From assembly GCA_049521895.1 (NCBI GenBank), contig JBEKOJ010000001.1:162717-226716 (forward strand): a stretch of 64,000 bases of DNA. The letters run 5' to 3'. Origin of the DNA: Candidatus Saccharimonadales bacterium. Lineage in GTDB: Bacteria > Patescibacteriota > Saccharimonadia > Saccharimonadales > UBA10212. The translations under genes and the position numbers were made by a program. Positions 1-64,000 of this stretch are shown here, one piece after another (positions within the stretch are counted from its first letter, which is position 1; every line of letters begins with the position of its first letter). The notes below the pieces were generated by a model. The model ran no database searches, was not told where the DNA came from, and saw only the letters and a list, made by a program, of their open reading frames with translations.

Positions 1-581
1 GGGATTTAGGGGACACACCAAAGATTGTGTTTCTTGGGCGTTTAGTAGAGCGTAAAGGCTGCAAGCAGTTATTGTATGCTTTTAGGCTGCTGTATAAACA
101 GCTACCGAGCGCACAGCTGATCATCGCCGGCGACGGGCCGCAGCGCAAGCAACTCGAAAATTATGTAGATAAGTATCGTCTTGGCGATAATGTTACTTTT
201 CTGGGTTATATCAACGAGAAGAACAAACCGGGAATATTATCTAGTGCTGACATCGCCTGCTTCCCGTCACTCTACGGCGAGAGTTTTGGTATTGTGTTAA
301 TCGAAGCCATGGCCGCTGGTGCAGGGGTCGTTATCGGCGGCAACAACCCGGGCTACGCCAGCGTGCTGGGAGATAAGCCTGAGTTATTATTTGACCCGAG
401 CAACACGGCGGCTCTAGCTGCTCGTTTACAAGAACTCTTGTCTAATAAAAAATTAGTCGGGTTGCTTCACCAGTGGCAGCAAGCGGAGGTCAAAAGATAT
501 GACGTACAAGCAGTCGGCGTGCCATTAATTAAAATTTATAGTCAAGCGATTGCCAAGCGCCGCAACAGCAGGCATAATTAG
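1..581 (+). CDS. Glycosyltransferase family 1, C-terminal part (5' end outside window)
   Basis: The reading frame is open to the window edge. The translation ..PKIVFLGRLVERKGC.. and ..FPSLYGESFGIVLIEAMAAG.. is typical of the GT1 (GT-B) C-terminal domain. Confidence 0.8.
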   Translation, partial: DLGDTPKIVFLGRLVERKGCKQLLYAFRLLYKQLPSAQLIIAGDGPQRKQLENYVDKYRLGDNVTFLGYINEKNKPGILSSADIACFPSLYGESFGIVLIEAMAAGAGVVIGGNNPGYASVLGDKPELLFDPSNTAALAARLQELLSNKKLVGLLHQWQQAEVKRYDVQAVGVPLIKIYSQAIAKRRNSRHN

Positions 582-585
582 TCCC

Positions 586-1671
586 ATGCAGTCTGAGCGT
601 CATGTCACCGTTAATATCACCAATCGTACACTTCTAAGGGCTATTTTGTGGATGGCGGCGGCTTTTGTCGCTTATAGGTTTTTTGGGCGGGCTTCGCACG
701 TCTTAACGCTAATTTTTATATCGTTTTTCTTGGCGTTGGCACTTAATCCGGTAGTCAGCTGGATGACCCGACATCTTAAAATTGATGGCCGTGCCCGCGC
801 CACGGCTGTTTCGTATCTATTCATCGTGGTCGTTCTGGCCGGCTTTTTTGTTTTAATTATTCCTCCGCTAGTCAACCAATCGCGCGATTTTATTCAAAAC
901 GTGCCAACGGTTGTAGAAAATTTTCAAACACAAAATACATCTTTGGCCAGGTTCGCGCGTAAACATAATGTTGACAGGCGGCTAACTGATGCAGCTCACG
1001 ACTTTGCATCGCACTATAGCAACTTTGGGAGTACGATTTTAAATACCACCAAGCGCGTCATCGGTGCGCTGGTATCGGTGCTGGTGGTAGTCGTCATGAC
1101 GTTTATGATGCTGGTTGAGGGTCCGAACTGGTTAAAACTGCTAATTAATAATCTTCCTAAAAAGGATCAGGCTAGGTATCGTGAGTTGACTCGCAAAATG
1201 AGCCGCACTGTCAGTGGCTTTGTCCTTGGACAAGTCATTTTAGCGGCGGTTGCCGCGACGTTTTGCGCCGTTGCCCTGCTTATAGCCAGCAATATTCTTA
1301 ATGTCTCTGTAAACCCCGTCGCTCTGGCCGGTATCGTAGCCTTGTTTGGGCTCATACCGATGATTGGCAACCCAGTATCGTCAATAACCGTCGTATTAAT
1401 ATGCCTGCTAAATTCGGCAGCGCTGGCTATAGTGATGCTTATCTATTTTGCCATCTACTACCAGATAGAAAATCTTACTTTGCAGCCCTACATTCAATCA
1501 AGGCAGAATGAGCTAACACCTCTCCTTGTGTTCATAGCGGCGATCATAGGTATCTCGGCGGCTGGAATTATCGGCGCCCTGGCGGCCATTCCGGTCGCTG
1601 GATGCATTAAAATTTTGCTTGAAGACCGTTATGGCCTCGACCGGCGCCAAGTTAAGGAAGAAGCGACTTAA
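586..1671 (+). CDS. AI-2E family transporter (PerM/YhhT-like permease)
   Basis: Polytopic membrane protein with AI-2E-like architecture and the C-terminal motif ..GLIPMIGNP...IGALAAIPVAG. I chose the ATG at 586 over the TTG at 550, which overlaps the upstream gene. Confidence 0.75.
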   Translation: MQSERHVTVNITNRTLLRAILWMAAAFVAYRFFGRASHVLTLIFISFFLALALNPVVSWMTRHLKIDGRARATAVSYLFIVVVLAGFFVLIIPPLVNQSRDFIQNVPTVVENFQTQNTSLARFARKHNVDRRLTDAAHDFASHYSNFGSTILNTTKRVIGALVSVLVVVVMTFMMLVEGPNWLKLLINNLPKKDQARYRELTRKMSRTVSGFVLGQVILAAVAATFCAVALLIASNILNVSVNPVALAGIVALFGLIPMIGNPVSSITVVLICLLNSAALAIVMLIYFAIYYQIENLTLQPYIQSRQNELTPLLVFIAAIIGISAAGIIGALAAIPVAGCIKILLEDRYGLDRRQVKEEAT

Positions 1672-1679
1672 TAAAAAGG

Positions 1680-3080
1680 CTACGTCCGCGACCATATGGG
1701 GCCTCTGGACGTGTCATTGATCTCTATACCCTGCTCTTTGAGCTTATCGCGTAGCTCATCAGCCAATGCCCAATTGCCTGAGTCGCGGGCTTGTTCCCTT
1801 TGTGCGATCATTCCCTTCTGTTGAGACGCCAGGTCTTCTGAGCGAAGCCTTAGCCCTAGAATATCGTTCAGCCATTGAATCAAAGCAATAAATGCCTTAC
1901 GGCTGGTATGACTGACGCCGCTCGTTTCAATAGCCGTAGCTAGAGAACTTAAGGCTACCAACGCCAACGGAGTATTGAGGTCATTTTCCAGAGCTTCCTG
2001 AATGGCCTGCTTATGGCTGTCGAGCGCTCCGGCAGTAATCGCCGTTTGGCTATCGGTGGTCTGCCACTGCTGGTCGGCCATTGACCGGTAGGACAACAGA
2101 CGATTTTGTGCGGCCGCCAGTTCATCCCAGTTGAATTTGGACTGGGTGCGATAGTGCGATTGGAGAACCAGTAAGCGCAAGGCATCAAGACTGTAGCCTT
2201 TTTGCTCGATGTCTTCGAGAGTGATGAAATTACCCGCGCTCTTAGCCATTTTTTGCCGGTCTACGAGTATATGGTTGGTATGCATCCAATACCGAGCCAA
2301 CGGCTTGCCGGTCACGGCTTCTGACTGGGCGATTTCATTGCTGTGATGGATCGGCACGTGATCTATGCCGCCGGAGTGGATATCGATAGTTTCGCCCAAG
2401 TATTTCATTATCATTGCCGAACACTCTATGTGCCAGCCGGGGAAACCCTTGCCCCAGGGGCTATCCCACTCCATATCGCGCTTACTGCCACGGGGCGAGA
2501 ATTTCCACAGGGCGAAATCGGAGTGATGCTGTTTTTGCGGATTAGATTCTATCCGCTCACTTGACTGTTGTTCGTCTAAATCCAAGCGGGCAAAATCGGC
2601 GTATTTGGGGAACTTACTAGTGTCATAATATAAGCCGTCGTCAATTTGGTAGGTATAGCCCTTCTCTTGCAGTTGTTTTATCAACTCAATCTGCTCATTT
2701 ATGTGCTCGGTAGCCCGTGGCAGATGATCTGGCCAGGCGATGCTGAGGCGTTCCAAACCTTTTAGGAAATAGTCGGTATAAAATTTGGCGACCTCCCAGG
2801 CACTTTTACCTTCGCGTCGGGCACTTTTTTCCAGCTTATCTTCACCCTCGTCGGCATCACTGACTAGATGCCCTACATCGGTAATATTTAATACCCACTT
2901 GGGTCGGTAGCCGGCCAGCCTAAGCGTTCGGATAAGCAAATCATAGCGGATAAAGGTAAACCAGTTGCCGACATGGGGATAATCGTAAACCGTCGGGCCG
3001 CAAGTATAAACGGTTACAACTGGCGGATTCAACGGCGCGAAATCTTCTACTTGTCTGGACAGTGTGTTATATAGTTTCAT
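1680..3080 (-). CDS. cysS: Cysteine--tRNA ligase
   Basis: The N-terminus MKLYNTLSRQ..YTCGPTVYDYPHVGN carries the HIGH-type motif, and KMAKSAGN is the KMSKS motif. Length is 466 aa. Confidence 0.95.
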   Translation of the reverse strand: MKLYNTLSRQVEDFAPLNPPVVTVYTCGPTVYDYPHVGNWFTFIRYDLLIRTLRLAGYRPKWVLNITDVGHLVSDADEGEDKLEKSARREGKSAWEVAKFYTDYFLKGLERLSIAWPDHLPRATEHINEQIELIKQLQEKGYTYQIDDGLYYDTSKFPKYADFARLDLDEQQSSERIESNPQKQHHSDFALWKFSPRGSKRDMEWDSPWGKGFPGWHIECSAMIMKYLGETIDIHSGGIDHVPIHHSNEIAQSEAVTGKPLARYWMHTNHILVDRQKMAKSAGNFITLEDIEQKGYSLDALRLLVLQSHYRTQSKFNWDELAAAQNRLLSYRSMADQQWQTTDSQTAITAGALDSHKQAIQEALENDLNTPLALVALSSLATAIETSGVSHTSRKAFIALIQWLNDILGLRLRSEDLASQQKGMIAQREQARDSGNWALADELRDKLKEQGIEINDTSRGPIWSRT

Positions 3081-4090
3081 GAGGTGTTTTCAAGCTCATT
3101 CAACAGCTGTTTGGCTACATTCAATGTCTCATTCTTGATTTCATTATAGCTACGGCCGTCAGTTATCTTGAAGCCAGCGGCATATGGATGGCCGCCGCCA
3201 CCAAAATGTTCACCTAACTTGGCAGCGATGGCAAACTTATAGTTGCAGCGAATTTTAGCTGTAATTTTGCCATCGTGGTATAACTTGAACGCAATAGCTA
3301 CACGCGTGCCTTTAGCGAGCCGCATATCATCTAACACCAGCATCGGTGGGTTATAAAGCGGGCTATACTTTTCAATTTCTTCCCATGGAATGGTTACAGT
3401 AGCTATACGATCATTATCATGGAATTCCACGCGTTCCAAAAGCTGGCCTTTATAGTGGATAAGCTCCGGCTCGCGCTTCATCGTCTCGCGGCGCATATTA
3501 TCAATCTCTGCCAACTTAACGCCGCCTTCGACAAGTTCGGCGATAATTTTAATAGTTCTGGCGGTAGTGGCTTCACTCATTAGACCCAAGCTGTCACCTA
3601 AAATTGCAATAGCCAGTAGCCGCTTAGCATCAAGATTCACCGGCCATTTTAGCTGCCGAGCTAGTTCGTAAATTACTTCTCCGGTTGCTACTGCCTCATG
3701 GTTGCAGACAACAGTAGCAAAAGTTATGGTGGGCTCGGTGCCATGGTGGTCGATGACAATGGACGGTCTGCTGGCTAACCAGCCCTTGGCGGCTTGCTTA
3801 TCTAATTGCTCGAGTAATGTATCGCTACTAGTATCGACGATAATACTAAGGTCAAATTGTTGCGGCAGTTCGGTTGTCACCCTATCCGATCCAGGCAGGT
3901 ATTTTAAGTAGCTAGGCAGATCCACGCCGCAGTAGAGATGCACTTTCTTGCCTTGCTCTTCCAGGATATGTTCGAGTGCTAGGGCGCTGGCCAGGCTGTC
4001 GGCATCAGGGTTATCCGCCTGGACTACTACCACACTACTTGCCCCCTCGAGCAATTTGGCAATTTTCTTAGCCTCTGGGTAGTTATTCAT
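3077..4090 (-). CDS. DHH/DHHA1 family phosphoesterase (NrnA-like nanoRNase/pAp phosphatase)
   Basis: Contains DHH (VIDHHGT) and DHHA1 (GGGGHPYAAG) motifs. A 4-nt overlap couples it to cysS. Confidence 0.8.
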   Translation of the reverse strand: MNNYPEAKKIAKLLEGASSVVVVQADNPDADSLASALALEHILEEQGKKVHLYCGVDLPSYLKYLPGSDRVTTELPQQFDLSIIVDTSSDTLLEQLDKQAAKGWLASRPSIVIDHHGTEPTITFATVVCNHEAVATGEVIYELARQLKWPVNLDAKRLLAIAILGDSLGLMSEATTARTIKIIAELVEGGVKLAEIDNMRRETMKREPELIHYKGQLLERVEFHDNDRIATVTIPWEEIEKYSPLYNPPMLVLDDMRLAKGTRVAIAFKLYHDGKITAKIRCNYKFAIAAKLGEHFGGGGHPYAAGFKITDGRSYNEIKNETLNVAKQLLNELENTS

Positions 4091-4124
4091 CAGTTTTATT
4101 TTAACACCTTATGAAGGCCGGCGG

Positions 4125-4730
4125 TTACATTGTTTGTCTGCCTTCCAACGCGCGTGTCAATGTGATTTGATCAGCATATTCTAAATCTACTCCCACTGGC
4201 AGACCACGAGCCAGCCTGGTAATTTTAATTGGTTTTTTACCTATTTGCTGACTAATTAGCAACGCGGTGCTTTCACCTTCTACGCTAGCATTGGTGGCTA
4301 AAATCAACTCTTTAACTTCATCTTTGTCGATACGTGCTATTAGCTCAGCAATGTGTAGCTGCTCTGGCCCGATTCCATCGATTGGCGATACCAGACCTCC
4401 GAGCACGTGGTAAGTCCCAGAAAAGCTATTAGTTTTTTCCAATGCGACAATATCAAATGGGTCGGCTACTACAGCTACAATTTTTTTACTGCGTCTGGGG
4501 TCGCTATATAAAGGGCTTAGCTTTTGCCCTTTTTCAATTAGCGCAAATGTTACCGGGCAGTACGATACGTTTTGGTGTAAGCGCTTTAAGCTGTCAATTA
4601 GCCCTAGGGTTTTATCAGGAGTGCTGCGCAGCAAATGATAAGCGTAACGCTCGGCAGTGCGCGGGCCGACTCCCGGCAGTAAACTAAAAGCGTCAATTAC
4701 ATCCTGTAGGGGCTGGGGTATCACCGTCAT
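4125..4730 (-). CDS. recR: Recombination protein RecR
   Basis: 201 aa. The N-terminal helix-hairpin-helix (LPGVGPRTAERYAYHLL) and a Toprim-like C-terminal region match RecR. Confidence 0.9.
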   Translation of the reverse strand: MTVIPQPLQDVIDAFSLLPGVGPRTAERYAYHLLRSTPDKTLGLIDSLKRLHQNVSYCPVTFALIEKGQKLSPLYSDPRRSKKIVAVVADPFDIVALEKTNSFSGTYHVLGGLVSPIDGIGPEQLHIAELIARIDKDEVKELILATNASVEGESTALLISQQIGKKPIKITRLARGLPVGVDLEYADQITLTRALEGRQTM

Positions 4731-4742
4731 AAAATCCGACCT

Positions 4743-5039
4743 TTATAGCCCGAGGTTGCTAAGTGCCCCCATCATTGGCTGCATTTTTTCGGCGGCTAAT
4801 TGTTGGCTACGGTTGATAGCTTCCTTGACGGCCTCTTCTAACCACATTTCTAGCTGGTGTATGTCATCAAGATCCACGGTTTCCGGGTCTATATTGATTT
4901 TTTTAATTTTTTGCTCGCCGCTAATTTCTACTTTCACTGCGCCATCACCGGCTTCTACGGTTATAATTTCTTTTTGCAGCTCTTTTTGCAATTTTCTGGC
5001 GCGCATCAAAAGCTTGGCCTGGTCAAACTTACTCATCAC
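4743..5039 (-). CDS. ybaB: Nucleoid-associated protein YbaB/EbfC family
   Basis: 98 aa. Shows the YbaB pattern (..VEAGDGAVKVEISGEQKIKKINIDPE..) and the conserved ybaB-recR adjacency. Confidence 0.85.
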   Translation of the reverse strand: MMSKFDQAKLLMRARKLQKELQKEIITVEAGDGAVKVEISGEQKIKKINIDPETVDLDDIHQLEMWLEEAVKEAINRSQQLAAEKMQPMMGALSNLGL

Positions 5040-5057
5040 TAGTGTTCCTTTCAGTGC

Positions 5058-6245
5058 TTATTTTAACACGTAAAGTTGCTTGGTCGATGGCGTGTGTGGC
5101 CAGACTACCAGAGAGTACTTGAGCCCATATAGTACTTGCAACCCGACAAGGCAGGCCATAAGTATGAGGGCGAAACTCAGAGGTAAGGGATTTCGTGGGA
5201 AGACGCTGCGCCATTCAATATACAAATAGCGTAAGCCTGCACCGATTAAAGTTGTCAAGGCCGGCAGACACAAAGTAAGCAGTAGAAAATTGCTATTAAA
5301 ACCGGCAAAAATTATCGCAACTACAATCAGCGTCAGTAAAGAGGCCATTTCACGCCGCGCCTTAGTCCACATGGCATAGGTGCCAAACACTATCAAAGCA
5401 ATCTGAATGATATCAAGAAGCGGTAAGCGCCCTATTATTAGCGGGTTGTGTGTACGTACTCGCCAAACTAGCGCCAAAGCCGACCAGCCAATTGATTTCA
5501 TTGTATCTCCTATGCCCATCCAATGCGCGGGTATGAGCAGCAAGCCGCGGTAAATAGAGATGTCCCCCACTAACGCCCATACCAATGGCATGATCAGCAA
5601 GATGAGAATCAGCAAGCTCAAGATCTGGATCTTACGGCTAATCAATCGGATCAGATTCAAAAGCCGTTTGCGCAATAGTAAAGCCCCGATCAGCATTAGC
5701 CAGGCCATACCAGGGACATAAAAACTCAGGGCGCTTATTGCAACTAGTCCCAGCCAAGCCGCGTTAGGTTGGTGTCTCCGCCTGGTCAGCCAGACATAAG
5801 CTGCTATAACCATAACCGGCATCAGCAGCATTACATCGGGTGTAGCGGTTCTAGCCAACAGAACCATTAGCGGTGTGGTGGCGAATATTAAAGAACTAAA
5901 AACACCAATAGTCAGGCCAAACCAGGTTTTCATCAGCCAGAAAGTACAGGCTACAAATAAGATCGCTATGACTACCGAGGCCAGCCGCATGCTGAAAAAA
6001 CCATGGTAACCGGCCTTTTGGGCAAGATATTGTAGCAAGCGTTGCGGCGCATTAATCGGATTAGACAACAGATTGTGTATAGATTGCGTACTTGATCTAG
6101 CGGCGGCTTCGGCTGGACTAAAACCAGGGGTTAAAGAAGCCAGCCGCCAGAAATAAATAATAAAACTAGCTGCTAGTAGCAACACGGCAACACTCAGGTT
6201 CTTTAGGTTTAATGTGCCCGCCCAACCTTTGATTTTTTTGAGCAT
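5058..6245 (-). CDS. Polytopic membrane protein, possible GT-C type glycosyltransferase (function uncertain)
   Basis: 395 aa with about 10 hydrophobic segments. It only loosely resembles ArnT/PMT-like proteins, and I recognised no catalytic motif. Confidence 0.55.
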   Translation of the reverse strand: MLKKIKGWAGTLNLKNLSVAVLLLAASFIIYFWRLASLTPGFSPAEAAARSSTQSIHNLLSNPINAPQRLLQYLAQKAGYHGFFSMRLASVVIAILFVACTFWLMKTWFGLTIGVFSSLIFATTPLMVLLARTATPDVMLLMPVMVIAAYVWLTRRRHQPNAAWLGLVAISALSFYVPGMAWLMLIGALLLRKRLLNLIRLISRKIQILSLLILILLIMPLVWALVGDISIYRGLLLIPAHWMGIGDTMKSIGWSALALVWRVRTHNPLIIGRLPLLDIIQIALIVFGTYAMWTKARREMASLLTLIVVAIIFAGFNSNFLLLTLCLPALTTLIGAGLRYLYIEWRSVFPRNPLPLSFALILMACLVGLQVLYGLKYSLVVWPHTPSTKQLYVLK

Positions 6246-6264
6246 ATGCTAAAAGTATAACAGT

Positions 6265-7632
6265 TTAATTCTCGAACGGCTGTTGGTGTTTTTTATCAAG
6301 GTCGCGGAAACGCTGGCGCAACATGTCAAAGTAAATTTCTAGGCTGCCTGTGGGACCGTTGCGGTGCTTCTTAATATATAGATCGGTGATATTGGCCCTG
6401 TCAGTATTCGGGTTGTAGTATTCCTCGCGGTACAGAAAAATTACTACATCCGCATCCTGTTCAATAGAGCCGGATTCACGCAAGTCTGCCAACTGCGGTA
6501 TTTGCGGTGAACGACTTTCTACTGATCTGTTCAGCTGGCTTAGTGCCACAATCGGTACGTTAAGCTCGCGGGCCAGAATCTTTAAATTCCGGCTGATTTC
6601 GGAAATTTCCTGTACGCGATTAGCCACTGTCGCGAAACGTGAGCCACCGCTCATAAGTTGGAGATAGTCTACCATGATGACCGCCAGCGGGTGCTGATGG
6701 TGCATACGGCGTGATTTGGTGCGTAAATCACTGACCGTGATACCGGAAGTATCATCAACAAAAATCGACGCCTCGGCAAGTTCGCCCATAGCGGTGCTAA
6801 GCCTTTCAAAATCTTTATCCTCAAGGCCTTCACCAGTTCTTAGTTTCCAAGCATCAACTCCCGCCTCAGCGGCCAGCAACCTATCCACTAGCTGTTCCTT
6901 ACTTTGTTCTAGGCTGAAGATCAGGACGGCACCCTGCTTAGCTTTTGTAGCTACATCCAGAGCTATATTTAGCATCAGGGCGGTTTTACCCATAGAAGGA
7001 CGACCGGCTATAACTATCAGATCAGACCGTTGTAACCCGGCTATTTTAGCGTCTAAATCGCGCAGTCCGGTTGGAATACCGCGTATGCCACCCTTATGGC
7101 GATGAAGATCATCAAGCCGGTCAAAACTGTCACTTAAGATCGACTCCAAACTAATCACGTCTTGTCGAACATGCTTCTGGCTGACTTCGAATAACTTGCT
7201 TTCGGATTCTTCTATCAGTTCCTGCAGACTTTTCTTCTCGTCGTTGCCAATGCTAGCGATATCTTTGGACACGGCTATCAAACGCCGCCGGATGGCTTTA
7301 TCGGCTACAATTTGGGCGTACTGTTCCAGGTGGGCAGCTGTGGGCACAAAATTGGTTAACTCGGTTAAGTAACTAGCTCCGCCGATACTGTCTAGTTGCT
7401 TATTGTTCTTGAGCTGCTCGCTTAGCGTTAAGATATCTACCGGACTACGCTTATCGTGCAAGGCCTGCATGGCGTGAAAAATTGCTCTGTGGCGCTGGTC
7501 GAAAAAATCATCGCTACTGACTATATCGCCAATTTTAACCAGAGCGTCGGTATCTATCAGTACGCTGCCTAGTAAGCTGGCTTCTACGTCCAGGTTCTGC
7601 GGTAAGTCGTTAGCAGCGGTTGTCGGATCCAT
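6265..7632 (-). CDS. dnaB: Replicative DNA helicase DnaB
   Basis: 455 aa. Has Walker A (GRPSMGKTA), the DnaB motifs (..IMVDYLQLM.., ..SQLNR..) and the N-terminal domain LPQNLDVEASLLGSVL. Confidence 0.95.
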   Translation of the reverse strand: MDPTTAANDLPQNLDVEASLLGSVLIDTDALVKIGDIVSSDDFFDQRHRAIFHAMQALHDKRSPVDILTLSEQLKNNKQLDSIGGASYLTELTNFVPTAAHLEQYAQIVADKAIRRRLIAVSKDIASIGNDEKKSLQELIEESESKLFEVSQKHVRQDVISLESILSDSFDRLDDLHRHKGGIRGIPTGLRDLDAKIAGLQRSDLIVIAGRPSMGKTALMLNIALDVATKAKQGAVLIFSLEQSKEQLVDRLLAAEAGVDAWKLRTGEGLEDKDFERLSTAMGELAEASIFVDDTSGITVSDLRTKSRRMHHQHPLAVIMVDYLQLMSGGSRFATVANRVQEISEISRNLKILARELNVPIVALSQLNRSVESRSPQIPQLADLRESGSIEQDADVVIFLYREEYYNPNTDRANITDLYIKKHRNGPTGSLEIYFDMLRQRFRDLDKKHQQPFEN

Positions 7633-7649
7633 AATACTTTTTCCGTCTC

Positions 7650-9077
7650 TCAGGATTCTAGCACCTCGGCGCCACCGAAGATATTGCTTATGTCATTAAG
7701 AGGGTCACCTGTGGGCTGCTCGGCTGCTTTCGGGTCGACTTGAGTTGGTACTTTGGGCTGCAACTTAGACTTATCGACCAAGGTTTCGATTTTTAATTTG
7801 ACGCCGGTAGTCTCTTCTATGAGTTTCCCTAGCAGGTCGGCATTAGCAGCTTGGGTAAGCTTTTTCTGGTGTAGCGGGAATTCAAAGAAAAGTTTTAGGG
7901 TCGAGCCTGATAGCTCGGGTTTAGCTAAGCGGAGCGCACTATAAAGTGTCGCGGCTTCGGACTTTGTCCTATTTACTATGCGATCCCAATCTTTTAGGTC
8001 AAAATTTGAGCCAGCTTTTCTTGGGCGATTGACCGCCGAAATGGGCTTAGTAGCCGTGGCATCTTGGGCGCTGAGCTCACTGTGCGATTTACTAACGGTC
8101 GCTGAGTTTAGCGCCCCGCGGGCATTATTCTGACTTGCAGCCTCTAGCAGGCATATCTCGAGATAATCCGCTGGCTCAGCGCTGGCTGGGACGGCAATCA
8201 ACTCTTTAAGTAGAGCCGGCAGCCAACTAGCATCAAGACCGGCCAGAGCCTTCGATCGTAGCCCTTTTGCTAGTTGTCGGGCAACGACAGCCGGGTTAAC
8301 TCCCTGTTCCCGCATACTCTCTAGAGTTGCCAGGACAGACGCAACGCTTCCGTTCTCAACCGCTTCGGATAGTTTGTCAATAGCTTCAGCGGGGGGCAGC
8401 CCCAGCATTTCTAGGACTTGTTGTTCCTTAATGGGTTTTTTGCTGGCGCTCAGCTGGTCGAGCATGCTAATACTGTCACGCAGGGTACCTTCGCCGTGTT
8501 CGGCTAAGAGCTCCAAAGCTTTGGTCGAAATATCAATCTTTTCCTTTTTAGCAATCGTGCCTAAATGCTCTATAACTTGAGAACGGCTGAGTGTTTTAAA
8601 ACCGAAACGCTGCGTGCGGCTAACGATAGTATCCGGCAGTTTGTGCTCTTCGGTAGTGGCTAGAATAAAGATACAATGTGCCGGTGGCTCTTCCAATGTC
8701 TTTAAGAGTGCATTGAAGGCCTCTTTGGTTAACATATGTACCTCATCGATGATATAGACTTTATACTTGGCTGATGTTGGTGCAATATGAACGCGTTCGC
8801 GTAGTTCGCGAATCTCGTCTATACGGCGGTTGCTGGCGGCATCAATCTCGATTATGTCCAGATGGATGCTCTCATCGCTATAGGCTAAGTTATTAACTTC
8901 GTGAGCTAAGATCCGTGCTACGCTGGTTTTGCCGACACCTCTCGGCCCGGTAAAAAGATAAGCATGGGCAATCCGCCGGCTTTTTAGGGCGTTTTGTAGA
9001 GTCTTGGTAATATGTTCCTGCCCGACAATTTCAGCAAAAGACCTGGAACGGTACTTACGATATAACACTTGCCCCAT
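7650..9077 (-). CDS. dnaX: DNA polymerase III subunit gamma/tau
   Basis: The N-terminus LYRKYRSRSFAEIVGQEHI..GPRGVGKTS, the DEVHML box and the SRTQRF sensor motif match DnaX. Confidence 0.93.
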   Translation of the reverse strand: MGQVLYRKYRSRSFAEIVGQEHITKTLQNALKSRRIAHAYLFTGPRGVGKTSVARILAHEVNNLAYSDESIHLDIIEIDAASNRRIDEIRELRERVHIAPTSAKYKVYIIDEVHMLTKEAFNALLKTLEEPPAHCIFILATTEEHKLPDTIVSRTQRFGFKTLSRSQVIEHLGTIAKKEKIDISTKALELLAEHGEGTLRDSISMLDQLSASKKPIKEQQVLEMLGLPPAEAIDKLSEAVENGSVASVLATLESMREQGVNPAVVARQLAKGLRSKALAGLDASWLPALLKELIAVPASAEPADYLEICLLEAASQNNARGALNSATVSKSHSELSAQDATATKPISAVNRPRKAGSNFDLKDWDRIVNRTKSEAATLYSALRLAKPELSGSTLKLFFEFPLHQKKLTQAANADLLGKLIEETTGVKLKIETLVDKSKLQPKVPTQVDPKAAEQPTGDPLNDISNIFGGAEVLES

Positions 9078-9081
9078 ACAA

Positions 9082-9180
9082 CCATTTTACATTTTTCACT
9101 TGGCATTTGACATTTATTTACCATTGTTAAATGTTCAATGCTAAATTAATGTAAATTGAAAATTGTAAATTGAAAATTCA
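9082..9180. repeat. Low-complexity quasi-palindromic spacer repeat, family A (CATTT/ACC arm and AAATG/TAAATTG arm)
   Basis: The 5' arm ccattttacatttttcacttggcatttgacatttatttaccattg faces the 3' arm caatgctaaattaatgtaaattgaaaattgtaaattgaaaatt. It shares the core GCATTTGACAT with the copies at 28983 and 37111. Confidence 0.6.
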
Positions 9181-9188
9181 GGTCGCGC

Positions 9189-9701
9189 TTAGAGTGCGGC
9201 CTCTAAAGCGGCCCATTCGGCATCCACGGAGTCATCTTCGGGAATGTTCACGCTTACTTGGTCGCCTGGTTTGGCTTTAAAATATGTCACACTGGCCAGC
9301 AGCACACGGTATTGTTTATCACCAACGTCTACAAAATAGTGTCCGTCTTTCTGATTGAGAACACCAACCAGCTGTTTGCGCGGAATCGGGCCGATCTGTT
9401 TATACATAAAGGCGCCGTCTTCAGCTATGGTCAGCTTCAGGATATCGCCTTGCACCAATTTTGACTTGCTGGCGTAATTAGCCGGCACCGGATAGGTTTT
9501 ACCATCGGAACCGACCATATTCTGGCCATCAAACACCCCCTCGACAATCTTGCCTAGGGATTTATCCTTAGCTTTACCTATCAACTCCGGTTCGTCGCCT
9601 ACTAAGCTTACGATCAGCTCTTTGGCCGCCGCCAAGCTAGTTTCTGCTTCACTTATAAGTGATTTCAAGCGTTTAATTTGTTTTTCTGGTATGTCTGCCA
9701 T
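9189..9701 (-). CDS. Hypothetical protein (170 aa)
   Basis: A long ORF with a GGAGA-type RBS (ggagaaacaaaATG). I recognised no domain. Confidence 0.65.
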   Translation of the reverse strand: MADIPEKQIKRLKSLISEAETSLAAAKELIVSLVGDEPELIGKAKDKSLGKIVEGVFDGQNMVGSDGKTYPVPANYASKSKLVQGDILKLTIAEDGAFMYKQIGPIPRKQLVGVLNQKDGHYFVDVGDKQYRVLLASVTYFKAKPGDQVSVNIPEDDSVDAEWAALEAAL

Positions 9702-9860
9702 TTTGTTTCTCCAAAACCCACCAGCCCTTAAAATCTTTGTTTGACTCTTCCGGGCTCGTTCATCCCCAAACCTAACATAGTCACGCGCTTAAGTCAAAGC
9801 TTGCCCTAATGCGTTTGTGGATAAGTGACTCTCTATATTGTTTAATATTCTGATGTGTCT

Positions 9861-10352
9861 CTAAGCTAGTTCTACGGTCGCGCCAGCTTCTTCGAGCGTC
9901 TTTTTGGCCACTTCAGCTTCTTCTTTTGACGCCTTCTCTTTAATGGTTTTGGGGGCACCGTCCACCAAGGCTTTGGCCTCACCCAATCCTAACCCGGTGA
10001 TATCCTTAACGGCTTTAATGACGGCTACTTTTTGAGCGCCGGCATCTTTAAGAATCACATCGTACTCGTTTTTCTCTTCTGCTGCTGCACTTTCACCGCT
10101 GGCGGCCGGAGCGGCCGTGACGGCTACCGCCGGAGCAGCGGCCGAAACACCCCAGTGCTCCTCAAGAAATTTCACAAACTTACTGATCTCAAGAGCGCTA
10201 AGGTTATCTAGCTCTTTGACTAATCCGGCAAACTCTTTAGGAACCTCAACTTTGGTTTCGACTTTCTTGGACTCTGTCTTTGGAGTCTCCGCTTTAGGTT
10301 CCTCGGTTTTTACTTCGGTTACCTCGTTTTTTACTTCGTCGTTGTCTGCCAT
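9861..10352 (-). CDS. rplL: 50S ribosomal protein bL12 (L7/L12) with about 40-aa K/E-rich N-terminal extension
   Basis: The C-terminal domain ..[44 protein letters not shown].. is canonical bL12, and the gene follows rplJ. Confidence 0.95.
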
Positions 10353-10372
10353 CTTATTCTCCTTTGCTTAAT

Positions 10373-10906
10373 TTATTGGCCGAGACTATCGGCTCTGGCA
10401 TTTAACACATTTAATATTCCGCGTACATTACCGGCTATAGTATTGACCAGTCCACTAACCGGAGCGGCAATTGCCGCCACAGCCATGCCCCTAAGCTGCT
10501 GCTTATTCGGCAGCGCGGCTAGGACTTTAACATCCTCAGCATCTAGAAAATTGCCGTCATTTGTCAGGGCGCCAACAAATTCTATCTGTGTCTGGGTTTT
10601 GGCGAAGGCCGCTAGATCTTGGGCTGGCGCCACCTCATCCTGTTCGTTGAAAGCATATATTAACTGCCCATGCAGAAAGCCAGTGTCAAGATCTTTATAC
10701 TGCTCATTACCTTCTAGGACTTTCTTAAATAGGCGATTTTTTACCACTCGCACAGATGTATTATTAGCCCCAGCATCACGGCGCAGTTGTTGCATAGCTT
10801 TAACCGACGTACCCTGATATTGGGCGACGACTGTCAGCTTAGAGTCCGCCAATAGTTTAGCGACATCGTTGATGACCTGATTTTTCTTGTCTTTACTGAG
10901 CGCCAT
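10373..10906 (-). CDS. rplJ: 50S ribosomal protein uL10
   Basis: 177 aa with a uL10 pattern (..LTVVAQYQGTSVKAMQQLRR..). Sits immediately upstream of rplL. Confidence 0.93.
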   Translation of the reverse strand: MALSKDKKNQVINDVAKLLADSKLTVVAQYQGTSVKAMQQLRRDAGANNTSVRVVKNRLFKKVLEGNEQYKDLDTGFLHGQLIYAFNEQDEVAPAQDLAAFAKTQTQIEFVGALTNDGNFLDAEDVKVLAALPNKQQLRGMAVAAIAAPVSGLVNTIAGNVRGILNVLNARADSLGQ

Positions 10907-10930
10907 ATTATCTCTTGAGCATTATTTTCT

Positions 10931-10958
10931 ATAAAAAGACCTTGGCGATTTACCAAGG
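10931..10958 (-). terminator. Putative intrinsic attenuator hairpin in the rplJ leader
   Basis: The minus strand reads CCTTGG-taaatcg-CCAAGG followed by TCTTTTTAT, about 25 nt upstream of the rplJ ATG. Confidence 0.45.
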
Positions 10959-11094
10959 ACTACAGAAGATGTCTGCACAACAATACATTGCGCGTTAACC
11001 TCGGTAGCAGATTAAGCCCGCTTGTCGCGGGCAGCTACTGTCTTTGGCAATCTAATAGTAGATTAGCACAACCTGCAACTTCTTACAAGTCCTA
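10959..11094 (-). promoter_or_regulatory. Candidate L10(-L12) autoregulatory leader
   Basis: This 188-nt untranslated gap holds nested stems (GTAGC..GCCCGC-gacaa-GCGGGC..GCTAC) upstream of the attenuator. The position matches known rplJ leaders, but identity was not verified. Confidence 0.35.
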
Positions 11095-13104
11095 TCAATT
11101 CGTCTTTTTAGAGCGTTGCCGGGGCTTTGTTTTTTTATCAGTTTTAGCCTGGGTTAAGCTTAATAACGCCTTGGCCGATTGTTTTTCTAGGGCTGCCGCC
11201 AGGAGAGGGTGTACTTCCCGGACTTTTTCCCTCAAAGCCGCGATTAACTTATCTAAACCGGAGGCTCGCTGAATTGGCGTGCTGGGAAAGAACAGCCTTT
11301 GGGCGTTAGTACTGAACTGCCAGCGCGATTTATGCCCTAGCAAGGCTGCATAAGCGGCCTCTCTACCCCTGTTGGCGGATTGCAATTCGCTAAATAGTTT
11401 CAGGCTCCCATCGAAACATTCGATGAATTCATTTTCCAACCCGACTCGCTCTACCGGTTCAGGTAATTCATAGCCATAACGGGGAGTAGCTGATTGCAAC
11501 CTTGGGTCATCCACCAACCCGCTAGCTATAGCCTCGGATATTGTCGACCGGTCGCTCAAAGCATCCCAACGGTATCGTACTTGCTCCAGTACGCTATTTG
11601 ATGAATCTGCCACCAGAGTACGTAGGGCTGTCTCTTTTCGTTCGTAGGTCCAGCGCTCAACTCCATCAGATAGCTCATTTCTCCCCAAATCGGTATACGG
11701 ATAAATACCATCGACTAGCAGTGAAAATTCACTTCTGGGCCAAAATTCCAACAACTTAAGGGGTTCGCCGGCCAATGCTAAATTAGTGGGTAGATCAGTT
11801 GATTTGAGGAGTGCAGTCAGCTTGCTAGTTGACGGATGTGCATGAGGGACTGCCTCGGCCTTAAACGCAACCCTCAGTATCTTAGCTAAAGCCTTAAATT
11901 CCGGCAGCTGATTAGCTTCTAGTTGTAGCGCGAGTAAATTGATTGACGCAGAGCTGCCGACTACCGTACCAGATGTTAGGGCAGCCAGCGGTATAGTTGG
12001 TTGTAAGCAATGATGGATTAGATCTTCTAGTTTGGGAGTGTTCTGGCTGGCACTCTTCTTTTGCTGCTCAAAAAGTCTAAGTATGCCAGTTTGCATCTGC
12101 CGCTGTAGCACAATGAGTTTCTTCATAGCACTGTTAAAGTTCTTAGCAAGTAACGGGCTTAGGGTCGGCGGTAAGTAATATTGATATTTGCCGTCCTTTG
12201 CGCCCCAGTCCCATGGGTGTTTGAAACGTAGTAATATGCCTGGGGCAGCCTCAATTACGCTGGCGGCTAGTAAGCTTAGTTGGGTAATTTCAACCGTTAA
12301 ATGGTCGCTTTCTGCCTCGGGCGCAGCGGCCGGATGGGTGTGAGGTCTTTCGTGGTCTTCCTCTAATTTAACCACTGTTTTTCTACCCTTATGAGGAGGG
12401 CTGGCTGGCAAGAGTGGCTGAATGACGTCCCAGATTCGGTTATTTATAGTTGGGATATCTAGCAAACGATTTCGCTCGGTACACTCGATGGCTACAAAAT
12501 CCTTCGGAAATAGTTGGCAAAGCAAGTCATAGGCCTTAAGCGTTGCGCGCAAGTGATGGGTGTCTTTCTCGTGCTCGTCTGGTTTGATTCCTGTTTTATG
12601 CGCTCGAGTTTTAATTAAGCGCTCAGCCGTTTCAGTCGGTACTCGTAAGAATAAATTGATATCCGGCCGCGGGATACCCAGCAGGCTGAATTCCAAGCTG
12701 TCAGCCCATACAAAAAATCCTCTCTGTTCAGTCTCATCTTCAAATTTAGATCCTTGGTGGGCCATGTTAGAGCCGGCGTATCTATTGGAGAGAACGATTT
12801 TACCGCGCCTAAGCGCCTGGCGTATCTCTGGTGCTGCCTCATAGCGGTCTAGGGCGTAAAACATTGAAGCTGCATAGGGGTTAATTTGGCTCGCTGGTCC
12901 ATAATGGCCGCCTAGATAGCGCTGTACGAAGTGGCTGGATGGTTGGTCGTACCGCGGAAAATCAAACACCTCGACTTCATAGCCGACAGCTCTTAGCCGC
13001 TCAGCAAGCAAGTTAAACTGGGTGTTCTTACCGGAGCCGTCAGAGCCTTCTAAAACGATGAATTTACCAGGGTATTCTTGCATGACGCTATGCTCATATC
13101 CCAC
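11095..13104 (-). CDS. tmk: Fusion protein: N-terminal thymidylate kinase plus C-terminal ThyX-like (Thy1 fold) region
   Basis: Residues 1-215 match dTMP kinase (FIVLEGSDGSGKNTQ P-loop, DRY motif). The C-terminal ~430 aa carries ThyX-like strings: RYRWDALSDRS (compare RHRxxSxxxxSxR) and REAAYAALLGHKSRWQFSTNAQRL (compare ARxxLPxxxxTxxxxxxNxRxL). Confidence 0.7.
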   Translation of the reverse strand: MGYEHSVMQEYPGKFIVLEGSDGSGKNTQFNLLAERLRAVGYEVEVFDFPRYDQPSSHFVQRYLGGHYGPASQINPYAASMFYALDRYEAAPEIRQALRRGKIVLSNRYAGSNMAHQGSKFEDETEQRGFFVWADSLEFSLLGIPRPDINLFLRVPTETAERLIKTRAHKTGIKPDEHEKDTHHLRATLKAYDLLCQLFPKDFVAIECTERNRLLDIPTINNRIWDVIQPLLPASPPHKGRKTVVKLEEDHERPHTHPAAAPEAESDHLTVEITQLSLLAASVIEAAPGILLRFKHPWDWGAKDGKYQYYLPPTLSPLLAKNFNSAMKKLIVLQRQMQTGILRLFEQQKKSASQNTPKLEDLIHHCLQPTIPLAALTSGTVVGSSASINLLALQLEANQLPEFKALAKILRVAFKAEAVPHAHPSTSKLTALLKSTDLPTNLALAGEPLKLLEFWPRSEFSLLVDGIYPYTDLGRNELSDGVERWTYERKETALRTLVADSSNSVLEQVRYRWDALSDRSTISEAIASGLVDDPRLQSATPRYGYELPEPVERVGLENEFIECFDGSLKLFSELQSANRGREAAYAALLGHKSRWQFSTNAQRLFFPSTPIQRASGLDKLIAALREKVREVHPLLAAALEKQSAKALLSLTQAKTDKKTKPRQRSKKTN

Positions 13105-13105
13105 T

Positions 13106-13831
13106 CTAGTAAGTTCTTAGCCCTTTGATTGCTTTAGGCATACTACGCTTGTCCATATAGGCTTTGGGCAGCATTTGCTCCGGCCGCCAGCGTTTAATAA
13201 TAGTTTTTAAGTCACTACCCTGCTGGTATTTACCGCTAAATCCGTGGCTCCGCCCTTCGCCATATGTCCCCTTAACCGGCCCCGTGTGATGAAAGACAGC
13301 TTGACCGATACGTTCGCCCACTGGTAAAAGCACTATATCTTTATGATTAAGGTTATATATTTCAAGTGTTAGGCGGTTGATATAGCCAGGATCAACCCAG
13401 CCAGCGTCAAAACATACGGCGATACCGTTGCGGCCCCAGCTGGAGCGCGATTTTAGCTCGTATGCACCGGGGGGATGGATGCCAAAAAACTCGTGCGTAT
13501 GGGCTAAGATGCGTTCGCCGGGTTTAAGTGGTATTACCGGCTGGTTAGGTGGGATGCCTTTCAGGAGCTTTATGCCATTTCCGTCGCACCAATCCTTGTG
13601 GTCTATGGCCACGTACGGCCCGCTGAAGTAGCGTTCTACGTCAAGCTCATCAAAGGGGTTGTACAGGGTGTGATCACCCGTGCGCTCGGTGCGGTAGTAA
13701 TAATAGCCCAGCGTTATATCCAGGCTGGCATGGGCTACATGCTTTGGATTGAAAGGCTCACAGATTATATGACCTGTCTTAACAGCCTCTCTGATCTGTG
13801 TGTTGCTGTATACCCCCATGTGTCTAATCAA
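13106..13831 (-). CDS. dcd: dCTP deaminase-like protein (dUTPase superfamily)
   Basis: ..IICEPFNPKHVAHASLDITLG.. and ..GWVDPGYINRLTLEIYN.. are Dcd/Dut-fold motifs. The start is uncertain: TTG at 13831 or ATG at 13819. Confidence 0.8.
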   Translation of the reverse strand: MIRHMGVYSNTQIREAVKTGHIICEPFNPKHVAHASLDITLGYYYYRTERTGDHTLYNPFDELDVERYFSGPYVAIDHKDWCDGNGIKLLKGIPPNQPVIPLKPGERILAHTHEFFGIHPPGAYELKSRSSWGRNGIAVCFDAGWVDPGYINRLTLEIYNLNHKDIVLLPVGERIGQAVFHHTGPVKGTYGEGRSHGFSGKYQQGSDLKTIIKRWRPEQMLPKAYMDKRSMPKAIKGLRTY

Positions 13832-13891
13832 ACCTCTTTAATAATAGTTTATAGAAATTGGCAATAGCGGGCAACCAAAATATGTTGTAGT

Positions 13892-14887
13892 TTAAGAGTT
13901 ATTCAGATTGATTTTGATGGATGGGCCCATGGTTGTGGCTAGATAAACGGATTTTATATAGCTTCCCTTAATGCCCGCAGGCTTGGCGGCTCGAAGACTT
14001 GCAAGTATTGCCTCTACATTATTGGTCAATTTGTCGGCCCCGAAACTTACTTTACCGATTCCTGCATGAACGATGCCAGCTTGGTCGATACGGTATTCTA
14101 CACGGCCAGCCCTGGCTTCTAGCACAGCCTTAGCTATATCCGTAGTTATGGTGCCGCTTTTAGAATTGGGCATTAAGCCTCGCGGCCCGAGCAAGCGGGC
14201 ATATTTACCCAGTCGGGGCATCAGGGCGGGAGTAGTAATCAAGATGTCAAAATCCAGTTGCTCTTTGTCCAGTTGAGCCAGTATGTCTTCATTGCCAGCT
14301 AAAGAAGCGCCGGCTGTTTTTGCCTTAGAGGCATCTGTAGGCTCTGCTAGAACGGCTATGCGTAGTTTTTTACCGGTACCAGCAGGCAAAATTACTGTTC
14401 CGCGCACGTTTTGCTCGGATTGGGTAGGGTCAACCCCAAGATTGGCGTGCATTTCGACTGTGGCGTCAAATTTTGTAGGACTGGTATTTGTTATTAATTC
14501 TAGGGCCTCCTTGAGACCGTAGTTTTTGGTTCGGTCCACCAGCTTAGCAACCTCACGGTATTTCTTGCCGGCACGTTCCGTACGGCTGCGAGGTGGGGTT
14601 TTTTTAGTCAGCTTTTTAGCAACCTCGATTTCGGCGGCCGTTTTGGATACTTTGCGGGCTTCTTTGGTTTGTTTTTCTTCAGCTTCAGCTGTCGCCTTAG
14701 CGCTACGTTTTCCGGCTTTAGCAAAAGGTTTTATAATCTCTTTGGCCACAGCATCGGTTTTTGTGGCTCCGAGGACTTCCTTCGCTGCCTTTAGCTCTTT
14801 AGTTGATTTGGTTTTCTTGACCATAGCATCAGACTCAACTTGCACTGCGTCGGTGCTGGATTTCACTTTGCTAGCTTTCTCTACCAT
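13892..14887 (-). CDS. rplA: 50S ribosomal protein uL1 with about 100-aa K/A/E-rich N-terminal extension
   Basis: The core from about residue 105 (..KYREVAKLVDRTKNYGLKEALELI..NVRGTVILPAGTGKK..) is canonical uL1, and the gene follows rplK. Confidence 0.93.
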   Translation of the reverse strand: MVEKASKVKSSTDAVQVESDAMVKKTKSTKELKAAKEVLGATKTDAVAKEIIKPFAKAGKRSAKATAEAEEKQTKEARKVSKTAAEIEVAKKLTKKTPPRSRTERAGKKYREVAKLVDRTKNYGLKEALELITNTSPTKFDATVEMHANLGVDPTQSEQNVRGTVILPAGTGKKLRIAVLAEPTDASKAKTAGASLAGNEDILAQLDKEQLDFDILITTPALMPRLGKYARLLGPRGLMPNSKSGTITTDIAKAVLEARAGRVEYRIDQAGIVHAGIGKVSFGADKLTNNVEAILASLRAAKPAGIKGSYIKSVYLATTMGPSIKINLNNS

Positions 14888-14949
14888 AATCTATCCTTCC
14901 GTGGTGCAAACGTCCGTCCGAGACGGACTCTCACAAATTACTTGACTTG

Positions 14950-15381
14950 TTAACTTTCTATCTCAATGCCCATGCTGCGGGCAGTACCAGCAACCATTTT
15001 TTTAATGGTTTCAATGTCTTCTGTGTTCATATCCTCGGCTTTAGCTTGGGCGATTTCGGTTAGCTGCGATTGGCTGAGCTTTTTCTCCAGCTTGGCTTTG
15101 TTGGGCTCACCAGAACCTTTCTCCTCTTTTAGGGCGGCTAAGATCAGTTCGTCTGTCGGCGTACCGACAACTCGCCAGTTCATACTCCTATCATCATAAA
15201 TGGTTATATGCACTGTCAACATTTGCCCCATGCGGTCTTTGGTCTGCTCGTTAAAAGGATTTACGAAGTCCATTATGTTCACGCCGTATTGGCCCAAGCT
15301 GGATCCCACTGGTGGCCCGGCACTAGCCTGTCCGCCGCGGATTTTCAATTTTAGATTTGCTTTAACTTCTTTAGCCATCAA
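14950..15381 (-). CDS. rplK: 50S ribosomal protein uL11
   Basis: 143 aa. ..GGQASAGPPVGSSLGQYGVNIMDFVNPFNEQT.. is canonical uL11. Confidence 0.96.
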   Translation of the reverse strand: MMAKEVKANLKLKIRGGQASAGPPVGSSLGQYGVNIMDFVNPFNEQTKDRMGQMLTVHITIYDDRSMNWRVVGTPTDELILAALKEEKGSGEPNKAKLEKKLSQSQLTEIAQAKAEDMNTEDIETIKKMVAGTARSMGIEIES

Positions 15382-15401
15382 AAGCTCCTTTCGGTCGCTT
15401 T

Positions 15402-15476
15402 AGGAACTAGAAACAAGGAACTAGGAACTAGTTTCAGCGCGATTCGCTTGTTGCTTGTTACTTGTTTCATGTTGCT
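15402..15476. repeat. Low-complexity quasi-palindromic spacer repeat, family B (GGAACTAG arm)
   Basis: The arm aggaactagaaacaaggaactaggaactag (29/30 identical to 26242-26271) faces cttgttgcttgttacttgtttcatgttgc. It fills the nusG-rplK spacer. Confidence 0.65.
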
Positions 15477-15479
15477 CGT

Positions 15480-16022
15480 TTAGACTCTTTTCACCTGAAG
15501 GCCATCCAGCTCTACTGGAGTTTCGCGGCCAAACATATTAACCAGTACTTTTAATTTACCTTTTTGGGCGTCAATCTCGTTTATAGTGCCGTCAAAGCCC
15601 TTAAATGGCCCGTCTATGATGTTGACCACTTCGCCGATCTGGTAATCAAACTTGTGCTTGGGTTCTTCGCGGCCCATGCGCTTCATGATTTTAGCAATTT
15701 CTTCGGGCTCTACGGGCGTCGGTTCGGTACCGGTACCAACAAAACCAGTGACATTAGGTGTATTGCGGACAATATACCAAGCGTCCTCAGATAACTTCAT
15801 CTCTACCAACACATAGCCCTGGAAGATACGTTTTTCGACAATTTTGCGCTTGCCATTTTTGATTTCTATCATCTTTTCCTTGGGGACCAGCACCTGAAAA
15901 ATTTTATCCCCCATATCTAAGCTTTCCGCACGTTGGCGGATACTCTCGGCTACTTTTTCCTCATAGCCACTGTAGGTATGGATAGCGTACCACTGCTTGG
16001 TTGAATCGTATCGTTTGGCCAT
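15480..16022 (-). CDS. nusG: Transcription termination/antitermination factor NusG
   Basis: The NGN domain (WYAIHTYSGYEEKV) and KOW domain (GEVVNIIDGPFKGFDGTINEID) are both present. Confidence 0.95.
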   Translation of the reverse strand: MAKRYDSTKQWYAIHTYSGYEEKVAESIRQRAESLDMGDKIFQVLVPKEKMIEIKNGKRKIVEKRIFQGYVLVEMKLSEDAWYIVRNTPNVTGFVGTGTEPTPVEPEEIAKIMKRMGREEPKHKFDYQIGEVVNIIDGPFKGFDGTINEIDAQKGKLKVLVNMFGRETPVELDGLQVKRV

Positions 16023-16026
16023 GTTA

Positions 16027-16455
16027 TTACTCTTTTAAAATCACTTTCTTGAATAGTGCATCCAGCCCCGTATCTACACCGTAAACTAAAGCACCAAACA
16101 CGATGGCAAAAATAAATACCGCGCCTGTCAGCCGCCAGGTTTCGCGCCTGCTGGGCCAGGTAACTTGCCGTACTTCACGCCAGGCATTCACAAAATAGCG
16201 CGGCGCTAGCCAGCGAAGCACCCTGCCGATTTTAGCTACCACTAGTGCTATGGGGCCGGGTAGCTTAACCGACGGGGGTTTTATTTTTTTTAGAGGAGCT
16301 TTAGCCTTCGTTAATAGCGGTTTTACGCGCCCTGGCCTGGATTTTTTTTCAGCCTCAGCTTGCGCGATCTCTACCCGCTCGCGGATGGTCGGTGCAGTTT
16401 TCCTAATCCGCGGCCTGGCTTTTGGTGATTCTTCAGCCGGTGATTCTTCAGCCAA
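16027..16455 (-). CDS. secE: Preprotein translocase subunit SecE (extended basic N-terminus, TTG start)
   Basis: The C-terminal TM segment and ..EVRQVTWPSRRET.. are the SecE signature, and the gene lies upstream of nusG. Confidence 0.85.
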   Translation of the reverse strand: MAEESPAEESPKARPRIRKTAPTIRERVEIAQAEAEKKSRPGRVKPLLTKAKAPLKKIKPPSVKLPGPIALVVAKIGRVLRWLAPRYFVNAWREVRQVTWPSRRETWRLTGAVFIFAIVFGALVYGVDTGLDALFKKVILKE

Positions 16456-16473
16456 AACAAACTCTCCTCTTGA

Positions 16474-16501
16474 CTTAAATAAGCCTACTTTATAAGTAGG
16501 C
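16474..16501 (-). terminator. Putative intrinsic terminator after the histidine kinase gene
   Basis: The minus strand reads GCCTACTT-ata-AAGTAGGC followed by TTATTTAAG. Confidence 0.45.
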
Positions 16502-16561
16502 CACTGCTGTCAATAGTACCGTATATAGCTCACCGGCGCAAGGGGTAACTTAATTCCCGGG

Positions 16562-17668
16562 CTAAGACGGTGCGTCCGGTATAAAAATTCTGAAGGTACT
16601 GCCTTCGTTCAGCTCGCTCTCCATTTGGACAGTGGCACCAAGCAACTTGACCAGCTTTGAGGTGATGTATAGCCCCAGCCCGGTGCCACTGACTGTTTTA
16701 ACTCGCCGGTCATCGCTCCTGAAGAATTTATCAAACAATTTTCCTTGATCACTTTTACTGATACCAATCCCGGTATCAACCACGGCAAATTCCACTCCGT
16801 CGTTAAGCCTAGAAGCAGAAACTACTATGCCGCCATCTTCGGTGTATTTTAGAGCGTTGGTTACGAAGTTTTGTAGTATTTCGCGCACGTATAGCCGGCT
16901 ACTGCGCAGAATACTGCTATCTGGTGCGAGATTAGCCTGCAGCGTCAGGCGCTTCCTGTCGGCCTCCGGCTCGTAATCGTGGACCAGCGAATTAACCAAT
17001 TCCGCTACGCTAATTTCTTCGACTGTTAGAGCTAATTTGCCGCGCTCAGCACGCGACAGCATCGATAAGTCGTTAATCAAGTTGCCCAAAAAAACAATTT
17101 GATCGTGGGCGGCAGATAGTGTTTGTTTGATGGTGTTGCTAGTACCTGTTCGTTCGGCCAGCAGCTGGGCATTACTGACATTGCCCTCCGCAATAGCTAC
17201 GGGTGTCCGCAGCTCATGGCTAGCAACGCTTACAAACTCTTCGCGTTCCTCTTCCAAAGATTTTTCCTTAGTAACATCGCGGAAGATAAGTACGTAACTT
17301 TCCGTATTACCAGAGCCAAACCTTCTTTGCACTGGCGAGCAGCTAAAATAAAGATTGATGGAACTACCGTCTGTATATCGCAACCGCCAATTACTGTTGT
17401 TGAACGACGAGGCCTTATTAAGAATCGCTATCGTGATGTCCACTGGCCTGCCGGCTTTATCTATTAGATGGAAGGTATCACTCAGGCGTTTACCTAACAG
17501 GTTGTTAGCATCTAGCAGATCTAACGCTACACTGTTACTAAGTGTAATAATGCCGCTCTTGTCGACAGCCAGCACCGCATCAGTCATGTTATTGAGTAGG
17601 ACGCTTAAGCGCTTGTGGTCTAACGTCCGATCCGTTTTAGTTGGCGGTAGCGATTTTCGAAATTGCAT
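16562..17668 (-). CDS. Cytoplasmic PAS-domain sensor histidine kinase
   Basis: Has the H-box SHELRTP, N-box NALKYT and G-boxes DTGIGI and GTGLGL. There is no TM segment and no response regulator nearby. Confidence 0.88.
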   Translation of the reverse strand: MQFRKSLPPTKTDRTLDHKRLSVLLNNMTDAVLAVDKSGIITLSNSVALDLLDANNLLGKRLSDTFHLIDKAGRPVDITIAILNKASSFNNSNWRLRYTDGSSINLYFSCSPVQRRFGSGNTESYVLIFRDVTKEKSLEEEREEFVSVASHELRTPVAIAEGNVSNAQLLAERTGTSNTIKQTLSAAHDQIVFLGNLINDLSMLSRAERGKLALTVEEISVAELVNSLVHDYEPEADRKRLTLQANLAPDSSILRSSRLYVREILQNFVTNALKYTEDGGIVVSASRLNDGVEFAVVDTGIGISKSDQGKLFDKFFRSDDRRVKTVSGTGLGLYITSKLVKLLGATVQMESELNEGSTFRIFIPDAPS

Positions 17669-17700
17669 AATTTATCTACAATTATGCCATAAAGCTTATG

Positions 17701-18405
17701 CTAAAGCGCTTGTATAGTAGGTTTGTAGGCTCGAATTTGTTTTTGTAGTGACTTAGCATCTGGTAACACCCTCTTAAAGGCTTGCCAAAAATCTGGGCCG
17801 TGGTGTAGATGTTCGGTATGCACTAGTTCGTGCAGAAGCACATAGTCAACGAGCTCCCACGGAAGTTGTACTAGGTAATAACTTAGAGTAATTGTGCGGT
17901 TTTTTGAGCAACTGCCCCACCTTGAGACCAGTTTACGGACACGCACTTCTTGGTATTTAAAACCGTACTCTTGGGCCAGTGACTCTACGCGCTTAGGTAA
18001 AAAGAACAAAGCTTCTGACCGCAGAGCTTTGTTACAAGCCAGCTGTAATTTTTCCTGGACTTCCGAGCTATCAGCTGTTAGCTTGGTATTCACTTCTATA
18101 GCTTTGTCTTTTACGCGAATTTTAATGTTGTCCGATGTGCTGTTTTGGCTAAAAACTACTTTATGTAACTTACCGATCCGGGCGCCCGGCATAATCAGCT
18201 GTAACTGATGATCCGCCAGCTGTTTAAGTATCCAGTCTCGCTGGTTACCTGCAAAGACCACGCCCATGGAATAAGGCGTCCAAGCCGGGAGGCTCACCTT
18301 GATTTGGCCCCGGGTGCTAATACTGAGGCGCAGGTGTTTGGCGCCACGCCGTTTGGATAATAGCACCTTACCGACCCCAGGGATTAAAACTGTCCGGTTG
18401 GACAT
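17701..18405 (-). CDS. YgjP/DUF45-type metal-dependent hydrolase (HExxH)
   Basis: The C-terminal motif LLHELVHTEHLHHGPDFW is typical of the DUF45/M48-like family. Confidence 0.75.
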   Translation of the reverse strand: MSNRTVLIPGVGKVLLSKRRGAKHLRLSISTRGQIKVSLPAWTPYSMGVVFAGNQRDWILKQLADHQLQLIMPGARIGKLHKVVFSQNSTSDNIKIRVKDKAIEVNTKLTADSSEVQEKLQLACNKALRSEALFFLPKRVESLAQEYGFKYQEVRVRKLVSRWGSCSKNRTITLSYYLVQLPWELVDYVLLHELVHTEHLHHGPDFWQAFKRVLPDAKSLQKQIRAYKPTIQAL

Positions 18406-19064
18406 TAGCTAATCGTTATGTTGCGTCTGCTAAGGTCAACCCTTCCAGCGTGCGGATTGGGAATCAAATTAATAAGACCGGGCTTGGTCAAGGAGCCCTG
18501 CAAAGAACTGCTATTCGTCAGTCCCATCTGATAAAGCCGATTGATGATACTGGCTTTCTGGGTCGCAAACGAGTGTTTACCGCTGATCACTAAATAATCT
18601 TCAGTTTTCGGATTTTGCATACCGGCAATATTGCTGTCAAAAGTTGTACGTGTCTGTGGCTCAGCGTATTTATCGTCACTGGTTCGCCGATCGCGCTCCT
18701 GAGTTCGGACATAAGCACTATCTAAATCTATTTGCAACCAGATTAATAAGTATTCAGCATTGTGCTTGCGAGCTAGTTCGCGCAATTTATGGCGTTGGGC
18801 TACACGCACGGCATTGGCGTCGTAAACTACGCTCACACCGGCATCGAGGAATTCCTCAGTCATATAGTTCATTAGGTGAGCGATAACGGCATTTTCTTGA
18901 TTGTCATAGCGCGGTCGTTCAAAAAGCTCACGCCTGACGCGGTCGGCGCTGACATTGATTATCTGGATTTCACTGGTCAGGTTACGCGCCACATAGCTTT
19001 TCCCTGAACCGGGAAACCCATAAAGGCAAATTAGAACTGGTTTACTGAGTGTTATCTTTGCCAT
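18405..19064 (-). CDS. P-loop kinase/ATPase (AAA_33 / zeta-toxin-like fold)
   Basis: Has Walker A LYGFPGSGKSY and is 219 aa long. A 1-nt overlap couples it to the downstream DUF45 gene. Confidence 0.6.
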   Translation of the reverse strand: MAKITLSKPVLICLYGFPGSGKSYVARNLTSEIQIINVSADRVRRELFERPRYDNQENAVIAHLMNYMTEEFLDAGVSVVYDANAVRVAQRHKLRELARKHNAEYLLIWLQIDLDSAYVRTQERDRRTSDDKYAEPQTRTTFDSNIAGMQNPKTEDYLVISGKHSFATQKASIINRLYQMGLTNSSSLQGSLTKPGLINLIPNPHAGRVDLSRRNITIS

Positions 19065-19121
19065 CAGATTGATAGTATCATCGCCGTATCTTAATATAAA
19101 GTGTTAACGCTTCTCTGAATA

Positions 19122-19196
19122 TGGCAGGGGCACGTGGAATCGAACCACGATCTAGGGTTTTGGAGACCCTTATACTAGCCGTTGTACTATGCCCCT
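19122..19196 (-). tRNA. trnW: tRNA-Trp (anticodon CCA), CCA end encoded
   Basis: Manual cloverleaf: acceptor AGGGGCA/TGCCCCT, anticodon arm AGGGT-CTCCAAA-ACCCT, T arm CGTGG-TTCGATT-CCACG. Confidence 0.92.
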
Positions 19197-19224
19197 TCGT
19201 CGGAATCGACATGTTAGAATTATA

Positions 19225-19422
19225 CCTTAAAATTCTCTTGTGCCCGTTGCAGCCAAGGGAAAGGTAGTAGCACCGGTCCCGCCAAAGGCGGGATTCGGAT
19301 CTACTCCAAAAGGTGCGTTGGCGAATGCAGCCGCGGAGGCAAAATTGTGTTTATGTAATTTTGCTGAGCAGCGAGGGAGGTCGCGGAGCAACCAGGAAAA
19401 CCGCATGGTTGTCCTTCAAGTT
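19225..19422. ncRNA. G+C-rich structured intergenic element, copy Z (paralog of 24726-24892 and 55952-56200)
   Basis: Contains hairpins CCGGTCCCGCC-aaa-GGCGGGATTCGG and GCAAAATT-gtgtttatgt-AATTTTGC, followed by GAGCAGCGAGGGAGGTCGCGGAGCAAC. Strand and function are unknown. Confidence 0.35.
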
Positions 19423-19626
19423 TTACCTGCGGGGCTTTACTTCGTTGCGACCCAAATTTTTCTTTGTTTCTGATTGTTCAGCAATAGTATGTTTTATCGG
19501 GCAATATTTCTTAAGCTCCACTTTATCAGGCGTATTCATAGTGTTTTTAGTTGTATAGTAATGGCGTTGCCCGCAAGCTTCACATACAAGCCCAACAATT
19601 TTTCGCTTCTCGCTTTTTTTAGCCAT
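19423..19626 (-). CDS. rpmG: 50S ribosomal protein bL33
   Basis: MAKKSEKRKIVGLVCEACGQRHYYTTKN..KKYCPIKHT fits the bL33 pattern. I chose the ATG at 19626. Confidence 0.85.
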   Translation of the reverse strand: MAKKSEKRKIVGLVCEACGQRHYYTTKNTMNTPDKVELKKYCPIKHTIAEQSETKKNLGRNEVKPRR

Positions 19627-19808
19627 AACCAATGGATACTAACAGATAACAGAGGGAAAAACAACACCCACAACTCAGAACCAGCTTATATTGTGCAGTA
19701 CGACTGGTCGCACAGTCTGGCTATATAGGAGCCCACCGAAAAAAATATGATGTTGTTACAATACGCTTTGGCAATGCAAAACTAAGGGATAAAATAGTAG
19801 GGTAAGTT

Positions 19809-19885
19809 GCCGAGGTAGCTCAGTTGGCTAGAGCACGTCATTGGTAATGACGAGGTCACGGGTTCGATTCCCGTCTTCGGCTCCA
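19809..19885 (+). tRNA. trnT: tRNA-Thr (anticodon GGU), CCA end encoded
   Basis: Acceptor GCCGAGG/CTTCGGC, anticodon arm CGTCA-TTGGTAA-TGACG, T arm CACGG-TTCGATT-CCGTC. Confidence 0.92.
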
Positions 19886-19886
19886 T

Positions 19887-20909
19887 TTAACTTTCTGACT
19901 TTATAGCGGCCTTGACCTTTTCGATAGCTTCTTCCACATTGTTAGCCTGGACTTTACCTCCGGCTGCAGGTCTATGGCCACCGCCACTAAACTTGGTAGC
20001 AATTTTTGACACGTCTTTAACTCCGCCAAGTGAACGCAGGGACACAGAGTAAGTATGTTCGCCATCTAACAGATCCAGATAAACCAAAAAACCCCACTTT
20101 CGGCCATCAATATTGCGGATATATTCATCGAGGAACGGCTTGGTAGCCATATGCAAGCTGGCTAGGGGTTTGCCGCTTCTTTGCCAATTTTCGACGAACT
20201 CGTCGTTTATGAATGAATACGAGTAGCCAGCCTCGCCCGTGACGTTGTTAGCCAGCTCGCTAATGACCTTCATTTGATCTCCGGAATACTGGTTAAGGTG
20301 ATTTTTAATTTCCTCTATGACGGCACCGGCCGCGATAAGTTCTGCGGCCAGTTTAAATGTCTGTGCGTAGCGCGGATTATCGTAAGTAAAACCGCCCGTG
20401 TCGGCGTAAAGACCGAGCATCGTCGTGACAGCGTATCCTTGGGGTTTTTTAAGATTCATCTCATTAAAGCATAATTCATATACTTCTTGTACTGTCGCGG
20501 GATTACCGGAATTTAAATAGCAGTCAACCTTATCTTTTCCGTCTGGTTCATGATGATCAATAATGGCGGTTTTTACTCTATTCTTGAGCGCGTATTCCCT
20601 CGCCTGCTGGCCGTCATGGCGGCTGCAGCGTTCAAAGCTATTGGCGTCAACCAGTATTATCAAATCAGGTTTAAATTGTTCGATGTTTTGGGTGATATTA
20701 CTGAAAATCAGCTGATCGTAGCCGTTCAGAAAATCAAGGCCTTCGGGCTTTTCTTCCAGAACCATCCGAATTTTCTTATCTGGAAAATTTAGCTGAAGTG
20801 TCGTACCAAGCAGCAGAACCGAAGCTGTAGCGTCCGGGTCCGGCGAGATGTGCGAGGTTATTAAAATCCGCTCTGCTGTGTCGATATATTGTTTGAATTT
20901 ATCAATCAT
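19887..20909 (-). CDS. DHH/DHHA1 family phosphoesterase (second NrnA-like paralog)
   Basis: Has DHH (IIDHHEPD) and DHHA1 (GGGHRPAAGG) motifs. I chose the ATG at 20909 because the longer ORF runs into tRNA-Tyr. Confidence 0.8.
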   Translation of the reverse strand: MIDKFKQYIDTAERILITSHISPDPDATASVLLLGTTLQLNFPDKKIRMVLEEKPEGLDFLNGYDQLIFSNITQNIEQFKPDLIILVDANSFERCSRHDGQQAREYALKNRVKTAIIDHHEPDGKDKVDCYLNSGNPATVQEVYELCFNEMNLKKPQGYAVTTMLGLYADTGGFTYDNPRYAQTFKLAAELIAAGAVIEEIKNHLNQYSGDQMKVISELANNVTGEAGYSYSFINDEFVENWQRSGKPLASLHMATKPFLDEYIRNIDGRKWGFLVYLDLLDGEHTYSVSLRSLGGVKDVSKIATKFSGGGHRPAAGGKVQANNVEEAIEKVKAAIKSES

Positions 20910-20914
20910 AAAGA

Positions 20915-21000
20915 TGGTGCAGGGAGTAGGATTCGAACCTACGAAGGCGAATGCCAACAGTTTTACAGACTGTCGTGTTTGACCGCTTCACTATCCCTGC
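20915..21000 (-). tRNA. trnY: tRNA-Tyr (anticodon GUA), long variable arm, CCA end encoded
   Basis: Acceptor GCAGGGA/TCCCTGC, anticodon arm ACAGT-CTGTAAA-ACTGT, T arm GTAGG-TTCGAAT-CCTAC. Confidence 0.9.
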
Positions 21001-21001
21001 G

Positions 21002-21078
21002 TGGAGCCACCTGTCGGACTCGAACCGACGACCCGCTGTTTACAAAACAGCTGCTCTGACCAGCTGAGCTAAGGTGGC
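21002..21078 (-). tRNA. trnT: tRNA-Thr (anticodon UGU), CCA end encoded
   Basis: Acceptor GCCACCT/AGGTGGC, anticodon arm GCTGT-TTTGTAA-ACAGC, T arm GTCGG-TTCGAGT-CCGAC. Confidence 0.92.
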
Positions 21079-21137
21079 AAAAAGACCATAAGAAGGTTAC
21101 CATAACAGGGGTAAAATAGCAATTGTCTAGCGCTCGG

Positions 21138-21791
21138 TTAAATAATAACCCGGCGAGGACGCAGAATGCGCTTGGATCGTCCGGCTGGCAAACTTAAGCG
21201 CCCAAGCTTTTTCTGAATTTTGGCAGCCTCTTCTGTCATACCCCGTGACTCGTAAGCCTTGGCCAGCAGGTTATAGGTCTCGGGGTTGGGCTCTAGCTCG
21301 GCGGCCTTTTCCAATTCCTGGATGACCAGTTTGTCGTTGCCCAGCTTCTCCTCGACTTTGGCGTAGGCAATATGCCGGGCGGCTAAACCATCTTCTAGCT
21401 TAAGTGCTTGTTCAAAGGCGGTAGCGGCCTTGTGATAGTTCTCGGTTTCGTAATAAATCAACCCCAGGTTATGTAAACTGGATGCGCTTGGCTCGATACT
21501 GCTGGCTATTTCGAAACAGTCGATAGCGTCTTTGTACTCGCGCTGCTTGGCGTATAAAATTCCCAGGCGGTTGTAAGCTGCGGCATTTTTTTCGTCGATC
21601 TTCAAGATAGTTAACAAGGCTTTCTCAGCCCTTAGGAACCTGTTTTCGCGCATACCGTGATAGGCTATTTCCCACAACTGGGTGAGGCGATTGCCAATAC
21701 GACGCGGAATAATAAGCACGTCTTTTTCGGCCAGTCGTCCATGGCGGAAAACTATCAATCCAAAAATAACTAACAGTACGAGTGAGTACAT
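21138..21791 (-). CDS. TPR-repeat protein with N-terminal membrane anchor
   Basis: An N-terminal hydrophobic helix is followed by several 34-aa TPR-like units (..AAYNRLGILYAKQREYKDAIDCFEIA..). Confidence 0.7.
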   Translation of the reverse strand: MYSLVLLVIFGLIVFRHGRLAEKDVLIIPRRIGNRLTQLWEIAYHGMRENRFLRAEKALLTILKIDEKNAAAYNRLGILYAKQREYKDAIDCFEIASSIEPSASSLHNLGLIYYETENYHKAATAFEQALKLEDGLAARHIAYAKVEEKLGNDKLVIQELEKAAELEPNPETYNLLAKAYESRGMTEEAAKIQKKLGRLSLPAGRSKRILRPRRVII

Positions 21792-21802
21792 TATTAGAGC
21801 AT

Positions 21803-21811
21803 ATTATAGCA
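21803..21811 (-). promoter_or_regulatory. Extended -10 (TGCTATAAT) 11 nt upstream of the TPR gene ATG
   Basis: The minus strand reads aaTGCTATAATatgctctaataATG, with no SD in between. Confidence 0.4.
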
Positions 21812-21814
21812 TTC

Positions 21815-22708
21815 TTAGAGCTTTAGGTTAAGTGCCAACGACAGGGCGACCAAACGTGGACTAGCGTTAGCCTCTAGCTTAGCTTGTAGGGAGTTAATTA
21901 ATTTTCGGCTGCCATTAATGGTTTTCGTCCGCCCTGATTGCTGTTTTCTGATGGAGTTTTGCTGTAAGGCCCTAAGGACTCGCTTGCCGCCATCCAAAAA
22001 ATAGATAAGGCTTGACTTATCGCGTGACAATGAATCGCAGTACAGCAGCCTCTCGTAGGTGTCAGAACCAAGAAACTTCTTAAAGTTATTAACACCGTCT
22101 TTGAGGGGATGGTTGACATCGTCTTTTAGCAATGAATCCAGCAACCCGGCTGCGCCGGCGCTTAACAACCAATTAGAAGCGACATTATCTTTGTTGTGCA
22201 TCTGTTTGTAATATGTTAACGCTGACGAAAGTGTGATTGGGTAAACGATAATGCCTTGAGCCCTAGAAACGATAGTCGGCGCTATAGCCCGGGCCGAAGG
22301 AGAAGTTAATATAAACGCGCTATCCGGGTTGGGTTCTTCCAGAGTCTTTAGCAACGCGTTTTGAGCTTCTTGGCTGAGGTTCTGGGCACCCTCTATAACT
22401 ACTATCCGCCTCAGGGCGGCCCTTCCGGGTGCCTTGAGGCGTAGTTTTTCAATCATCTCCCTCACTGCGTCTATAGATATTTCCTGTTTGCCATCCGGTG
22501 CTTTTAGCTCCCAATAATATGGATAGGCCTCAAACCGGTGTGGATCATCGAGTTTCAACAAATTCGCGGCAATAGCTTTGGCTAAAGTGTATTTCCCGCT
22601 GCCAGTTGCCCCGGTTAGCAATAAGGCGTGTGCCGGTTGCGCTAAAAAATTTTCTATTTGGGCCTGTGTGCGCTGATGCACCAGAAGATCATGTTTGAAA
22701 CTAGGCAT
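21815..22708 (-). CDS. holB: DNA polymerase III subunit delta' (HolB-like clamp-loader AAA+)
   Basis: ..HALLLTGATGSGKYTLAKAIA.. and ..LLKTLEEP.. with SRAQ are clamp-loader motifs. I chose the ATG at 22708 (8-nt overlap with the rluD-like stop) over the longer ORF. Confidence 0.8.
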   Translation of the reverse strand: MPSFKHDLLVHQRTQAQIENFLAQPAHALLLTGATGSGKYTLAKAIAANLLKLDDPHRFEAYPYYWELKAPDGKQEISIDAVREMIEKLRLKAPGRAALRRIVVIEGAQNLSQEAQNALLKTLEEPNPDSAFILTSPSARAIAPTIVSRAQGIIVYPITLSSALTYYKQMHNKDNVASNWLLSAGAAGLLDSLLKDDVNHPLKDGVNNFKKFLGSDTYERLLYCDSLSRDKSSLIYFLDGGKRVLRALQQNSIRKQQSGRTKTINGSRKLINSLQAKLEANASPRLVALSLALNLKL

Positions 22709-23579
22709 TTTTGATAAACTCCGATAAGTCATCCGGTACGCTGGCTTCAAATACTTCATGTTCTCTGTTGGGTAAAGTAATTTCCAGTTTATGGGCATGG
22801 AGTAGTAGTTTAGGGCCAGCATGACCATAAAGCGAGTCACCTACAATCGGGTGGCCAATATAACTTAGATGTACGCGGATTTGGTGTGTGCGGCCAGTGG
22901 CCGGTTTAAGTTCTAAGAAAGCATATTTCTGGCCGTTTTTAGTAAACACTTTAAGTGTCCTGTACGCTGTTTGGGCCGGTCTACCACTCGAGCTGACCTT
23001 GAATGTCTGCGGCTTTCTGGGGTTGCGGCCGATCGGTGCGTCAATTATGGCCGCTTCCGGCTCCGGCCAGCCTTCAACAACCGCCAAATAGGTCTTGGCC
23101 GTCTTGCGGCCGGTAAATTGTTTTTGCAGATGTTTTAAGGCCGCATTTGTTTTGGCACCGATGATAACACCGCTCGTATGCCTGTCTAAGCGGTGGACAA
23201 TGCCCGCTCTGTTGCCGCTTAGAGCGTTGTCGGTTATTTTGGGTTGCAAAAAACTGGCAACCGTAGCTTCGTCGTTCATGGCGCCCTTGCTGTGCGTCAA
23301 AATACCGGCTGGCTTATCCACGACAACTACGTCTTTATCTTCGTATATGACCGGTAGATTGATTGCTCGCGGCCTAGCGCGTAGCAGGCGATCATCTACG
23401 CTTAGTATTTCGCCGTTTTTAAGCCTATGGGAGGCCTTAACGGTAGCCTTGCCAAGTCTAACCGTATTACTATCAAACAGCTTATTTAGCGACGACCGGC
23501 TAAACTCGGGATATTTTTCAGATACAAAAATATCTGCCCGTTTGCCGGCATCTGACACCCTAACCTTTAACTGCCTCAT
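22701..23579 (-). CDS. rluD: RluA/RluD family pseudouridine synthase
   Basis: An S4-like N-terminus is followed by the catalytic motif GIVHRLDRHTSGVII and HQIRVHL. Confidence 0.9.
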   Translation of the reverse strand: MRQLKVRVSDAGKRADIFVSEKYPEFSRSSLNKLFDSNTVRLGKATVKASHRLKNGEILSVDDRLLRARPRAINLPVIYEDKDVVVVDKPAGILTHSKGAMNDEATVASFLQPKITDNALSGNRAGIVHRLDRHTSGVIIGAKTNAALKHLQKQFTGRKTAKTYLAVVEGWPEPEAAIIDAPIGRNPRKPQTFKVSSSGRPAQTAYRTLKVFTKNGQKYAFLELKPATGRTHQIRVHLSYIGHPIVGDSLYGHAGPKLLLHAHKLEITLPNREHEVFEASVPDDLSEFIKNA

Positions 23580-23589
23580 GGTTAGGTGC

Positions 23590-24693
23590 CTAATCTTTCG
23601 GCCGTAAGCCCACCGCCTTTTGTACTTTCAGCAGAGCTGCATTGGCAACTTCATTCATGGCTTTTTCATCGTCAGCTAGTTTTTGCATTAGCTTATCTTG
23701 GTTGACCTGGGCTAATTTAGCCTGGAAATCAGCCAAGAAAACTTTTACAGCGTCCGATACGGCTTTTTTGAGCTCGCTATAGCCAGATTTGCCCTGCCAT
23801 TGCCCATTTACCGCTGTCTGAGGCTTATCTAATAACAGGGCTAAGATTTGCAGCAAGTTAGTGACGCCGGGCTGCTTTTCCCAGTCATAGCTAATTGATT
23901 CTAGTGAATCGGTAGTGGCGCCCAAAACTTTTTTGGCGGCTTCGTCTGGACTATCACTAAGCATAATCGTACCTGCCGGGTCTTCTACGCTCTTGCTCAT
24001 CTTCTTTTCAGGGTTGCGCAGGCTGCGGATACGAACCGGCTCACTATGGCCGGCGAATTCCATCTGTTTGGCGTTATCCTCGGGCAGTACAAATAAATCA
24101 TCGCCGAATTTATTATTTATCCGAATGGCCAGATCGCGGGTAAATTCCACGTGTTGTCGTTGGTCTTCGCCTACCGGGACCCACTTAGCGCCGTAAAGTA
24201 GGATATCCGCAGCCATCAGCACCGGATAATTAAATAGGCCTGCTGTTACGCCAGCCTTCCGAATTTTTACATCTATCGTATCTTCTTTATCGAAATCCAC
24301 GTCGACAGCACCAGTTGACTCTATTAAGTTTAGCGACTTATCTTTGAATTCTGTCATGCGCGATAACTCACCAAAGTGGGCAAAGCAATCAAGGACCCAT
24401 GTCATCTCGGAATGGGCCGGGATATAGCTTTGGCGGTAAATAAAGGTATTGGGCTCTTCGATATCCAGTCCGGCTGCTACAAAAACCTTCAAATTCTTGA
24501 GGGACTGGTCATATAAATTTCCGTGATCAATAGGCGTAGTAAAGCTGTGCAGGTCTGGTACAAACATGTTCAGCTGATACTGCCCAGCGTGCTTTTTTTG
24601 CAGCTCCACCATCGGTAGAATAGCACCCAAATAGTTGCCTAGGTGAAACTCGGCATTAGATCGCAGCCCGGTTAAAATGACCTCTTTGCTCAT
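23590..24693 (-). CDS. trpS: Tryptophan--tRNA ligase
   Basis: Class I motifs are present: FHLGNYLG (HIGH-like) and KMSKS. The architecture is TrpRS-like, 367 aa. Confidence 0.9.
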   Translation of the reverse strand: MSKEVILTGLRSNAEFHLGNYLGAILPMVELQKKHAGQYQLNMFVPDLHSFTTPIDHGNLYDQSLKNLKVFVAAGLDIEEPNTFIYRQSYIPAHSEMTWVLDCFAHFGELSRMTEFKDKSLNLIESTGAVDVDFDKEDTIDVKIRKAGVTAGLFNYPVLMAADILLYGAKWVPVGEDQRQHVEFTRDLAIRINNKFGDDLFVLPEDNAKQMEFAGHSEPVRIRSLRNPEKKMSKSVEDPAGTIMLSDSPDEAAKKVLGATTDSLESISYDWEKQPGVTNLLQILALLLDKPQTAVNGQWQGKSGYSELKKAVSDAVKVFLADFQAKLAQVNQDKLMQKLADDEKAMNEVANAALLKVQKAVGLRPKD

Positions 24694-24701
24694 TACGATT
24701 C

Positions 24702-24707
24702 ATTATA
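24702..24707 (-). promoter_or_regulatory. -10 box TATAAT 8 nt upstream of the trpS ATG (near-leaderless)
   Basis: The minus strand reads gTTATAATgaatcgtaATG, with no SD. Confidence 0.4.
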
Positions 24708-24725
24708 ACTTAACTCATCGCGAGG

Positions 24726-24892
24726 AAGATAGCTTTGCGTTTGGGTGCAGTGCAAGGCGCCAGCGAGGAATGGACTGAGCTGTATTGTAATACTGCGAAG
24801 GAGTACCGTAGCTGGCAACGCCGCGATGCGCCAAAAGCCCGACGGAGCTGCTGGCTCCGCTAGCAGGCAGGTCGGGCGGCGCAAGCTATCTT
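24726..24892. ncRNA. G+C-rich structured intergenic element, copy Y
   Basis: The closing stem AAGATAGCTTTGCG / CGCAAGCTATCTT encloses GCGCCAGCG, the hairpin GCTGTAT-tgta-ATACTGC, GAAGGAGTACCGTAGCTGGCAAC, GCGATGCGCCAAAA and the hairpin GCCCGAC..GTCGGGC. Confidence 0.35.
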
Positions 24893-25287
24893 TTGGTGAA
24901 CTGGCGTTGCTTGCGGGCGCCGCGTAACCCAAACTTCTTGCGTTCTTTTTCGCGCGGATCGCGACCTAGTAGGTCGGCTTTTTTTAGTGTTCCGCGGTAA
25001 TCTTCGTTTATCTCTACCAAAGCTTTGGCGATTCCGAGCCTGATAGCGTCCACCTGGCTAGCGTGTCCGCTACCAGTAACTTTGGCGCTGATAATATACT
25101 CTTCGGGATTTAGCTCCAAGACGGTAAAGGCTTTAAGCAGTTCATTTTGTAGTCTTTTGCTACCGGCGAAATATTCGTCGGCGGTTTTACCATTGACCAC
25201 AAATGAGCTCTTGCCACGCGACAGTCGCACCCGCGCAGCCGCACTTTTGCGTCGCCCTAAGGCATAAAAATAACTGTTAGTGGCCAT
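24886..25287 (-). CDS. rpsI: 30S ribosomal protein uS9
   Basis: The C-terminus ..RDPREKERKKFGLRGARKQRQFTKR is canonical uS9. Confidence 0.96.
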   Translation of the reverse strand: MATNSYFYALGRRKSAAARVRLSRGKSSFVVNGKTADEYFAGSKRLQNELLKAFTVLELNPEEYIISAKVTGSGHASQVDAIRLGIAKALVEINEDYRGTLKKADLLGRDPREKERKKFGLRGARKQRQFTKR

Positions 25288-25736
25288 TACTTCATTTCGC
25301 CTTTCCTATTCAAAGATAATGTTTCGGGCGTTTGGGCGCTGTGGTTGTGTTCGCTGCCGGCGTAAACCTTGAGCCGCTTAAGCCGTCCGTCGAGCAGTTT
25401 GTTGTTAGGCAGCATACCTCTAATTGAATCTCTGATTACTTTTGTGGGGTCTAATTTCATTTGTTCGTCCAAGGTGCGCCTGTAAAGCCCGCCCGGAAAA
25501 CCGCTGTGGCGGTAGTAGTGTTTGCCATCAATTTTATTACCCGTTACTACTAATCTGCTAGCGTTGATAATTATCACGAAGTCTCCGCCGTCCATATGGG
25601 CTGTAATAGATGGCTTATCCTTACCAAGCAATAATCTGGCAGCTTGGGTAGAAACGCGGCCCAGAGAAGCCTGTGAAGCGTCCAGAACATACCATTTACG
25701 TGTGATTTCCTTTGGTTTTAGGCTGTATGACTTCAT
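25287..25736 (-). CDS. rplM: 50S ribosomal protein uL13
   Basis: ..KWYVLDASQASLGRVSTQAARLLLGKDKP.. is canonical uL13, and the gene lies upstream of rpsI. Confidence 0.96.
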   Translation of the reverse strand: MKSYSLKPKEITRKWYVLDASQASLGRVSTQAARLLLGKDKPSITAHMDGGDFVIIINASRLVVTGNKIDGKHYYRHSGFPGGLYRRTLDEQMKLDPTKVIRDSIRGMLPNNKLLDGRLKRLKVYAGSEHNHSAQTPETLSLNRKGEMK

Positions 25737-26218
25737 CTTTTTGAGTCCTTAGCTGAGAGCTTAGAGTCCTTAGCTTTAGTTTTAGTGTCCTTTCTTGAAT
25801 TGTTCCTAGCTGGGGACTTTGGACTAGGGACTGAGGACTTCGAAGCTTTAAGCTTCGATAGATCATCCACGAAACTGACTGAGGCCATTTGGGCACCATC
25901 ACCACGGCGCAGAACAGTACGCTTTACTCGCAGATGGCCGCTGTCACGACCGCTTAATTTTGGGACCATATCATCAACCAGCTTATGGGCGGCCTCAAGG
26001 GTAAGCAACCCTCGGATAACCTGGCGGCGGTTATGCAAGCCGCCCGCTTTAGCTTTTGTGATTAGCTTCTCGGTGTAGCTAGATACCTCTTTGGCCTTCG
26101 GCAGGGTAGTTTCAATCGATTCGCGCAGCACCAAAGAATCAGCCAACCCCTTTATTAGAGCTTCGCGCTGGTCGCGCTCGCGGCCGAATTTTTTACCTTT
26201 GTATCCGTGGCGGTGCAT
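25733..26218 (-). CDS. rplQ: 50S ribosomal protein bL17 with K/S-rich C-terminal tail
   Basis: MHRHGYKGKKFGRERDQREALIKGL.. is canonical bL17, and the gene follows rpoA. Confidence 0.95.
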   Translation of the reverse strand: MHRHGYKGKKFGRERDQREALIKGLADSLVLRESIETTLPKAKEVSSYTEKLITKAKAGGLHNRRQVIRGLLTLEAAHKLVDDMVPKLSGRDSGHLRVKRTVLRRGDGAQMASVSFVDDLSKLKASKSSVPSPKSPARNNSRKDTKTKAKDSKLSAKDSKR

Positions 26219-26241
26219 TACGCGCTTCCTCCGGAGGCTAT

Positions 26242-26306
26242 AGGAACTAGGAACAAGGAACTAGGAACTAGTTTTTCCTGTTTCCTGTTTCCTGTTTCCT
26301 GTTTCC
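26242..26306. repeat. Low-complexity quasi-palindromic spacer repeat, family B, with (CCTGTTT)x4
   Basis: The arm aggaactaggaacaaggaactaggaactag is followed by tttttCCTGTTTCCTGTTTCCTGTTTCCTGTTTCC. The arms pair as AGGAA/UUCCU blocks with regular mismatches. Confidence 0.7.
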
Positions 26307-26327
26307 TAAAAATGCTTTGCATTTTTA
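26307..26327. other. A/T hairpin TAAAAATGC-ttt-GCATTTTTA overlapping the rpoA stop codon
   Basis: A perfect 9-bp palindrome. The same hairpin occurs at the rpsH stop (33516-33538). Confidence 0.6.
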
Positions 26328-27269
26328 TAGTTCCAGCTCGGCTATTTTATCCTTGACTTCATCCAAGGCTTTACTACCAAAACCCTTAAGGTCGCGCAGT
26401 TCCGCTTCAGATAAGTCCAGCAAGTCTTTAATAGTGTGGATCTCGTTGTTTACCAGAGCATTCGTGGTGCGGGCGCTAAGGTTCAAGTCTTCTATGGATG
26501 TCATCAGCTCTGCAGGTTCTTCACTGTTAGCGCCGCCAAGTTCAGCATCGGCAGCGGTCAGGAGCGAGGCAGCTTCTACGCGGGTCTGGCCGGCTAAAGC
26601 AGTGTATTGGTTAACTAAGATGGCAGCGGCTTCCTCGAAAGCTTCGCGAGGAGTTAACGAACCATCAGTATCTACTGTCAGCAGCAGCTTATCCAGGTCA
26701 GTGATTTGGCCAACACGGGTATTTTCGACTTTATAACGGACACGCAGAACGGGGGTAAATAGTGCGTCTAGCATGATCATGTCACTCAACTTTTTGCTGG
26801 CGCCTTGTTCATCTAGCATGCGATAACCGCGGCCCGTCTCTACCATGATTTCCATGTTCAGGGAAGACTTATCGTCGTCTATGATGCAGATCACATGATC
26901 GGGATTTACTAACTCTACATCGGCATTAAGTTGCAGGTCCTTAGCTTTTACAACCCCCTTGCCTTTCTTACTAAGGCGTAGGGTCTGCGGTTCATCAGAA
27001 AATACTTTAAAGCGGATCCCCTTAAGATTCAGCATAATGGTAACTACATCTTCCTTAACTCCTTTAATGGTAGTAAATTCATGGCTAACACCGTCTACAC
27101 GGAAACCCGTAACTGCTGCGCCGGCGATACTGGATAGCAGCACGCGCCGTAAGCTGTTGCCCAAAGTCATACCGTAACCACTGTACAGCGGCTCGATCGT
27201 GAAAGTGGCGCTAGTGGGACTGTGATCGTTGATGTTACTTAGTGTTGGGGTGTGAATTGATTTGCTCAT
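26325..27269 (-). CDS. rpoA: DNA-directed RNA polymerase subunit alpha
   Basis: 314 aa. Has the N-terminal domain ..FTIEPLYSGYGMTLGNSLRRVLLSS.. and the C-terminal domain ..LNLSARTTNALVNNEIHTIKDLL... Confidence 0.96.
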   Translation of the reverse strand: MSKSIHTPTLSNINDHSPTSATFTIEPLYSGYGMTLGNSLRRVLLSSIAGAAVTGFRVDGVSHEFTTIKGVKEDVVTIMLNLKGIRFKVFSDEPQTLRLSKKGKGVVKAKDLQLNADVELVNPDHVICIIDDDKSSLNMEIMVETGRGYRMLDEQGASKKLSDMIMLDALFTPVLRVRYKVENTRVGQITDLDKLLLTVDTDGSLTPREAFEEAAAILVNQYTALAGQTRVEAASLLTAADAELGGANSEEPAELMTSIEDLNLSARTTNALVNNEIHTIKDLLDLSEAELRDLKGFGSKALDEVKDKIAELEL

Positions 27270-27288
27270 TTTATACTCCTCGCCTCCT

Positions 27289-27906
27289 TTAGCGTGAATA
27301 ATACTCTACGACTAGTTGCTCTTTAATATCCGGTTCGGCATCATCCCTGGTTGGCATACCAGAAACGGTAATTTCCAGGTTTTTGCGGTTAACTTTCATC
27401 CAAGCTGGAATAGCCGGTGGCGCAGGGCTGGTTTCATCCAATCGCTTAAAATAATCGTTGCTTTTGCTTTTGTCCCTCAGGCTAATCTGATCGCCGACAG
27501 TTACTCTAATAGATGGAATATCTACCCGACGGCCGTTAAACATAAAGTGGCCGTGTGTAACCAGCTGGCGGGCAGACCGACGTGACGGGGCAAGACCGGC
27601 ACGATAAATTACGTTATCCAAGCGACGTTCTAGGTATTGCAGCAAGGTGGCGCCAGATTGGCCAGTAGTTTTAGTGGCTTCGCTCATTAATTTAGCAAAC
27701 TGGCGTTCTAGCAGACCGTAAAGCCTTTTAATTTTTTGTTTTTCACGCAGCTGCAAGGAATACTGGCTAGCCTTACCCCTGGGGCGGTAGTTGGCTGCCT
27801 GGCCCGGCAATGTAGTTCGTTTAACTAAAGCTTTGTGAGCCTTGGGGTGCAGCGCGTAACCTTCTCGACGCGAACGCTTAACTATGGATTGCAAATCTCT
27901 AGCCAT
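27289..27906 (-). CDS. rpsD: 30S ribosomal protein uS4
   Basis: ..QYSLQLREKQKIKRLYGLLERQF.. plus the S4 domain ..LDNVIYRAGLAPSRRSARQLVTHGH... Confidence 0.96.
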   Translation of the reverse strand: MARDLQSIVKRSRREGYALHPKAHKALVKRTTLPGQAANYRPRGKASQYSLQLREKQKIKRLYGLLERQFAKLMSEATKTTGQSGATLLQYLERRLDNVIYRAGLAPSRRSARQLVTHGHFMFNGRRVDIPSIRVTVGDQISLRDKSKSNDYFKRLDETSPAPPAIPAWMKVNRKNLEITVSGMPTRDDAEPDIKEQLVVEYYSR

Positions 27907-27926
27907 TACAGACCTCCTTCGGAGGT

Positions 27927-28038
27927 AATTATCAATTTACAATTATCAATTCTCAATAATTTAGCATCTGTCATCTGCCATTGATCAAATGAAAAATGTG
28001 AAATTAATGGTAAATGGTAAATGGGATATGGTAAATGG
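27927..28038. repeat. Low-complexity quasi-palindromic spacer repeat, family A (about 85% identical to 34041-34138)
   Basis: Reads attatcaattctcaataatttagcat...gccattgatcaaatgaaaaatgtgaaattaatggtaaatggtaaatgggatatggtaaatgg. Confidence 0.7.
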
Positions 28039-28051
28039 ATGCGCAGCATCA

Positions 28052-28534
28052 TTAGGTTCTCCGAGCCTTTCGTGGACGCACGCCACCGTGGGCGATACTA
28101 GTTACGTCTTTAATCCCTTCAACCTCAATCTTCTGGTTTATCAGGGTTCTAACAGCCGCTTCACGGCCCAGGCCAATGCCCTTGATGAGTACTTCCAACT
28201 TACTGATGCCATAGTTTTGTTTGGCGGTATCTATAGCCTTTTCAGCAGCGATTTGCGCGGCGTAAGCAGTGCCTTTTTTGGAACCACGGAAGCCGGAACT
28301 GCCAGCGCTGGCACTTGACAAGACATTACCTTTGGGATCAGTGATGGTAACAATGGTGTTATTGAAGCTTGCTAAGATGTGGGCTTGACCCTGCGGCACA
28401 GAACGCTTAGCCCGCGATTTTTTAGGCTTAGCGACGGGAGTTGGCACTTCTATAGCTTTAGCATTATCAGTCTCAATAGTTTCTGCGACTGCGGGTTCTT
28501 TCATTTCTTTAGTCTTTACTTCTTCTTTAGCCAT
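28052..28534 (-). CDS. rpsK: 30S ribosomal protein uS11 with about 35-aa N-terminal extension
   Basis: ..GQAHILASFNNTIVTITDPKGNVLSSASAG..GSKKGTAYAAQ.. is canonical uS11. Confidence 0.95.
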   Translation of the reverse strand: MAKEEVKTKEMKEPAVAETIETDNAKAIEVPTPVAKPKKSRAKRSVPQGQAHILASFNNTIVTITDPKGNVLSSASAGSSGFRGSKKGTAYAAQIAAEKAIDTAKQNYGISKLEVLIKGIGLGREAAVRTLINQKIEVEGIKDVTSIAHGGVRPRKARRT

Positions 28535-28537
28535 AAT

Positions 28538-28924
28538 TTATGTCTTGCTTGGCGCTTTTCTCGCAGTACCACTAACGGTCACCTTCTTGCCGCGGCGAGT
28601 TCTAGCATTAGTCCGAGTTCGTTGGCCACGGCTTGGCAAGTTGGCGCTGTGGCGTAAGCCGCGATAAGTCCCAATGTCTTTAAGCCGTTTAATATTGCCA
28701 GTAACGATACGTTGCAGCTCGCCTTCTACCGTATAGTTATTGGTAATAACCTCCTGTAAACGGGAGATTTCGCTGTCAGTAAGGTCTTTAACACGTACAG
28801 TTGGTTCAATATTGGCGCTGTCTAGGATATTAGTGCTCAGCTTGGGGCCAATGCCGTAAATATAGGTTAAAGCTACCCACACTTGTTTGCCATCAGGAAT
28901 CGTTACACCAGATATCCGCGCCAC
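28538..28924 (-). CDS. rpsM: 30S ribosomal protein uS13 (GTG start)
   Basis: (M)ARISGVTIPDGKQVWVALTYIYGIG.. matches the uS13 N-terminus. GAGAGG lies 6 nt upstream of the GTG at 28924. The ORF-track ATG at 28960 lies inside a 14-nt tandem duplication. Confidence 0.85.
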   Translation of the reverse strand: MARISGVTIPDGKQVWVALTYIYGIGPKLSTNILDSANIEPTVRVKDLTDSEISRLQEVITNNYTVEGELQRIVTGNIKRLKDIGTYRGLRHSANLPSRGQRTRTNARTRRGKKVTVSGTARKAPSKT

Positions 28925-28960
28925 TAAAAGCCTCTCGTGGATATATTTATCATTGAGCAT

Positions 28961-29083
28961 TTATCATTGAGCATTGATTTAACAGGTAGCATTTGACATT
29001 GTTCGGAATTGCTAAATGAGAAATGAGAAATAAATGGTAAATGTGAATTGGTAAATGTGAATTGGAGCAATTTCATTGCGACT
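28961..29083. repeat. Low-complexity spacer repeat, family A variant
   Basis: Contains aggtagcatttgacattg and aaatgagaaatgagaaataaatggtaaatgtgaattggtaaatgtgaattgg. A tandem atttatcattgagc x2 sits at 28945-28972. Confidence 0.6.
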
Positions 29084-29200
29084 TTAGCCTTGCCTCTGCT
29101 TATGACGCGGCTTTAGCTTGTTGATGATATAAACCCGGCCTTTGCGGCGGACGATTTTATCATCGGGACTAATTTTCTTTACGCTGGCACGCACTTTCAT
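29084..29200 (-). CDS. rpmJ: 50S ribosomal protein bL36 (Cys-less, zinc-independent type)
   Basis: Not in the ORF track because it is under 60 aa. Manual translation gives [38 protein letters not shown], and AAGGAGGA lies upstream. Confidence 0.9.
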
Positions 29201-29248
29201 GCGGATCATCCTCCTTAACTTAGATGACACACTGCTTTATATATAGAA

Positions 29249-29470
29249 CTAGTTTTCGCGGTAAGTTATCCGACCCTTCGTCAGATCGTAAGGTGTCAAT
29301 TCTACCTTAACGCGGTCTCCTGGCACGAGACGGATATAGTGCTTTCGCATCCTGCCGGCGACATGAGCTATGATTTTATGTCCATTCTCCAGCTCGACTC
29401 GAAACTGTGTGCCGGGTAAGGCTTCGACCACTGTTCCGGTCAGCTCGATAACTTGCTTTTCCTTGGGCAT
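29249..29470 (-). CDS. infA: Translation initiation factor IF-1
   Basis: 73 aa. ..[60 protein letters not shown]. Confidence 0.97.
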
Positions 29471-29488
29471 AAAATATAACTTGTTGTA

Positions 29489-29497
29489 ATTATAGCA
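29489..29497 (-). promoter_or_regulatory. Extended -10 (TGCTATAAT) upstream of infA
   Basis: The minus strand reads cTGCTATAATtacaacaagttatattttATG, giving an 18-nt A/U-rich leader without SD. Confidence 0.4.
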
Positions 29498-29556
29498 GAT
29501 ACGAGAAGTGTATGTAAAGAGTTTTAGAAACGACCATTAACACGAATTGGGCCTGT

Positions 29557-31083
29557 TTATTTCTTGCGGCGGGGGAGACCAATATGAGGGATAAACCGCA
29601 GTCTCTTGGCGCCTAGCGCGGCCGTGCCACCAGGCCCCGGTTCGTAAAAATAATCCGGCTGTTCATACTGATCGTAGGTAATCATCAACGCGCGAGATTC
29701 TACCTGGCGCATAGTTTCCAGCGATACGGATACCAGGATCAAAATACTAGTACCGCCAATAGCAATATTTTGGTTGATGTACACCTGCGCGATGATGGGT
29801 AGTACTGCTAACAACCCTAGTGCAGTAGCCCCAAATAGCGTAAGCCGGTTAACTATATGGCTAAGATACTTTTCTGTTTGTTTGCCAGAGCGGACATCAG
29901 CAATAAATCCGCCTTGTTTTTGCAGATTTTCGGCAATCTCCTTAGAGTTGAAAGTAACACTGGTATAAAAATAGGTAAATACAAACACTAAAAAGAAGTA
30001 GGTGCCCGGATATATCCAAGCTTTCCAGCCCTCGGTTGCAAAAGTAAGCCTGGACGGCGTCTGGAATAGCTGGCTTAAGCTTACGCCTATATGTTGCCAG
30101 TGGGTCGTGGCCACAAATTCTATCCCCTTCCCGTGCGTTAAAATTTGCCCAAGAAAATTAGGTACACTCAAAAAAGCCACGGCAAAGATAATAGGAATAA
30201 CACCGGCAGTAATAAGTTTAACTGGTAGGGTGGTAGTGACGCCGCCATAAGTGCGGTTCCCTTGCACGCGTTTGGCATAGTTGACAGTTAAGCGTCTGGA
30301 GGCCTCGTTAAGTTTGACTACCGCCCATGTCACAAATAGCGTAGCAAATGTAACGATAGCGAATACAAGCAAACCATGCCGGCTGAAATGGCGGTGAAAA
30401 ATCGTAACTTTATCGGCGACAACGCTGCTACTATAGGCCGTGACGCCCCAGATTTCGTGAATCAAGGTTGGCAGCCGGCTGACGATGCCTACGGTAATCA
30501 GCAACGATATACCGTTGCCAATAGACCGCTCGGTAATCAGCTCGCCCAGCCACATCAATACCATAGCGCCACCGGTTAGAGCGGCGATCATCAAAACCCA
30601 CTGAATCATAGAGGTGCTAGACGTTATGTCGCCTAAGCCGCCCAAACTCTGAGCCTCCTGACGGATAAGGTAAATCATGCCGACTGACTGAATTACTGCA
30701 AGCGGGAAAGTCAGCATTCGGGTGTACTGGTTGATTTTTTTGCGACCGTATTCGCCCTCCTTATTCATGTTTTCCAGCTTAGGAATAGCTTTGGTGAGCA
30801 ACTGCATGATAATGCTGGCGTTAATGTACGGCGCCAAACCAACCAGCATAATAGAAAAGTTGGCTAGCGCGCCGCCGGACAGTACATTCAAAAAGCCCAG
30901 CAATTGGTTAGAATTGGTCTGGTTAAACAAATTCTGCAGAACTTGCTTTAGGGTGTGGGGATCACTAAGCGGCACGGGAACGTGCGCCATGATGCGGAAA
31001 ACCAGCAGCATACCCAAAACCGCCAAAATGCGGTTGCGCATCTCTTTATGGCCCAACGATTTGAGAATTATGCCCCAGTTCAC
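29557..31083 (-). CDS. secY: Preprotein translocase subunit SecY (extended C-terminus)
   Basis: 508 aa with 10 TM segments and SecY motifs (..LGMLLVFRIMAHVPVP.., ..GGTSILILVSVSLETMRQVES..). Confidence 0.95.
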   Translation of the reverse strand: MNWGIILKSLGHKEMRNRILAVLGMLLVFRIMAHVPVPLSDPHTLKQVLQNLFNQTNSNQLLGFLNVLSGGALANFSIMLVGLAPYINASIIMQLLTKAIPKLENMNKEGEYGRKKINQYTRMLTFPLAVIQSVGMIYLIRQEAQSLGGLGDITSSTSMIQWVLMIAALTGGAMVLMWLGELITERSIGNGISLLITVGIVSRLPTLIHEIWGVTAYSSSVVADKVTIFHRHFSRHGLLVFAIVTFATLFVTWAVVKLNEASRRLTVNYAKRVQGNRTYGGVTTTLPVKLITAGVIPIIFAVAFLSVPNFLGQILTHGKGIEFVATTHWQHIGVSLSQLFQTPSRLTFATEGWKAWIYPGTYFFLVFVFTYFYTSVTFNSKEIAENLQKQGGFIADVRSGKQTEKYLSHIVNRLTLFGATALGLLAVLPIIAQVYINQNIAIGGTSILILVSVSLETMRQVESRALMITYDQYEQPDYFYEPGPGGTAALGAKRLRFIPHIGLPRRKK

Positions 31084-31119
31084 TGGCTAATAGTATACAG
31101 CAGGGGGTAGATTTTTGAC

Positions 31120-31470
31120 TTAAGTTTTGGCGGTTTTTTGCTTGACGCGAGCCAAGCGTCCAACTTCGGTAAAACTGCCACCAGCCTTCCCGGCAGTAGA
31201 GCTTCGAGTGCCAAACGAACCAGACATGGAATTGTAAGAGCTTAACATTCGATTGAGTGATCTTCGTCCGACGCTAGTTTTAAAATAGCCCTCTCGTCGT
31301 TTGGCATCATCAAAGTTAAGATGTGCTTCATAGTAGATTAACTTCCAGTTATTTGGAGATTTAGTAGAGAAGTTTTGGCCAGCATTATGTTCCCTGACTC
31401 TCTTTCGCAGATTATTCGTCCGACCAATGTAACGGTTCGCACCATTCTCTAGTACGTACACGTAATACAT
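31120..31470 (-). CDS. GIY-YIG (URI) domain protein, YhbQ/UPF0213-like
   Basis: MYYVYVLENGANRYIGRTNNLRKRVREHN.. is the GIY..YIG..R..E..N pattern. It lies between rplO and secY. Confidence 0.8.
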   Translation of the reverse strand: MYYVYVLENGANRYIGRTNNLRKRVREHNAGQNFSTKSPNNWKLIYYEAHLNFDDAKRREGYFKTSVGRRSLNRMLSSYNSMSGSFGTRSSTAGKAGGSFTEVGRLARVKQKTAKT

Positions 31471-31485
31471 AATGCTCTCGAAGTC

Positions 31486-31950
31486 TCACTGCCGGGTTTT
31501 TTTGGCTCTTGCAAGCTGTTGAGTGATTGTAAGTGTACCCCCAGCTTGCTCCACAGCCTTGCGGGCCGACATGCTGGCAGCTTGGAGCTTAACATCTTTA
31601 TGAGTCTTAAGATCGCCCTTGGTAATAAGTTTGACCCTGACATACGGATTGCTTATAAGGCCAGCCTCGGCTAAAACAGTAGTATCAATAATGGTTTTTT
31701 TGATGGCATCCAGCTGCCCGGTATAGACGTCTTTAGTGAGCGCGCGATGACTTTTAAAGCCGCGCAATTTGGGTATGCGCATATAAAGTGGCATCTGGCC
31801 GCCCTCAAAGCCCGGCCGCACTCCACCGCTCTTGCGCGCGCCTTGGCCTTTTGTACCGCGGCCAGCAGTTTTACCCTTGCCGGCGGCAATACCACGGCCA
31901 GCACGGGTGGTATGCTTTTGGCGTTTTAAGATTAGTTCGTTATATTTCAT
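31486..31950 (-). CDS. rplO: 50S ribosomal protein uL15
   Basis: MKYNELILKRQKHTTRAGRGIAAGKGKTAGRGTKGQGARKSGGVRPGFEGGQMPL.. is canonical uL15. I chose the ATG at 31950 so the gene does not overlap rpsE. Confidence 0.93.
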   Translation of the reverse strand: MKYNELILKRQKHTTRAGRGIAAGKGKTAGRGTKGQGARKSGGVRPGFEGGQMPLYMRIPKLRGFKSHRALTKDVYTGQLDAIKKTIIDTTVLAEAGLISNPYVRVKLITKGDLKTHKDVKLQAASMSARKAVEQAGGTLTITQQLARAKKTRQ

Positions 31951-31954
31951 GTCT

Positions 31955-32512
31955 CTAAGCCTTTGAGCTGGTCCTGGCTTCAGCTGTCTTAGACGCATTA
32001 AAGCGGCGGGTGATCCATTTCTCAGCCGGCTCCATGGATTTTAGGGCAGCCAGTGTTGCATAGGCAGTGTTCAATCGATTACCCGAACCCACAGATTTAC
32101 TTAGAGCGTTCTCGAAACCGGCGACTTCCAGCACAGTACGCACAACGCCCCCTGCTATCAAGCCAGTACCCGGCGCAGCCGGCATAATCAGAATGCGGGC
32201 TCCACCAACCTTACCTAGAACTTCGTGAGTTAGCGTGCCGTTGTGCATGGGCAGATCTACAAGATTTTTTTTGGCTGCATCGGTAGCCTTGTTAACAGCA
32301 GCTGTAACGTCGGCGCCCTTGCCTATGCCGATGCCTACGCGACCTTTATGGTCACCGAGGGTTACTAGCGCCTGGAAGCGAAAACGTCGGCCGCCCTTAA
32401 CCACGCGCGCTACTCGATTAACATGAACTACACGCTCATCAAATTGTTTTTCCTCAGCGCCTGGCAAAGTACTATCCCTGCGAGGTCGATTATCATAACT
32501 ATTATTAGCCAT
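31955..32512 (-). CDS. rpsE: 30S ribosomal protein uS5
   Basis: ..VVHVNRVARVVKGGRRFRFQALVTLGDHKGRVGIGIGKG.. is canonical uS5. Confidence 0.96.
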   Translation of the reverse strand: MANNSYDNRPRRDSTLPGAEEKQFDERVVHVNRVARVVKGGRRFRFQALVTLGDHKGRVGIGIGKGADVTAAVNKATDAAKKNLVDLPMHNGTLTHEVLGKVGGARILIMPAAPGTGLIAGGVVRTVLEVAGFENALSKSVGSGNRLNTAYATLAALKSMEPAEKWITRRFNASKTAEARTSSKA

Positions 32513-32514
32513 GA

Positions 32515-32868
32515 TTAAAATTCCAATCCCTCTGCCCGGGCGGCGTCGGCCAGACTTTTAATGCGGCCATGGTACTTGTGGCTGCCGCGATCCAAGACAA
32601 CCTTTTTGACCTTAGCTTTCTTGGCTTTATCGGCGATCTCTTGGCCAACGAGGGCTGCCTTTGCGGTCATACTGCCGGTTAATTGACGACCAACGGTAGT
32701 AACATAAGCCAACGTAATGGCCTTACTATCATCTATAAGTTGAGCACTGATGTGCAGATTGCTAAAATGCACAGAAAGCCGTGGCCTCTCAGCAGTACCA
32801 ATAATGCGGGATCTGACCCGGTGAGCCCGGCGCTGTGCGGTAAGTTGTTTTTTAGTTAGTGTGTCCAT
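32515..32868 (-). CDS. rplR: 50S ribosomal protein uL18
   Basis: ..RRAHRVRSRIIGTAERPRLSVHFSNLHISAQLID.. and ..YHGRIKSLADAAREGGLEF-like C-terminus. Confidence 0.95.
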   Translation of the reverse strand: MDTLTKKQLTAQRRAHRVRSRIIGTAERPRLSVHFSNLHISAQLIDDSKAITLAYVTTVGRQLTGSMTAKAALVGQEIADKAKKAKVKKVVLDRGSHKYHGRIKSLADAARAEGLEF

Positions 32869-32873
32869 GATTT

Positions 32874-33413
32874 TTATGCCTCCTTACCGCTCTTACCGCT
32901 CTTGCGCAGGATGCGCTCGTCGATATACTTGATACCTTTGCCTTTATAGGGCTCGGGCTTCTTGAGAGCTCGGATTTCGGCGGCTACCTGTCCTACTTGC
33001 TGCTTATTTATGCCTGAAACTGTGATAACGTTCTGTTCTATGCCAATTTGGATGCCAGTTGGTACTTTATATACTACTTCGTGCGAAAATCCAAGATTAA
33101 ACTTTAAATTGATACCAGCTTGCTGCACGCGGTAACCAACGCCGTTAAGCTCCAGCTTCTTTTCAAAACCCTGGCTAACGCCAGCGACCATATTATTGAG
33201 CAGAGCACGCATTAGACCGTGGTTAGCGCGGGTAGCAGCCTGGTTGTCGGCTCGCTCTACTTGCACTAGGCCATTTTTGCTGACCACAGAAATACCGGGA
33301 AGATTAAATTGTTCGAGTTCTCCCTTGGGGCCGGTTACGGTCACAAAATGCTGGTCAGCAGTCACGTTGACACCACCAGGTAATGTAATCGGCATTTTTC
33401 CTATTCGACTCAT
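32874..33413 (-). CDS. rplF: 50S ribosomal protein uL6
   Basis: MSRIGKMPITLPGGVNV.. and ..PEPYKGKGIKY.. are canonical uL6. Confidence 0.96.
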   Translation of the reverse strand: MSRIGKMPITLPGGVNVTADQHFVTVTGPKGELEQFNLPGISVVSKNGLVQVERADNQAATRANHGLMRALLNNMVAGVSQGFEKKLELNGVGYRVQQAGINLKFNLGFSHEVVYKVPTGIQIGIEQNVITVSGINKQQVGQVAAEIRALKKPEPYKGKGIKYIDERILRKSGKSGKEA

Positions 33414-33435
33414 TACGCAACCTCCGGTTGCTTTA

Positions 33436-33515
33436 GTAAAAAGTAAAAAGTAAAAAGTAAAAAGCTAACAGCGGCATATGGTGGCTGCTTGTTGCCTTTT
33501 ACTTGTTGCCTGTTG
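33436..33515. repeat. Low-complexity quasi-palindromic spacer repeat, family C, with (GTAAAAA)x4
   Basis: GTAAAAAGTAAAAAGTAAAAAGTAAAAAgctaacagc faces gctgcttgttgccttttacttgttgcctgttgc. Confidence 0.65.
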
Positions 33516-33538
33516 CTAAAAATGCAAAGCATTTTTAG
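33516..33538. other. A/T hairpin CTAAAAATGC-aaa-GCATTTTTAG overlapping the rpsH stop codon
   Basis: A perfect 10-bp palindrome, the same as at the rpoA stop except the loop is complemented. Confidence 0.6.
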
Positions 33539-33924
33539 TAGACCTCGCAGATTAGTTCGCCACCAATTTTTTTGGCGCGGGCCTGGTCACCAGTCATAAT
33601 CCCACGGGAAGTGGATAGTATTACTAAACCACGGCCACCTTTGACCTTAGGAATGGCATCGGCTCTTACATATAGGCGGCGACCCGGAGTACTAAGACGT
33701 GAGACCTCACTGATAGCCGCATTGCTATCTTCTGTCCGGATTGCTACCTCTAGCTGTTTGTGGCCCCCGGCCTCAACTACTTTAACGGATTGCAAAAAAC
33801 CATTTTCTGCCAGAAGTTCAGCAACCGCTTGTTTGATTTTTGAGTGCGGCAAGTTAACTGCGGTCTTGCCTGCGGCAATAGCATTACGAATACGACTAAG
33901 CATATCAGCGATGGGGTCTGTCAT
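33535..33924 (-). CDS. rpsH: 30S ribosomal protein uS8
   Basis: MTDPIADMLSRIRNA.. is the canonical uS8 N-terminus. I prefer the ATG at 33924 (GGAGG 5 nt upstream) to the GTG at 33930. Confidence 0.93.
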   Translation of the reverse strand: MTDPIADMLSRIRNAIAAGKTAVNLPHSKIKQAVAELLAENGFLQSVKVVEAGGHKQLEVAIRTEDSNAAISEVSRLSTPGRRLYVRADAIPKVKGGRGLVILSTSRGIMTGDQARAKKIGGELICEVY

Positions 33925-34040
33925 ACGCACCTCCGGTGCTCAATTTTCAATTTACAATTATATAGCTTCAAGCCAGGCTGGCTTTTATTTTTAAGGCTGG
34001 CCAGCTTGGTTTTGGCATATAATGCTTCCTTATCGGTCAC

Positions 34041-34138
34041 ATTATCAATTTTCAATAATTTAGCATTTAGTAATTGGCCATTGGTAAATGACAAATGAGA
34101 AATTAATGTGAAATGGTAAATGGGATATGGTAAATGGG
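34041..34138. repeat. Low-complexity quasi-palindromic spacer repeat, family A (about 85% identical to 27941-28038)
   Basis: Reads attatcaattttcaataatttagcatttagtaattggccattggtaaatgacaaatgagaaattaatgtgaaatggtaaatgggatatggtaaatggg. Confidence 0.7.
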
Positions 34139-34159
34139 ATGACATAGTCATTTTATCTC

Positions 34160-34429
34160 CTACCAACTGCTCTTAGTTACGCCCGGTATCTCACCCTTGG
34201 AAGCGTGCTCACGGAAGGCGATACGGCTTAAGCCGAACTGACGCATATAACCGCGCGAGCGGCCGGTCTCGGCACAGCGGTTCTTGCGGCGGGTAGGGCT
34301 GGAATTGCGCGGTAACAGATGAAGACCTTCATAATTGCCGGCGGCCTTAAGCTCAGCCCGCTTAACGGCATACTGGTCGATCATCCTTAGGCGCTTGGCA
34401 TCGCGCGCTAATACAGATTTCTTGGCCAT
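34160..34429 (-). CDS. rpsN: 30S ribosomal protein uS14 (long, non-zinc type)
   Basis: [13 protein letters not shown].. with the C-terminus ..[21 protein letters not shown] is canonical uS14. Confidence 0.95.
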
Positions 34430-34562
34430 TATTTGCGCCCTCCGGGCTTATGAAGACAACCTACGGTTTTCCTCATCGAACCTTTTGGAATAAATCCAAA
34501 TTCGCCTCGCGAACCGGTTATACTCTTTTCCCTTAGGTTAACTACTACTGTAAATGATTTCA
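34430..34562 (-). promoter_or_regulatory. Structured intercistronic leader upstream of rpsN (paralog of the rplB leader)
   Basis: The minus strand reads TAAGGGAAAAGAG..hairpin..CGATGAGGAAAACCGTAGGTTGTCTTCATAAGCCCGGAGGGCGCAAATAATG. Compare 39349-39460. Confidence 0.45.
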
Positions 34563-35207
34563 TTATTTACTCTTACTTTCAAGTGACTTGTGCTGCCCAT
34601 TCGACGTGCTCAGGGCACTCTGAGGGCTACTCGAAGGGTGAGGTTTCTCGAAAGGCAGGCCAAACTTAGTTAGTAAGGCTTTGGCCTGTTCGGGATTTTG
34701 CGCCTGGATAATAAACGTCACTTGCAATCCATGCGCTGTGGCGGTCTCTTCAAAGCTAAGCTCTGGGAAAACCGACTGGTCTACCAGCCCAAGACTGTAG
34801 CTGCCTTGTTTATCAAATGAACTGGTGCTCACGCCGTGAAAGTCACGCAAGCGGGGCAGGACAATATTGATCAGCCGGTCAGCAAACTCATACATTCTAT
34901 CACCTCTGAGCGTAACTTTCAGCCCTATTTTATTTCCTTCGCGTAACTTAAAGCTGGCGATAGACTTTTTCGCGGTGGTTTCCACGGGTTTTTGGCCAGT
35001 AATTTTAGCCAAAGTGTTGGCTGCCACCTCTAGCAAGCGCTTTTCGTCCTTGGCCTTGCCCACACCTGCACTGACTACAATTTTCTCCAAGCGCGGAGCT
35101 TCATGGATATTTCTGAGCCCGAGCTCGTTTTTAAGCTCGCCAGCCCAAACATCTTTATAGCTGGTGCTCAAACGCGGCTTATAAGCAGGTTTGGTTACGG
35201 TAGCCAT
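34563..35207 (-). CDS. rplE: 50S ribosomal protein uL5 with about 35-aa C-terminal tail
   Basis: ..LRNIHEAPRLEKIVVSAGVGKA.. and ..LRGDRMYEFADRLINIVLPRLRDFHG.. are canonical uL5. Confidence 0.95.
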   Translation of the reverse strand: MATVTKPAYKPRLSTSYKDVWAGELKNELGLRNIHEAPRLEKIVVSAGVGKAKDEKRLLEVAANTLAKITGQKPVETTAKKSIASFKLREGNKIGLKVTLRGDRMYEFADRLINIVLPRLRDFHGVSTSSFDKQGSYSLGLVDQSVFPELSFEETATAHGLQVTFIIQAQNPEQAKALLTKFGLPFEKPHPSSSPQSALSTSNGQHKSLESKSK

Positions 35208-35230
35208 TAGACGCTCCCTTTAGTCGCTTT

Positions 35231-35305
35231 AGGTGACAGGTTGTAGGTTGTAGGTGACAGTTTAGTTACAGTTTTTGTAACCTGTAACCTGTAACCTGTA
35301 ACCTG
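35231..35305. repeat. Low-complexity quasi-palindromic spacer repeat, family D, with (GTAACCT)x4
   Basis: aggtgacaggttgtaggttgtaggtgacag faces GTAACCTGTAACCTGTAACCTGTAACCT. The arms pair as AGGU/ACCU blocks on the mRNA strand. Confidence 0.65.
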
Positions 35306-35326
35306 ATGATGAGTGGAACGAATCAT

Positions 35327-35692
35327 CTACTTTAGCTCCTTGCCACTCGTTTTGAGTACACGCACTTTGGCGCCATCTTTGATTAATTTGTAGCCGATAC
35401 GCGACGGTTTCTTGGCGACACTATCCAGTAGACCGAGTTTGCTTACCCAAATAGGCTTGGTAATTTCAATGATGCCGCCCTGCGGATGCTGGGGCGTGGG
35501 TTTACGATGTTTTTTGACGACGTTGATGCCCTCGACTGTAACTTTGTTGAGTTTAGGATAAACAGCCAGCACTTTACCGCTACGGCCCTTGTGCTTACCA
35601 GAGCGTACCATTACCATATCACCGGTCTTTAGCCGAATCTTATAGATTCGGCCAGCTCTTAGCTTAGAGCTCTTAGCTGTTGGCTTATTCAT
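35327..35692 (-). CDS. rplX: 50S ribosomal protein uL24
   Basis: The KOW motif ..[21 protein letters not shown].. is present, and the gene has an ATGA overlap with rplN. Confidence 0.93.
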
Positions 35693-36060
35693 AGTACCTC
35701 CGGTGCTAGCGAAATTATGCGGCTATAGCCCATGTCGCGCAGCTCGCGCGGCACCGGGCCAAAAATACGAGTACCCCTGGGTGTTTTGTCGTCTTCTGCC
35801 AGCACAACTGCAGCATTATCATCAAAGCGCAGTACCGTGCCATCGGGGCGTCGGATGGGGCTGCGGGTACGCACGATCACGGCCTTAACAATGCTCTTGC
35901 GCTTAATAGCGCCCGCGGGGTTAGCTGTTTTGACACTGGCCACGATGATATCGCCGACGCGTGCATAACGGCGGCGGCTACCACCCAGCACACGGATAGT
36001 CAGCAGCTGGCGGGCGCCGCTGTTATCAGTAGCTATCAGTCGTGATTCTTGCTGTATCAT
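35689..36060 (-). CDS. rplN: 50S ribosomal protein uL14
   Basis: [28 protein letters not shown].. is canonical uL14. Confidence 0.97.
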
Positions 36061-36432
36061 TTAAGTTTCCTCCCTGGCCTTTTCGGTTTTTGTGGACTTT
36101 TCTTTGGCAGCCTTGGCTTTGGAGCCAGTAGATGGCTCCGGCGCTTCCTCCACGAGCACATCGGCTATAGCATCAGTCTCTTCGAAATGGGCTCCAGCTC
36201 GTTGCAGAATCTTGATCAAGCTAAAATGTTTGCGGGCGCTTAAGGGGCGGGTTTCAGTAACGACAATCAGATCGCCAACCTTGGCTTCATTTTTCTCGTC
36301 ATGCACCATAAATTTAGTGCTTGCGGTGTACTGTTTTTTGTATAGCGGGTGGGTTTTGCGTGCAGTAACGGAAATAATAACCGTCTTGTTGGGCTTATCG
36401 CTGGTAACAACGCCAGTCAATGTACGGGCCAT
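36061..36432 (-). CDS. rpsQ: 30S ribosomal protein uS17 with about 40-aa C-terminal tail
   Basis: ..LTGVVTSDKPNKTVIISVTARKTHPLYKK..VHDEKNEAKVGD.. is canonical uS17. Confidence 0.94.
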   Translation of the reverse strand: MARTLTGVVTSDKPNKTVIISVTARKTHPLYKKQYTASTKFMVHDEKNEAKVGDLIVVTETRPLSARKHFSLIKILQRAGAHFEETDAIADVLVEEAPEPSTGSKAKAAKEKSTKTEKAREET

Positions 36433-36433
36433 T

Positions 36434-36634
36434 TTATGCCTCCTCCTTGGATAATTGTTCGGAGAGAACAGTTAGCATGCGGGCTAAGTCCTTGCGTTTA
36501 CTGCGCAGGATGCGGACATTGCTCACTTCGCCGCTATACAGCCGACGGCGTAGTTCCAGGATTTCCTCGCGCAAGCTAGAACTGTCTTTGGCCAGCTGTT
36601 CAGTGCTTAGTTTGCGGATATCGGCAATTTTCAT
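36434..36634 (-). CDS. rpmC: 50S ribosomal protein uL29
   Basis: 66 aa. ..LREEILELRRRLYSGEVSNVRILRSKRKDLARMLTVL.. is canonical uL29. Confidence 0.93.
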   Translation of the reverse strand: MKIADIRKLSTEQLAKDSSSLREEILELRRRLYSGEVSNVRILRSKRKDLARMLTVLSEQLSKEEA

Positions 36635-36635
36635 A

Positions 36636-37052
36636 TTATTGCTCTTCCTTGATCACAAACATCGTTTTAACTGGTAATTTGTGTCCGGCCAGGCGCATGG
36701 CCTCGCGGGCAGTTTCCTCGGTTACGCCGCCCATTTCGAACATGATAGTCCCGGGTTTAACCTTAGCGACGAAGAATTCCGGGCTGCCCTTGCCGACGCC
36801 CATTTTGGTACCCAAGGCTTTTTGGGTAACTGGTATATGCGGGAAGACCCTAATCCAAATTTGGCCGCCACGCTTAATGTAGCGGGTCATAGCTTGGCGG
36901 GCAGCTTCAATTTGGCGGCTGGTAATGCGCTCGCTTTGCTGGCTTACCAGGCCGAAGCGGCCGTAGGCCAGTTCGTCCAAGGACGTGGCTACACCACCGT
37001 GAATACGACCTTTGCGAACCTTACGAAACTTAGTGCGAGACGGCATCAGCAT
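36636..37052 (-). CDS. rplP: 50S ribosomal protein uL16
   Basis: [19 protein letters not shown].. and ..[28 protein letters not shown].. are canonical uL16. Confidence 0.97.
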
Positions 37053-37071
37053 AACAGAGTTCCTTCGGGGC

Positions 37072-37185
37072 TATTTACCATTGACCATTTGCCATTTTCC
37101 AGTGATTTACCAGGTAGCATTTGCCATTGGTTAGATAAAAAATCAGCAATAAATGTTAAATGTAAATTGTTAAATGTAAATTGGA
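37072..37185. repeat. Low-complexity quasi-palindromic spacer repeat, family A (inverted orientation)
   Basis: tatttaccattgaccatttgccattttccagtgatttaccaggtagcatttgccattgg faces caataaatgttaaatgtaaattgttaaatgtaaattgg. Confidence 0.65.
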
Positions 37186-37200
37186 ATGACGGAGTCATGA

Positions 37201-37833
37201 CTAGATTACCTCACCCCTGTAAATCCAAACTTTAACACCGATAATACCGGCGCCTGGATAAAGCGCACGGGCACTAGCATAATCTATATCGGCCCGCAGA
37301 GTATGCAACGGCACACTGCCTTGCACCTCCTTCTCGCGGCGGCTCATTTCCATACCACCTAAGCGCCCGGCAATTTCAATGCGTACGCCTTTGGCGCCGG
37401 CGCGCATAGTAGCTCCAGCGGCTGATTTTACAGCTCGCCGCCAAGCGATACGGCGCTCCAGCTGATGGGCGATATTTTCAGCTACCAATTTGGCCTGAAG
37501 CTCGGGACGTTTGATTTCTTCAATGTTAACTCGAACTGGCACGCCATAAAGTTTCTCGATGGCATCTTTAAGCTCAGCGGCGCCAGTGCCACCACGACCA
37601 ATTACCACACCAGCCTTGGCGGTCTGAACAGTCACCGTTACCAGGTTCGGCGAGCGCTCGATATCAACCTTGCTGACGGCTGCGCGGGAGCCGAGTTTTT
37701 TCTCTATCAACCGACGAGCTGCCAGATCTTGTTTAAGATACTCGGCGTATTCTTTTTTGCCGGCGAACCATTTACTGCGCCAGTCTTTGTTAACCTGCAA
37801 GCGCATACTTATAGGATTAACTTTTTGGCCCAT
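37201..37833 (-). CDS. rpsC: 30S ribosomal protein uS3
   Basis: MGQKVNPISMRLQVNKDWRSKWFA.. plus the KH domain ..GVVIGRGGTGAAELK... Confidence 0.97.
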   Translation of the reverse strand: MGQKVNPISMRLQVNKDWRSKWFAGKKEYAEYLKQDLAARRLIEKKLGSRAAVSKVDIERSPNLVTVTVQTAKAGVVIGRGGTGAAELKDAIEKLYGVPVRVNIEEIKRPELQAKLVAENIAHQLERRIAWRRAVKSAAGATMRAGAKGVRIEIAGRLGGMEMSRREKEVQGSVPLHTLRADIDYASARALYPGAGIIGVKVWIYRGEVI

Positions 37834-38216
37834 TACTCGGTCTCCTTAAGCTCAGCTTTAGCGACCGGTTTTCTTGGTTGGCGCTTCTCGCCTTCTACCT
37901 CTACAAAAATGTGGCTTGTCCGGCGGGCAAATGGTAGTGCGCGGCCACGGGCAGCCGGACGCCAACGTTTGTACTGCGGCCCCGGAGTTACACTTATAGA
38001 AATAACACGCAAAGAATCAGGTTTGTAGCTATGATTGTGCTCGGCATTAGCTCTGGCGCTTTTAATAACTTCTTTGACTTCAGAAGCTGCTCGCCGCGGT
38101 GTATGTTCCAGGATTGTTATAGCATCGGCCACTAAGCGGCCGCGCACCAATGCCGCCACTGCGCCAACTTTGCGCGGACTGATGCGGACTTTCTTGGCTG
38201 AAGCATAAGCCGGCAT
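37833..38216 (-). CDS. rplV: 50S ribosomal protein uL22
   Basis: ..KVRISPRKVGAVAALVRGRLVADAITILEHTPRRAA.. is canonical uL22. Confidence 0.95.
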   Translation of the reverse strand: MPAYASAKKVRISPRKVGAVAALVRGRLVADAITILEHTPRRAASEVKEVIKSARANAEHNHSYKPDSLRVISISVTPGPQYKRWRPAARGRALPFARRTSHIFVEVEGEKRQPRKPVAKAELKETE

Positions 38217-38220
38217 TAAT

Positions 38221-38511
38221 TTACTCCTTAATTCCTTCAGCTTCGCTCTTAGCTAATCTTCCACCGTGGACACGGAATTTGCGCGTCGGTGAAAATTCAC
38301 CTAGTTTGTGGCCAACCATATTTTCGGTAATAAACACCGGTACGTGTACTTTGCCGTTATGCACGGCGATGGTGCGCCCAACGAACTCTGGAGCAATAGT
38401 ACTGGCGCGGGCCCAGGTTTTTACAACGCTGCGGTCTTCTGAGCTCAAGGCAGCGATTTTCTTGGCTAGTTTAGGGTCCACAAACGGACCTTTTTTGAGT
38501 GATCTGCTCAC
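38221..38511 (-). CDS. rpsS: 30S ribosomal protein uS19
   Basis: [15 protein letters not shown].. and ..[35 protein letters not shown].. are canonical uS19. Confidence 0.97.
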
Positions 38512-38514
38512 CGG

Positions 38515-39348
38515 TTATCTCCTCTTCCCCTGGTGGCGGGTTCTTACGATAAACTTACTGCTAATATTGCGGCGGCGGGTTTTATACCCAAGGGTTTTCT
38601 GGCCCCAAGGTGTCCGGGGGTCTTTTTCAGTACCGTGCTTACCCTCGCCACCACCATGCGGATGGTCAGCGGCGGCCATGACTACACCGCGGACCGTTGG
38701 CCTGATACCCATGTGACGCTTGCGGCCGGCCTTGCCGATTTGGATATTTTGATGCTGCTCATTGCCCACGGTGCCAACAGAGGCCATACAGTCAACGTGT
38801 ATCATTCTAATTTCTCCACTAGGTAATCGCACTTGGGCATATTTTTCTTCTTTTGCTATAAGTTGTGCGCCGGCCCCGGCGGTGCGGGCCAGTTGGGCGC
38901 CCCGGCCTGGCTGAAGCTCAATAGCATGTATAGTTGTACCAGTTGGGATGTTTTTAATTGGCAAGCGGTTGCCCCGTTCGATGGAGGCTTCTTCGCTCAC
39001 ATTGACCTTTCGGCCAACTCGCATCCCTTTGGCGGCTAAGACGTAGTGGTGGTTGCCATCTTGGTCAATGACTCTGGCAATTCTAGCGCTACGGTTGGGG
39101 TCGTATTCTATATGTTCAATGGTCGCGCTTGTACCCACGGACGGCTTAAAATTAACCATGCGGTAATACCGTCTGGCGCCGGCGCCGCGATGACGGGTGG
39201 TAATTCGCCCCTGGTTATTGCGGCCCACAGAACCTTTTTTAATGCGAATTAGGCTGCGCAGCGGTTTATCGGTAGAAATGCCAGCAAAATCCTGGCTGCT
39301 CATGCCGCGGCGACTTGGAGTTGTAGGTTTGTAAGCTTTAACGGCCAT
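38515..39348 (-). CDS. rplB: 50S ribosomal protein uL2
   Basis: MAVKAYKPTTPSRRGMS.. and ..HPHGGGEGK.. are canonical uL2. I chose the ATG at 39348. Confidence 0.96.
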   Translation of the reverse strand: MAVKAYKPTTPSRRGMSSQDFAGISTDKPLRSLIRIKKGSVGRNNQGRITTRHRGAGARRYYRMVNFKPSVGTSATIEHIEYDPNRSARIARVIDQDGNHHYVLAAKGMRVGRKVNVSEEASIERGNRLPIKNIPTGTTIHAIELQPGRGAQLARTAGAGAQLIAKEEKYAQVRLPSGEIRMIHVDCMASVGTVGNEQHQNIQIGKAGRKRHMGIRPTVRGVVMAAADHPHGGGEGKHGTEKDPRTPWGQKTLGYKTRRRNISSKFIVRTRHQGKRR

Positions 39349-39460
39349 TATTTGCGCCTCCGGCTTATAAGACAAACCTGGCGGTTTTTCTCATCGCGCC
39401 GGCAAAATAAAATACATTTTGTCGGGCTGCTCTTTTCCCTATAGCTATTCAGCTGCATCA
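39349..39460 (-). promoter_or_regulatory. Structured intercistronic leader upstream of rplB (paralog of the rpsN leader)
   Basis: The minus strand reads TATAGGGAAAAGAG..CCGACAAAAT-gtatttt-ATTTTGCCGG..CGATGAGAAAAACCGCCAGGTTTGTCTTATAAGCCGGAGGCGCAAATAATG. Confidence 0.45.
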
Positions 39461-39802
39461 TTATTTCTTCCCCTTAGTTTCTGGTTTAGTCTCGGGCTCT
39501 TCGACAGCGGCAAAAATCGGCAGCTTATCGCCTTCTTTCAGGACGACGTAAGCTTTGCGGAAGTCAGAACGCCGCGCTCTATGCGACACCCGGCCTCCAC
39601 GGCGGTATGTTCTTTTAGTCTTAGCGGGCGCACCAGTGATGCGTACTTTTATAACCGAGACACTGTATTGTTTGGCTACGGCATCTGCTACGCTAAGGCT
39701 GTTTACTCCGCTCGGGACTTCGAATAGATAGGTATTGAGCTCCTCGCTTAGGGAATAGGCTTTTTCGCTCAGACGCGGTTTAAGCACGACCGATTTATTC
39801 AT
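39461..39802 (-). CDS. rplW: 50S ribosomal protein uL23
   Basis: ..VLKPRLSEKAYSLSEELNTYLFEVPSGVNSLSVADAV.. is uL23, and the gene sits between rplD and rplB. Confidence 0.92.
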   Translation of the reverse strand: MNKSVVLKPRLSEKAYSLSEELNTYLFEVPSGVNSLSVADAVAKQYSVSVIKVRITGAPAKTKRTYRRGGRVSHRARRSDFRKAYVVLKEGDKLPIFAAVEEPETKPETKGKK

Positions 39803-40436
39803 CCTTGTCCCCCAGTTGCTTACTTAGAACCTCAAGCGCTTCCCGGCTCAGCACGATAGTTTCAGCGTTCATAGCATCAAAAACATTAAGATAATTAACT
39901 TGCATTGCCTTAACTAAGGGCAGGTTATTGGTGGCTCGTTCAACTAAGTCGTCTTTTTGGGGCACAACAATCAGTACCGGTTTTTTTACACCCATCTTAT
40001 CCAGCAAATTGATAGTTGGTTTGACTTTGCCTTCCGGGCAGGCAAAGGTTTCTATCACCTTAATTCTGTCTTCCTTGGCGGCTAGGCTGAGAGCTTGGCG
40101 CAGAGCTTGGCGCTTGGCCTTAACGTTCAGAACCCGGACATAGTTCTGCTCACCCGTAGGGCCCAGGGCCACGCCACCCCCGCGCCAGATTGGGTTGCGG
40201 GATGAGCCAAAGCGCGCCCGGCCGGTACCTTTTTGACGCCAAGGTTTTTGGCCGCCGCCTTGGACTTCGCCGCGGCGTTTGGTTTTGGCCATTGCCGATC
40301 GGCCATTGGCCAAGTACGCCAAGTAGGCATCTTTAAGGAGCTGGTGGTTCTTTGCATCAACTCCAAAAATCTTCTTGTCCAGCTTAGCCGGCGTGGTGGC
40401 TTTAGCTCCAGATTTAGTAAAGGTTGCAACTGGCAT
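39795..40436 (-). CDS. rplD: 50S ribosomal protein uL4
   Basis: ..GGGQKPWRQKGTGRARFGSSRNPIWRGGGVALGP.. is canonical uL4. Confidence 0.96.
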   Translation of the reverse strand: MPVATFTKSGAKATTPAKLDKKIFGVDAKNHQLLKDAYLAYLANGRSAMAKTKRRGEVQGGGQKPWRQKGTGRARFGSSRNPIWRGGGVALGPTGEQNYVRVLNVKAKRQALRQALSLAAKEDRIKVIETFACPEGKVKPTINLLDKMGVKKPVLIVVPQKDDLVERATNNLPLVKAMQVNYLNVFDAMNAETIVLSREALEVLSKQLGDKDE

Positions 40437-41047
40437 TATTTTGCCTCCCTCACCAAGACTATGCCTTTACGCGGACCCGGAACGGCACCTGTCACGCCTA
40501 TTACCTTCATGTCGTTGTCTACCAAAGCCACCTTTAGCCTTTTAACAGTTACGCGGTCATTGCCCATTTGGCCGGCCATTTTTTTGCCCGGAAAGATACG
40601 CTGAGGATACATAGAACCGATGGAGCCTGGACGGCGGTAACTGCGGCCTCCATGAGTCTTGCGCCCACGGTGGAAATTATGACGTTTTATCGTACCGGCA
40701 AAGCCCTTACCCTTGCTAATGCCGGTTACATCTACACTATCGCCAACATTAAAAAGATCGGCGCTTAAAGTGTCGCCGATCTTCAAGTCTTCTGGCTGCT
40801 CATTAATGCGGAATTCACGAATAATCTTCGGCAGCATATTGAAACCCTTAAATTGTCCCTGCTGAGTTTTACCAGGCTTTTTGGTCTGCTCAAAGCCCAG
40901 CTGAACCGCCCAATAGCCGTCTTTATCTTCTGATTTGATCCGCGAAACAACGTTGGGGCCGGCCGAAAGCAAAGTCACAGGCAACAGCGCGCCATTTTCG
41001 CCAATGACGCTGGTCATGCCAAGTTTTCGGGTAATTAATGCCTTCAC
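40436..41047 (-). CDS. rplC: 50S ribosomal protein uL3 (GTG start)
   Basis: (M)KALITRKLGMTSV.. and ..GKGFAGTIKRHNFHRGRKTHG.. are canonical uL3. Confidence 0.96.
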   Translation of the reverse strand: MKALITRKLGMTSVIGENGALLPVTLLSAGPNVVSRIKSEDKDGYWAVQLGFEQTKKPGKTQQGQFKGFNMLPKIIREFRINEQPEDLKIGDTLSADLFNVGDSVDVTGISKGKGFAGTIKRHNFHRGRKTHGGRSYRRPGSIGSMYPQRIFPGKKMAGQMGNDRVTVKRLKVALVDNDMKVIGVTGAVPGPRKGIVLVREAK

Positions 41048-41177
41048 GCCTAGTCCTTAATAGTTGATTTACTAAAAGCATAGTGAAATTAGAATATGGG
41101 CAAGATGCCCAACTCTTGCTAACAGATTACCATACTAAACAAACCTCTGTCAATTCGTAGCAAAAATTACATCTCGT

Positions 41178-41444
41178 TTAGTGGAGGGTCAGCACCAGGC
41201 CGATCGGCACCCAGAAGCCAACAAACATTGCCACCAGCAGCAGTGCGTATTCAATTTTACGGTCAATCCTAAAATGGTCGTGGGCCGCAAATAGCAAGCC
41301 CAGCAATGCGCCGTAAGGTATTGGAATTTGGGCACCGGTCTTGGTTTCTATCTTGAACCACTGCGAGCCAACTATTAGATACAGCACCAGTTTCAGAATA
41401 TATAAGCTGTCTGGTTCTTGCTTGGCCGTTTTGTTGTTTGCCAT
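41178..41444 (-). CDS. Small membrane protein (88 aa, 3 predicted TM), unknown function
   Basis: Has hydrophobic segments LYILKLVLYLIVG, YGALLGLLFAA and ALLLVAMFVGFWVPIGLVL. It starts 16 nt after the aminopeptidase stop. Confidence 0.6.
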   Translation of the reverse strand: MANNKTAKQEPDSLYILKLVLYLIVGSQWFKIETKTGAQIPIPYGALLGLLFAAHDHFRIDRKIEYALLLVAMFVGFWVPIGLVLTLH

Positions 41445-41460
41445 AAGAATTAATATAGCA

Positions 41461-42672
41461 CTAAACAGTAAACTGACCGTTCTTATAGATCACTTCTTGA
41501 CTGCCATCAGACAATGTAGCGGTAACAATCCGATCGGTAGTAGAAATCATATCAACGTGAATAGCTGACTCGTTATAGCCTAACTTTTTCGATAGCGACG
41601 GAGTCATTTTCTTTGTATCGCCATCGAATGTATCGTGATAGCTTTTACCAACCGCTAGGTGGGTATTGCCAAACCGGCCGCCCATATTTTCGTCAAACAG
41701 CGTTTCAGCCATAAATTTGGTGATATGGCTCAGGCGCCTATCAGTCAATGAGAATTCGCCGATTTGTGACGCACCGTCATCCGTAGCTAGCATTTCCCGC
41801 AAGAGTTTCTGATTTTTGCTGGCTGTGGCTCTAACTACCCGACCCACCTTAAAAGTAAGCTCTATGTCCTGGACGCGCGGGCCATAGTAATACAGTGGTT
41901 GGTTAAAGCGGATCCGGCCTTCCGTACCATGCCAATCCGGTGAGGTAAAGACCTCAAAGCTTGGTATATTGCGTCCGCCACCACCCAACCATTTGCGCTT
42001 CTTTCCCATTGTTATATGCAAATCGACGTCTTTGCCAACCACATGCAGTTTATCTATTCGCAGTCTGGTAAGCCTTGTTGCTACGCGCTGGACTTCTTTG
42101 CTGGTCTTGCGCCACTCGGCGATCGGATCAGATTTGTCTAAGTAACAGGCTTTTATTATTTGACGCCAATGGCCTTTCTCGCTAAGCCCAGCCTCTTTGG
42201 CCATACTTGGCGTGCCGTAAAGAGCCAGAGTCCATGTGTATTTGCCAATGTTTTCTTTGTCGTTAAGCCAATCGGCGAGAGGTTTGGCGCTCTTTTGGGT
42301 GAGCATTATCTTTTTTGGATCTATTTTGTCCAGTTCATGTACATCATGTTCAGCGATTACGGCAATACGGTGGTCAACTTGCTCAACTAGTCCCTTGAAG
42401 TACTTGTCGAGAAATGCAACCAGCTGCTGGTGATTAGCGTGTTCGTAAAAGTATTTTGCAGCGCCGGACATATCGTCCGCCAGACCATTAATAAGAATCC
42501 CGCCGCTATCTATGATATTTTTTCGCAAAGCCCGATAAAAAGGCAGAGCCGACAGTGGCGATTGCAAAAAAACCACCTCCCCGGGCTTGATACCGCTGCC
42601 ACCACCCAGCGCAAAATTTACCAAAACCTTGGCATACTTATCAAGAATCTCTTCTGGGGGCGTATAGCTCAT
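41461..42672 (-). CDS. M29 family aminopeptidase (AmpS/PepS-like)
   Basis: 403 aa. The N-terminus ..LDKYAKVLVNFALGGGSGIKPGEVVFL.. and ..FDENMGGRFGNTHLAVGKSY.. resemble aminopeptidase T/S. Confidence 0.8.
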   Translation of the reverse strand: MSYTPPEEILDKYAKVLVNFALGGGSGIKPGEVVFLQSPLSALPFYRALRKNIIDSGGILINGLADDMSGAAKYFYEHANHQQLVAFLDKYFKGLVEQVDHRIAVIAEHDVHELDKIDPKKIMLTQKSAKPLADWLNDKENIGKYTWTLALYGTPSMAKEAGLSEKGHWRQIIKACYLDKSDPIAEWRKTSKEVQRVATRLTRLRIDKLHVVGKDVDLHITMGKKRKWLGGGGRNIPSFEVFTSPDWHGTEGRIRFNQPLYYYGPRVQDIELTFKVGRVVRATASKNQKLLREMLATDDGASQIGEFSLTDRRLSHITKFMAETLFDENMGGRFGNTHLAVGKSYHDTFDGDTKKMTPSLSKKLGYNESAIHVDMISTTDRIVTATLSDGSQEVIYKNGQFTV

Positions 42673-42680
42673 TACTGATA

Positions 42681-42686
42681 ATTATA
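42681..42686 (-). promoter_or_regulatory. -10 box TATAAT 8 nt upstream of the aminopeptidase ATG (near-leaderless)
   Basis: The minus strand reads catcTATAATtatcagtaATG. Confidence 0.4.
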
Positions 42687-42710
42687 GATGAATTATCGGC
42701 TTTGCGAAAG

Positions 42711-42739
42711 AAGTAAAATTACTTGACTAATCAAGTAAT
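42711..42739 (-). terminator. Putative intrinsic terminator just after rpsJ
   Basis: The minus strand reads ATTACTTGA-ttag-TCAAGTAAT followed by TTTACTTCTTTC. Confidence 0.5.
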
Positions 42740-42741
42740 TA

Positions 42742-43071
42742 TCACATCTTGATTTCGGCGTCACAGCCTGCCGGTAAAGACAGGTTCATAAGACTGTCTA
42801 TAGTCTTCGGTGTAGGGTCGGAAATGTCTATCAGGCGTTTATGTACGCGCATCTCAAACTGCTCCCTGCCCTTTTTATAAATATGCGGGCTTTTGATGAC
42901 CGTAAAGGTGCTTTTGCGGGTTGGCAGAGGGATCGGCCCGGCAATTTTAGCGCCGGTGCGCAGAGCGGTCTCTACAATCTGTTTAGCAGACTGGTCAATG
43001 ACCTTGTGGTCATAGGCCTTAAGACGGATTCTAATCCGCTGCTTCACTTCGGGTTCTTTAGTCTCTGCCAT
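42742..43071 (-). CDS. rpsJ: 30S ribosomal protein uS10
   Basis: ..[33 protein letters not shown].. is canonical uS10. Confidence 0.97.
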
Positions 43072-43277
43072 TACTCTTCCTCGTCATCCATAGCGCCCCA
43101 GGCTGCTTCGAATTCTTCGGCCTGACGCATCCTATATGACAGGGTTCCGGGGGTATTTGCCAAAGTTTCGGCCATGGAGCTAACTATCCCGCTTTTAAGC
43201 GTTGGGTCATCGACTGTTATGCCTGCCTCTTCAAGGACAAGGTCCACAAGCTGCTGATCAAACTCAGGACTAGACAT
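43071..43277 (-). CDS. Small acidic protein (68 aa) translationally coupled between tuf and rpsJ
   Basis: Its ATG overlaps the tuf stop (TAATG) and its stop overlaps the rpsJ ATG (TAATG). It has an acidic C-terminus ..AMDDEEE, and I recognised no family. Confidence 0.6.
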
Positions 43278-44461
43278 TATTTTTCAATCTTGGTTACGAC
43301 ACCAGCGCCAACGGTCCGGCCACCTTCACGAATAGCAAAGCGTAGGCCTTGCTCCATAGCAATTGGTTGTAATAGCTTAACTTTAAAGGTGACCGTGTCG
43401 CCCGGCATGACCATTTCTTTATCGGCCGGTAGCTCAACCTCGCCGGTCACGTCTGTGGTACGGAAGTAAAACTGTGGTTTGTAGCCCTTAAAGAACGGCG
43501 TATGGCGGCCGCCTTCTTCTTTGGTGAGGATGTAAACTTCTGAGTCAAATTCGGTGTGTGGCGTGATAGTACCTGGTTTGGCAAGCACCTGGCCGCGCTC
43601 GATGTCATCGCGTTCGATACCGCGCAAAAGTACACCAACATTGTCGCCGGCCTGCCCTTGGTCCAAGTTTTTCTTGAACATTTCCACGCCGGTAACGACC
43701 GTTTTCTTAGTCGGGCGGATACCGACAATTTCAACTTCTTCGTTAACCTTAACTACACCGGTTTCAATACGGCCGGTGGCAACAGTACCGCGGCCTTTGA
43801 TACTAAACACGTCCTCGATGGCCATCATGAACGGCTTGTCCAGCTCGCGCTTAGGCTCGGGGATGTAATCATCCATAGCTTTGACCAACTCCATAATGGT
43901 GTCCTCATTGGCGGCGTCGCCTTCCAGCGCCTTAGTAGCAGAGCCCTTAACGATCGGGGCGTTCTCGTCAAATTCATATTTCTTAAGCAGTCCGCGAACG
44001 TCAGCTTCTACCAGCTCAACTAGCTCGGGGTCAGCCAAATCCATCTTATTGAGGAACACCACGATAGATGGTACGCCGACTTGCTTGGCTAGCAGTACGT
44101 GCTCGCGGGTCTGGGGCATTGGGCCATCGGCAGCCGAGACCACCAAAATGGCGCCGTCGATCTGGGCGGCACCAGTAATCATGTTTTTAATGTAGTCGGC
44201 GTGCCCGGGCATATCCACGTGTGCGTAGTGTCGTTTTTCGGATTCGTACTCCTGGTGTGAGGTAGCAATAGTAATACCACGGGCCTTTTCTTCGGGTGCA
44301 TTATCAATTTGGTCGTAAGCTACCGGTTTATTGATCGAGCTCGGAAGTCTTTTGGCTAACACGGCCGTAATAGCGGCGGTTAGTGTGGTTTTACCATGGT
44401 CAACGTGCCCCATAGTGCCAACGTTAATGTGCGGTTTGCTGCGGTCGAATTGCTCTGCCAT
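43277..44461 (-). CDS. tuf: Elongation factor Tu
   Basis: 394 aa with [17 protein letters not shown] and NKMD motifs. Confidence 0.98.
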
Positions 44462-44538
44462 TTAGATTCTCCTGGTCTTATTATTCGATAATATTTTTGC
44501 GCAAGCGAGCAGTAGCCCACTCACGCGAATATGCGCCC

Positions 44539-44567
44539 ATTATAGATAAACTTACGCGCTTTGTAAA
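44539..44567 (-). promoter_or_regulatory. Sigma-70-like promoter for tuf (TTTACA-N17-TATAAT)
   Basis: The minus strand reads ccccTTTACAaagcgcgtaagtttatcTATAATggg, about 75 nt upstream of the tuf ATG. The SD is CAGGAGA. Confidence 0.55.
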
Positions 44568-44571
44568 GGGG

Positions 44572-44979
44572 TTAAGAATCTGTTGATCCATTGATTCGAC
44601 TGTTCCAAATATCGCGTAGGCTAACAAGGTGTGACTTTAGCATACCTAGTATGGTCGGGTCCTCAGTGGATGCTGATTCTAAATAGAACTTTTCTTCGCC
44701 AGTTTCATCTGTTTCGCGGACAGCGCGAATCTCCACAAGTCCAACAATGGGGTCAACTTCGCCAACTACCAAAACCCTCTCACTGTCTGGACGAACATAC
44801 ACGTCAGAATCACCTACCATATCTACCAGTGGATAATCGCCAGGTTTTGGTTTGTTCGGCTGATCTAGATTTCGATAATAACGATTACGCAGCTGCCATG
44901 TCAAAAATCCCAGAGCGACAATTTCCAACGCCACAGTAGAGGGGTTGTTCGGTTTAAGTTGTTCCGGTATTGCAGGCAT
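44572..44979 (-). CDS. Hypothetical protein (135 aa) with N-terminal membrane anchor
   Basis: The ORF starts 12 nt after the fusA stop. It has the TM-like segment STVALEIVALGFLTW, and I recognised no domain. Confidence 0.55.
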   Translation of the reverse strand: MPAIPEQLKPNNPSTVALEIVALGFLTWQLRNRYYRNLDQPNKPKPGDYPLVDMVGDSDVYVRPDSERVLVVGEVDPIVGLVEIRAVRETDETGEEKFYLESASTEDPTILGMLKSHLVSLRDIWNSRINGSTDS

Positions 44980-44991
44980 GTGCTCACCGTA

Positions 44992-47079
44992 CTACTTGCC
45001 GGATTTGGCAATGATGTCCTGGGCCACACTTGGCGGGACGTCGGCATAGTGGTCAAGCTCCATACTTGAGCTGGCGCGTCCCTGGGTCGCGCTGCGCAAG
45101 TTAGTGGTGTAGCCGAACATCTCCCCCAGTGGGACGTAGGCAGTGATTTCCTTGATGCCGGGGCTGAGATCTTCCATACTCTCTACCCGGCCGCGTTTGG
45201 AGTTAAGGTCGCCGATAACGTCGCCCATAAAATTTTCGGGTGTTACGACCACGACTTTCATTATCGGCTCCAGCAGTACCGGGGCTGCCTTTTTAACACC
45301 ATCTTGAAGTGCCATACTGGCGGCAATTTTAAAGGCCATTTCCGAACTGTCCACCTCGTGGAAGCTGCCATCATAGATTTCGGCCTTGATGTCTACCACT
45401 GGATAACCGGCGACTACACCATTGCTCATAGCTTCTACTACGCCGGCTTTGACGGCTGGGATAAATTCACTAGGTACTGCTCCGCCCTTAATGCTGTTAA
45501 TAAATTCAAAGCCTTTGCCTGCTTCGTTCTGGGCGAGGCGCAACCACACGTGGCCATACTGACCACGGCCGCCGGACTGGCGGATATATTTACCTTCAGA
45601 TTCCACGCCGTCTTTACGGATAGTTTCACGGTAAGCTACCTGGGGTTGGCCAACATTGGCCTCAACGGCAAATTCACGCTTCATACGATCAACAATAATC
45701 TCCAGATGGAGCTCACCCATACCGGAGATGATGGTTTGCCCTGTCTCGTGGTCTGCTTTAATACGGAAGGTTGGATCTTCTTCTGCTAAACGCTGCAGCG
45801 CAACGCCCATTTTCTCTTGGTCGGCTTTGGTTTTCGGTTCAATGGCAATACTTACCGGCGGCTCCGGAAAAGTAATACTTTCTAGGACAATCGGGTTCGC
45901 TGAGTCGCATAATGTATTGCCGGTGGTAGTGCCCTTTAAGCCTACGATAGCGGCAATATCGCCGGCTTCTATCTCCGTTACGTCTTCACGTTTGTCGGCA
46001 TGCATACGTACAATCCGACCAACGCGTTCCTTCTCGCCAGTTGAGCTATTTAAGATATAGCTGCCGGCAACGACCTTGCCAGAATAAACACGGAAAAATG
46101 CTAATTTGCCGACAAACGAATCAGTAGCAATCTTGAAGGCCAAAGCTGCAAATGGCTCACTTGCGTCGGGTTTACGCTCAATTTCCTCGCCATTTTTGGG
46201 ATTCGTGCCCCAAGTGGAGCCACGGTCTAGCGGACTGGGCAAAAAATCATTGATAGTATCAAGTAGCTTTTCGACGATCACGCCACGGCCATCACCACCA
46301 GTGACCGCAAAGAATTTGCCAGATAAAACGGCTGTACGGACAGCGCTTCTGACATCTTCTTCGGTCATGCCAGCCTCGCCAACTTCAAAATATTTTTCCA
46401 ACATCTTTTCATCTTCGGCTACAGCATTCTCTATCAGTAAGCTGCGGTATTTTTTGATCTGCCCGGCCATGCCTGCTGGTATCTCGGCCTCGGTAAGCTC
46501 GTGGTCAGCAAAATCTTTATAGGTATAGGCTTTCATAGATATAAGATCCACGACGCCGTTAACCGATTGCTCAAAGCCAATCGGCAAGTGAATCGGGAAG
46601 GCCCGTTTGGAAAGCCGGTGATGGATCGAGTCCAGGGATTTATAGAAATCACCACCAGTTTGATTGATTTTATTGATAAAACAGACTCGCGGCACATTAT
46701 ATTTGTCGGCTTGGTGCCAAACAGTTTCAGATTGGGACTCCACGCCCATCTTGCCATCGAATACCACAACCGCACCATCAAGCACGCGTAAAGAGCGCTC
46801 CACCTCTACGGTAAAGTCAATGTGGCCAGGCGTATCAATAATGTTAATTTTGTGATCTTTCCAGAAACAGGTCACGGCGGCGGCTGTAATGGTAATGCCG
46901 CGCTCTTTTTCCTGGGCCATCCAGTCGGTAGTGGTTTCACCCTCGTGCACGAGGCCAATTTTATGCTTTAAACCCGTGCGGTAAAGAATACCCTCTGTTA
47001 CGGTGGTTTTACCCGCGTCAATATGGGCGATGATACCGATGTTCCTTACCTTCTCCAAATTATATTTTTTATCCACCAT
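44992..47079 (-). CDS. fusA: Elongation factor G
   Basis: MVDKKYNLEKVRNIGIIAHIDAGKTT.., DTPGHIDF and NKINQ are EF-G motifs. I chose the ATG at 47079. Confidence 0.97.
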   Translation of the reverse strand: MVDKKYNLEKVRNIGIIAHIDAGKTTVTEGILYRTGLKHKIGLVHEGETTTDWMAQEKERGITITAAAVTCFWKDHKINIIDTPGHIDFTVEVERSLRVLDGAVVVFDGKMGVESQSETVWHQADKYNVPRVCFINKINQTGGDFYKSLDSIHHRLSKRAFPIHLPIGFEQSVNGVVDLISMKAYTYKDFADHELTEAEIPAGMAGQIKKYRSLLIENAVAEDEKMLEKYFEVGEAGMTEEDVRSAVRTAVLSGKFFAVTGGDGRGVIVEKLLDTINDFLPSPLDRGSTWGTNPKNGEEIERKPDASEPFAALAFKIATDSFVGKLAFFRVYSGKVVAGSYILNSSTGEKERVGRIVRMHADKREDVTEIEAGDIAAIVGLKGTTTGNTLCDSANPIVLESITFPEPPVSIAIEPKTKADQEKMGVALQRLAEEDPTFRIKADHETGQTIISGMGELHLEIIVDRMKREFAVEANVGQPQVAYRETIRKDGVESEGKYIRQSGGRGQYGHVWLRLAQNEAGKGFEFINSIKGGAVPSEFIPAVKAGVVEAMSNGVVAGYPVVDIKAEIYDGSFHEVDSSEMAFKIAASMALQDGVKKAAPVLLEPIMKVVVVTPENFMGDVIGDLNSKRGRVESMEDLSPGIKEITAYVPLGEMFGYTTNLRSATQGRASSSMELDHYADVPPSVAQDIIAKSGK

Positions 47080-47081
47080 AT

Positions 47082-47384
47082 TTATGCCTCTACCATCTCT
47101 AGTCTCCAGCAATCTTGCTCGATGACAAATTGGCAAGTACCATCAACGGCTGCCTTTGCGCGCTTCTCTAGTTCGTTTTCGGCTCTGTGTTGGTCTCTCT
47201 GTGGCGAGCATAATTCCCTGCCAGGGGAGCCCTCTATGTCAAGTCCGACCGCTTCCGCTACGCTAGACGCCCTTAGGACCATACAGCCGACACATTTAAC
47301 GGGGGTTAGATATCCTCTGCCAAATCTGTCTAACCAGGTGATATCTCTGGCGTGATCCGAATTGATTTCACTAGTCCGAGCCAT
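47082..47384 (-). CDS. Small Cys-containing protein (100 aa) filling the rpsG-fusA gap
   Basis: Its ATG lies 2 nt after the rpsG stop and its stop lies 2 nt before the fusA ATG. It contains CxxC (KCVGC) plus three more Cys, and I recognised no family. Confidence 0.5.
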   Translation of the reverse strand: MARTSEINSDHARDITWLDRFGRGYLTPVKCVGCMVLRASSVAEAVGLDIEGSPGRELCSPQRDQHRAENELEKRAKAAVDGTCQFVIEQDCWRLEMVEA

Positions 47385-47385
47385 A

Positions 47386-47865
47386 TTATCCCCGGGCAAA
47401 ATGGGCGAAAGCACGGTTGGCCTCGGCCATGCGGTGTGTATCTTCTTTTTTCTTAACTGCTTCGCCGGTATTGTTGTAAGCGTCAACCAGTTCAGCGGCG
47501 ATACGATCTTGCATGCTAATGCCGCTGCGGGCACGGGCGGCCGCTACGAACCACATGGTGGTCAGGTGTTGCTGGCGTTGGCTCTTAACCTCAAAGGGGA
47601 TCTGATAATTAGCGCCGCCAACCCGGCGGGAGCGGGTTTCCATATAAGGCTGGATGTTTTTTATGGCTTGCTCGAAAACTTCCAGCGGGTTTTGGACCTT
47701 GAGTTTATCGGCGGCTTTTTGCATACCGCCATAAACTAACCCTTCAGCAACTTGCTTCTTGCCATTCAGCATTACCCGATTGATAAGCTTAGCAACCTGG
47801 GTGCTGTTGTACATACGATCCGGTGCGGCTGGCCGAATCAAGGCTTTAGTGGTCTTACGCGGCAT
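47386..47865 (-). CDS. rpsG: 30S ribosomal protein uS7
   Basis: MPRKTTKALIRPAAPDRMYNSTQVAKLINRVMLNGKKQVAE.. is canonical uS7. I chose the ATG at 47865. Confidence 0.96.
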   Translation of the reverse strand: MPRKTTKALIRPAAPDRMYNSTQVAKLINRVMLNGKKQVAEGLVYGGMQKAADKLKVQNPLEVFEQAIKNIQPYMETRSRRVGGANYQIPFEVKSQRQQHLTTMWFVAAARARSGISMQDRIAAELVDAYNNTGEAVKKKEDTHRMAEANRAFAHFARG

Positions 47866-47882
47866 TAGCAATCTCCGATTGC

Positions 47883-47966
47883 GGTATGGGGTATGGGGTA
47901 TAAGGTATAAGGTATTTATCGTCCACGACTCCATACTTAATACCTGATACTTGATACGAAATACCC
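47883..47966. repeat. Low-complexity quasi-palindromic spacer repeat, family E (GGTATGG/GGTATAA arm)
   Basis: ggtatggggtatggggtataaggtataaggtattta faces ccatacttaatacctgatacttgatacgaaataccc. Confidence 0.65.
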
Positions 47967-47968
47967 AT

Positions 47969-48379
47969 CTATTTGGCCTTCTTGGCGCCGTACTTACTGC
48001 GGCCCTGCTTGCGATTTTCTACTCCCTGAAGGTCGAGATTGCCACGGACGACATGATAACGCACCCCTGGTAAATCTTTTACCCGACCGCCTCTTACCAG
48101 AACTACGGCGTGTTCTTGTAGGTTATGGCCTTCACCACCGATGTAAGCCCAGACTTCATGGCCATTGGTCAAGCGCACACGGGCAACTTTACGTAACGCT
48201 GAGTTTGGTTTCTTAGGTGTTTTTGTAGTTACGCGTACACAAACGCCACGCTTAAATGGCGAGTGCTTTTCGTAATTTATAGTTTTAAGATTGTTAGTAA
48301 CACGATCAAGAGCCGGTGAACCCGGCTTTTTAGTTACCTTCTTGCGTGGCTTGCGTATTAATTGGCTAATAGTTGGCAT
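47969..48379 (-). CDS. rpsL: 30S ribosomal protein uS12
   Basis: [14 protein letters not shown].. and ..[36 protein letters not shown].. are canonical uS12. Confidence 0.98.
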
Positions 48380-48400
48380 AGGTGTGTAATTTTAACAGAT

Positions 48401-51400
48401 TTACTCCTTAGAGGCAACTGTTTCGGCTCCCTCTTTTAGCTCAATGGGGTGTGCGCCGGTACCCACAGGAATGCGGCGGCCAAGGATGACATTTTCCTTA
48501 AGACCGTACAGGTGGTCTACTTTTCCGCTGGTGGCAGCAGCGATTAGCACGCGGGTCGTATCCTGGAATGAAGCGGCAGACAAGAACGAGTCTGTGGACA
48601 GTGAAGCCTTGGTGATGCCCAGCAGTAGTTGGTTGTACTTGACCAACTGTTTACCCTTGGCGGCCAGCTCTTCGTTAGCTTCTACAACCGCCAGTTTACT
48701 GACAATATCGCCGGTGATGAACTGACTATCGCCAGCATCCTCGATCTGAACCCGGCTAAACATCTGGCGCACAATAACTTCCAAATGTTTATCGGCAATT
48801 GTCTGCCCCTGGCTGGAGAAAATGTACAGCACTTCATTCATGATGTAACGCTGCGTGACTTCAATTCCCCGTAGTCGCATCAGTTCGTGCAGGTTAATGG
48901 AGCCATTGGTCAAGCGCTGGCCAGCTTCTACCTGGTCGCCATCGGCTACTAGCAGTTGCTTAAAACCGGGAATTTCATAGCGGACAACGCTTTTGGCGGT
49001 CGGTGTGATAGTAATGGTCGTTTCGGTTACATGGGTCTTGCCAGCCATCGGAGCGGTTAGCGGTTCGCTGCCATCTTCTTGGGTCGCCACCACAGTACCT
49101 ATGTCAACTTCATCGCCATCATTAATACTGGCTTGTCGGCCAGCCAGAGGCAGTTTAAGGGCTTTTTGTTCTTTGCCGGTGACTTGGACAATATATTGGT
49201 CGCCCTCCTCCCAAGCGTTAACCTTGCCAGAGATATCAGTCAGGTAGGCTTGGCCCTTCGGTATACGCACTTCCAAAACTTCTTCTACGCGGGTCAGGCC
49301 CTGAGTGACGTCGTCGCCGGCAGTCACAGCGCCGGCACGGTGTTTGGAGTCAAGCGATAACTGCGTACCTGGTTCACCGATGGACTGAGCTGCAATGACA
49401 CCGATGGGAGAATCTGGCGCGACCAATTTTCGGGTAGCTAAATCGATGCCATAAGACTTACGGGATACTCCACGCACGGAAGTACAGCTAAGCACACTCT
49501 TGATGCGTACACTACCAATGGATTCATCTTCGTCGATAGCTTTGGCGATTTCAGCGGTTATTAGTTCATTAGCCTTAACGTGCTTTTTAACATTCTCGGC
49601 AGCAAAACGGCCCACTAAACGGTCACCAAAGCTGACACCTACGTATTCGGAATCGCTTCTATAGACAGGAAAACCGGGGTCTTCGGCGTCTCGTTCCACG
49701 GTAAAGACATCTTGCGCCACATCCACTAGGCGGCGGGTTAGATAACCGGAATCAGCAGTTCTCAAGGCAATATCCACCAGTGATTTACGGGTGCCGCGAG
49801 TGGCGGTAAAGTATTCTAGCGGGTCAAGACCATATTTGTAGTTAGAGCGTACGGGTAGCTCCATGGCCCGACCAGTGGCGTCAGCGCGGATACCGATCAT
49901 ACCCACCGAATCTTTCATCTGGCTTAAGTTACCACGGGCTCCAGAAGCTACAGCAATTGACATGGTGTTGTCTTCAGTAGCAAACTGTTCGGCTAGGGCC
50001 TTTTCGACTTTTCCATCGACTTCCGTCCAGGCCTCCACAGTCAACCGGTAGCGCTCTTCATCAGTAATGAAACCAGCGGCGTATTGTTTAGAAATTTCAG
50101 CGGCTTTCTTTTCGCCCTCGGTTACAATTCCGCGCAGCGCCTTAAGGTCGGAAAAGTCTTCCATGCCAATGGATAGGCCAGAAAATGTAGCATAGTGGAA
50201 ACCAAGGTCCTTGAGGTCATCAGCTATATGGGCGGTGGCTTCCTGACCGTATTTTTCATAGGTGGCGGACATGACTTTGTCCAGTCGCTTGTTAGTCATG
50301 GCTTCATTTTGGAATGGAAAGTCTTCTGGAAAAATCTCATTAAATAGCAAACGGCCTAGAGTGGTTTCGCGCATCTCGCCGCGGAAAGGTATTTTAACCC
50401 GGCTCTGCAGTGCAAGCCGGTGTGCAGCTAAAGCTAAGATGGCTTCATCCAAGCTGGAAAAACTGCGCGGTTCGGTCTCTTTAACGCCCGGGCGTTCGTA
50501 AGTCAGGTAATAACAACCAAGTACTATGTCTTGTTCTACATGCAAAATTGGTGTTCCATCGGCCGGCTTGAGCAGGTTTTTGGTAGAAGCCATTATTTCA
50601 CGGGCTTCGGCTTGGGACATTTCAGAAAGCGGTAAATGTACGGCCATTTGGTCACCGTCAAAATCGGCGTTAAAGCCTTTGCAGACCAGCGGATGCAATT
50701 GGATAGCCTTACCTTCAATCAGTACCGGTTGGAAAGCTTGAATACTTAGGCGGTGTAGGCTCGGCGCGCGGTTAAGCAGTACGTACTTACCCTTGATGAC
50801 CTCATCTAGGGCATCCCAGACAGCCGATTCGCCCATCTCTATCATTCGGGTGGCGCTGCGGATATTATGAGCTAGCTCCTGGTCGATCAAACGGCCGATC
50901 ACAAAGGGTTTAAAGAGCTCTAAGGCCATGGTTTTGGGCAAGCCGCACTGATACATTTTAAGCTCCGGGCCGGCGACAATCACGCTACGGCCAGAATAAT
51001 CCACGCGCTTGCCAAGCAAGTTCTGACGAAAGCGACCCTGTTTGCCTTTTAGCATATCGGAGAGTGATTTGAGGCGGCGGCGCTGGCCGGTAGCTGCCAC
51101 AGCACGGCCAGAACGAGCGTTATTATTATCTATCAGGGCATCTACGGCCTCTTGCAGCATGCGCTGTTCGTTACGTCGTATAACCTCAGGCGCATTTAGT
51201 TCTATAAGTTTTTTTAGTCGGTTATTACGGTTAATCACGCGACGATACAGGTCATTGAGGTCAGATGTAGCGAAACGGCCTCCCGTAAGCTGCACCATCG
51301 GTCGCAGGTCGGGCGGGATAACTGGCAGGACAGATATGCACAGGCTAGATGGTTTAATGCTGGCACGTTCCATGCTCTCTAACAAGCGCAAGCGCTTCAT

Positions 51401-52219
51401 GATTTTTTTCTTACGCTGGCCTTTGGCTTCTTCGGCCTCCCTATTCAATAATTTAATGAGTTTTTTCAGGTCGACTTCATCCAACAGTTCTTTAAGGGCG
51501 GCACCACCCATACCGACATGTATCAAAGCCTGCAATTCCTCTGGTAAGTTGCGGTAATCGGTCTCAGAAAGCAAATTGAATTTTATCAGGCTGTCAGCCT
51601 GGGCGTTGAACTGCTCAAATTCCTGAACCAGTTCCTCCAACTCTTTGTTGCGGGCCTCAGACAGCATCTTAATATCGGCGTCTTTTTTGGCGGCTTCTTG
51701 CTCGAAGCGATGCTTGATAGCTTGTTCAGCGGCCTTGTGTTCAGCTTCGCGGTCAGAACGGATTTTATCCAGAGCTCCAGTGTCAACGTTTTTGATAATA
51801 TAGCTGGCAAAGTAGGCGACTCTCTCCAGGTTCTTGACAGTCATACCCAGTAATAAACCGATGGCACTTGGCGTGCCGCGCAAAAACCAAATGTGGGCAG
51901 CTGGGGCAGCCAGGTTGATATGGCCCATACGCTCGCGACGTACAATGCTGCGAGTTACTAGCTCGCCATTTTTGTCGACAGCGGCCTCGCGGCTACGAAC
52001 GCCTTTATACTTGGCGTCGTGCGGGTTTATATCTTTAACTGGACCAAAAATGCGTTCACAAAAAAGTCCGTCACGTTCCGGCTTCTGGGTGCGATAGTTA
52101 ATGGTCTCGGGTTTAGTGACCTCACCATAGCTCCATTCCAAAATATCTTCCGGGCTGGCAATAGCCAAGCGTACGGCATCAAAGTCCGAGATATTGGTTC
52201 CAGGGCTGTATTGTCTCAT
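48401..52219 (-). CDS. rpoC: DNA-directed RNA polymerase subunit beta'
   Basis: 1272 aa with the catalytic NADFDGDQMAVH motif. Confidence 0.98.
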   Translation of the reverse strand: MRQYSPGTNISDFDAVRLAIASPEDILEWSYGEVTKPETINYRTQKPERDGLFCERIFGPVKDINPHDAKYKGVRSREAAVDKNGELVTRSIVRRERMGHINLAAPAAHIWFLRGTPSAIGLLLGMTVKNLERVAYFASYIIKNVDTGALDKIRSDREAEHKAAEQAIKHRFEQEAAKKDADIKMLSEARNKELEELVQEFEQFNAQADSLIKFNLLSETDYRNLPEELQALIHVGMGGAALKELLDEVDLKKLIKLLNREAEEAKGQRKKKIMKRLRLLESMERASIKPSSLCISVLPVIPPDLRPMVQLTGGRFATSDLNDLYRRVINRNNRLKKLIELNAPEVIRRNEQRMLQEAVDALIDNNNARSGRAVAATGQRRRLKSLSDMLKGKQGRFRQNLLGKRVDYSGRSVIVAGPELKMYQCGLPKTMALELFKPFVIGRLIDQELAHNIRSATRMIEMGESAVWDALDEVIKGKYVLLNRAPSLHRLSIQAFQPVLIEGKAIQLHPLVCKGFNADFDGDQMAVHLPLSEMSQAEAREIMASTKNLLKPADGTPILHVEQDIVLGCYYLTYERPGVKETEPRSFSSLDEAILALAAHRLALQSRVKIPFRGEMRETTLGRLLFNEIFPEDFPFQNEAMTNKRLDKVMSATYEKYGQEATAHIADDLKDLGFHYATFSGLSIGMEDFSDLKALRGIVTEGEKKAAEISKQYAAGFITDEERYRLTVEAWTEVDGKVEKALAEQFATEDNTMSIAVASGARGNLSQMKDSVGMIGIRADATGRAMELPVRSNYKYGLDPLEYFTATRGTRKSLVDIALRTADSGYLTRRLVDVAQDVFTVERDAEDPGFPVYRSDSEYVGVSFGDRLVGRFAAENVKKHVKANELITAEIAKAIDEDESIGSVRIKSVLSCTSVRGVSRKSYGIDLATRKLVAPDSPIGVIAAQSIGEPGTQLSLDSKHRAGAVTAGDDVTQGLTRVEEVLEVRIPKGQAYLTDISGKVNAWEEGDQYIVQVTGKEQKALKLPLAGRQASINDGDEVDIGTVVATQEDGSEPLTAPMAGKTHVTETTITITPTAKSVVRYEIPGFKQLLVADGDQVEAGQRLTNGSINLHELMRLRGIEVTQRYIMNEVLYIFSSQGQTIADKHLEVIVRQMFSRVQIEDAGDSQFITGDIVSKLAVVEANEELAAKGKQLVKYNQLLLGITKASLSTDSFLSAASFQDTTRVLIAAATSGKVDHLYGLKENVILGRRIPVGTGAHPIELKEGAETVASKE

Positions 52220-52220
52220 C

Positions 52221-55200
52221 TTAAGTGCCCTCCGTCATTTCATTGCTAATTTCAATCGCTTCTTCATTCAGTTCAACATCATTTACACTGGAAGGCGCTT
52301 CTTCCTCGCTGACGCCAAACTCAGTAACTACATCATCAACCGATACATCTGTAGTCGGTAGTGCGCTGCTATCAGGTAAATCCACTGTAGGTGCATGCTT
52401 GCTTTCATCCTTGATATGTTCGGCTAGCACCTGCTCAGCATCAACTACTTTGTTGTCAGCCAATAGGTCAACTTTTAGTCCTAGTCCTTGCAGCTCTTTT
52501 ACCAGCACGTTAAAGCTTTCCGGCACTTTGGGGCCTTGAATTTCAGTGCCTTTGATAATACTTTCATAGGCTTTGGCTCGACCGTAAACATCATCTGACT
52601 TAATGGTCAACATTTCCTGAAGAGTATTAGCGGCACCATAAGCTTCCAGTGCCCAAACTTCCATTTCGCCGAAGCGCTGGCCACCGTTTTGAGCCTTACC
52701 GCCCAGCGGCTGTTGGGTAACCATAGTGTAGGGGCCGGTAGAGCGGGCGTGAATTTTATCACTAACCATGTGATTGAGTTTGATGATGTACATACTTCCA
52801 ACAGTCGTACGCTCGGCAAACGCTTCACCGGTACGACCATCGTAAAGTTGCTGCTTGCCATCTTCTGGCAACCCAGCCTGTTTAAGCAGTTCCTGAATTT
52901 TCTTAATCGGTACACCGTTAAAAGCTGGACTGGCTACGTGGATGCCCAAGGCGCGAGCGGCCATACCGAGATGGGTCTCAAACAGTTGGCCGATATTCAT
53001 ACGGCTAGGTACGCCCAGCGGGTTTAAGATAACGTCTATTGGTGTACCGTTTCCGTTAAAGGGCATATCTTCAACCGGCAGGATTCGGGCTATAACACCT
53101 TTATTGCCGTGGCGTCCGCCTAATTTATCACCCACAGAAATCTTGCGCATTTGTGCCACGAAGACTTGGATTTGCATAATGACGCCGGCTTTAAGTTCGT
53201 GTCCGGAGGCACGCGAAAAGACTTTAACACCGACCACCTTGCCGTGGCGTCCGGTACTCATCCGTTGGGAAGTATCGCGAACCTCTTTGGCTTTCTCGCC
53301 AAAAATAGCCCGGAGTAGTCGTTCTTCGCTGGATAACTCTTGTTCGCCCTTAGGAGTAATTTTACCGACCAAGATGTCGCCAGGATGGACTTCGGCGCCA
53401 ATACGCACAATGCCGTCCTCGTCTAGATGCCTGAGCGACTCTTCAGATACATTAGGGATGTCGCGGGTAACAATTTCCGGGCCTAGTTTGGTCTCGCGCA
53501 CTTCAGTCATATAGTCCACGATATGGATAGAAGTAAGGGTATCGTCTTCTACCAAACGGCGGGAAATGATAATGGCATCTTCGAAGTTATAGCCAGCCCA
53601 CGGCATAAAAGCCGTTAACAGATCTTTGCCCAGAGCCAGCTCGCCACCTGCGATGCTCATGCCTTCAATGAGTATATCGCCGGCCTTTACTTTATCGCCG
53701 CTACTTACTAATACAGTCTGATTGATAGAGCTGCCCTCGTTACTGCGCACGAAGTGCTGGGGTTCATAGGCGACATTTTTACCATTTTTGTACTTGACTA
53801 TCACCTCGTCAGCGGTGGCCTTTTGAACCACGCCGTCAGCCTCAGCCTGTACTATTTGGCCGCTGTTTTGGGCGGCAATAACTTCAAAGCCAGTGCCAAC
53901 GATCGGGCTTTCAGGCTTGATAAGGGGCACTGCCTGACGCTGCTGGTTAGAGCCCATCAGTGAGCGCAACACGTAATTTTTTTCTACGAACGGTATCAGA
54001 CCGGCGCTGCTACCGATGGTCTGGGAGCGCGAAGCATCCATATGGGTGACCTCACTAGCGTCAACTTCGCCTGGAGCCAATCGGTTACGGGCACTAACAC
54101 GACTATCAATAAAATAATTATTTGCATCTATTGGGTTACCGGCGCCAGCTATTACGGCTTGCTCTTCTTCAGCAGCATCAAGATAAACAATCTTGTTAGT
54201 AACTTTAGCCTTTACCGGCCACGTGGTCTGGCTTTTATTAGCGGCCAATTTCTTAGCGGCAGCCTCAGTGATTTTAGCCCCGGCCTTAATTATGACTGTG
54301 CCGCGTTCGTTGGCTAAGTCCACAGCGGCAATATGGCCGGCGGCTTCTTTAGCGGTAACCGCATTAATAACTTTTCTGTAGGGGGTCTCAATAAAGCCGT
54401 ACTCATTAATATGGGCATAGCTGGCTAAATTAAGTACCAGGCCAATATTAGCGCCCTCTGGTGTTTCTACTGGACAGATACGGCCATAGTGTGTGGCGTG
54501 GGCGTCGCGTACTTCAAAGCCGGCGCGTTCCCTTGATAGCCCGCCTGGGCCCATGGAACTTAAGCGGCGTTTGTGGGCTAGCTCGCTCAACGGGTTGATT
54601 TGATCCATGAACTGGCTTAGCTGCGAACTAGCAAAAAACTCGCGCACGGCGGCAACTACAGGGCGGGCATTTGTGAGCTGTGCTGGTGTAACTGTCTCAA
54701 GATCAGACATACTCATACGGTCTTTAGCATTGCGCTCCATTCTAAGCAGACCGATGCGGAACTGGCGCTGCACCAGCTCGCCTACCAACTTAACACGCCG
54801 GTTAGCCAGACTATCTATCTCGTCCGCTGGTTCCTGAGTCACATTCATACGGATAATTTCGGCCACAATAGCTACGATGTCATCAATTCGCAGAACGCGG
54901 TTGTCGATAGTATTGGGGACGTCCAGATTCAGGCGCTTATTAATTTTGTAACGGCCGACACGGCCAAAATCAAAGCGCTTAAAGTTATAGAACATGTTTT
55001 CCAGTAGTGAACGAGCATTGTCTACGGTCGCCAGATCACCTGGGCGTAAGCGCCGGTAAACCTCAATTAATGCTTCGTTGGTACTTCTTGTCGGATCTTT
55101 TTCCAGTGTTGCATCGATGTAGTTAATCTGGCCTTGATCAACGTGTTTAAAGGCGTTTTTAATAGCCTCTTCAGTCATACCCAATGCGCGCAATAAGGTA

Positions 55201-55769
55201 GTAACGGCAATCTTGCGCTTGCGGTCAATTTTCACATACAGCGCGCCATTAGCGGCTGTCTCAAATTCCAGCCAGGCTCCACGCACCGGAATAATTTTTG
55301 CACCATATAAATTGGTGGTACCGTGGCCATCGGCGGTAAAAAACACGCCGGAACTACGGATAAGCTGGCTAACAACCACTCGCTCGGCGCCGTTAATTAC
55401 AAAAGTGCCGCGGCTAGTCATCCACGGATAATCCCCCAGATAAATTTCTTGTTCTTTGATTTCGCCAGTAACTTTATTAGTCAGCTCGACTGTCGCTTTT
55501 AGGGGCGCCTCATAACTCACGTTATTTTCGCGAGCTTCAGCTTCGGCCATTTTAGGGTCTTCAAAGTGATAGTCCTTGAAGACAATACTTAGTTTCGTTC
55601 CCGTGTAATCATCAATCGGGCTGATCTCTGCCAGCAGTTCGCCCAAACCTTCTTCTACGAACCAAGCAAACGAGTTGTTTTGGTGTTCCACCAGGTTAGG
55701 CGGACTTAATACATCATCTGACTTGGTAAAGTACGTGCGCTCTACACTTAAGCCCAATTTTTTGGCCAT
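52221..55769 (-). CDS. rpoB: DNA-directed RNA polymerase subunit beta
   Basis: 1182 aa with rpoB motifs (..GRHGNKGVI.., ..FGEMEVWALEAYGAA..). Confidence 0.98.
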   Translation of the reverse strand: MAKKLGLSVERTYFTKSDDVLSPPNLVEHQNNSFAWFVEEGLGELLAEISPIDDYTGTKLSIVFKDYHFEDPKMAEAEARENNVSYEAPLKATVELTNKVTGEIKEQEIYLGDYPWMTSRGTFVINGAERVVVSQLIRSSGVFFTADGHGTTNLYGAKIIPVRGAWLEFETAANGALYVKIDRKRKIAVTTLLRALGMTEEAIKNAFKHVDQGQINYIDATLEKDPTRSTNEALIEVYRRLRPGDLATVDNARSLLENMFYNFKRFDFGRVGRYKINKRLNLDVPNTIDNRVLRIDDIVAIVAEIIRMNVTQEPADEIDSLANRRVKLVGELVQRQFRIGLLRMERNAKDRMSMSDLETVTPAQLTNARPVVAAVREFFASSQLSQFMDQINPLSELAHKRRLSSMGPGGLSRERAGFEVRDAHATHYGRICPVETPEGANIGLVLNLASYAHINEYGFIETPYRKVINAVTAKEAAGHIAAVDLANERGTVIIKAGAKITEAAAKKLAANKSQTTWPVKAKVTNKIVYLDAAEEEQAVIAGAGNPIDANNYFIDSRVSARNRLAPGEVDASEVTHMDASRSQTIGSSAGLIPFVEKNYVLRSLMGSNQQRQAVPLIKPESPIVGTGFEVIAAQNSGQIVQAEADGVVQKATADEVIVKYKNGKNVAYEPQHFVRSNEGSSINQTVLVSSGDKVKAGDILIEGMSIAGGELALGKDLLTAFMPWAGYNFEDAIIISRRLVEDDTLTSIHIVDYMTEVRETKLGPEIVTRDIPNVSEESLRHLDEDGIVRIGAEVHPGDILVGKITPKGEQELSSEERLLRAIFGEKAKEVRDTSQRMSTGRHGKVVGVKVFSRASGHELKAGVIMQIQVFVAQMRKISVGDKLGGRHGNKGVIARILPVEDMPFNGNGTPIDVILNPLGVPSRMNIGQLFETHLGMAARALGIHVASPAFNGVPIKKIQELLKQAGLPEDGKQQLYDGRTGEAFAERTTVGSMYIIKLNHMVSDKIHARSTGPYTMVTQQPLGGKAQNGGQRFGEMEVWALEAYGAANTLQEMLTIKSDDVYGRAKAYESIIKGTEIQGPKVPESFNVLVKELQGLGLKVDLLADNKVVDAEQVLAEHIKDESKHAPTVDLPDSSALPTTDVSVDDVVTEFGVSEEEAPSSVNDVELNEEAIEISNEMTEGT

Positions 55770-55886
55770 GCGAAAGCAATACTCCCTGCTTTTATTTAAT
55801 AAACGCCTTAGCGAAGCCCACTACGTTCGGCGATGCAAATTGTATTTAATACAGCAAGCACCAAAGTACACTACTTCTTAGCCTAT

Positions 55887-55915
55887 ATTGTATTGATCTG
55901 GGGATAAACCGTCAA
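55887..55915 (-). promoter_or_regulatory. Sigma-70-like promoter for rpoBC (TTGACG-N17-TACAAT)
   Basis: The minus strand reads aaCTTGACGgtttatccccagatcaaTACAATata, about 115 nt upstream of the rpoB ATG. Confidence 0.5.
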
Positions 55916-55951
55916 GTTATTCTGGGAAAAAGTGTTGTAGAATATACGCTA

Positions 55952-56200
55952 GACTATCTTATTCGGAGACCGTTCACGCGCGGAGGGTGCCTCGCCTGAG
56001 CCGCTTAAACATTATAGCGTCTCCGCGGCGCACCGCACCGGCTCCACTTGGGGTATGGTGAATCTCCGAAGTAAGATAGTCGTCGCTTCCCGCAGGTAAA
56101 AGTTTGAGTAAAGCGCCAGGCGGCGCCGAGAAGCAAGCGAAACGTATTGTGATATACGTTGAGCGAGCATCGCAGGTGGCAACAATGCGATTTGCCAAAA
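55952..56200. ncRNA. G+C-rich structured intergenic element, copy X
   Basis: An 18-bp closing stem GACTATCTTATTCGGAGA (55952-55969) / TCTCCGAAGTAAGATAGTC (56063-56081) is followed by the shared module GCGCCAGGCG..AACGTAT-tgtgat-ATACGTT..GAGCGAGCATCGCAGGTGGCAAC..TGCGATTTGCCAAAA. Confidence 0.4.
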
Positions 56201-56202
56201 TT

Positions 56203-56802
56203 TTATCTGCTGGTAATCACCTTATCGACCAGGCCATATTTCTTGGCTTCTTCGGCAGTCATCCAATAGTCTCGGTCAACATCTTTTTCGATTTTACTGA
56301 CCGGCTGGCCGGTGTTTTTTGCTAAAATCTCGTTGAGTAGCCTCTTCAACCGCAGGCCTTCTTTTAGGTCAATCTCCAGGTCGCTGATTTTAGCCCGCTG
56401 GGCGGCACTACTTGGTTGGTGAATCATCACCGTAGCATGCGGTAACAGCAGTCGCTTGCTCTTGGTACCCGAACTCAGCAGGATAGCCGCCGCGCTGGCA
56501 TTAACACCGATACCGACAGTTTGAATGTCAGATTTGACAAATTTCATGGTGTCATAAATACCAAGCGCATGGTAAACGCTACCACCGGGGCTATTTATGT
56601 AAAAGATGATGTCTTTAGTCGGATCTTGGTTCTCTAGAAAAAGCATCTGGGCAACTACCAAGTTGGCTGTGTGCTCATTAACTTCGTCACCTAAGAAGAT
56701 AATGCGGTCTTTAAGCAGACGGCTATAGATATCGTAAGCCCGCTCAAAGCGCCCCTCTTGCTCAATAACGGTTGGCACTAAGATCTGTGATTTTGTGGAC
56801 AT
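56203..56802 (-). CDS. clpP: ATP-dependent Clp protease proteolytic subunit
   Basis: 199 aa with ..INSPGGSV.., the active-site region ..[11 protein letters not shown].. (Ser) and MIHQP (His). Confidence 0.96.
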
Positions 56803-56810
56803 GCATATAG

Positions 56811-56838
56811 TTTATAAAAATTAGCACTCGTAAGTCAA
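56811..56838 (-). promoter_or_regulatory. clpP promoter TTGACT-N16-TATAAA, 8 nt from the ATG
   Basis: The minus strand reads cTTGACTtacgagtgctaattttTATAAActatatgcATG. The -35 box and spacer lie inside the CIRCE palindrome. Confidence 0.5.
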
Positions 56839-56847
56839 GAGTGCCAA
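56821..56847. promoter_or_regulatory. CIRCE-like inverted repeat (HrcA operator) TTAGCACTC-N9-GAGTGCCAA
   Basis: Matches 17 of 18 arm positions of the CIRCE consensus TTAGCACTC-N9-GAGTGCTAA, with exact 9-nt spacing. Confidence 0.65.
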
Positions 56848-56999
56848 CACATGTTGCAGATAGGGTTGGTCTGGGTAGGTTTAGCTTGTTTGATTTTTCC
56901 GAAGCCCTGAGCGAGATGTATCCGTTGATACATTGAGCTGGACTGGAGGAAAAAGCAGCAAGATAAGCCTGTTCCAGGCAGGCCTAGCGGTGATATGTG

Positions 57000-57030
57000 T
57001 TAGTACTCTTGGCTTGGTCAAGAGTGCCAA
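57000..57030. repeat. Degenerate second copy of the CIRCE-like element (13-nt spacer)
   Basis: TTAGTACTC-ttggcttggtcaa-GAGTGCCAA shares the exact 14-mer GTCAAGAGTGCCAA with 56834-56847. It lies directly after the tig stop. Confidence 0.45.
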
Positions 57031-57039
57031 TTTAATCGG

Positions 57040-58320
57040 TTACTTCGAGGAGTAGCCAACCAGCTTTTGGAGGACTTTCTCGGTCAGTAAGCGGGCGGCA
57101 ATATCCTGGCGGTTTTCCGGTTTATCTAATTCGGCCTGCATCTGAGGGTCTTGGTACTGGCCCTTTAGCAATTGGATCCGTACCTCCAACTCTTCAGGGG
57201 TAACTTGGACATCTTCGCGTTCAGCTATCTCGTTTAGTACTAAGCCACCCTTAACACGCTCGGTGGCCGCAGTCCGGTTGCGGTCGCGGTGCTGTTGTTC
57301 GGTTATTCCTTCTTGATCGAGGTGTTCTTGCCACGTCTGGCCGCGGTAAATCAGATTACGTTTTTCTTCCTCTTCCATACGCATAATCTGGTCGATGACC
57401 AGGCTTTCGGGAATTTCCAAGCTAGATTTTGCAACTATTGCCTGGACTAGCTGATTTTCGTAATCGCGGTTGGCGTTGGCTTGCTGCTCAGCGGCCAGTT
57501 GCTTTTTAATATCGCCCTTCAGCTCGGCGATGCTCTTAAACGGCCCAGCTTTAGTGGCAAAGGCATCATCCAGTTTAGGTTCCTCTAGCTTTGTGACTTT
57601 TTGGGCATCGACTTTAAAGGTCACGCTTTTATTCTGCAGGGCGGCCACAGCGTAGTCTTTGGGAAACTTAATGCTAAATTCTTTGGATCCGCCAGCTTTT
57701 ATACCAACTAGGTGGTTCTCAAAACCTGGGATGAAATTATTACTGCCCAGTAGCAGCGGGAAGTTTTTGCCGTCTGCGCCGGCTACTGGTTTACCAGCCG
57801 AATCTTTGCCGGCAAAATCAATAGTTACCTCGTCGCCCACTTTAGCCGGCCGGTCAACAGCTGTTCTTACCGCCGCACGTTTTTGCAGCGATGCCAGCAC
57901 CTCATTAACATCTTTAGCAATAATGCTTACTGGCTTTTTGGCCAGTTTTATCTTTGTGTAATCAGCCAATTTAATCGGTCTGATTATGTCCATTTCAACA
58001 TCGAATTCCAGCTCAGTATAGGGCACAAATTTCTTAACCTGCACGTTTGGCTGGCCAACGGGGTGGAGTTTTTCAGACCCAACCGCCCGGCGGTATAGCT
58101 CGTTTAGGGCATGCTCCATAAATTCATCCAGCAGCGCCCGCTGGTCAATGTGTTTTTCTATTACAGCCGCAGGGGCTTTGCCGGCGCGGAATCCTGGTAT
58201 TTTAGCCTCTCTGGCAAAATGGCCCAGTACGTGCCGTTTAATCGGCTCTAGATCCGTGGCGTTGCCATTGATTTTAAGCGCCGCCCTGGTCGGGCTAATA
58301 TCTGTTCTGGTTATTTGCAC
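57040..58320 (-). CDS. tig: Trigger factor (GTG start)
   Basis: 426 aa. The N-terminal ribosome-binding motif ..GFRAGKAP.., the central FKBP-like domain and the conserved tig-clpP order match trigger factor. Confidence 0.92.
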   Translation of the reverse strand: MQITRTDISPTRAALKINGNATDLEPIKRHVLGHFAREAKIPGFRAGKAPAAVIEKHIDQRALLDEFMEHALNELYRRAVGSEKLHPVGQPNVQVKKFVPYTELEFDVEMDIIRPIKLADYTKIKLAKKPVSIIAKDVNEVLASLQKRAAVRTAVDRPAKVGDEVTIDFAGKDSAGKPVAGADGKNFPLLLGSNNFIPGFENHLVGIKAGGSKEFSIKFPKDYAVAALQNKSVTFKVDAQKVTKLEEPKLDDAFATKAGPFKSIAELKGDIKKQLAAEQQANANRDYENQLVQAIVAKSSLEIPESLVIDQIMRMEEEEKRNLIYRGQTWQEHLDQEGITEQQHRDRNRTAATERVKGGLVLNEIAEREDVQVTPEELEVRIQLLKGQYQDPQMQAELDKPENRQDIAARLLTEKVLQKLVGYSSK

Positions 58321-58332
58321 GGAGTTGTCAAT

Positions 58333-59616
58333 CTATTCAGTTTTTAAGATTTTAACGACTTCTTCTTGGTCTAGTTCCAGCTCCTTGGCCGATTCCAGGT
58401 TTTTGAGCTTATACTTGCCGCTTGCCAGTTCCTGCTCGCCAATAAATAAGACGTGAAGGACACCAGACTTAACGGCACTTTTAATACACGCGTCTAACTT
58501 ACGGCCGGAGTTATCTACGGCCAGATTCAAGCCGTTCGTGCGCCAGGCGGCTAAGACTTTTTGGGCCGCACCGTAAACATCACCAACCATAACAACGACT
58601 GCGTCTATCTCGGTTGGCAGCTTGGGCAAGAGATCGTGGCCCTCCAGAAAGTTCTGCAGCGTAACATCCCCCATAGCAAATCCGATGGTTGGTACGGATT
58701 CTACGCCAAACGCCGCCACCAGACCATCGTAGCGGCCACCACCAAACATTGAGCGGTTATTATCCGGGTGCTCGTCAAAAACTTCAAAGATGATGTCGGT
58801 GTAATAGTCAAAGCCACGCATCAGGCTGATATCTTCTAGTGTGTTGCTAATGCCGCTGGCGGCCAGTAACTTTTGCAGGGCCAGCAAATTTTGGGCAGAC
58901 GGATGTTTTTGGTACTTTTCCGGCAGCTGGTCGAAGGATTTAGCTGAGAAGATTTTAATCAACTCGCGGGCTTTAGCCTCGCTGACGATCTGGGCCAGGC
59001 CTTCGCGAAACTCATCATGAGGCATCTTGGATCTGTGGTCCACAAAACGCACGATTTTTTGCAGGCGTTCATCGTCCATACCTGCGTGGTCACGCAAAAT
59101 GGCGTCCACCAGCTTGCGACTGTTGATCCGAATAGAGTAATCGTCGTGCTTAGCACCAAAAGCTTTTAGGATTGAATCCGCCACCAGAATTTCTTCGTGT
59201 TCCGCTAACAAATCGGCTACTCCGAACAAGTCCACGTTAAGCTGCCAGTGCTCACGCAGGCGGCCCTTTTGTGGCCTTTCGTAGCGCCAAACATTAGGGA
59301 TGCTGTAAAGCCTAAGCGGGTAGCTCAGTTCCTGGCGGCGGGCGGCTACCATGCGACTGACTGTAGGTGTCATTTCCGGCCTGATGGTAACCTGGCGACC
59401 ACCGCGATCCATAAAACTATAGGTCTGTTCGGCGACAATCTCTTCGCTAGATTTACTGAGATAAAGCTCTAGCGGTTCAATGATCGGTGCGTCATACTCC
59501 TGGTAGCCAAAGCTCTCAACCACCCGGCGCATCACGCCGAACATATACTTCTGCAGACGTTTGTCATCCGGATAGAAATCCCGCGCCCCCTTATATGGTT
59601 GAGTAGATAAGCTCAT
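58333..59616 (-). CDS. hisS: Histidine--tRNA ligase
   Basis: ..PYKGARDFYPDD..F.GYQEYDAPIIEPLELY.. with class II motifs (..RYERPQKGRLREHWQ.., ..GGGRYDGL..). Confidence 0.95.
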   Translation of the reverse strand: MSLSTQPYKGARDFYPDDKRLQKYMFGVMRRVVESFGYQEYDAPIIEPLELYLSKSSEEIVAEQTYSFMDRGGRQVTIRPEMTPTVSRMVAARRQELSYPLRLYSIPNVWRYERPQKGRLREHWQLNVDLFGVADLLAEHEEILVADSILKAFGAKHDDYSIRINSRKLVDAILRDHAGMDDERLQKIVRFVDHRSKMPHDEFREGLAQIVSEAKARELIKIFSAKSFDQLPEKYQKHPSAQNLLALQKLLAASGISNTLEDISLMRGFDYYTDIIFEVFDEHPDNNRSMFGGGRYDGLVAAFGVESVPTIGFAMGDVTLQNFLEGHDLLPKLPTEIDAVVVMVGDVYGAAQKVLAAWRTNGLNLAVDNSGRKLDACIKSAVKSGVLHVLFIGEQELASGKYKLKNLESAKELELDQEEVVKILKTE

Positions 59617-59626
59617 TCTTGACCTA

Positions 59627-59632
59627 ATTATA
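59627..59632 (-). promoter_or_regulatory. -10 box TATAAT 10 nt upstream of the hisS ATG (near-leaderless)
   Basis: The minus strand reads gggTTATAATtaggtcaagaATG. Confidence 0.35.
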
Positions 59633-59673
59633 ACCCAGGCTGCACATAAAAAATGATAAGATAAGACCTAAGT

Positions 59674-60417
59674 ATGGCAAAAAGTCGTAACCGTCCGCGT
59701 CAAAGTTCGCCGCTCAACTTACCCGGTGCTTTCCAGCTTTTCACACCCAGTAAGGAGATTGTGCTCAAAAATATCTGGATTTTTGGCCCACTGTACGCCA
59801 TTCCAATACTATTTTGGATACATAGCTGGATCTGGACTCCCGCTTCTTCATCCACAGGTGGCTGGTGGAGCGGATTTTATGGCCTAAACGGCAGCTGGGG
59901 CAGCAGCCCTATCGCTTCATGGGATTACGCCCGCATTGGTTTTTCAGTCTTGTGGTTTCTGATCGCCGTAGTTGCTGGTACCATCGCCCAGTTTATGGTT
60001 ACCATTGCCGCACTTGATAGCACCGAGAATAGAGCTCTGGATTTTCGGGATTTGTGGCAAACAGTTAAAAAGATCGGCTGGAGGCTAGTCGGTCTGTACC
60101 TCTTGGTTGCACTCTATGTCGTAATTGGTCTGATTCTACTGATCATCCCCGGATTAATCATGATCCGCCGTTACTACTTAGCCCCATACGCAATGATTGA
60201 CAGGAACTGCGGCATCAAAGAAGCAATGGAGCGCAGCGCCGCTATGAGCAAGCCTTATTCCGGCAGCATCTGGGGGATTATCGGGGTGATGATTCTTATC
60301 AGCTTGGTAGGTATTGTGCCGCTTATCGGCTGGTTGGCGTCATTGATCTTAGGCATGCTATACGTGGTCGCCCCAGCCCTACGCTACCAGCAACTCAAAC
60401 GACTAGCCGCGCAGTAG
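59674..60417 (+). CDS. Polytopic membrane protein, unknown function
   Basis: 247 aa with 5-6 hydrophobic segments. Its 3' end overlaps gdh convergently by 23 nt. Confidence 0.7.
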   Translation: MAKSRNRPRQSSPLNLPGAFQLFTPSKEIVLKNIWIFGPLYAIPILFWIHSWIWTPASSSTGGWWSGFYGLNGSWGSSPIASWDYARIGFSVLWFLIAVVAGTIAQFMVTIAALDSTENRALDFRDLWQTVKKIGWRLVGLYLLVALYVVIGLILLIIPGLIMIRRYYLAPYAMIDRNCGIKEAMERSAAMSKPYSGSIWGIIGVMILISLVGIVPLIGWLASLILGMLYVVAPALRYQQLKRLAAQ

Positions 60418-61591
60418 CTACAGCAAAAGCGGCTTCGGTCAAGGTCATATTTTGTTTTTTTGATGCTTCGTAGACTTGGTCTGTTGCCTTAACTAGATAG
60501 TTCTCCAGCGCTCGGTTGACTTTATCCTCCGGCCAGTGTTCTTCATTTTTATTTTGTAGCCATTCTAGATAGCTGACTATCACGCCGCCGGCATTGGCCA
60601 AGATATCCGGCACCACGGTTTTACCCACGGCACTTAAAGTTTTGTAAGCATCGTAGCTCACTGGGCCATTGGCTAGCTCAAGTATAATTTTAGCCCTTAC
60701 TTGGCCGGCGTTATCCTTGGTCACCGCGTCTTCCAAAGCCGCCAGTACCAGCACATCCACGTCCAGGCCGATTAGATCTTCGTTACTGATTTTTTGCCCG
60801 ATTTTAAAGCCTGCTAGCTTACCGCCAGATTTTTTATATTCATCTAGGCTTTTGGCCGAGAAGCCGGTTTTGTTGTATACGCCGCCGCTGGAATCGGTTG
60901 CGGCCACAAGTTTCCAGTCGTCATGTTCTGCTTTAGCTACCAGCGCAAAAAATGACCCGACGTTTCCCCAACCCTGCACGGCATAGGTTATCGGTTTATT
61001 AATACTTAACTTGTTAAGTAATTCACGCAGTACGATTACTCCGCCACGCCCGGTCGCTGCGTCCCGCCCCAAGCTGCCGCCATTGTCTATACTCTTGCCA
61101 GTAAAGCTAGCCTTGGATTTGTCGCCAGTTAACTGCTCAAACTCATCTACCATCCAGTCGATGATTTGGGCGTTGGTGTTAACATCTGGTGCTGGTACGT
61201 CCTTATCTGGCCCTATGTGCTGGTGCAAGCCGCGGACGTATTTTCGCGACAACTCTTCTAGCTCGGCCTTTGTCAGCTCTTTGGGATTAACCACCACCCC
61301 GCCCTTGCCGCCGCCCATCGGCAGTCCGGCCACAGCCGTCTTAAAACTCATAAGCGTCGCCAGCGCCCGCACTTCATTCAAATCAACGTTGGGATGGAAG
61401 CGTATGCCCCCTTTGTAAGGCCCGAGTTTGTTGCTGTGCTGCACGCGGTATGCCTGGAATTTTTTGCCGCTTTTTAGCTCTATCTCAAAGTTGTGTTCGG
61501 TGTCAGGTGCTATCAAATCAGCTATCTGCTCGTCTGATAAATTGAGTTTTTTACCGGTGTCTTTTATAAGCGCGACCGCCGTCTCTAGCAT
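60395..61591 (-). CDS. gdh: Glu/Leu/Phe/Val dehydrogenase family protein (glutamate dehydrogenase-like)
   Basis: ..GPYKGGIRFHP.. and ..GLPMGGGKGGV.. are the catalytic Lys region, and a Rossmann domain ..VQGWGNVG.. follows. Confidence 0.92.
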   Translation of the reverse strand: MLETAVALIKDTGKKLNLSDEQIADLIAPDTEHNFEIELKSGKKFQAYRVQHSNKLGPYKGGIRFHPNVDLNEVRALATLMSFKTAVAGLPMGGGKGGVVVNPKELTKAELEELSRKYVRGLHQHIGPDKDVPAPDVNTNAQIIDWMVDEFEQLTGDKSKASFTGKSIDNGGSLGRDAATGRGGVIVLRELLNKLSINKPITYAVQGWGNVGSFFALVAKAEHDDWKLVAATDSSGGVYNKTGFSAKSLDEYKKSGGKLAGFKIGQKISNEDLIGLDVDVLVLAALEDAVTKDNAGQVRAKIILELANGPVSYDAYKTLSAVGKTVVPDILANAGGVIVSYLEWLQNKNEEHWPEDKVNRALENYLVKATDQVYEASKKQNMTLTEAAFAVATARLVV

Positions 61592-61625
61592 AGTTTCTCT
61601 CTTTTAATTTCTCCTGCAACTAACC

Positions 61626-61631
61626 ATTATA
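61626..61631 (-). promoter_or_regulatory. -10 box TATAAT upstream of gdh (34-nt leader with AGGAGA)
   Basis: The minus strand reads gggTTATAATggttagttgcAGGAGAaattaaaagagagaaactATG. Confidence 0.4.
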
Positions 61632-62007
61632 ACCCACGGAAATTCTGTCCCGTTTTGTGCGGAGCTGTACAAAACGGAAGGAGCAAAGCCGGCTGAAAAG
61701 ACAAAAACTCAAGCCATCAGTGCTCCGGGTTGGGTTTTGTCTACGAAGCCGTGCTTTGCGATGGTGGTCCTAAGAGGGCATCTTTCAAACCCTTCTGAAG
61801 ACCTTATTAATCTTACTTCGAAGTTAGGAAAGTCGCCAATGAGGTCGCTTGCGGACATCATGGAGTAGTGGCGAAGGTGGCACGATCACTAGCTTCGCCT
61901 AAGGCCACGAGTCATCACAGCCTTGGGTGAAGCCCCAGGATTAACGTACCTGGGTAGTACAAACCTTACGGCTCACGGGTCATAGGTTGACCAGTCCTCT
62001 GGCAGCT

Positions 62008-62424
62008 TCACGGCCCGGGCCCTATCCCGGCAACGGGTCGCTTGAAAATCACGGCTGCGCAGATCATGACCGAGAGTGCCCCTCCCAGAATCTGCCAAAT
62101 GCCAGGCGGCGCAAACACCGTGAAGAGAAGAACTCCGTTCAGCACGGTGTAGGCGAGCAGCGTCCAGCCCACCACGAAGGCTCCGAAGAACACGACGAAC
62201 AGGAACACGACCGCCATGTAGATCCACTTCAGAGCTTCGCCAACCGACTTCGGCCAGCGCATGGACAGCGCCTGCTTTGGCAAGCGTGGACTCCGGGATC
62301 CAGATCGTTTCACCTTCCGGATCCAGGGATAGTTCATGGCCACCAGGTCAGCCAAGGCGACCAGGCGGAAGACCAGCGAGACAGCTGTTGCTCCGCTGGC
62401 AATTACAACTGTGAGCATGATCAC
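62008..62424 (-). CDS. Small membrane protein (138 aa, about 4 TM), G+C-rich gene
   Basis: It is the best of three overlapping ORFs: it has hydrophobic segments and a 4-nt ATGA overlap with the upstream wHTH gene. Confidence 0.6.
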   Translation of the reverse strand: MIMLTVVIASGATAVSLVFRLVALADLVAMNYPWIRKVKRSGSRSPRLPKQALSMRWPKSVGEALKWIYMAVVFLFVVFFGAFVVGWTLLAYTVLNGVLLFTVFAPPGIWQILGGALSVMICAAVIFKRPVAGIGPGP

Positions 62425-62741
62425 CTCCTATCGAGGTAGTTGACGGAAAACTCGAAGCCGTGCTTGACCGCTTGCCGGCCGTGTTGGGTGATCATGAAGT
62501 GATCGACGTCAGCACCAGCTGATCGATGGCTGAAGCCCTTGCCTCTGGTGCTACGCACCAGGCCTTGCTGCTCGAGCTTCTGGAGGGCAACGGTGATAAG
62601 GCTGCCGTTGCGGCCAGTGGCTCGAACCAGATCGGTGACGGTCATCCCTTTCGATGACTCGCCCAGGCAGTTCAGGACGTCAGTGGCCACCGCGATGATT
62701 CGTCGATAGCCTGCGGCCTTGAACATCCTAAGTAGGCCCAT
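62421..62741 (-). CDS. Winged-helix transcriptional regulator (MarR/PadR-like, 106 aa)
   Basis: ..MTVTDLVRATGRNGSLITVALQKLEQQGLVRS.. is a wHTH recognition-helix plus wing pattern. Confidence 0.6.
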   Translation of the reverse strand: MGLLRMFKAAGYRRIIAVATDVLNCLGESSKGMTVTDLVRATGRNGSLITVALQKLEQQGLVRSTRGKGFSHRSAGADVDHFMITQHGRQAVKHGFEFSVNYLDRR

Positions 62742-62865
62742 AGGATTCCTTTCGCAGTCGTTGTCCTTACCAGCTATTAAGGCTCGGATAAAGCGCTAAT
62801 AGCCGGCAAGGAGCACTACGCACGCTTGAAAAGAACAATCCGGAGCTACAAAGCTTAACGGAATG

Positions 62866-62887
62866 CGGATATTATAACATCTATCCG
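62866..62887. promoter_or_regulatory. Inverted repeat CGGATA-N10-TATCCG overlapping an extended -10 (TGTTATAAT) upstream of the wHTH gene
   Basis: The minus strand reads CGGATAgaTGTTATAATATCCG. This makes it a candidate autoregulatory operator. Confidence 0.35.
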
Positions 62888-62967
62888 TGGGTTAGACAAT
62901 TACTGGAAGGGTGGCGGAAGCGGCACAAGCGCTAGGCAGTAAACGATGCCCCACACCAGGCAGTATG

Positions 62968-63585
62968 TCAGTATCTATATGTCATTCTGCCATTCGCAAA
63001 TTGGTGCTCAGTAGTATCTCTATCTACAATGGACTTAAATTTGTCTACTTCGGCTAGCAAGTCCTTTGGGTTGAAACAACCAGCGATTAGCGCATCAGGA
63101 ATCGGGTGGCCAGTGTAATAGCCTGGCAGTAGGAGGGCGTTTGGGCTCGGAGGCTTAAAAAGTGAACTCTTCGGGTGTTGCTTTCGTAACCAGATAGCAG
63201 AGGTGTTGTCTCTATTAGCTGGGATTGGAGTATCTGGGAAGTCAAAGTACTTCTTATTTTCTCTCCAGTGCTCCTTGAGATTCCGTAAATTTCTTACCGC
63301 TTCTTCGACATCTTTACGAATCTGACTTTTAATGAGCCCGCGAAGTTGTTTGTTGAACCCCGGGCTTCTCAGCGAGTCATACCAGTGGCAGCCGCTAATT
63401 AGTAAGCGATGAGTGTATCTTTGCTCAGCATCCATGTCGGATGGCAGTTGATCAGGTGAACGATACTTCGCAACTTCTATAACCCAATCTTCAACATCTC
63501 GTCTTACTCGATCAGTCCATTTCTCAAAATCAAAATACGCGCTTCTTTGTGCGGCGGATGGTAACAACAACTTATTCATCGTCAA
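62968..63585 (-). CDS. Hypothetical protein (205 aa)
   Basis: A long ORF in which I recognised no domain. Its composition is closer to the bulk genome than that of the neighbouring G+C-rich pair. Confidence 0.6.
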   Translation of the reverse strand: MTMNKLLLPSAAQRSAYFDFEKWTDRVRRDVEDWVIEVAKYRSPDQLPSDMDAEQRYTHRLLISGCHWYDSLRSPGFNKQLRGLIKSQIRKDVEEAVRNLRNLKEHWRENKKYFDFPDTPIPANRDNTSAIWLRKQHPKSSLFKPPSPNALLLPGYYTGHPIPDALIAGCFNPKDLLAEVDKFKSIVDRDTTEHQFANGRMTYRY

Positions 63586-63674
63586 AGCCCATATATAGTG
63601 TCGTTTTTACAGCACCGATTGGTACAAGCGATCGGAACAGAACGACCCCAGAGAAGTTAGCAACAAAAATCACT

Positions 63675-63759
63675 TGGTGGGCGAGAAAGGACTTGAACCT
63701 TCACGTCTTGCGACACCAGGTCCTAAACCTGGCGTGTCTACCAATTCCACCACTCGCCC
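63675..63759 (-). tRNA. trnL: tRNA-Leu (anticodon UAG), long variable arm, CCA end encoded
   Basis: Acceptor GGGCGAG/CTCGCCC, anticodon arm CCAGG-TTTAGGA-CCTGG, T arm GAAGG-TTCAAGT-CCTTT. Confidence 0.9.
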
Positions 63760-64000
63760 TCGTCAAGGCTAACGCTTCCACATCTCGTTTTGGCGAAATG
63801 CCAAAAGCTCAATCTTAAGCTACGCCTTTCCTCTCAATTTCGCAAAGCTCTGCAAAGCACGATTTTGCAAAATTGGTAAACTACAGTAACAGATGTATTT
63901 TAGCTTATTTTTCTATAAAAACCAACCTGGGATAAGTACTGCTAAATCCTGCTTTTGCCATCGAAAGCCGAGGAAACCATATTTCTAGCAACCTCTTGTT

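Follow-up and report, generated by a model that had tools for sequence, protein, structure and literature searches.

Several kinds of small repeat are known to be carried within or between bacterial genes. The Rickettsia palindromic elements (RPE; Ogata et al. 2000) are reported to be palindromic repeats of about 100-150 nt that are dispersed in a reduced genome, sit inside protein-coding genes, and are tolerated because they stay in frame and are translated. Co-transcribed, MITE-like intergenic palindromes include the Correia elements of Neisseria, the enterobacterial ERIC, and REP/BIME/REPIN; they are small, non-autonomous, imperfect palindromes, occur in many copies between co-transcribed genes, fold into mRNA hairpins, and show presence/absence polymorphism. 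Among these, REP/REPIN (PMC3116915) are 20-40-nt palindromes with a conserved GTAG or CGTC head that are linked to a RAYT gene. Heptanucleotide tandem repeats form another group, comprising the cyanobacterial STRR, the heptamer long simple-sequence repeats, and the TAACTGA repeats found upstream of start codons in Beggiatoaceae, including ribosomal-protein operons (PMC4679880, PMC4692102); these are single direct arrays of one fixed unit per lineage with a patchy phylogenetic distribution, in which inverted arrangements are occasionally noted. Small dispersed repeats within heptamer repeats have reportedly been treated in Nostoc (Elhai et al. 2008). Finally, termination-reinitiation at overlapping stop/start codons is the classical basis of translational coupling (PMC6728339, PMC12548453).

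Here, a 64-kb stretch of DNA (the window) from a peat Saccharibacteria (TM7, Candidate Phyla Radiation (CPR)) genome was analysed. An initial annotation had described short heptamer arrays facing their imperfect complements in the rpsH/rplF, rplX/rplE and rpsL/rpsG spacers (families C, D and E). The three spacers appear to be copies of a family of insertion elements of about 100-150 nt, and the literature search found nothing on such elements in Saccharibacteria or CPR. As in the RPEs, the elements are palindromic repeats of similar size dispersed in a reduced genome, they keep a reading frame open, and some copies are fused in frame to S17 (in the comparison loci L111, L128 and L172) or to L17 (in the window); on the other hand, most copies sit exactly at stop/start junctions as separate mini-ORFs and bring their own Shine-Dalgarno (SD) sequence, the arms are heptamer arrays with AG/CT anchors, and the phylum is different. 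With the Correia, ERIC and REP-type elements they share small size, imperfect palindromy, location between co-transcribed genes and presence/absence differences. However, they have no terminal inverted repeats of the Correia/ERIC type and no GTAG/CGTC head, their hairpins span about 70-90 nt, their arms are tandem heptamers, each carries start, SD and stop signals and an open frame, and no RAYT or transposase link is known. Similarly to the heptamer repeats, they consist of 7-nt units in intergenic DNA, often just upstream of start codons and inside ribosomal-protein operons, but a 5' array always faces a roughly complementary 3' array, the unit varies between copies under a CTN5/N5AG rule, and the arrays are embedded between conserved modules inside a mini-ORF. 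With regard to coupling, the empty junctions are classical TAATG/ATGA overlaps, which both ends of each element reproduce, whereas the interposition of an inferred relay ORF of 34-51 codons, apparently by an insertion, has not been described in the papers found.

Position and architecture of families C, D and E

The observation of three array/complement pairs was confirmed by exact string positions. (GTAAAAA)x4 lies at 33436-33463 and its partner gcttgttgccttttacttgttgcctgttgc at 33487-33516, 23 nt apart; aggtgacaggttgtaggttgtaggtgacag lies at 35231-35260 and (GTAACCT)x4 at 35277-35304, 16 nt apart; and ggtatggggtatggggtataaggtataagg lies at 47883-47912 and ccatacttaatacctgatacttgatac at 47931-47957, 18 nt apart. 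The flanking genes are on the minus strand and encode S8/L6, L24/L5 and S12/S7, as had been named. Each element lies between the upstream stop and the downstream start, and it includes the SD (GGAGG 33421-33425, GGGAG 35214-35218 and GGAG 47873-47876) rather than ending before it, as the initial annotation had placed it. In addition, the rpsG start is 47863-47865, so that the rpsL/rpsG spacer is 47866-47968. Period 7 is the only over-represented repeat period in the window: TRF gave 24 period-7 rows in 64 kb, against at most 4 for any other single period except 14, and 38 period-7 rows in 885 kb of unrelated control loci. Perfect arrays of at least three copies numbered three at period 7 and none at any other period from 4 to 12, and block shuffles gave 0.0 at period 7. 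The complementarity of the two arms within an element (median alignment score 26) exceeded that of cross-element pairings (12) and of chance pattern hits (14).

The family C element is the whole 121-nt insert at 33414-33534 (minus strand), between the rpsH stop (33535-33537) and the rplF ATG (33411-33413). Its 5' mini-hairpin, CUAAAAAUGC-UUU-GCAUUUUUAG (33516-33538, local fold -9.3 kcal/mol), contains the rpsH stop codon and the mini-ORF AUG (33530-33532), and the same module, AAATGC-N3/4-GCATTTT(T)AG, occurs at rpoA/rplQ, in L117 and twice in L153. The 5' arm (33486-33516), which in mRNA sense consists of the units GCAACAG, GCAACAA, GTAAAAG and GCAACAA, is an imperfect complement of the 3' arm (33436-33463), (CTTTTTA)x4 in mRNA sense; a perfect complement (TAAAAAG)n would contain TAA, and the units carry CAA instead. 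The 3' arm fits the general (CTN5)n formula and is in phase with the following CTAAAGC, which opens the 3' module (33414-33436); this is followed by the SD mini-hairpin GCAACCGGAGGTTGC (33417-33431, -7.9 kcal/mol) and by TA, which forms TAATG with the rplF start. The mini-ORF (33413-33532) has 39 codons, MLCIFSNRQQVKGNKQPPYAAVSFLLFTFYFLLKQPEVA, its stop TAA overlaps the rplF ATG, and it has no Pfam match.

Similarly, the family D element is the whole 119-nt insert at 35208-35326 (minus strand), between the rplX stop and the rplE ATG (35205-35207). Its 5' module (35306-35326) is the ATGATTCGTTCCACTCATCAT hairpin that holds the AUG, and the 5' arm (35277-35304), (AGGTTAC)x4 in mRNA sense, equals (N5AG)n in phase with CATCAG of this module. 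The 3' arm (35231-35260) reads CTGTCAC, CTACAAC, CTACAAC and CTGTCAC, where a perfect complement CTGTAAC would carry TAA. The 3' module CTAAAGCGACTAAAGGGAGCGTCTA (35208-35232) contains the SD, and its TA forms TAATG with the ATG. The mini-ORF (35207-35326) has 39 codons, MIRSTHHQVTGYRLQVTKTVTKLSPTTYNLSPKATKGSV, starts directly after the rplX TAG and has a stop that overlaps the rplE ATG; related peptides are called as genes elsewhere. The family E element is the 103-nt insert at 47866-47968 (minus strand), between the rpsL stop (47969-47971) and the rpsG ATG, with its 5' arm at 47931-47957, its 3' arm at 47883-47912 and its SD mini-hairpin GCAATCGGAGATTGC at 47868-47882. Its 37-codon mini-ORF (47855-47968), MGISYQVSGIKYGVVDDKYLIPYTPYPIPQSEIANAA, starts directly after the rpsL TAG and ends 11 nt inside rpsG.

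These elements share one formula in mRNA sense: a mini-hairpin of 5-10 bp that contains the upstream stop codon and an AUG, a 5' arm of 3-5 heptamers N5AG, an apical loop of 11-28 nt, a 3' arm of 3-5 heptamers CTN5 in strict phase with a terminal CTAAAGC, an SD that often lies inside a CCNCC-GRA-GGNGG mini-hairpin (in families C and E among the three), and a stop codon that overlaps the downstream start (TAATG or ATGA). Positions 1-2 of the 3' arm units are C in 92% and T in 90%, and positions 6-7 of the 5' arm units are A in 100% and G in 93%; the AG:CU step is essentially always paired (32/32 and 30/32 cells), whereas unit position 3 is mostly mismatched and the N5 differs between copies. 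Folding against dinucleotide shuffles, which had been proposed beforehand as a check, gave a modest excess on the mRNA strand, with z = -2.6/-2.7 (C), -3.9/-3.5 (D) and -2.5/-2.8 (E), summarized as -2.7 to -3.5. The z-score was also negative for the rpoA/rplQ element, while two heptamer spacers showed no excess (z +0.07 and +0.6). The arms are about 77% complementary, the mRNA strand is the weaker-folding strand, and some family members (L091, L106) have arms that cannot pair.

A frame is kept open through these inserts. Of 20 elements tested, 19 have one fully open sense frame running from the upstream stop to the downstream start (20 open frames in all), against 4 antisense and about 5.6 expected, although the copies are related and the count overstates independence; the other sense frames carry 1-10 stops. 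Starts fall within -3 to +3 nt of the upstream stop in most elements (outliers at -6 and +10), and stops overlap the downstream start in most. The K-A-T frame is open for at least 90 nt in 16 of 21 Saccharibacteria-like copies, against 3 of 21 for the next frame. In 11 of 42 arrays a perfectly regular array would give an in-frame stop, and the deviant unit sits exactly there. By contrast, freedom from stops in all three frames was not significant (11 of 24 sense against 6 of 24 antisense arrays, with 0.56 expected); the signal lies in one specific frame. A minority of elements lack a spanning ORF (9078-9188 in the window, L108, L101/L123, L127 and the GC-rich phage-context copies).

Related elements, empty junctions and strain differences

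Further elements of this kind occur on the minus strand of the window. The element at rpoA/rplQ (26219-26324) has a family C-type 5' module, (GGAAACA)4, a (CTAGTTC)-type arm and a 34-codon mini-ORF, and that at nusG/rplK (15382-15479) has a 5' arm like family C, a 3' arm like rpoA/rplQ, and the 3' module CTAAAGCGACCGAAAGGAG. The rpsK/rpsD element (27907-28051) is of CCATTTA / AATTGAT type, with a 48-codon mini-ORF and the SD hairpin ACCTCCGAAGGAGGT. Heptamer elements also lie at rpmJ/rpsM (28961-29083), at rpsN/rpsH (33925-34159; double-length, with one open sense frame of about 80 codons) and at rpsC/rplP (37053-37200; 50-codon mini-ORF), where a related element sits at the same junction in L013. 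The element at 9078-9188, between a 170-aa ORF and dnaX, is the only one of the 20 tested without an open sense frame. At 25733-25865, an element with AGTCCYN / AAGGACT arrays is fused in frame to the 3' end of rplQ: the L17 domain ends at residue 117 of 161, and the ORF ends in ATGA on the rplM start. A non-heptamer family is represented at rplW/rplB (39346-39466; 35-codon mini-ORF) and by a second copy at rplE/rpsN (34430-34562; 44-codon mini-ORF), both bounded by AAATAATG. The inserts measure 98-235 nt.

At orthologous junctions, empty sites were found in L079, L081, L075, L191, L192 and L193. At rplX/rplE and rpsH/rplF, the closest relatives (L5 77-86% identical) have TAATG/TAAATG junctions or spacers of 2-21 nt: the rplX/rplE site is a stop/start overlap or a directly abutting stop and start in L079, L081, L191, L192 and L193, and relatives have 2, 9, 9 and 21 nt at rpsH/rplF. 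At rpsL/rpsG, the relative L153 has two different elements. Loci L001-L007 of the same species are 100% identical to the window and carry no information on variation, but strain L197, which is 98-99.3% identical, lacks the rplW/rplB non-heptamer element, a 113-nt insertion made up of 105 nt plus the 8-nt direct repeat AAATAATG (39459-39466 and 39346-39353). ATG, AATG or TAATG occur at both ends of the other elements; however, these bases and AAATAATG are also what the coupled ORF needs and cannot be told apart from true target-site duplications, and the L197 difference could be a deletion between the repeats. Between strains, 22 differences were counted in 706 nt of elements against 17 in 4676 nt of genes, that is, the elements evolve about 8 times faster than the flanking genes, and L197 has the same T>C change at 35294 and 35301, 7 nt apart within the family D array.

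The families are also dispersed. Family D occurs at rplW/rplB and rplV/rpsC in L013/L096, upstream of a predicted rfbA-like (thymidylyltransferase) gene in L105 and of rplT in L177 (gene names read from N-terminal sequences), and a second time in this same genome, between a hypothetical gene and a Lactamase_B_3 gene (L194). A metagenome scan with the 3' module gave 35 unique heptamer-bearing copies at junctions before genes whose N-termini read as rplB, rpsC, rplN, rpsI, rpsM, rplT, atpG, rfbA, rfbC, pilC and pilT, with names assigned by eye and not by a profile search; as these copies were selected through one 3' module, the formula may be narrower than the whole phenomenon. Completely different repeat units, including AGGTTAC, CAGGACA, AGCCAAA, GTAGGGA, AGGGTCA and others, recur in the same architecture, as the initial annotation had predicted. 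A search of viral contigs with the 3' module gave a single hit, on a contig of 21,750 nt that is probably the same as a metagenome hit of that length. A profile search with the mini-ORF peptides returned only 11 called proteins and served mainly to find L194 and L197.

Origin and possible role of the elements

Based on the results presented above, the interpretation of the initial annotation, that the hairpins are a selected structural feature of the polycistronic mRNA rather than a sequence-specific binding site, is only partly supported. The architecture is real, folds better than shuffles and recurs with different units, but it is not a conserved feature of the operon mRNA; there is a sequence-specific component in the AG and CT dinucleotides every 7 nt (90-100% conserved) and in the 5' and 3' modules; and each of the three presumed spacers is spanned by a mini-ORF. 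With moderate confidence, families C, D and E are best read as three copies of a dispersed superfamily of small, non-autonomous, MITE/RPE-like insertion elements that occupy stop/start junctions of co-transcribed genes and preserve translational coupling. The anatomy of the elements was shown directly in the sequences, whereas translation of the mini-ORFs, which rests on open frames only, the mode of mobility and the following mechanism are inferred. In this view, the ancestral junction was a coupled stop/start overlap with the SD inside the upstream gene, and insertion would duplicate or re-create that junction at both ends of the element. A ribosome finishing the upstream gene would restart at the AUG of the element, translate the mini-ORF of 34-51 codons and in doing so melt the heptamer hairpin and the SD hairpin, then terminate on the downstream start and reinitiate there, and the insert would therefore be nearly neutral for operon expression. 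The heptamer hairpin with its AG:CU steps would most likely be the element's own determinant, for propagation or for recognition by an unknown protein, rather than a host-selected mRNA structure. The complement is only approximate, which would be partly through decay and partly because a perfect complement would place stop codons in the mini-ORF; arrays change by whole-unit conversion or slippage. Small size, absence of an own transposase gene, dispersed copies and presence/absence polymorphism agree with a MITE. On the other hand, the inverted repeat is the internal pair of arms rather than terminal inverted repeats matching a parent IS element, the outermost 5' and 3' modules are not complementary, and no transposase or other mobilising gene was identified in the sequence read (about 64 kb plus a few flanks of the 770-kb contig). 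A GIY-YIG gene co-occurs with the elements in the window and in L075 (93% identical) and is absent from the element-free L082, but three genomes are too few to conclude anything about it as a mobiliser.

A host-selected mRNA structure, for example a barrier to 3' exonucleases or an RNase III-type processing site that sets segmental mRNA stability, with the small terminal hairpins protecting the new ends, is unlikely but is not excluded, since the hairpins still fold better than shuffles, recur with different units, are strictly placed between stop and start, and are accompanied by AUG and SD mini-hairpins that could cap processed ends. Against this stand the absence of the elements from the same junctions in the closest relatives, the absence of the non-heptamer sister element from a nearly identical strain, the fast evolution, the weaker folding of the mRNA strand, the two spacers without excess, the 126 transversion-type mismatches and unpairable arms, and the AG/CT anchors, which a mere hairpin does not need. 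An antisense RNA as the selected strand was also considered, because the plus strand folds better and A.C mismatches outnumber G.U by 56 to 14 on the mRNA strand; however, transversion-type mismatches, which hurt both strands, are commonest, and the asymmetry is better explained by a G-poor, stop-avoiding sense strand (TAA to CAA), so that this was rejected as the main explanation. It is improbable that the arrays are only local microsatellites that arise in place by replication slippage, with inverted arrays formed by local duplication and with no mobility and no function. Heptamers are the over-represented class of long simple repeats in many prokaryotes, with slippage proposed as the cause (Mrazek 2007, as summarised in PMC4679880 and PMC4692102), and unit-level conversion is seen between strains, but whole elements, including the non-repetitive modules, recur at non-orthologous junctions and in different genomes, the insert size is discrete at about 100-150 nt, the anchors and their phase with CTAAAGC are conserved, and a frame is kept open.

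The remaining readings are very unlikely. In E. coli, S8 acts near the rplE start and S7 in the rpsL-rpsG spacer, so that two of the three junctions coincide with classical feedback sites. However, Rfam searches at gathering thresholds and at E up to 1 matched only the L10 leader at 10923-11065, with nothing in 25000-48500 apart from one chance snoRNA hit; moreover, the junctions are empty in relatives and the same families occur in operons whose downstream genes read as rfb, pil and atp genes and next to a metallo-hydrolase gene, and autoregulatory binding sites are thereby largely refuted. Genuine small-protein genes would agree with the start and stop in coupling position, with the calling of some mini-ORFs as genes, and with the conserved N-terminal MI(R/H)xxHHQ and C-terminal PKATxGS motifs, but the middle of the peptide changes completely with the heptamer unit, the conserved peptide ends coincide with the conserved nucleotide modules (AUG hairpin, SD), no Pfam match was found, and in some copies the same DNA is fused to S17 or L17. 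Intrinsic terminators or attenuators, suggested by the U-rich (CUUUUUA)4 arm of family C after a stem, are the least likely, since the terminator scan found nothing on the gene strand at the three spacers and a total at background (29 against 26.2), families D and E have no U tract, and the elements lie inside essential operons and are spanned by an ORF; a promoter scan was also at background.

A more far-reaching possibility, which remains tentative, is that these are a previously undescribed class of translation-transparent mobile elements that specifically target the stop/start overlaps of operons and duplicate the TAATG junction, so that they would be born as coupled relay ORFs. Their arms would be built and maintained by a heptamer-register recognition system (AG every 7 nt facing CT every 7 nt), read by an unknown nuclease or recombinase or by an RNA-binding protein, and the same 3' module next to heptamer hairpins in GC-rich Mu-like prophage contexts would mean that the system crosses phyla. 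The register is a clear sequence rule without a known reader, which could represent a new recombinase or RNA-binding activity. CPR/Saccharibacteria genomes are about 1 Mb and tightly packed, yet the most highly expressed and most conserved operons here carry more than ten inserts of 100-235 nt; the coupled mini-ORF gives a concrete, testable reason for their tolerance, and it would be a new way for selfish DNA to be neutral. The presence or absence of elements could serve as strain markers for uncultured Saccharibacteria. With respect to annotation, the inserts create spurious hypothetical proteins of 38-76 aa, false N- or C-terminal extensions (L17, S17, possibly L5 and L24) and wrong start codons (rplB, rpsG), and they may also break assemblies of these lineages, as the contigs of the closest relatives here are only 1.8-4.4 kb.

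Heptamer arrays and folding of the spacers

On the minus strand, the window carries rpoB-rpoC-rpsL-rpsG-fusA-tuf-rpsJ and the S10/spc/alpha ribosomal-protein operons, from which L30 is absent. In a species-level collection, the nearest genomes are Candidatus Saccharibacteria/Saccharimonadales metagenome-assembled genomes, at 69-76% L2 identity, and identical DNA occurs in several peat metagenomes on a contig of 769,618 nt. The initial annotation described heptamer tandem arrays facing approximate complements in three spacers of these operons (families C, D and E, at rpsH/rplF, rplX/rplE and rpsL/rpsG), and this observation is confirmed, as all six strings are present exactly where they had been placed. 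Period 7 dominates the tandem repeats, with 24 Tandem Repeats Finder (TRF) rows in 64 kb compared to 38 in 885 kb of unrelated control loci. In addition, perfect arrays of at least 3 copies exist only at period 7, and none appear in block shuffles.

Folding against dinucleotide shuffles, which had been proposed beforehand as a test of the structural reading, showed that the three spacers fold better than shuffled sequences on the mRNA strand (z about -2.5 to -3.9), and that they fold still better on the opposite strand. Across all spacers longer than 60 nt, the heptamer spacers average about z = -2, whereas two of them (rpmJ/rpsM and rpsC/rplP) show no excess. The 71-nt rplN/rplX spacer (35618-35688), which may instead be an N-terminal extension of L24, since the gene calls disagree, folds well (z -3.65), contains AGCTAAGAGCT repeats plus the hairpin GGCCGAATC..GATTCGGCT, and has 6 differences in 71 nt from L197, a strain 98-99.3% identical to the window. 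The spacer upstream of clpP (56803-57039) is strongly structured (z -6.0 sense, -8.7 antisense) and has two CIRCE-like inverted repeats, TTGGCACTC-N9-GAGTGCTAA and a degenerate copy, which points to HrcA control of clpP. On the other hand, the 249-nt gap between rpsG and the longest fusA ORF (47137-47385) has no repeats and no folding excess (z +0.4), and it may be an unannotated N-terminal extension or a small ORF.

Filled and empty junctions and dispersed copies

By comparing the window with syntenic loci at graded distance, obtained through L5 homologues, the occupancy of the same junctions in relatives could be examined. At rplX/rplE, where the window has the 119-nt family D element, the stop overlaps or directly abuts the start in the relatives L191 (86% L5 identity), L192, L193, L079 and L081 (TAATG in L191, TAAATG in L079 and L081), and the loci L075-L078 carry a different 127-nt heptamer element (CAATTAT/AATTGTA). 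At rpsH/rplF, where the window has the 121-nt family C element, the spacers of L081, L075, L079 and L191 are 2, 9, 9 and 21 nt, respectively. In the empty sites, the Shine-Dalgarno (SD) sequence for the downstream gene lies inside the 3' end of the upstream gene. In the filled sites, that SD now precedes an AUG at the start of the insert, and the insert supplies a new SD for the downstream gene.

Strain L197 lacks a 113-nt element at rplW/rplB (39346-39466 in the window), and this insert is bounded by the 8-nt direct repeat AAATAATG, which is the stop/start overlap itself. The element belongs to a second, non-heptamer sister family of junction inserts (ATAGGGAAAAGAGCAGCC...CGATGAGRAAAACCGCCAGGTT...CATAAGCC..GGAG), also spanned by coupled mini-ORFs, which is present as well at rplE/rpsN in the window (34430-34562) and twice in L079 (4925-5048 and 7541-7664). 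Its presence at rplW/rplB moves the true rplB start to 39346-39348. A relative, L192, carries at rplE/rpsN an inserted 57-aa acidic ORF (MARETYSGGWDEIMADL..., L192 1650-1823) with TAATG overlaps at both ends; it is not repeat-derived, which shows that these junctions accept other coupled inserts. In L153, a relative with S12 84% identical, the rpsL/rpsG junction (L153 12537-12790) holds two tandem elements, the second of which follows the first five codons of rpsG (ATGCCGCGTAAGAC), and a new start GTGCCTAGAAAAACT re-encodes the same residues with different codons.

The elements form dispersed families. Family D, with (AGGTTAC)4, a CTGTCAC/CTACAAC-type arm and CTAAAGCGAC..GGAG, occurs at rplW/rplB and rplV/rpsC in the GTDB genome PFEG01000053 (L013), and in two further loci upstream of a predicted rfbA-like gene (L105) and of rplT (L177), these gene names being read from the N-terminal sequences. 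It occurs a second time in this very genome, about 500 kb away, between a hypothetical gene and a Lactamase_B_3 gene, and that copy is 85% identical over 123 nt. Similarly, the family C 5' module (AAATGC-N3/4-GCATTTT(T)AG) recurs at rpoA/rplQ in the window, in the locus L117 and twice in L153, and the arms of the nusG/rplK element combine a family-C-like 5' arm with the rpoA/rplQ 3' arm. A metagenome scan with the degenerate 3' module returned 107 loci, of which 35 unique ones carry heptamer arrays immediately upstream, and 38 are array-free chance matches that served as controls. The downstream genes, identified by eye from their N-termini, include ribosomal-protein, atp, rfb and pil genes on contigs of Saccharibacteria-like GC content. 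A few copies lie in GC-rich Mu-like prophage contexts: in the metagenome loci L138, L144, L150, L166 and L107 (GC 0.61-0.69), the same 3' module CTAAAGCGACTGAAAGGAG, preceded by near-perfect (CTN5)n hairpins, occurs in front of phage genes (Mu Gam, Mu gp36 and a Dit-like tail protein) without mini-ORFs. The element type may cross phyla or be carried by phages.

Repeat register and reading frames of the elements

When the copies were aligned by their conserved modules, a common formula emerged. The 3' arm is (CTN5)x3-5 in phase with the terminal CTAAAGC, with C at 92% and T at 90% at unit positions 1-2 and the other positions variable, and the 5' arm is (N5AG)x3-5 in phase with CATCAG, with A at 100% and G at 93%. 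In the hairpin, the AG:CU step is essentially always paired (32/32 and 30/32 cells), whereas unit position 3 is mostly mismatched. Family C fits this rule, as (CTTTTTA)4 + CTAAAGC. The unit differs between copies but is homogeneous within an array, and between strains the same substitution appears in two adjacent units (35294 and 35301), which indicates unit-level conversion or slippage.

In 19 of 20 elements (from the window, L013, L075 and L079), one sense frame is completely open across the insert, while the other sense frames carry 1-10 stops. Only 4 elements have an open antisense frame, and shuffles predict about 5.6 open frames per strand. In most elements, the frame starts at an ATG within -3 to +3 nt of the upstream stop and ends at a stop overlapping the downstream start. 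For the three flagged elements, all on the minus strand, the family C mini-ORF (33413-33532) has 39 codons and its TAA overlaps the rplF ATG; the family D mini-ORF (35207-35326) has 39 codons and its TAA overlaps the rplE ATG; and the family E mini-ORF (47855-47968) has 37 codons and ends 11 nt inside rpsG. In the metagenome set, the same frame, reading ..PKATxGS over the 3' module, is open for at least 90 nt in 16 of 21 Saccharibacteria-like copies, compared to 3 of 21 for the next frame.

Some copies are fused in frame to a neighboring gene. In three copies (the loci L111, L128 and L172), the element is fused to the end of S17. In the window (25733-25865), one is fused to L17: the L17 ORF is 161 aa, but the L17 domain ends at residue 117, and the C-terminal 44 residues are encoded by a heptamer element (AGTCCYN / AAGGACT arrays) ending in ATGA on the rplM start. 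In addition, L5 is 214 aa here, against 183-200 aa in all relatives, and the family model ends at residue 188; the C-terminal extension of about 26 aa at the 3' end of rplE (34563-34640) may be another absorbed insert.

In 11 of 42 arrays, a perfectly regular array would put a stop in the frame, and the deviant unit sits exactly there, as in CTAGTTC CTAGTTC CTTGTTC. This also explains part of the approximate complement, since the exact complements of AGGTTAC and CTTTTTA contain TAA, whereas the actual arms carry TCA or CAA, and it explains why A.C mismatches outnumber G.U by 56 to 14 on the mRNA strand. Most elements place the AUG in a small hairpin together with the upstream stop, and the SD in a CCNCC-GRA-GGNGG hairpin; these are the classical ingredients of coupling by unmasking.

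Origin of the elements and neighboring features

Based on the results presented above, the data fit small non-autonomous insertion elements that colonize operon junctions and are tolerated because they relay ribosomes. The arrays, modules and open frames are read directly from the sequences, whereas translation of the mini-ORFs, the relay of ribosomes and the mechanism of spread are inferred. Mobility is supported by the empty sites, by a strain-level indel with a direct repeat, and by within-genome and between-genome dispersal, although no mobilizing enzyme, parent element or unambiguous target duplication was found. It should be borne in mind that all data are metagenomic, that the copies are not independent, and that the large set was ascertained through one 3' module. 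The proposal of the initial annotation, that the hairpins are a selected structural feature of the polycistronic mRNA rather than a sequence-specific binding site, is only partly supported. A host function for the hairpin, as a stabilizer or processing site, is not excluded, but it is weakened by the absence of the elements from close relatives, by their divergence, which is about 8-fold faster than that of genes, by the mRNA strand being the weaker-folding strand, and by some copies whose arms cannot pair. Terminators, known RNA families and ribosomal-protein operators are not supported; in the window, the only known cis-regulatory RNA found is the Rfam L10 leader upstream of rplJ (10923-11065, 55.9 bits).

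In their inferred mode of action, the elements work like MITE, Correia, ERIC and REP elements, which are co-transcribed palindromic repeats, and like Rickettsia palindromic elements, which are tolerated because they stay in frame. They share the 7-nt unit with cyanobacterial STRR, with heptamer simple-sequence repeats and with the TAACTGA repeats of Beggiatoaceae. However, they fail defining features of each of these, as they have no terminal inverted repeats or REP heads, are not located inside genes, and are not single fixed-unit arrays. No paper in the literature searched describes them in Saccharibacteria or CPR. Among small palindromic repeat elements, their unusual and testable properties are junction targeting, a relay mini-ORF and an AG/CT heptamer register.

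A 116-aa GIY-YIG (T5orf172-like) nuclease gene sits between rplO and secY (31120-31470). The same gene, 93% identical, is at the same place in L075, which also has heptamer elements, and it is absent from the element-free relative L082. It is more conserved than L5 (82%), and it may be a mobile gene or a helper, although three genomes are too few to tell. The S10 operon is also unusually interrupted, in that an M29 aminopeptidase gene plus an 88-aa ORF lie between rpsJ and rplC (41178-42672), and a 68-aa ORF lies between tuf and rpsJ (43071-43277). The M29 gene and the 88-aa ORF are conserved in L079 and L081, and a 69-aa ORF occupies the tuf-rpsJ position in L081.

Follow-up and report, generated by a model that had tools for sequence, protein, structure and literature searches.

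What kind of element fills the G+C-rich, structured spacer between clpP and rpoB in this Saccharimonadales genome, and does it belong to a family? The window, by which we mean the whole stretch of 64,000 nucleotides analyzed here, is a ribosomal-protein and RNA-polymerase region of the Saccharimonadales (Saccharibacteria/TM7), with a G+C content of 48.6% and genes that lie nearly all on the minus strand. A preliminary description, made from the sequence alone, had proposed a family of three paralogous structured elements in this region: X, between clpP (56802..56203, minus strand) and rpoB (55769..52221, minus strand); Y, between rpsI (stop codon at 24886-24888) and trpS (start at 24693); and Z, between rpmG and tRNA-Trp.

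Many of the features that it pointed out are readily confirmed. The G+C-rich appearance of the three stretches, judged by eye at the time, holds up when counted: Y has a G+C content of 0.59, X as first delimited 0.55, and Z 0.53, against a median of 0.43 (range 0.27-0.53) in 23 other spacers of the window. The central hairpins are present at 56141-56160 (X), 24779-24796 (Y), and 19339-19364 (Z), as is an 18-bp closing stem with one bulge (55952-55969 / 56063-56081), and the words GCGCCAG(G)CG, ..GGCAAC, and GCGAT..GCCAAAA are found in both X and Y. Each of the three stretches is also more stable than its shuffles on both strands (folding z of -2.9 to -4.7). A search of X, Y, and Z against Rfam (release 15), at gathering and permissive (E ≤ 10) thresholds, returned no family matches, in keeping with the earlier remark that copy X resembles no known RNA family. 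Sigma-54 promoters, integron attC core sites, and T-box sequences were compared by eye and none fit, and tblastx of X, Y, and Z against the relatives' spacers and the genes inserted there gave nothing that would suggest a coding remnant.

Two other observations on the window can be recorded here. Its sole non-tRNA Rfam match is an L10 leader (RF00557, 55.9 bits) upstream of rplJ (10923-11065, minus strand). A separate, A+T-rich intergenic repeat family occurs inside the ribosomal-protein cluster, with up to 88% identity over 98 nt; it includes the pairs 27942-28038 / 34041-34137, 28944-29066 / 37072-37185, and 15384-15434 / 26224-26274, and the remaining members are 34424-34478 / 39343-39396 and 9081-9178. 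They could be promoter or terminator cassettes that recur, or members of another repeat family.

Are X, Y, and Z related to each other? Only partly. The Smith-Waterman score of X and Y is 31, compared with 16.8 ± 2.6 for shuffles, and was equalled by one of 300 shuffles; the alignments of X with Z (145 of 300 shuffles score as well) and of Y with Z (32 of 300) are at chance. The initial caveat that X and Z match each other best is, therefore, reversed, because only the similarity of X and Y exceeds that of shuffles. When a sequence profile of X and Y was run across the window, it recovered neither Z nor any further copy.

For a more sensitive comparison we relied on a covariance model (R1) built from six full copies, namely Y and five metagenomic copies (see below), with X left out of the build. 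With filters off and a threshold of E ≤ 10, cmsearch of the window returned Y at 167.8 bits and X (56087-56215) at 70.5 bits (E = 1.6e-13), and a family profile finds X by nhmmer with E = 5e-14 over 56100-56200. Under the same settings, R1 matched neither Z (19225-19422) nor the hairpin at 55952-56081, and each of these, searched alone with sequence profiles, was without a match. Of the proposed three-member family, the kinship of X and Y thus stands, and Z drops out. The interval first assigned to X needs a similar correction: it does contain a family copy, which extends 15 nt beyond the end originally given, but its other part (55952-56081) is a separate, adjacent hairpin.

The window holds two family copies only. 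A third candidate returned by R1 (56859-56988, 25.8 bits) was rejected as probably spurious; it lies in the tig-clpP spacer (56803-57039) between two CIRCE-like inverted repeats, and its hairpin is kept in relatives that do not have the family. These inverted repeats, TTAGCACTC-N9-GAGTGCCAA at 56821-56847 and a second near 57000-57030, probably reflect HrcA-type heat-shock control of clpP. The hairpin between them is preserved, with covarying bases, in the relatives L020, L055, and L001.

Copy X (56087..56215, plus strand) is a truncated family member, in which the long hairpin is retained and the 3' P5 hairpin arm is missing (45 model positions deleted), and its 3' end runs into the clpP stop codon. 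In its closing stem, P1, 14 of 15 pairs form between a 5' arm, GCAGGTAAAAGTTTG (56092..56106, plus strand), which leads into P2, and a 3' arm, CAAAATTTTATCTGC (56196..56210, plus strand). On the minus strand, this 3' arm overlaps with the end of clpP, namely its last two codons and the stop codon (56203-56205). The clpP ending, ...CAGATAA, is host sequence; the relative L003 has the same. The central hairpin of X, AACGTAT-tgtgat-ATACGTT (56141..56160, plus strand), is helix 5 of the family, with an invariant GUAU/AUAC.

How does the X spacer compare with those of relatives? When species-representative genomes were scanned with ClpP, ~55 Saccharimonadales loci were found in which the gene order tig-clpP-rpoB is preserved. 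Across ~50 Saccharimonadales species, only window positions 55773-55892 of this spacer are conserved; the relatives' spacers share the rpoB-proximal 120 nt, which hold the promoter and a conserved 5' UTR, and the stretch from ~55950 to the clpP stop codon is absent from them. Contigs of the same species are uninformative on conservation because they are 100% identical in this region. The conserved rpoB promoter (TTGACG-17-TACAAT, 55887..55915, minus strand) lies downstream of X and outside the element. Copy X is, then, a decayed family copy without P5, situated upstream of the rpoB promoter and antisense to the flanking operon.

The rpoB 5' UTR (AAGAAGUAGUGUACUUUGG ... CGUAGUGGGCUUC; window 55773-55915, minus strand) deserves a comment of its own, being highly conserved in many Saccharimonadales species. 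RNAalifold predicts a closed stem in it, for which covariation says little because almost all pairs are invariant. It has no counterpart in Rfam, and we regard it as a candidate leader motif for rpoB.

Copy Y (24724..24894, plus strand) is full-length and folds as a three-way junction made up of P1, a long arm (P2-P3-P4-central hairpin), and the P5 hairpin. Its P1 arms are GGAAGATAGCTTTGCG (24724..24739, plus strand) and CGCAAGCTATCTTTT (24880..24894, plus strand), and the latter overlaps the stop codon (24886-24888) and last codons of rpsI on the minus strand. The central hairpin is GCTGTAT-tgta-ATACTGC (24779..24796, plus strand), and P5 occupies 24837..24877 on the same strand. Read on the minus strand, P5 is a G+C-rich hairpin that comes immediately after rpsI and leads into UUUUGG, which gives it a terminator-like look; a simple terminator consensus scan made no call here because the U-run has four residues, not five. 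Of six relatives, five have an rpsI-trpS spacer of 26-29 nt and the other has one of 82 nt, compared with ~190 nt in the window. Both X and Y are insertions into otherwise short spacers and are absent from the orthologous spacers of relatives.

On the far side of the Y spacer, at trpS (24694-24715, minus strand), TTATAAT ends 8 nt before the ATG and no Shine-Dalgarno sequence is seen; in relatives TTATAAT is followed by GGAG. The trpS mRNA may be leaderless, or nearly so, in the lineage of the window.

What, then, of Z and the 55952-56081 hairpin, which are not family members? Both are lineage-specific structured inserts. The spacer that holds Z (19225..19422) measures 223 nt in the window versus 44 nt and 89 nt in two relatives (L089 and L119, respectively). 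The other is a branched hairpin of 130 nt (55952..56081), closed by the 18-bp stem and adjoining X; it is absent from the relatives' clpP-rpoB spacers. A comparison of the two with ~1.1 Mb of related loci gave no homolog and no repeat family, and they may represent other element families or small RNA genes. On the plus strand, Z is bracketed by a promoter-like TCGACA-16-TAAAAT (10/12; 19206-19233) and a terminator-like hairpin followed by UUCAAGUUUUA (19394-19424). Given these two signals, Z could be an independent antisense small RNA of ~180 nt, one with no Rfam match.

To find further members of the family, metagenome contigs were scanned with a 24-nt pattern for the word shared by X and Y, TTTTGGCNNATCGCNNNGTTGCCA (minus strand). 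The scan gave 19 stretches, of which 11 (five distinct sequences) are homologous to Y over ~170 nt, well beyond the pattern, and weaker family copies lie nearby in the same loci. Y and its metagenomic counterparts (six full copies aligned) have a mean identity of 77-80%. A search with R1 over 785 kb of fetched loci found 11 distinct copies, and additional loci were reached through the spurious "hypothetical proteins" that overlie copies. Taking the scan and its follow-up together, ~20 distinct copies are present in 10 loci outside the window, with the highest density in L115 (five copies in 20 kb). The loci are Saccharimonadales, as judged for one of them from the names in its NrdR cluster. 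Across ~750 kb from ~60 other Saccharimonadales loci, R1 found zero copies.

Intergenic copies are found between FtsZ and NrdR (two species), between atpB and atpE (two species), between RNR and IleRS, and upstream of yebC and several other genes, and those in spacers occur in both orientations relative to the neighbor genes. Two copies (L115 4042-4210 and 6331-6491) are without P5, like X. The flanks are unrelated between copies and contain no conserved promoter or terminator. In the flanks of 19 copies we found no target motif or target-site duplication; among the annotated neighbors of copies no transposase was seen, nor was a RAYT gene in the loci examined. Two scans of viral contigs with conserved family words gave no trace of the family, a profile of the insert peptide matched only short spurious open reading frames in protein databases, and a search of the accessible literature turned up no paper that links elements of this kind with Saccharibacteria, Patescibacteria, or CPR.

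Is it the sequence or the structure that is conserved in these copies? The element is ~175 nt long, and its three-way junction consists of a closing stem (P1, ~13 bp), a long arm (P2, P3, and P4 with internal loops, and a terminal hairpin with the invariant GUAU/AUAC), and P5, a G+C-rich two-part hairpin. For the six full copies RNAalifold gives one fold on either strand, at -70.1 kcal/mol (window plus strand) versus -58.5 kcal/mol (minus strand), with 24 and 21 double-change pairs, respectively. Among 11 distinct copies, 93.4% of the pairing cells are paired, compared with 72.7% in shuffles and at most 38.5% in slid controls. Both sides have changed in 42 of 59 pairs. This count was made on an alignment that was in part fitted to the model; alignments by MAFFT agree with it. 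The loop sequences, too, are conserved across copies. The fold is preserved between orthologs as well: at the first insertion site in IleRS (described below), the copies of L118 and L117 differ at 38 of 174 positions, and seven of their pairs are doubly compensated.

Protein-level conservation was considered along with structure. Differences fall at codon positions 1, 2, and 3 in numbers of 462, 500, and 490, which is no codon periodicity; the frame shared by X and Y, inspected by eye, shows no third-position bias; and a Pfam search of the encoded peptides found no domain. For X and Y, the preliminary description was correct in calling the conserved property a structure and not a protein.

In the orientation of the window plus strand the helices contain 36 G-U and seven A-C pairs. 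Because G-U pairs far outnumber A-C pairs, the selected form would be a single strand of window plus polarity, either RNA or single-stranded DNA. The strand of the family is probably the plus strand of the window, that is, antisense to the flanking genes.

The closing stem follows a rule of its own. The sequence of P1 differs in every copy and yet always pairs, with double changes in 12 of 13 P1 pairs. Its outer part is variable; what recurs is the innermost P1 bases and P2 (YGCR-TTTGG ... CCAAA / GCGGYGCR). In at least eight copies the P1 3' arm (plus orientation) is host sequence, and the 5' arm is extra DNA complementary to the host. For X this host sequence is the clpP stop codon and two codons, and for Y it is the rpsI stop codon and two codons; in relatives it is the start region (ribosome-binding site plus start codon) of nrdR and yebC, or IleRS codons. 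In the single young insertion at hand (site 2 of IleRS), P1 is only ~8 bp long and consists partly of pre-existing host bases. At the end of rpsI in L119 (9915-9945) there is a hairpin that corresponds to P1 only, GAGATAACTTTG-GGCGCG-CAAAGCTATCTC, with no element core; over 12 nt, its distal arm and the P1 arm of Y are identical. Either the core has been lost here and this is its footprint, or the hairpin is an empty target. Possible sources of a copy-specific P1 are guide-like pairing with the target, templated extension of quasi-palindromes, and selection.

A further question is whether the family is confined to spacers. It is not: five copies, all in relatives, lie inside genes (two sites in IleRS, two in Dus, and one in TatD), and all five are sense, in-frame, and stop-free; inside the window no copy lies within a gene. 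At IleRS site 1, 59 residues separate FPL from LLAWTTTPW, where the Thermus enzyme has eight and uninterrupted Saccharimonadales enzymes read FPLTSD-PTTK-LLAW; this insert is common to three lineages whose proteins are as little as 72% identical. The second IleRS site is occupied in L118 and vacant in its close relative L096 (their enzymes are 87% identical), and the insert comprises 156 nt plus one extra codon. At this single filled/empty pair there is no target-site duplication, and there are no flanking direct repeats. Dus carries two inserts of 59 and 60 residues, removal of which restores the canonical motifs LAPMDDVTD..FRQIIAT|DLFMTEF and MIN|FDGVDLNFGCP, and the single insert of TatD immediately precedes AIGETGLDY. 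Another copy makes up the 5' end of the L21 gene call (L117 7125-7631).

Judging from the open frames, the in-gene copies are inferred to be translated as a tolerated loop of ~55-60 residues. The antisense frames of copies are also often open, so the all-sense pattern needs another cause; we infer that the antisense orientation is kept out of genes since P5 with its UUUU resembles a terminator. Annotation is affected as well. Intergenic copies have been annotated as hypothetical proteins of 52-92 residues (e.g., HYU82_02800), and the gene calls of L21 and Dus are lengthened, by ~60 residues (L117 7125-7631) and ~120 residues (L101 5014-6330), because the family copies are open in-frame.

Which known systems does the family resemble? 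Rickettsia palindromic elements (RPEs), described by Ogata et al. in 2000 and 2002 and summarized in PMC10969869, are dispersed elements of ~150 bp, roughly half of which lie in-frame inside metabolic genes. The Saccharimonadales family is, likewise, a short (about 150-175 nt), dispersed, multi-copy, hairpin-forming repeat in a reduced genome, with copies in spacers and in-frame, stop-free insertions in unrelated conserved genes that add a peptide segment, and no associated transposase is known for either. Unlike RPEs, it has a three-way junction with a copy-specific closing stem whose 3' arm is often host sequence, and covariation and a G-U strand bias are documented for it. RPEs belong to the Alphaproteobacteria and the present family to the Patescibacteria; because these are different phyla, common descent is unlikely, and the likeness is an analogy, not membership.

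Bacterial MITEs, such as Correia/NEMIS, ERIC, and QMITE1 of Coxiella (PMC10969869, PMC2229807), are also non-autonomous, structured, multi-copy, and occasionally inside genes, and may give their neighbors terminator-like or ribosome-binding-site-overlapping hairpins. The family seems to differ from them at its ends, where long terminal inverted repeats are not evident and conservation is partial and confined to the innermost bases of P1/P2; it also has no target-site duplication at the one filled/empty pair and no known parent insertion sequence. REPs (REP/REPIN, mobilized by RAYT transposases) are 20-40 nt long, carry a GTAG or CGTC tag, and lie outside genes (PMC3733652). The points in common are that recognition would be by structure rather than by a long sequence, that the signature depends on the strand, as would be expected if the substrate were a hairpin of single-stranded DNA, and that copies sit at gene ends; at ~175 nt, however, the family is branched and also intragenic. 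With the structured RNAs of Rfam it shares covariation-supported helices, conserved loops, and a preferred strand, but it matches no Rfam family, and its genomic behavior is that of a repeat and not of a gene at a conserved locus.

We consider it probable that X and Y represent a dispersed mobile repeat, structured and non-autonomous, which is present in a subgroup of the Saccharimonadales and analogous to RPEs. Its behavior is that of a mobile element because it is dispersed and multi-copy and occurs in-frame inside IleRS, Dus, and TatD as well, even though no transposase, classical terminal inverted repeats, or target-site duplication were found for the family in the loci examined and the window itself carries only two copies. 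The element would spread as selfish DNA, in the manner proposed for RPEs, and selection would act on the single-stranded form of the window plus strand, be it a transcript or a single-stranded DNA intermediate. Copies inside genes would be translated and tolerated as a loop, and antisense copies would be barred from genes by presenting a hairpin and then a U-run. At Y, the element sets such a hairpin and UUUU right after rpsI.

Several other explanations have to be weighed against a mobile repeat. The paralogous RNA genes or regulatory elements implied by the preliminary description do not fit the finding that X and Y are lineage-specific insertions, that X is upstream of the rpoB promoter, and that other copies are in-frame in genes. 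As cis-regulatory leaders or attenuators (e.g., T-box-like), X would act on rpoB and Y on trpS, which they do precede on the minus strand, and in certain relatives the ribosome-binding sites and start codons of genes such as nrdR and yebC lie under the P1 3' arm. This explanation is largely refuted, and we give it next to no credence: relatives have neither copy in the orthologous spacers, there is no T-box or other Rfam match, and the family also sits beside unrelated genes and inside genes. With the better-supported strand running antisense to rpoB and to trpS, and with X preceding the conserved promoter, it is unlikely that the copies serve as leaders of these genes or as a housekeeping RNA gene. 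A family of trans-acting small RNA genes, with each copy giving its own plus-strand RNA and the in-gene copies incidental, would account for the strong covariation, the conserved loops, the strand-specific G-U excess, and the fold kept between orthologous copies, and would be new to Rfam. It is nevertheless very unlikely when flanks are unrelated and hold no conserved promoter or terminator, when copies are in-frame inside open reading frames, truncated (X; L115 4042-4210 and 6331-6491), or packed at up to five per 20 kb, and when most Saccharimonadales are without the family.

The fact that P1 juxtaposes both flanks in every copy, and that the fold is conserved even in IleRS with one P1 arm made of coding sequence, could suggest an intervening sequence at the RNA level (an intron or a translational bypass), in which P1 joins the flanks and the element is removed or skipped and stays untranslated. 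Neither splicing nor bypass would require that all five in-gene copies be in-frame and stop-free (by a rough estimate from frame counts, the chance of being open in-frame is ~0.2 per copy). Moreover, Rfam shows no ribozyme or intron match, and a simple three-way junction of 175 nt is below the size of known self-splicing introns; we think this explanation highly unlikely. It is extremely improbable, too, that the family is a mobile peptide-coding module or small gene under protein-level selection. One frame ("QGASEER.E.Y...QLATQRFAKS") is indeed open in most copies and is what has been called as hypothetical proteins, but substitutions are without codon periodicity, stop codons interrupt that frame in Y, L094, L096c, and L101c, no Pfam domain is recognized, and compensatory pairing accounts for the conservation.

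To return to the mobile repeat, its compensatory changes, conserved loops, and G-U bias exceed what a dead selfish insert needs, and are compatible with some role for the element as RNA. We think it unlikely, though worth stating, that the element is more than passive DNA in one of two ways: it may insert through guide-like pairing of its 5' arm with the target flank, reminiscent of intron exon-binding sites or bridge RNAs, or its three-way junction may be a functional RNA domain kept by the host, in mRNAs as well as in spacers. If true, a host-kept RNA domain would explain the compensatory changes between orthologous IleRS copies and the G-U strand bias.

What does the family mean for those who work on these genomes? 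For the window itself, the idea of a new regulatory RNA ahead of rpoB or trpS is removed. There is also a cost in annotation, in the form of hypothetical proteins of 52-92 residues, lengthened Dus and L21 calls, and broken IleRS alignments. At the same time the family is a clean data set, with many copies, filled and empty sites, and compensated orthologs, for asking what keeps such elements folded and how they choose their sites.

Saccharibacteria genomes are among the smallest and most compact in bacteria, and a proliferating repeat is unexpected in them for that reason. The element is, all the same, tolerated in essential genes such as that for isoleucyl-tRNA synthetase. If these copies are the mobile repeat that we take them for, the remodeling of proteins by selfish DNA that occurs in Rickettsia extends even to ultra-reduced episymbionts.

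Follow-up and report, generated by a model that had tools for sequence, protein, structure and literature searches.

In Bacillus subtilis, CIRCE is located downstream of the transcription start site and ahead of the start codon. It has been reported that CIRCE and HrcA control dnaK and groESL in this bacterium (Zuber & Schumann 1994; Mogk et al. 1997; as cited in PMC3192767 and PMC7737663). The GroE titration model was credited to Mogk et al. 1997 in a later paper (PMC7737663). In Mycoplasma pneumoniae, the HrcA regulon comprises DnaK, DnaJ, ClpB, GroEL/ES, Lon, PepA, and Pip, and the protease gene is found in the arrangement tig-CIRCE-lon (PMC7737663). A previous report noted that HrcA regulons have only groESL in common and that delta-proteobacterial clpP genes carry sigma-32 promoters (PMC545781). 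In Firmicutes and Proteobacteria, clpP is usually controlled by CtsR or sigma-32 (PMC3842655, PMC545781). Dual regulation of clpP by CtsR and HrcA in Streptococcus salivarius was announced in the title of one report (Chastanet & Msadek 2003; ref. B22 in PMC3842655). Hardly any work has addressed how Saccharibacteria and other CPR bacteria regulate their genes. The transcriptome of TM7x showed that clpB and clpP rise together, which is compatible with co-regulation in a general way (bioRxiv 10.1101/2022.03.25.485537). Among the papers that we searched, there was no publication on HrcA in Saccharibacteria, Patescibacteria or TM7x, and the few co-mentions were on unrelated topics.

In this study, we examined a CIRCE-like palindrome upstream of clpP in a 64-kb stretch of a Candidatus Saccharimonadales genome, which is called the window below. 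The clpP gene lies on the minus strand (56203-56802) and encodes a protein of 199 aa with a PF00574 domain and a match to NF001368 at 286 bits. The genes around it are arranged as hisS-tig-(237 nt)-clpP-(433 nt)-rpoB-rpoC. The trigger factor gene tig (57040-58320, minus strand; Pfam Trigger_N/FKBP_C/Trigger_C) is upstream of clpP and co-directional with it, and the palindrome is located in the spacer between the two genes. Rfam gave no match in the tig-clpP or clpP-rpoB spacers, and scans against viral contigs gave four matches, all irrelevant. The arrangement of a trigger factor gene, then CIRCE, and then a protease gene is strikingly parallel to that of M. pneumoniae, although the protease is Lon there and ClpP/ClpC here.

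The plus strand at positions 56821-56847 reads TTAGCACTC-gtaagtcaa-GAGTGCCAA, which corresponds to TTGGCACTC-ttgacttac-GAGTGCTAA on the clpP strand. The palindrome was compared with the CIRCE consensus TTAGCACTC-N9-GAGTGCTAA, with a spacing of exactly 9 nt. It fits the consensus at 17 of the 18 arm positions, with one mismatch and the exact N9 spacing. A preliminary description of this DNA had called the palindrome a near-consensus CIRCE, and its coordinates and sequence statements were all correct. The site was the sole match in the window at up to three mismatches in a pattern search, and likewise at up to four mismatches in a separate scan. The chance expectation after dinucleotide-preserving shuffling was a mean of 0.04 matches per window. 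The arm that bears the mismatch, TTGGCACTC, is a common natural variant, as the same arm was found in six relatives (L004, L008, L017, L031, L041, and L053). It is also present in the CIRCE of Desulfovibrio groESL (PMC545781, Table 8). The operator ends 18 nt upstream of the clpP ATG and lies on the core promoter of a proteostasis gene. A 9-nt repeat within clpP (56771-56779) was considered as a CIRCE half-site, but the conserved LVPT codons are the more probable reason for its presence.

We investigated the conservation of the operator in related genomes. The 56 closest clpP loci from GTDB species genomes were nearly all labelled Candidatus Saccharibacteria, Saccharimonadales or Saccharimonas. 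The conservation set consisted of the window, L004-L058, and L060, which together make 57 sequences and 911,369 bases. At three mismatches or fewer, 56 CIRCE sites were found in these 57 Saccharibacteria sequences; all were directly upstream of clpP and none was elsewhere. Thirty of the sites were perfect, 16 had one mismatch, 8 had two, and 2 had three. There was one CIRCE per clpP locus in 56 of the 57, and L056 alone was without it. Thus, the palindrome was kept at the orthologous position in relatives, which the preliminary description had proposed as a check. The surrounding genes were also largely kept, with tig upstream of clpP in 53 of the 56 loci and rpoB downstream in 49. No CIRCE was found at clpP in about 23 non-Saccharibacteria clpP loci from the same search, including four more distant CPR loci in which ClpP is 55-57% identical.

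When the 56 sites were aligned on the palindrome, the information content of the two arms was 1.87 and 1.81 bits per position, whereas that of the flanks was 0.16 bits over the 30 nt upstream and 0.25 bits over the 45 nt downstream. The arm consensus across relatives was identical to CIRCE at all 18 arm positions. As the arms are near-invariant and the flanks are not conserved, the pattern indicates a sequence-specific footprint rather than conservation of a stem. These results strongly support the view that, judged by its sequence, the palindrome is a real, canonical CIRCE operator under strong purifying selection. Inclusion of clpP in an HrcA regulon would be shared with S. salivarius. In that case, the regulation is dual with CtsR and was described in one species, whereas the Saccharibacteria arrangement is conserved across the whole class and shows no CtsR box on inspection of the present locus.

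The promoter elements of clpP overlap the operator. The -35 box TTGACT (56833-56838, minus strand) is inside the CIRCE spacer. The -10 region (56809-56816, minus strand) contains two overlapping hexamers, TATAAA (56811-56816) with a 16-nt spacer and TAAACT (56809-56814) with an 18-nt spacer. Read along the clpP strand, the promoter region runs TTGGCACTC TTGACTtac GAGTGCTAA ttttTATAAActatatgc ATG, with the ATG at 56800-56802. A promoter consensus scan preferred TAAACT, with its 18-nt spacer, over the TATAAA given in the preliminary description. Thus the -10 of the window lies at 16 or 18 nt, compared with 17 nt as the commonest spacing in the relatives.

The 9-nt spacer of the operator always holds a -35-like TTGA(C). 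This motif was found in two main registers. In register A, TTGAC occupies spacer positions 1-5 (25 loci, including the window), and in register B it occupies positions 5-9 (29 loci); two loci were intermediate. The -10 consensus tracks the -35 box: counted from the end of the right arm, it covers +6 to +11 in register A and +10 to +15 in register B. The shift of the -10 between the registers is the same 4 nt as the shift of the -35. A hexamer of the form xAnnnT was found 16-18 nt after the embedded -35 in all 56 promoters, and in 55 it fits TAnnnT. On a rough neighbour-joining tree built from Tig and RpoB, at least 13 register changes were counted among 48 taxa. These sequence comparisons indicate that the -35 box moved repeatedly between the ends of the spacer while the operator arms stayed fixed. 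It had been claimed that the operator lies on the core promoter of clpP, and the claim held: all but one of the 57 loci keep the palindrome, with invariant arms and with the -35 always inside the spacer.

The clpP ATG in the window is 6 nt after TAAACT and 8 nt after TATAAA, and there is no GGAG-type SD upstream of it. The ATG followed the -10 by 6-9 nt in 35 of the 56 promoters, and 32 of those 35 were without an SD-like motif. In six further promoters, the distance from the -10 to the ATG was 10-15 nt. The other 15 promoters had leaders of 23-117 nt, and all 15 had an SD-like motif. This split between leaderless and SD-bearing promoters fits transcription starting about 7 nt after the predicted -10, and with such a start a leaderless clpP mRNA is predicted for the window. 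If TATAAA serves as the -10, this mRNA would begin 2 nt before the ATG. The near-leaderless start without SD that had been noted earlier is supported and is the geometry of most of these promoters. Operons in the window also commonly had leaderless-type geometry at their first genes, and the internal ribosomal-protein genes had a clear GGAGG. Since this geometry is common in the window, the absence of an SD characterises the genome and is not specific to clpP. The tig promoter of M. pneumoniae also drives lon, with CIRCE immediately before lon, whereas clpP here has its own operator-embedded promoter.

We also examined which other genes follow such operators. A metagenome scan for CIRCE with TTGAC inside the spacer gave at least 120 loci. 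Short hrcA genes were downstream of approximately 20 or more of these operators, and many of them had the ATG about 20 nt after the operator, in the same leaderless design. The other downstream genes were dnaK (at least about 10), groES/groEL (at least about 12), hsp20 (at least about 29), clpB (at least 8), clpC-like genes (at least 8), clpP (at least 4), rpoH-like genes (at least 3), and dnaJ (at least 1). As many gene types are found behind a TTGAC-bearing CIRCE, the placement of the -35 inside CIRCE is widespread and not peculiar to the clpP locus.

Several loci showed the arrangement at the classical targets. In an NCBI MAG contig of 797,647 bp (L210), a perfect CIRCE with TTGACA is followed by TACAAT, and a second CIRCE with three mismatches is present in the leader, before hrcA-grpE-dnaK-(NYN)-dnaJ. 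Another locus (L217) carries four CIRCE in a stretch of 8 kb: one at hrcA, a tandem pair at dnaK, and one at dnaJ. In L195, a register-B CIRCE is followed by TACAAT, an SD-bearing leader, groES, a small ORF, and groEL, and the encoded GroEL falls in an exact-sequence cluster named 'chaperonin GroEL [Candidatus Saccharibacteria bacterium]'. CIRCE was also found between nusA and clpC-radA in at least eight loci. The NusA of one of these (L110) was named Candidatus Saccharimonadales, and that of another (L205) clustered with the NusA of TM7 oral taxon 349. Thus, CIRCE upstream of groES/groEL and of hrcA/dnaK was confirmed in other Saccharibacteria genomes. As the same operator is found at hrcA-grpE, dnaK, dnaJ, groES-groEL, and clpC, these sequence data support, at the level of the lineage, the view that a single HrcA regulon for proteostasis includes ClpP together with its ATPase partner, ClpC.

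The search for the repressor gave different results for this genome and for its lineage. No hrcA was found in about 84 kb of this genome, which covers the window and a 10-kb flank on each side, and Pfam scans of the first ten ORFs of the window found no hrcA, groES or dnaK. A tblastn search with HrcA from B. subtilis and Saccharibacteria and with GroES, GroEL, and DnaK from Escherichia coli gave no match in the window, and the Saccharibacteria relatives likewise had none within 10 kb of clpP. Among all fetched loci, the only tblastn matches were in L059, a Thermotogae contig with groES/groEL, and in L075, which has a weak DnaK-like match. Among the matches listed, no HrcA was on the 769,618-bp contig, on which the exact ClpP is present, or on the 745,315-bp contig. 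Tetranucleotide similarity did not match any chaperone locus to this genome. Since hrcA is not in the 84 kb that were read, we infer the presence of HrcA in this organism from its relatives.

A homologue search with B. subtilis HrcA as the query returned Bacilli only. In contrast, two Saccharibacteria HrcA queries returned at least 240 PF01628 clusters, with at least 120 per query. Several of the clusters listed were named Candidatus Saccharibacteria, Saccharimonas or Saccharimonadales, and some of the contigs were up to 0.97 Mb long. The label Candidatus Saccharimonas was common to CIRCE-clpP loci (L019 and L023) and to HrcA matches. In addition, the 232-aa HrcA of L181 clustered with an NCBI Saccharibacteria protein. 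The HrcA of this lineage is short (231-248 aa), about 110 aa below the length of B. subtilis HrcA. It aligns to residues 3-120 and about 215-344 of the B. subtilis protein, and about 95 central residues are missing. The missing part is probably the counterpart of the inserted dimerizing domain of T. maritima HrcA. On TIGR00331, the short HrcA scored 174-180 bits against a cut-off of 197, which is below the level of the full-length equivalog. This score explains NCBI names such as 'HTH domain-containing protein'.

The predicted structure of a Saccharibacteria HrcA had a pLDDT of 88.7 and a pTM of 0.85. The best PDB match of this model was 1stz, the crystal structure of T. maritima HrcA (TM 0.77 on the query and 0.57 on the target, E 3e-12), and a TM of 0.57 over 1stz is expected for an HrcA without one domain. 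According to this model, the lineage protein has the HrcA fold, with an N-terminal winged helix and a GAF-like domain. The winged-helix domain is highly conserved relative to HrcA of B. subtilis and T. maritima. The DNA-binding mode of the short HrcA is assumed, since its central residues are missing and its score is below the TIGR00331 cut-off.

Other explanations of the palindrome were weighed against these data. A match could arise by chance in an AT-rich intergenic region, and four of 100 shuffled windows did contain one match at three mismatches or fewer. This explanation is refuted by the comparative data, since the site is at the orthologous position in all but one of 57 loci and nowhere else in 911 kb. 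The palindrome could also act mainly as an RNA hairpin, either as a terminator or as a 3'-end stabiliser of the hisS-tig transcript, with an incidental likeness to CIRCE. The preliminary description had suggested terminator function as an additional role. As RNA, the operator forms a 10-bp stem (-12.6 kcal/mol, z -4.1) followed by UUUUUAU, and tig is co-directional and directly upstream in nearly all loci. However, only 10 of the 56 sites have at least five T among the 6 nt that follow the stem, and a terminator scan of the window did not call the palindrome. The conserved -35 is part of the 9-nt loop, as an invariant TTGAC that has a -10 at the correct distance. In 56 genomes, the exact arm sequence is kept without covariation, and the same sequence heads the hrcA, dnaK, groES, and clpC operons. 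With such a loop, sequence-invariant arms, and a rarely kept T-run, the element does not have the features of an intrinsic terminator. We consider it unlikely that the palindrome is mainly an RNA element. Of the earlier suggestion, the stable hairpin and the run of five U stand for this genome, but the T-run is found in a minority of the relatives and the arms lack covariation. As a secondary effect, the hairpin of the operator could attenuate tig read-through in this genome.

Two further explanations accept the operator but not HrcA as its present partner. The site would be a relic if the organism had lost hrcA and clpP were expressed constitutively from the embedded promoter. The failure to see hrcA in about 84 kb of the genome and the single mismatch of the site are in line with this. 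Against it, the mismatch arm is a natural and common one, and an unselected 18-nt site would decay, whereas this site is as intact as those of the relatives. HrcA is also found across divergent Saccharibacteria groups, and loss of the repressor appears quite improbable. Alternatively, a regulator other than HrcA might bind a CIRCE-like palindrome. The lineage HrcA is truncated and falls below the NCBI equivalog cut-off, and its binding to this site is a prediction. On the other hand, the consensus agrees with CIRCE over all 18 arm positions, the element precedes hrcA itself and every classical HrcA target in the lineage, and the winged-helix domain of the lineage HrcA is highly conserved relative to the B. 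subtilis and T. maritima proteins. A different regulator is thus very unlikely. Taken together, we regard it as likely from the sequence evidence that the palindrome is a working HrcA operator built into a sigma-70-type clpP promoter.

A second palindrome, TTGGCACTCTTG-accaagc-CAAGAGTACTAA (57000-57030, minus strand), has CIRCE-like arms at a spacing of 13 nt. It is located 10 nt after the tig stop and has 14 nt in common with the operator. Its hairpin (-11.3 kcal/mol, z -4.4) is not followed by a U-run. The N13 palindrome was found only in the window and in L058, where it is about 180 nt upstream of the main CIRCE, and a half copy was found in L008. In all three sequences, the element follows the stop codon of the upstream ORF. 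We considered it as a second operator, which is unlikely given the N13 spacing, its presence in two genomes only, and the lack of a usable -10. The second palindrome is probably not a canonical operator.

With HrcA acting on the main operator, regulation of clpP would follow the established HrcA/CIRCE model, from which the steps of repression and titration are taken. An HrcA dimer, kept active by GroEL/ES, would bind both arms, one on each side of the -35 box, and would block RNA polymerase at the clpP promoter. When unfolded proteins occupy GroEL/ES, HrcA would become inactive, and clpP would be derepressed together with the chaperone genes. Compared with dnaK and groESL of B. subtilis, the 9-N9-9 repeat, the consensus, and the repressor family are the same, and negative feedback by GroEL/ES is presumed to be the same. 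The differences are a protease gene as the target, a predicted leaderless mRNA, an operator that overlaps the -35, and a shorter HrcA in the lineage. Compared with clpP genes under CtsR or sigma-32, the predicted outcome, stress-induced clpP, is the same, but the regulator and the logic differ. As in M. pneumoniae, a bacterium with a reduced genome would have its main quality-control protease and its chaperones under HrcA, which is read here from sequence.

It had been proposed that clpP under CIRCE would be a different wiring of the heat-shock regulon in a reduced genome. This proposal gained support at the level of the lineage, as HrcA is present and the same CIRCE precedes hrcA, dnaK, dnaJ, groES, and clpC. 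The wiring is less unusual than was implied, given lon in M. pneumoniae and clpP in S. salivarius. The site is a canonical operator on a non-classical target gene for which there is precedent. It extends a known system and defines no new one, and the knowledge of how HrcA/CIRCE works is unchanged by it. The locus would be a second case in a reduced genome, after Mycoplasma lon, of a quality-control protease under HrcA. The ClpCP protease and the chaperone network appear to be linked through a single repressor and a single 27-bp operator, and the site offers a clear and testable regulon in a group of bacteria in which little is known of gene regulation. The compact module, with the -35 inside the operator and a leaderless start, is possibly of use as a predicted stress-inducible promoter for cultivable strains. 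We tentatively propose a broader scheme, to which we give slightly less than even confidence. In Saccharibacteria, an HrcA of about 232 aa without the central insert may be the master regulator of proteostasis (hrcA-grpE, dnaK, dnaJ, groESL, and ClpC-ClpP). It may replace CtsR and sigma-32 in this role, through operators fused to leaderless promoters in which the -35 is mobile within the spacer and the arms are fixed.

The right 10-kb flank of the window ends in radA. As radA is just 3' of nusA-CIRCE-clpC in other Saccharibacteria, a CIRCE-clpC unit is possibly nearby, and by analogy it may lie a few kb past the right flank in this genome. The small ORF that lies between groES and groEL in L195 was also seen in L098 and L165; it encodes 56-64 aa and looks membrane-spanning.

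The clpP upstream regions of Saccharibacteria relatives (L004-L060) were compared with respect to the position of the promoter within CIRCE, the operator of HrcA. The -35 element, TTGAC, was found at the first five positions of the CIRCE spacer in 25 loci and at the last five in 29, and the -10 element moved with it by the same 4 nt. This register changed at least 13 times on a rough tree of 48 taxa, while the operator arms were invariant throughout. At the dnaK and hrcA promoters of Saccharibacteria, CIRCE was present in tandem, with a start-to-start distance of about 45-47 nt (loci L092, L143, L144 at 2960-3031, L153, L171, L189, L210 at 9911-9984, and L217 at 12254-12328). Of the two copies, the first contains the -35 box and the other is in the 5' leader; clpP has only the first kind.

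A perfect CIRCE was also found between nusA and the gene of a ClpC-like ATPase of 823-834 aa in Saccharibacteria (L094, L110, L111, L137, L141, L177, L186, and L205). In L186, for example, CIRCE is at 6888-6914 and is followed by clpC at 4333-6807. The ATPase carries an LGF/MGF motif, which we read as the ClpP-binding loop. The partner ATPase of ClpP is thus under the same operator as clpP. The ATPase gene is followed on its 3' side by a membrane protein gene and then radA. In the genome studied here, radA lies about 9 kb beyond the right end of the window (positions 1-1032 of the right flank L216, equivalent to window positions of about 72.5-73.9 kb). It is convergent with a Transgly PBP gene, the same context as in the clpC-radA loci of other Saccharibacteria, and a CIRCE-clpC unit may be located just upstream of it.

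The hrcA genes of Saccharibacteria (L181, 4378-5076; L210, 10001-10714; L144, 271-981) encode proteins of about 232 aa (P0158, P0225, and P0159) that lack about 95 residues from the centre of classical HrcA. Because their TIGR00331 score is below the cut-off, they are named 'HTH domain-containing protein' by NCBI. Their predicted fold still matched Thermotoga maritima HrcA (1stz).

In the Saccharibacteria-type groES-groEL loci, groES is preceded by an SD-bearing leader and starts with GTG in three of four loci and with ATG in L165. An ORF of 56-64 aa, which looks like a single-pass membrane protein, separates groES and groEL in three of the four (L195, 4785-6854; L098; L165); L152 ends too early to tell.

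Near clpP, a second palindrome, TTGGCACTCTTG-N7-CAAGAGTACTAA, was found at 57000-57030, directly 3' of the stop codon of the upstream gene. Its arms are CIRCE-like with a spacing of 13 nt, it has 14 nt in common with the true operator, and it forms a stable hairpin without a U-run. Outside this genome, it was seen only in L058 (9755-9787), and L008 carries half of it about 106 nt upstream of clpP. In six relatives (L005, 9868-10000; L017; L009; L049; L041; L023), inserts of 90-117 nt between the -10 element and the ATG separate the CIRCE promoter from clpP and supply an SD. The L005 and L017 inserts have terminal inverted repeats in common (atgaatcccgtta...taacggg), which points to a small element, either mobile or structured.

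A perfect 9-nt inverted repeat links GTTGGCACT in clpP codons 8-11 (LVPT; 56771-56779) with AGTGCCAAC in the operator arm (56840-56848). Because TTAGTGCCA recurs in relatives, the repeat is probably incidental to the conserved LVPTV codons. In the window, the start codon of many operon-first genes follows a TAnnnT box by 5-9 nt, and these genes lack an SD (for example, 5058-6245, 23590-24693, 41461-42672, and 29557-31083). Strong GGAGG motifs are found at internal ribosomal-protein genes. In this genome, leaderless initiation seems to be common. An ordinary ribosomal protein L10 leader (Rfam, 55.9 bits) is located upstream of rplJ-rplL at 10923-11065 on the minus strand.
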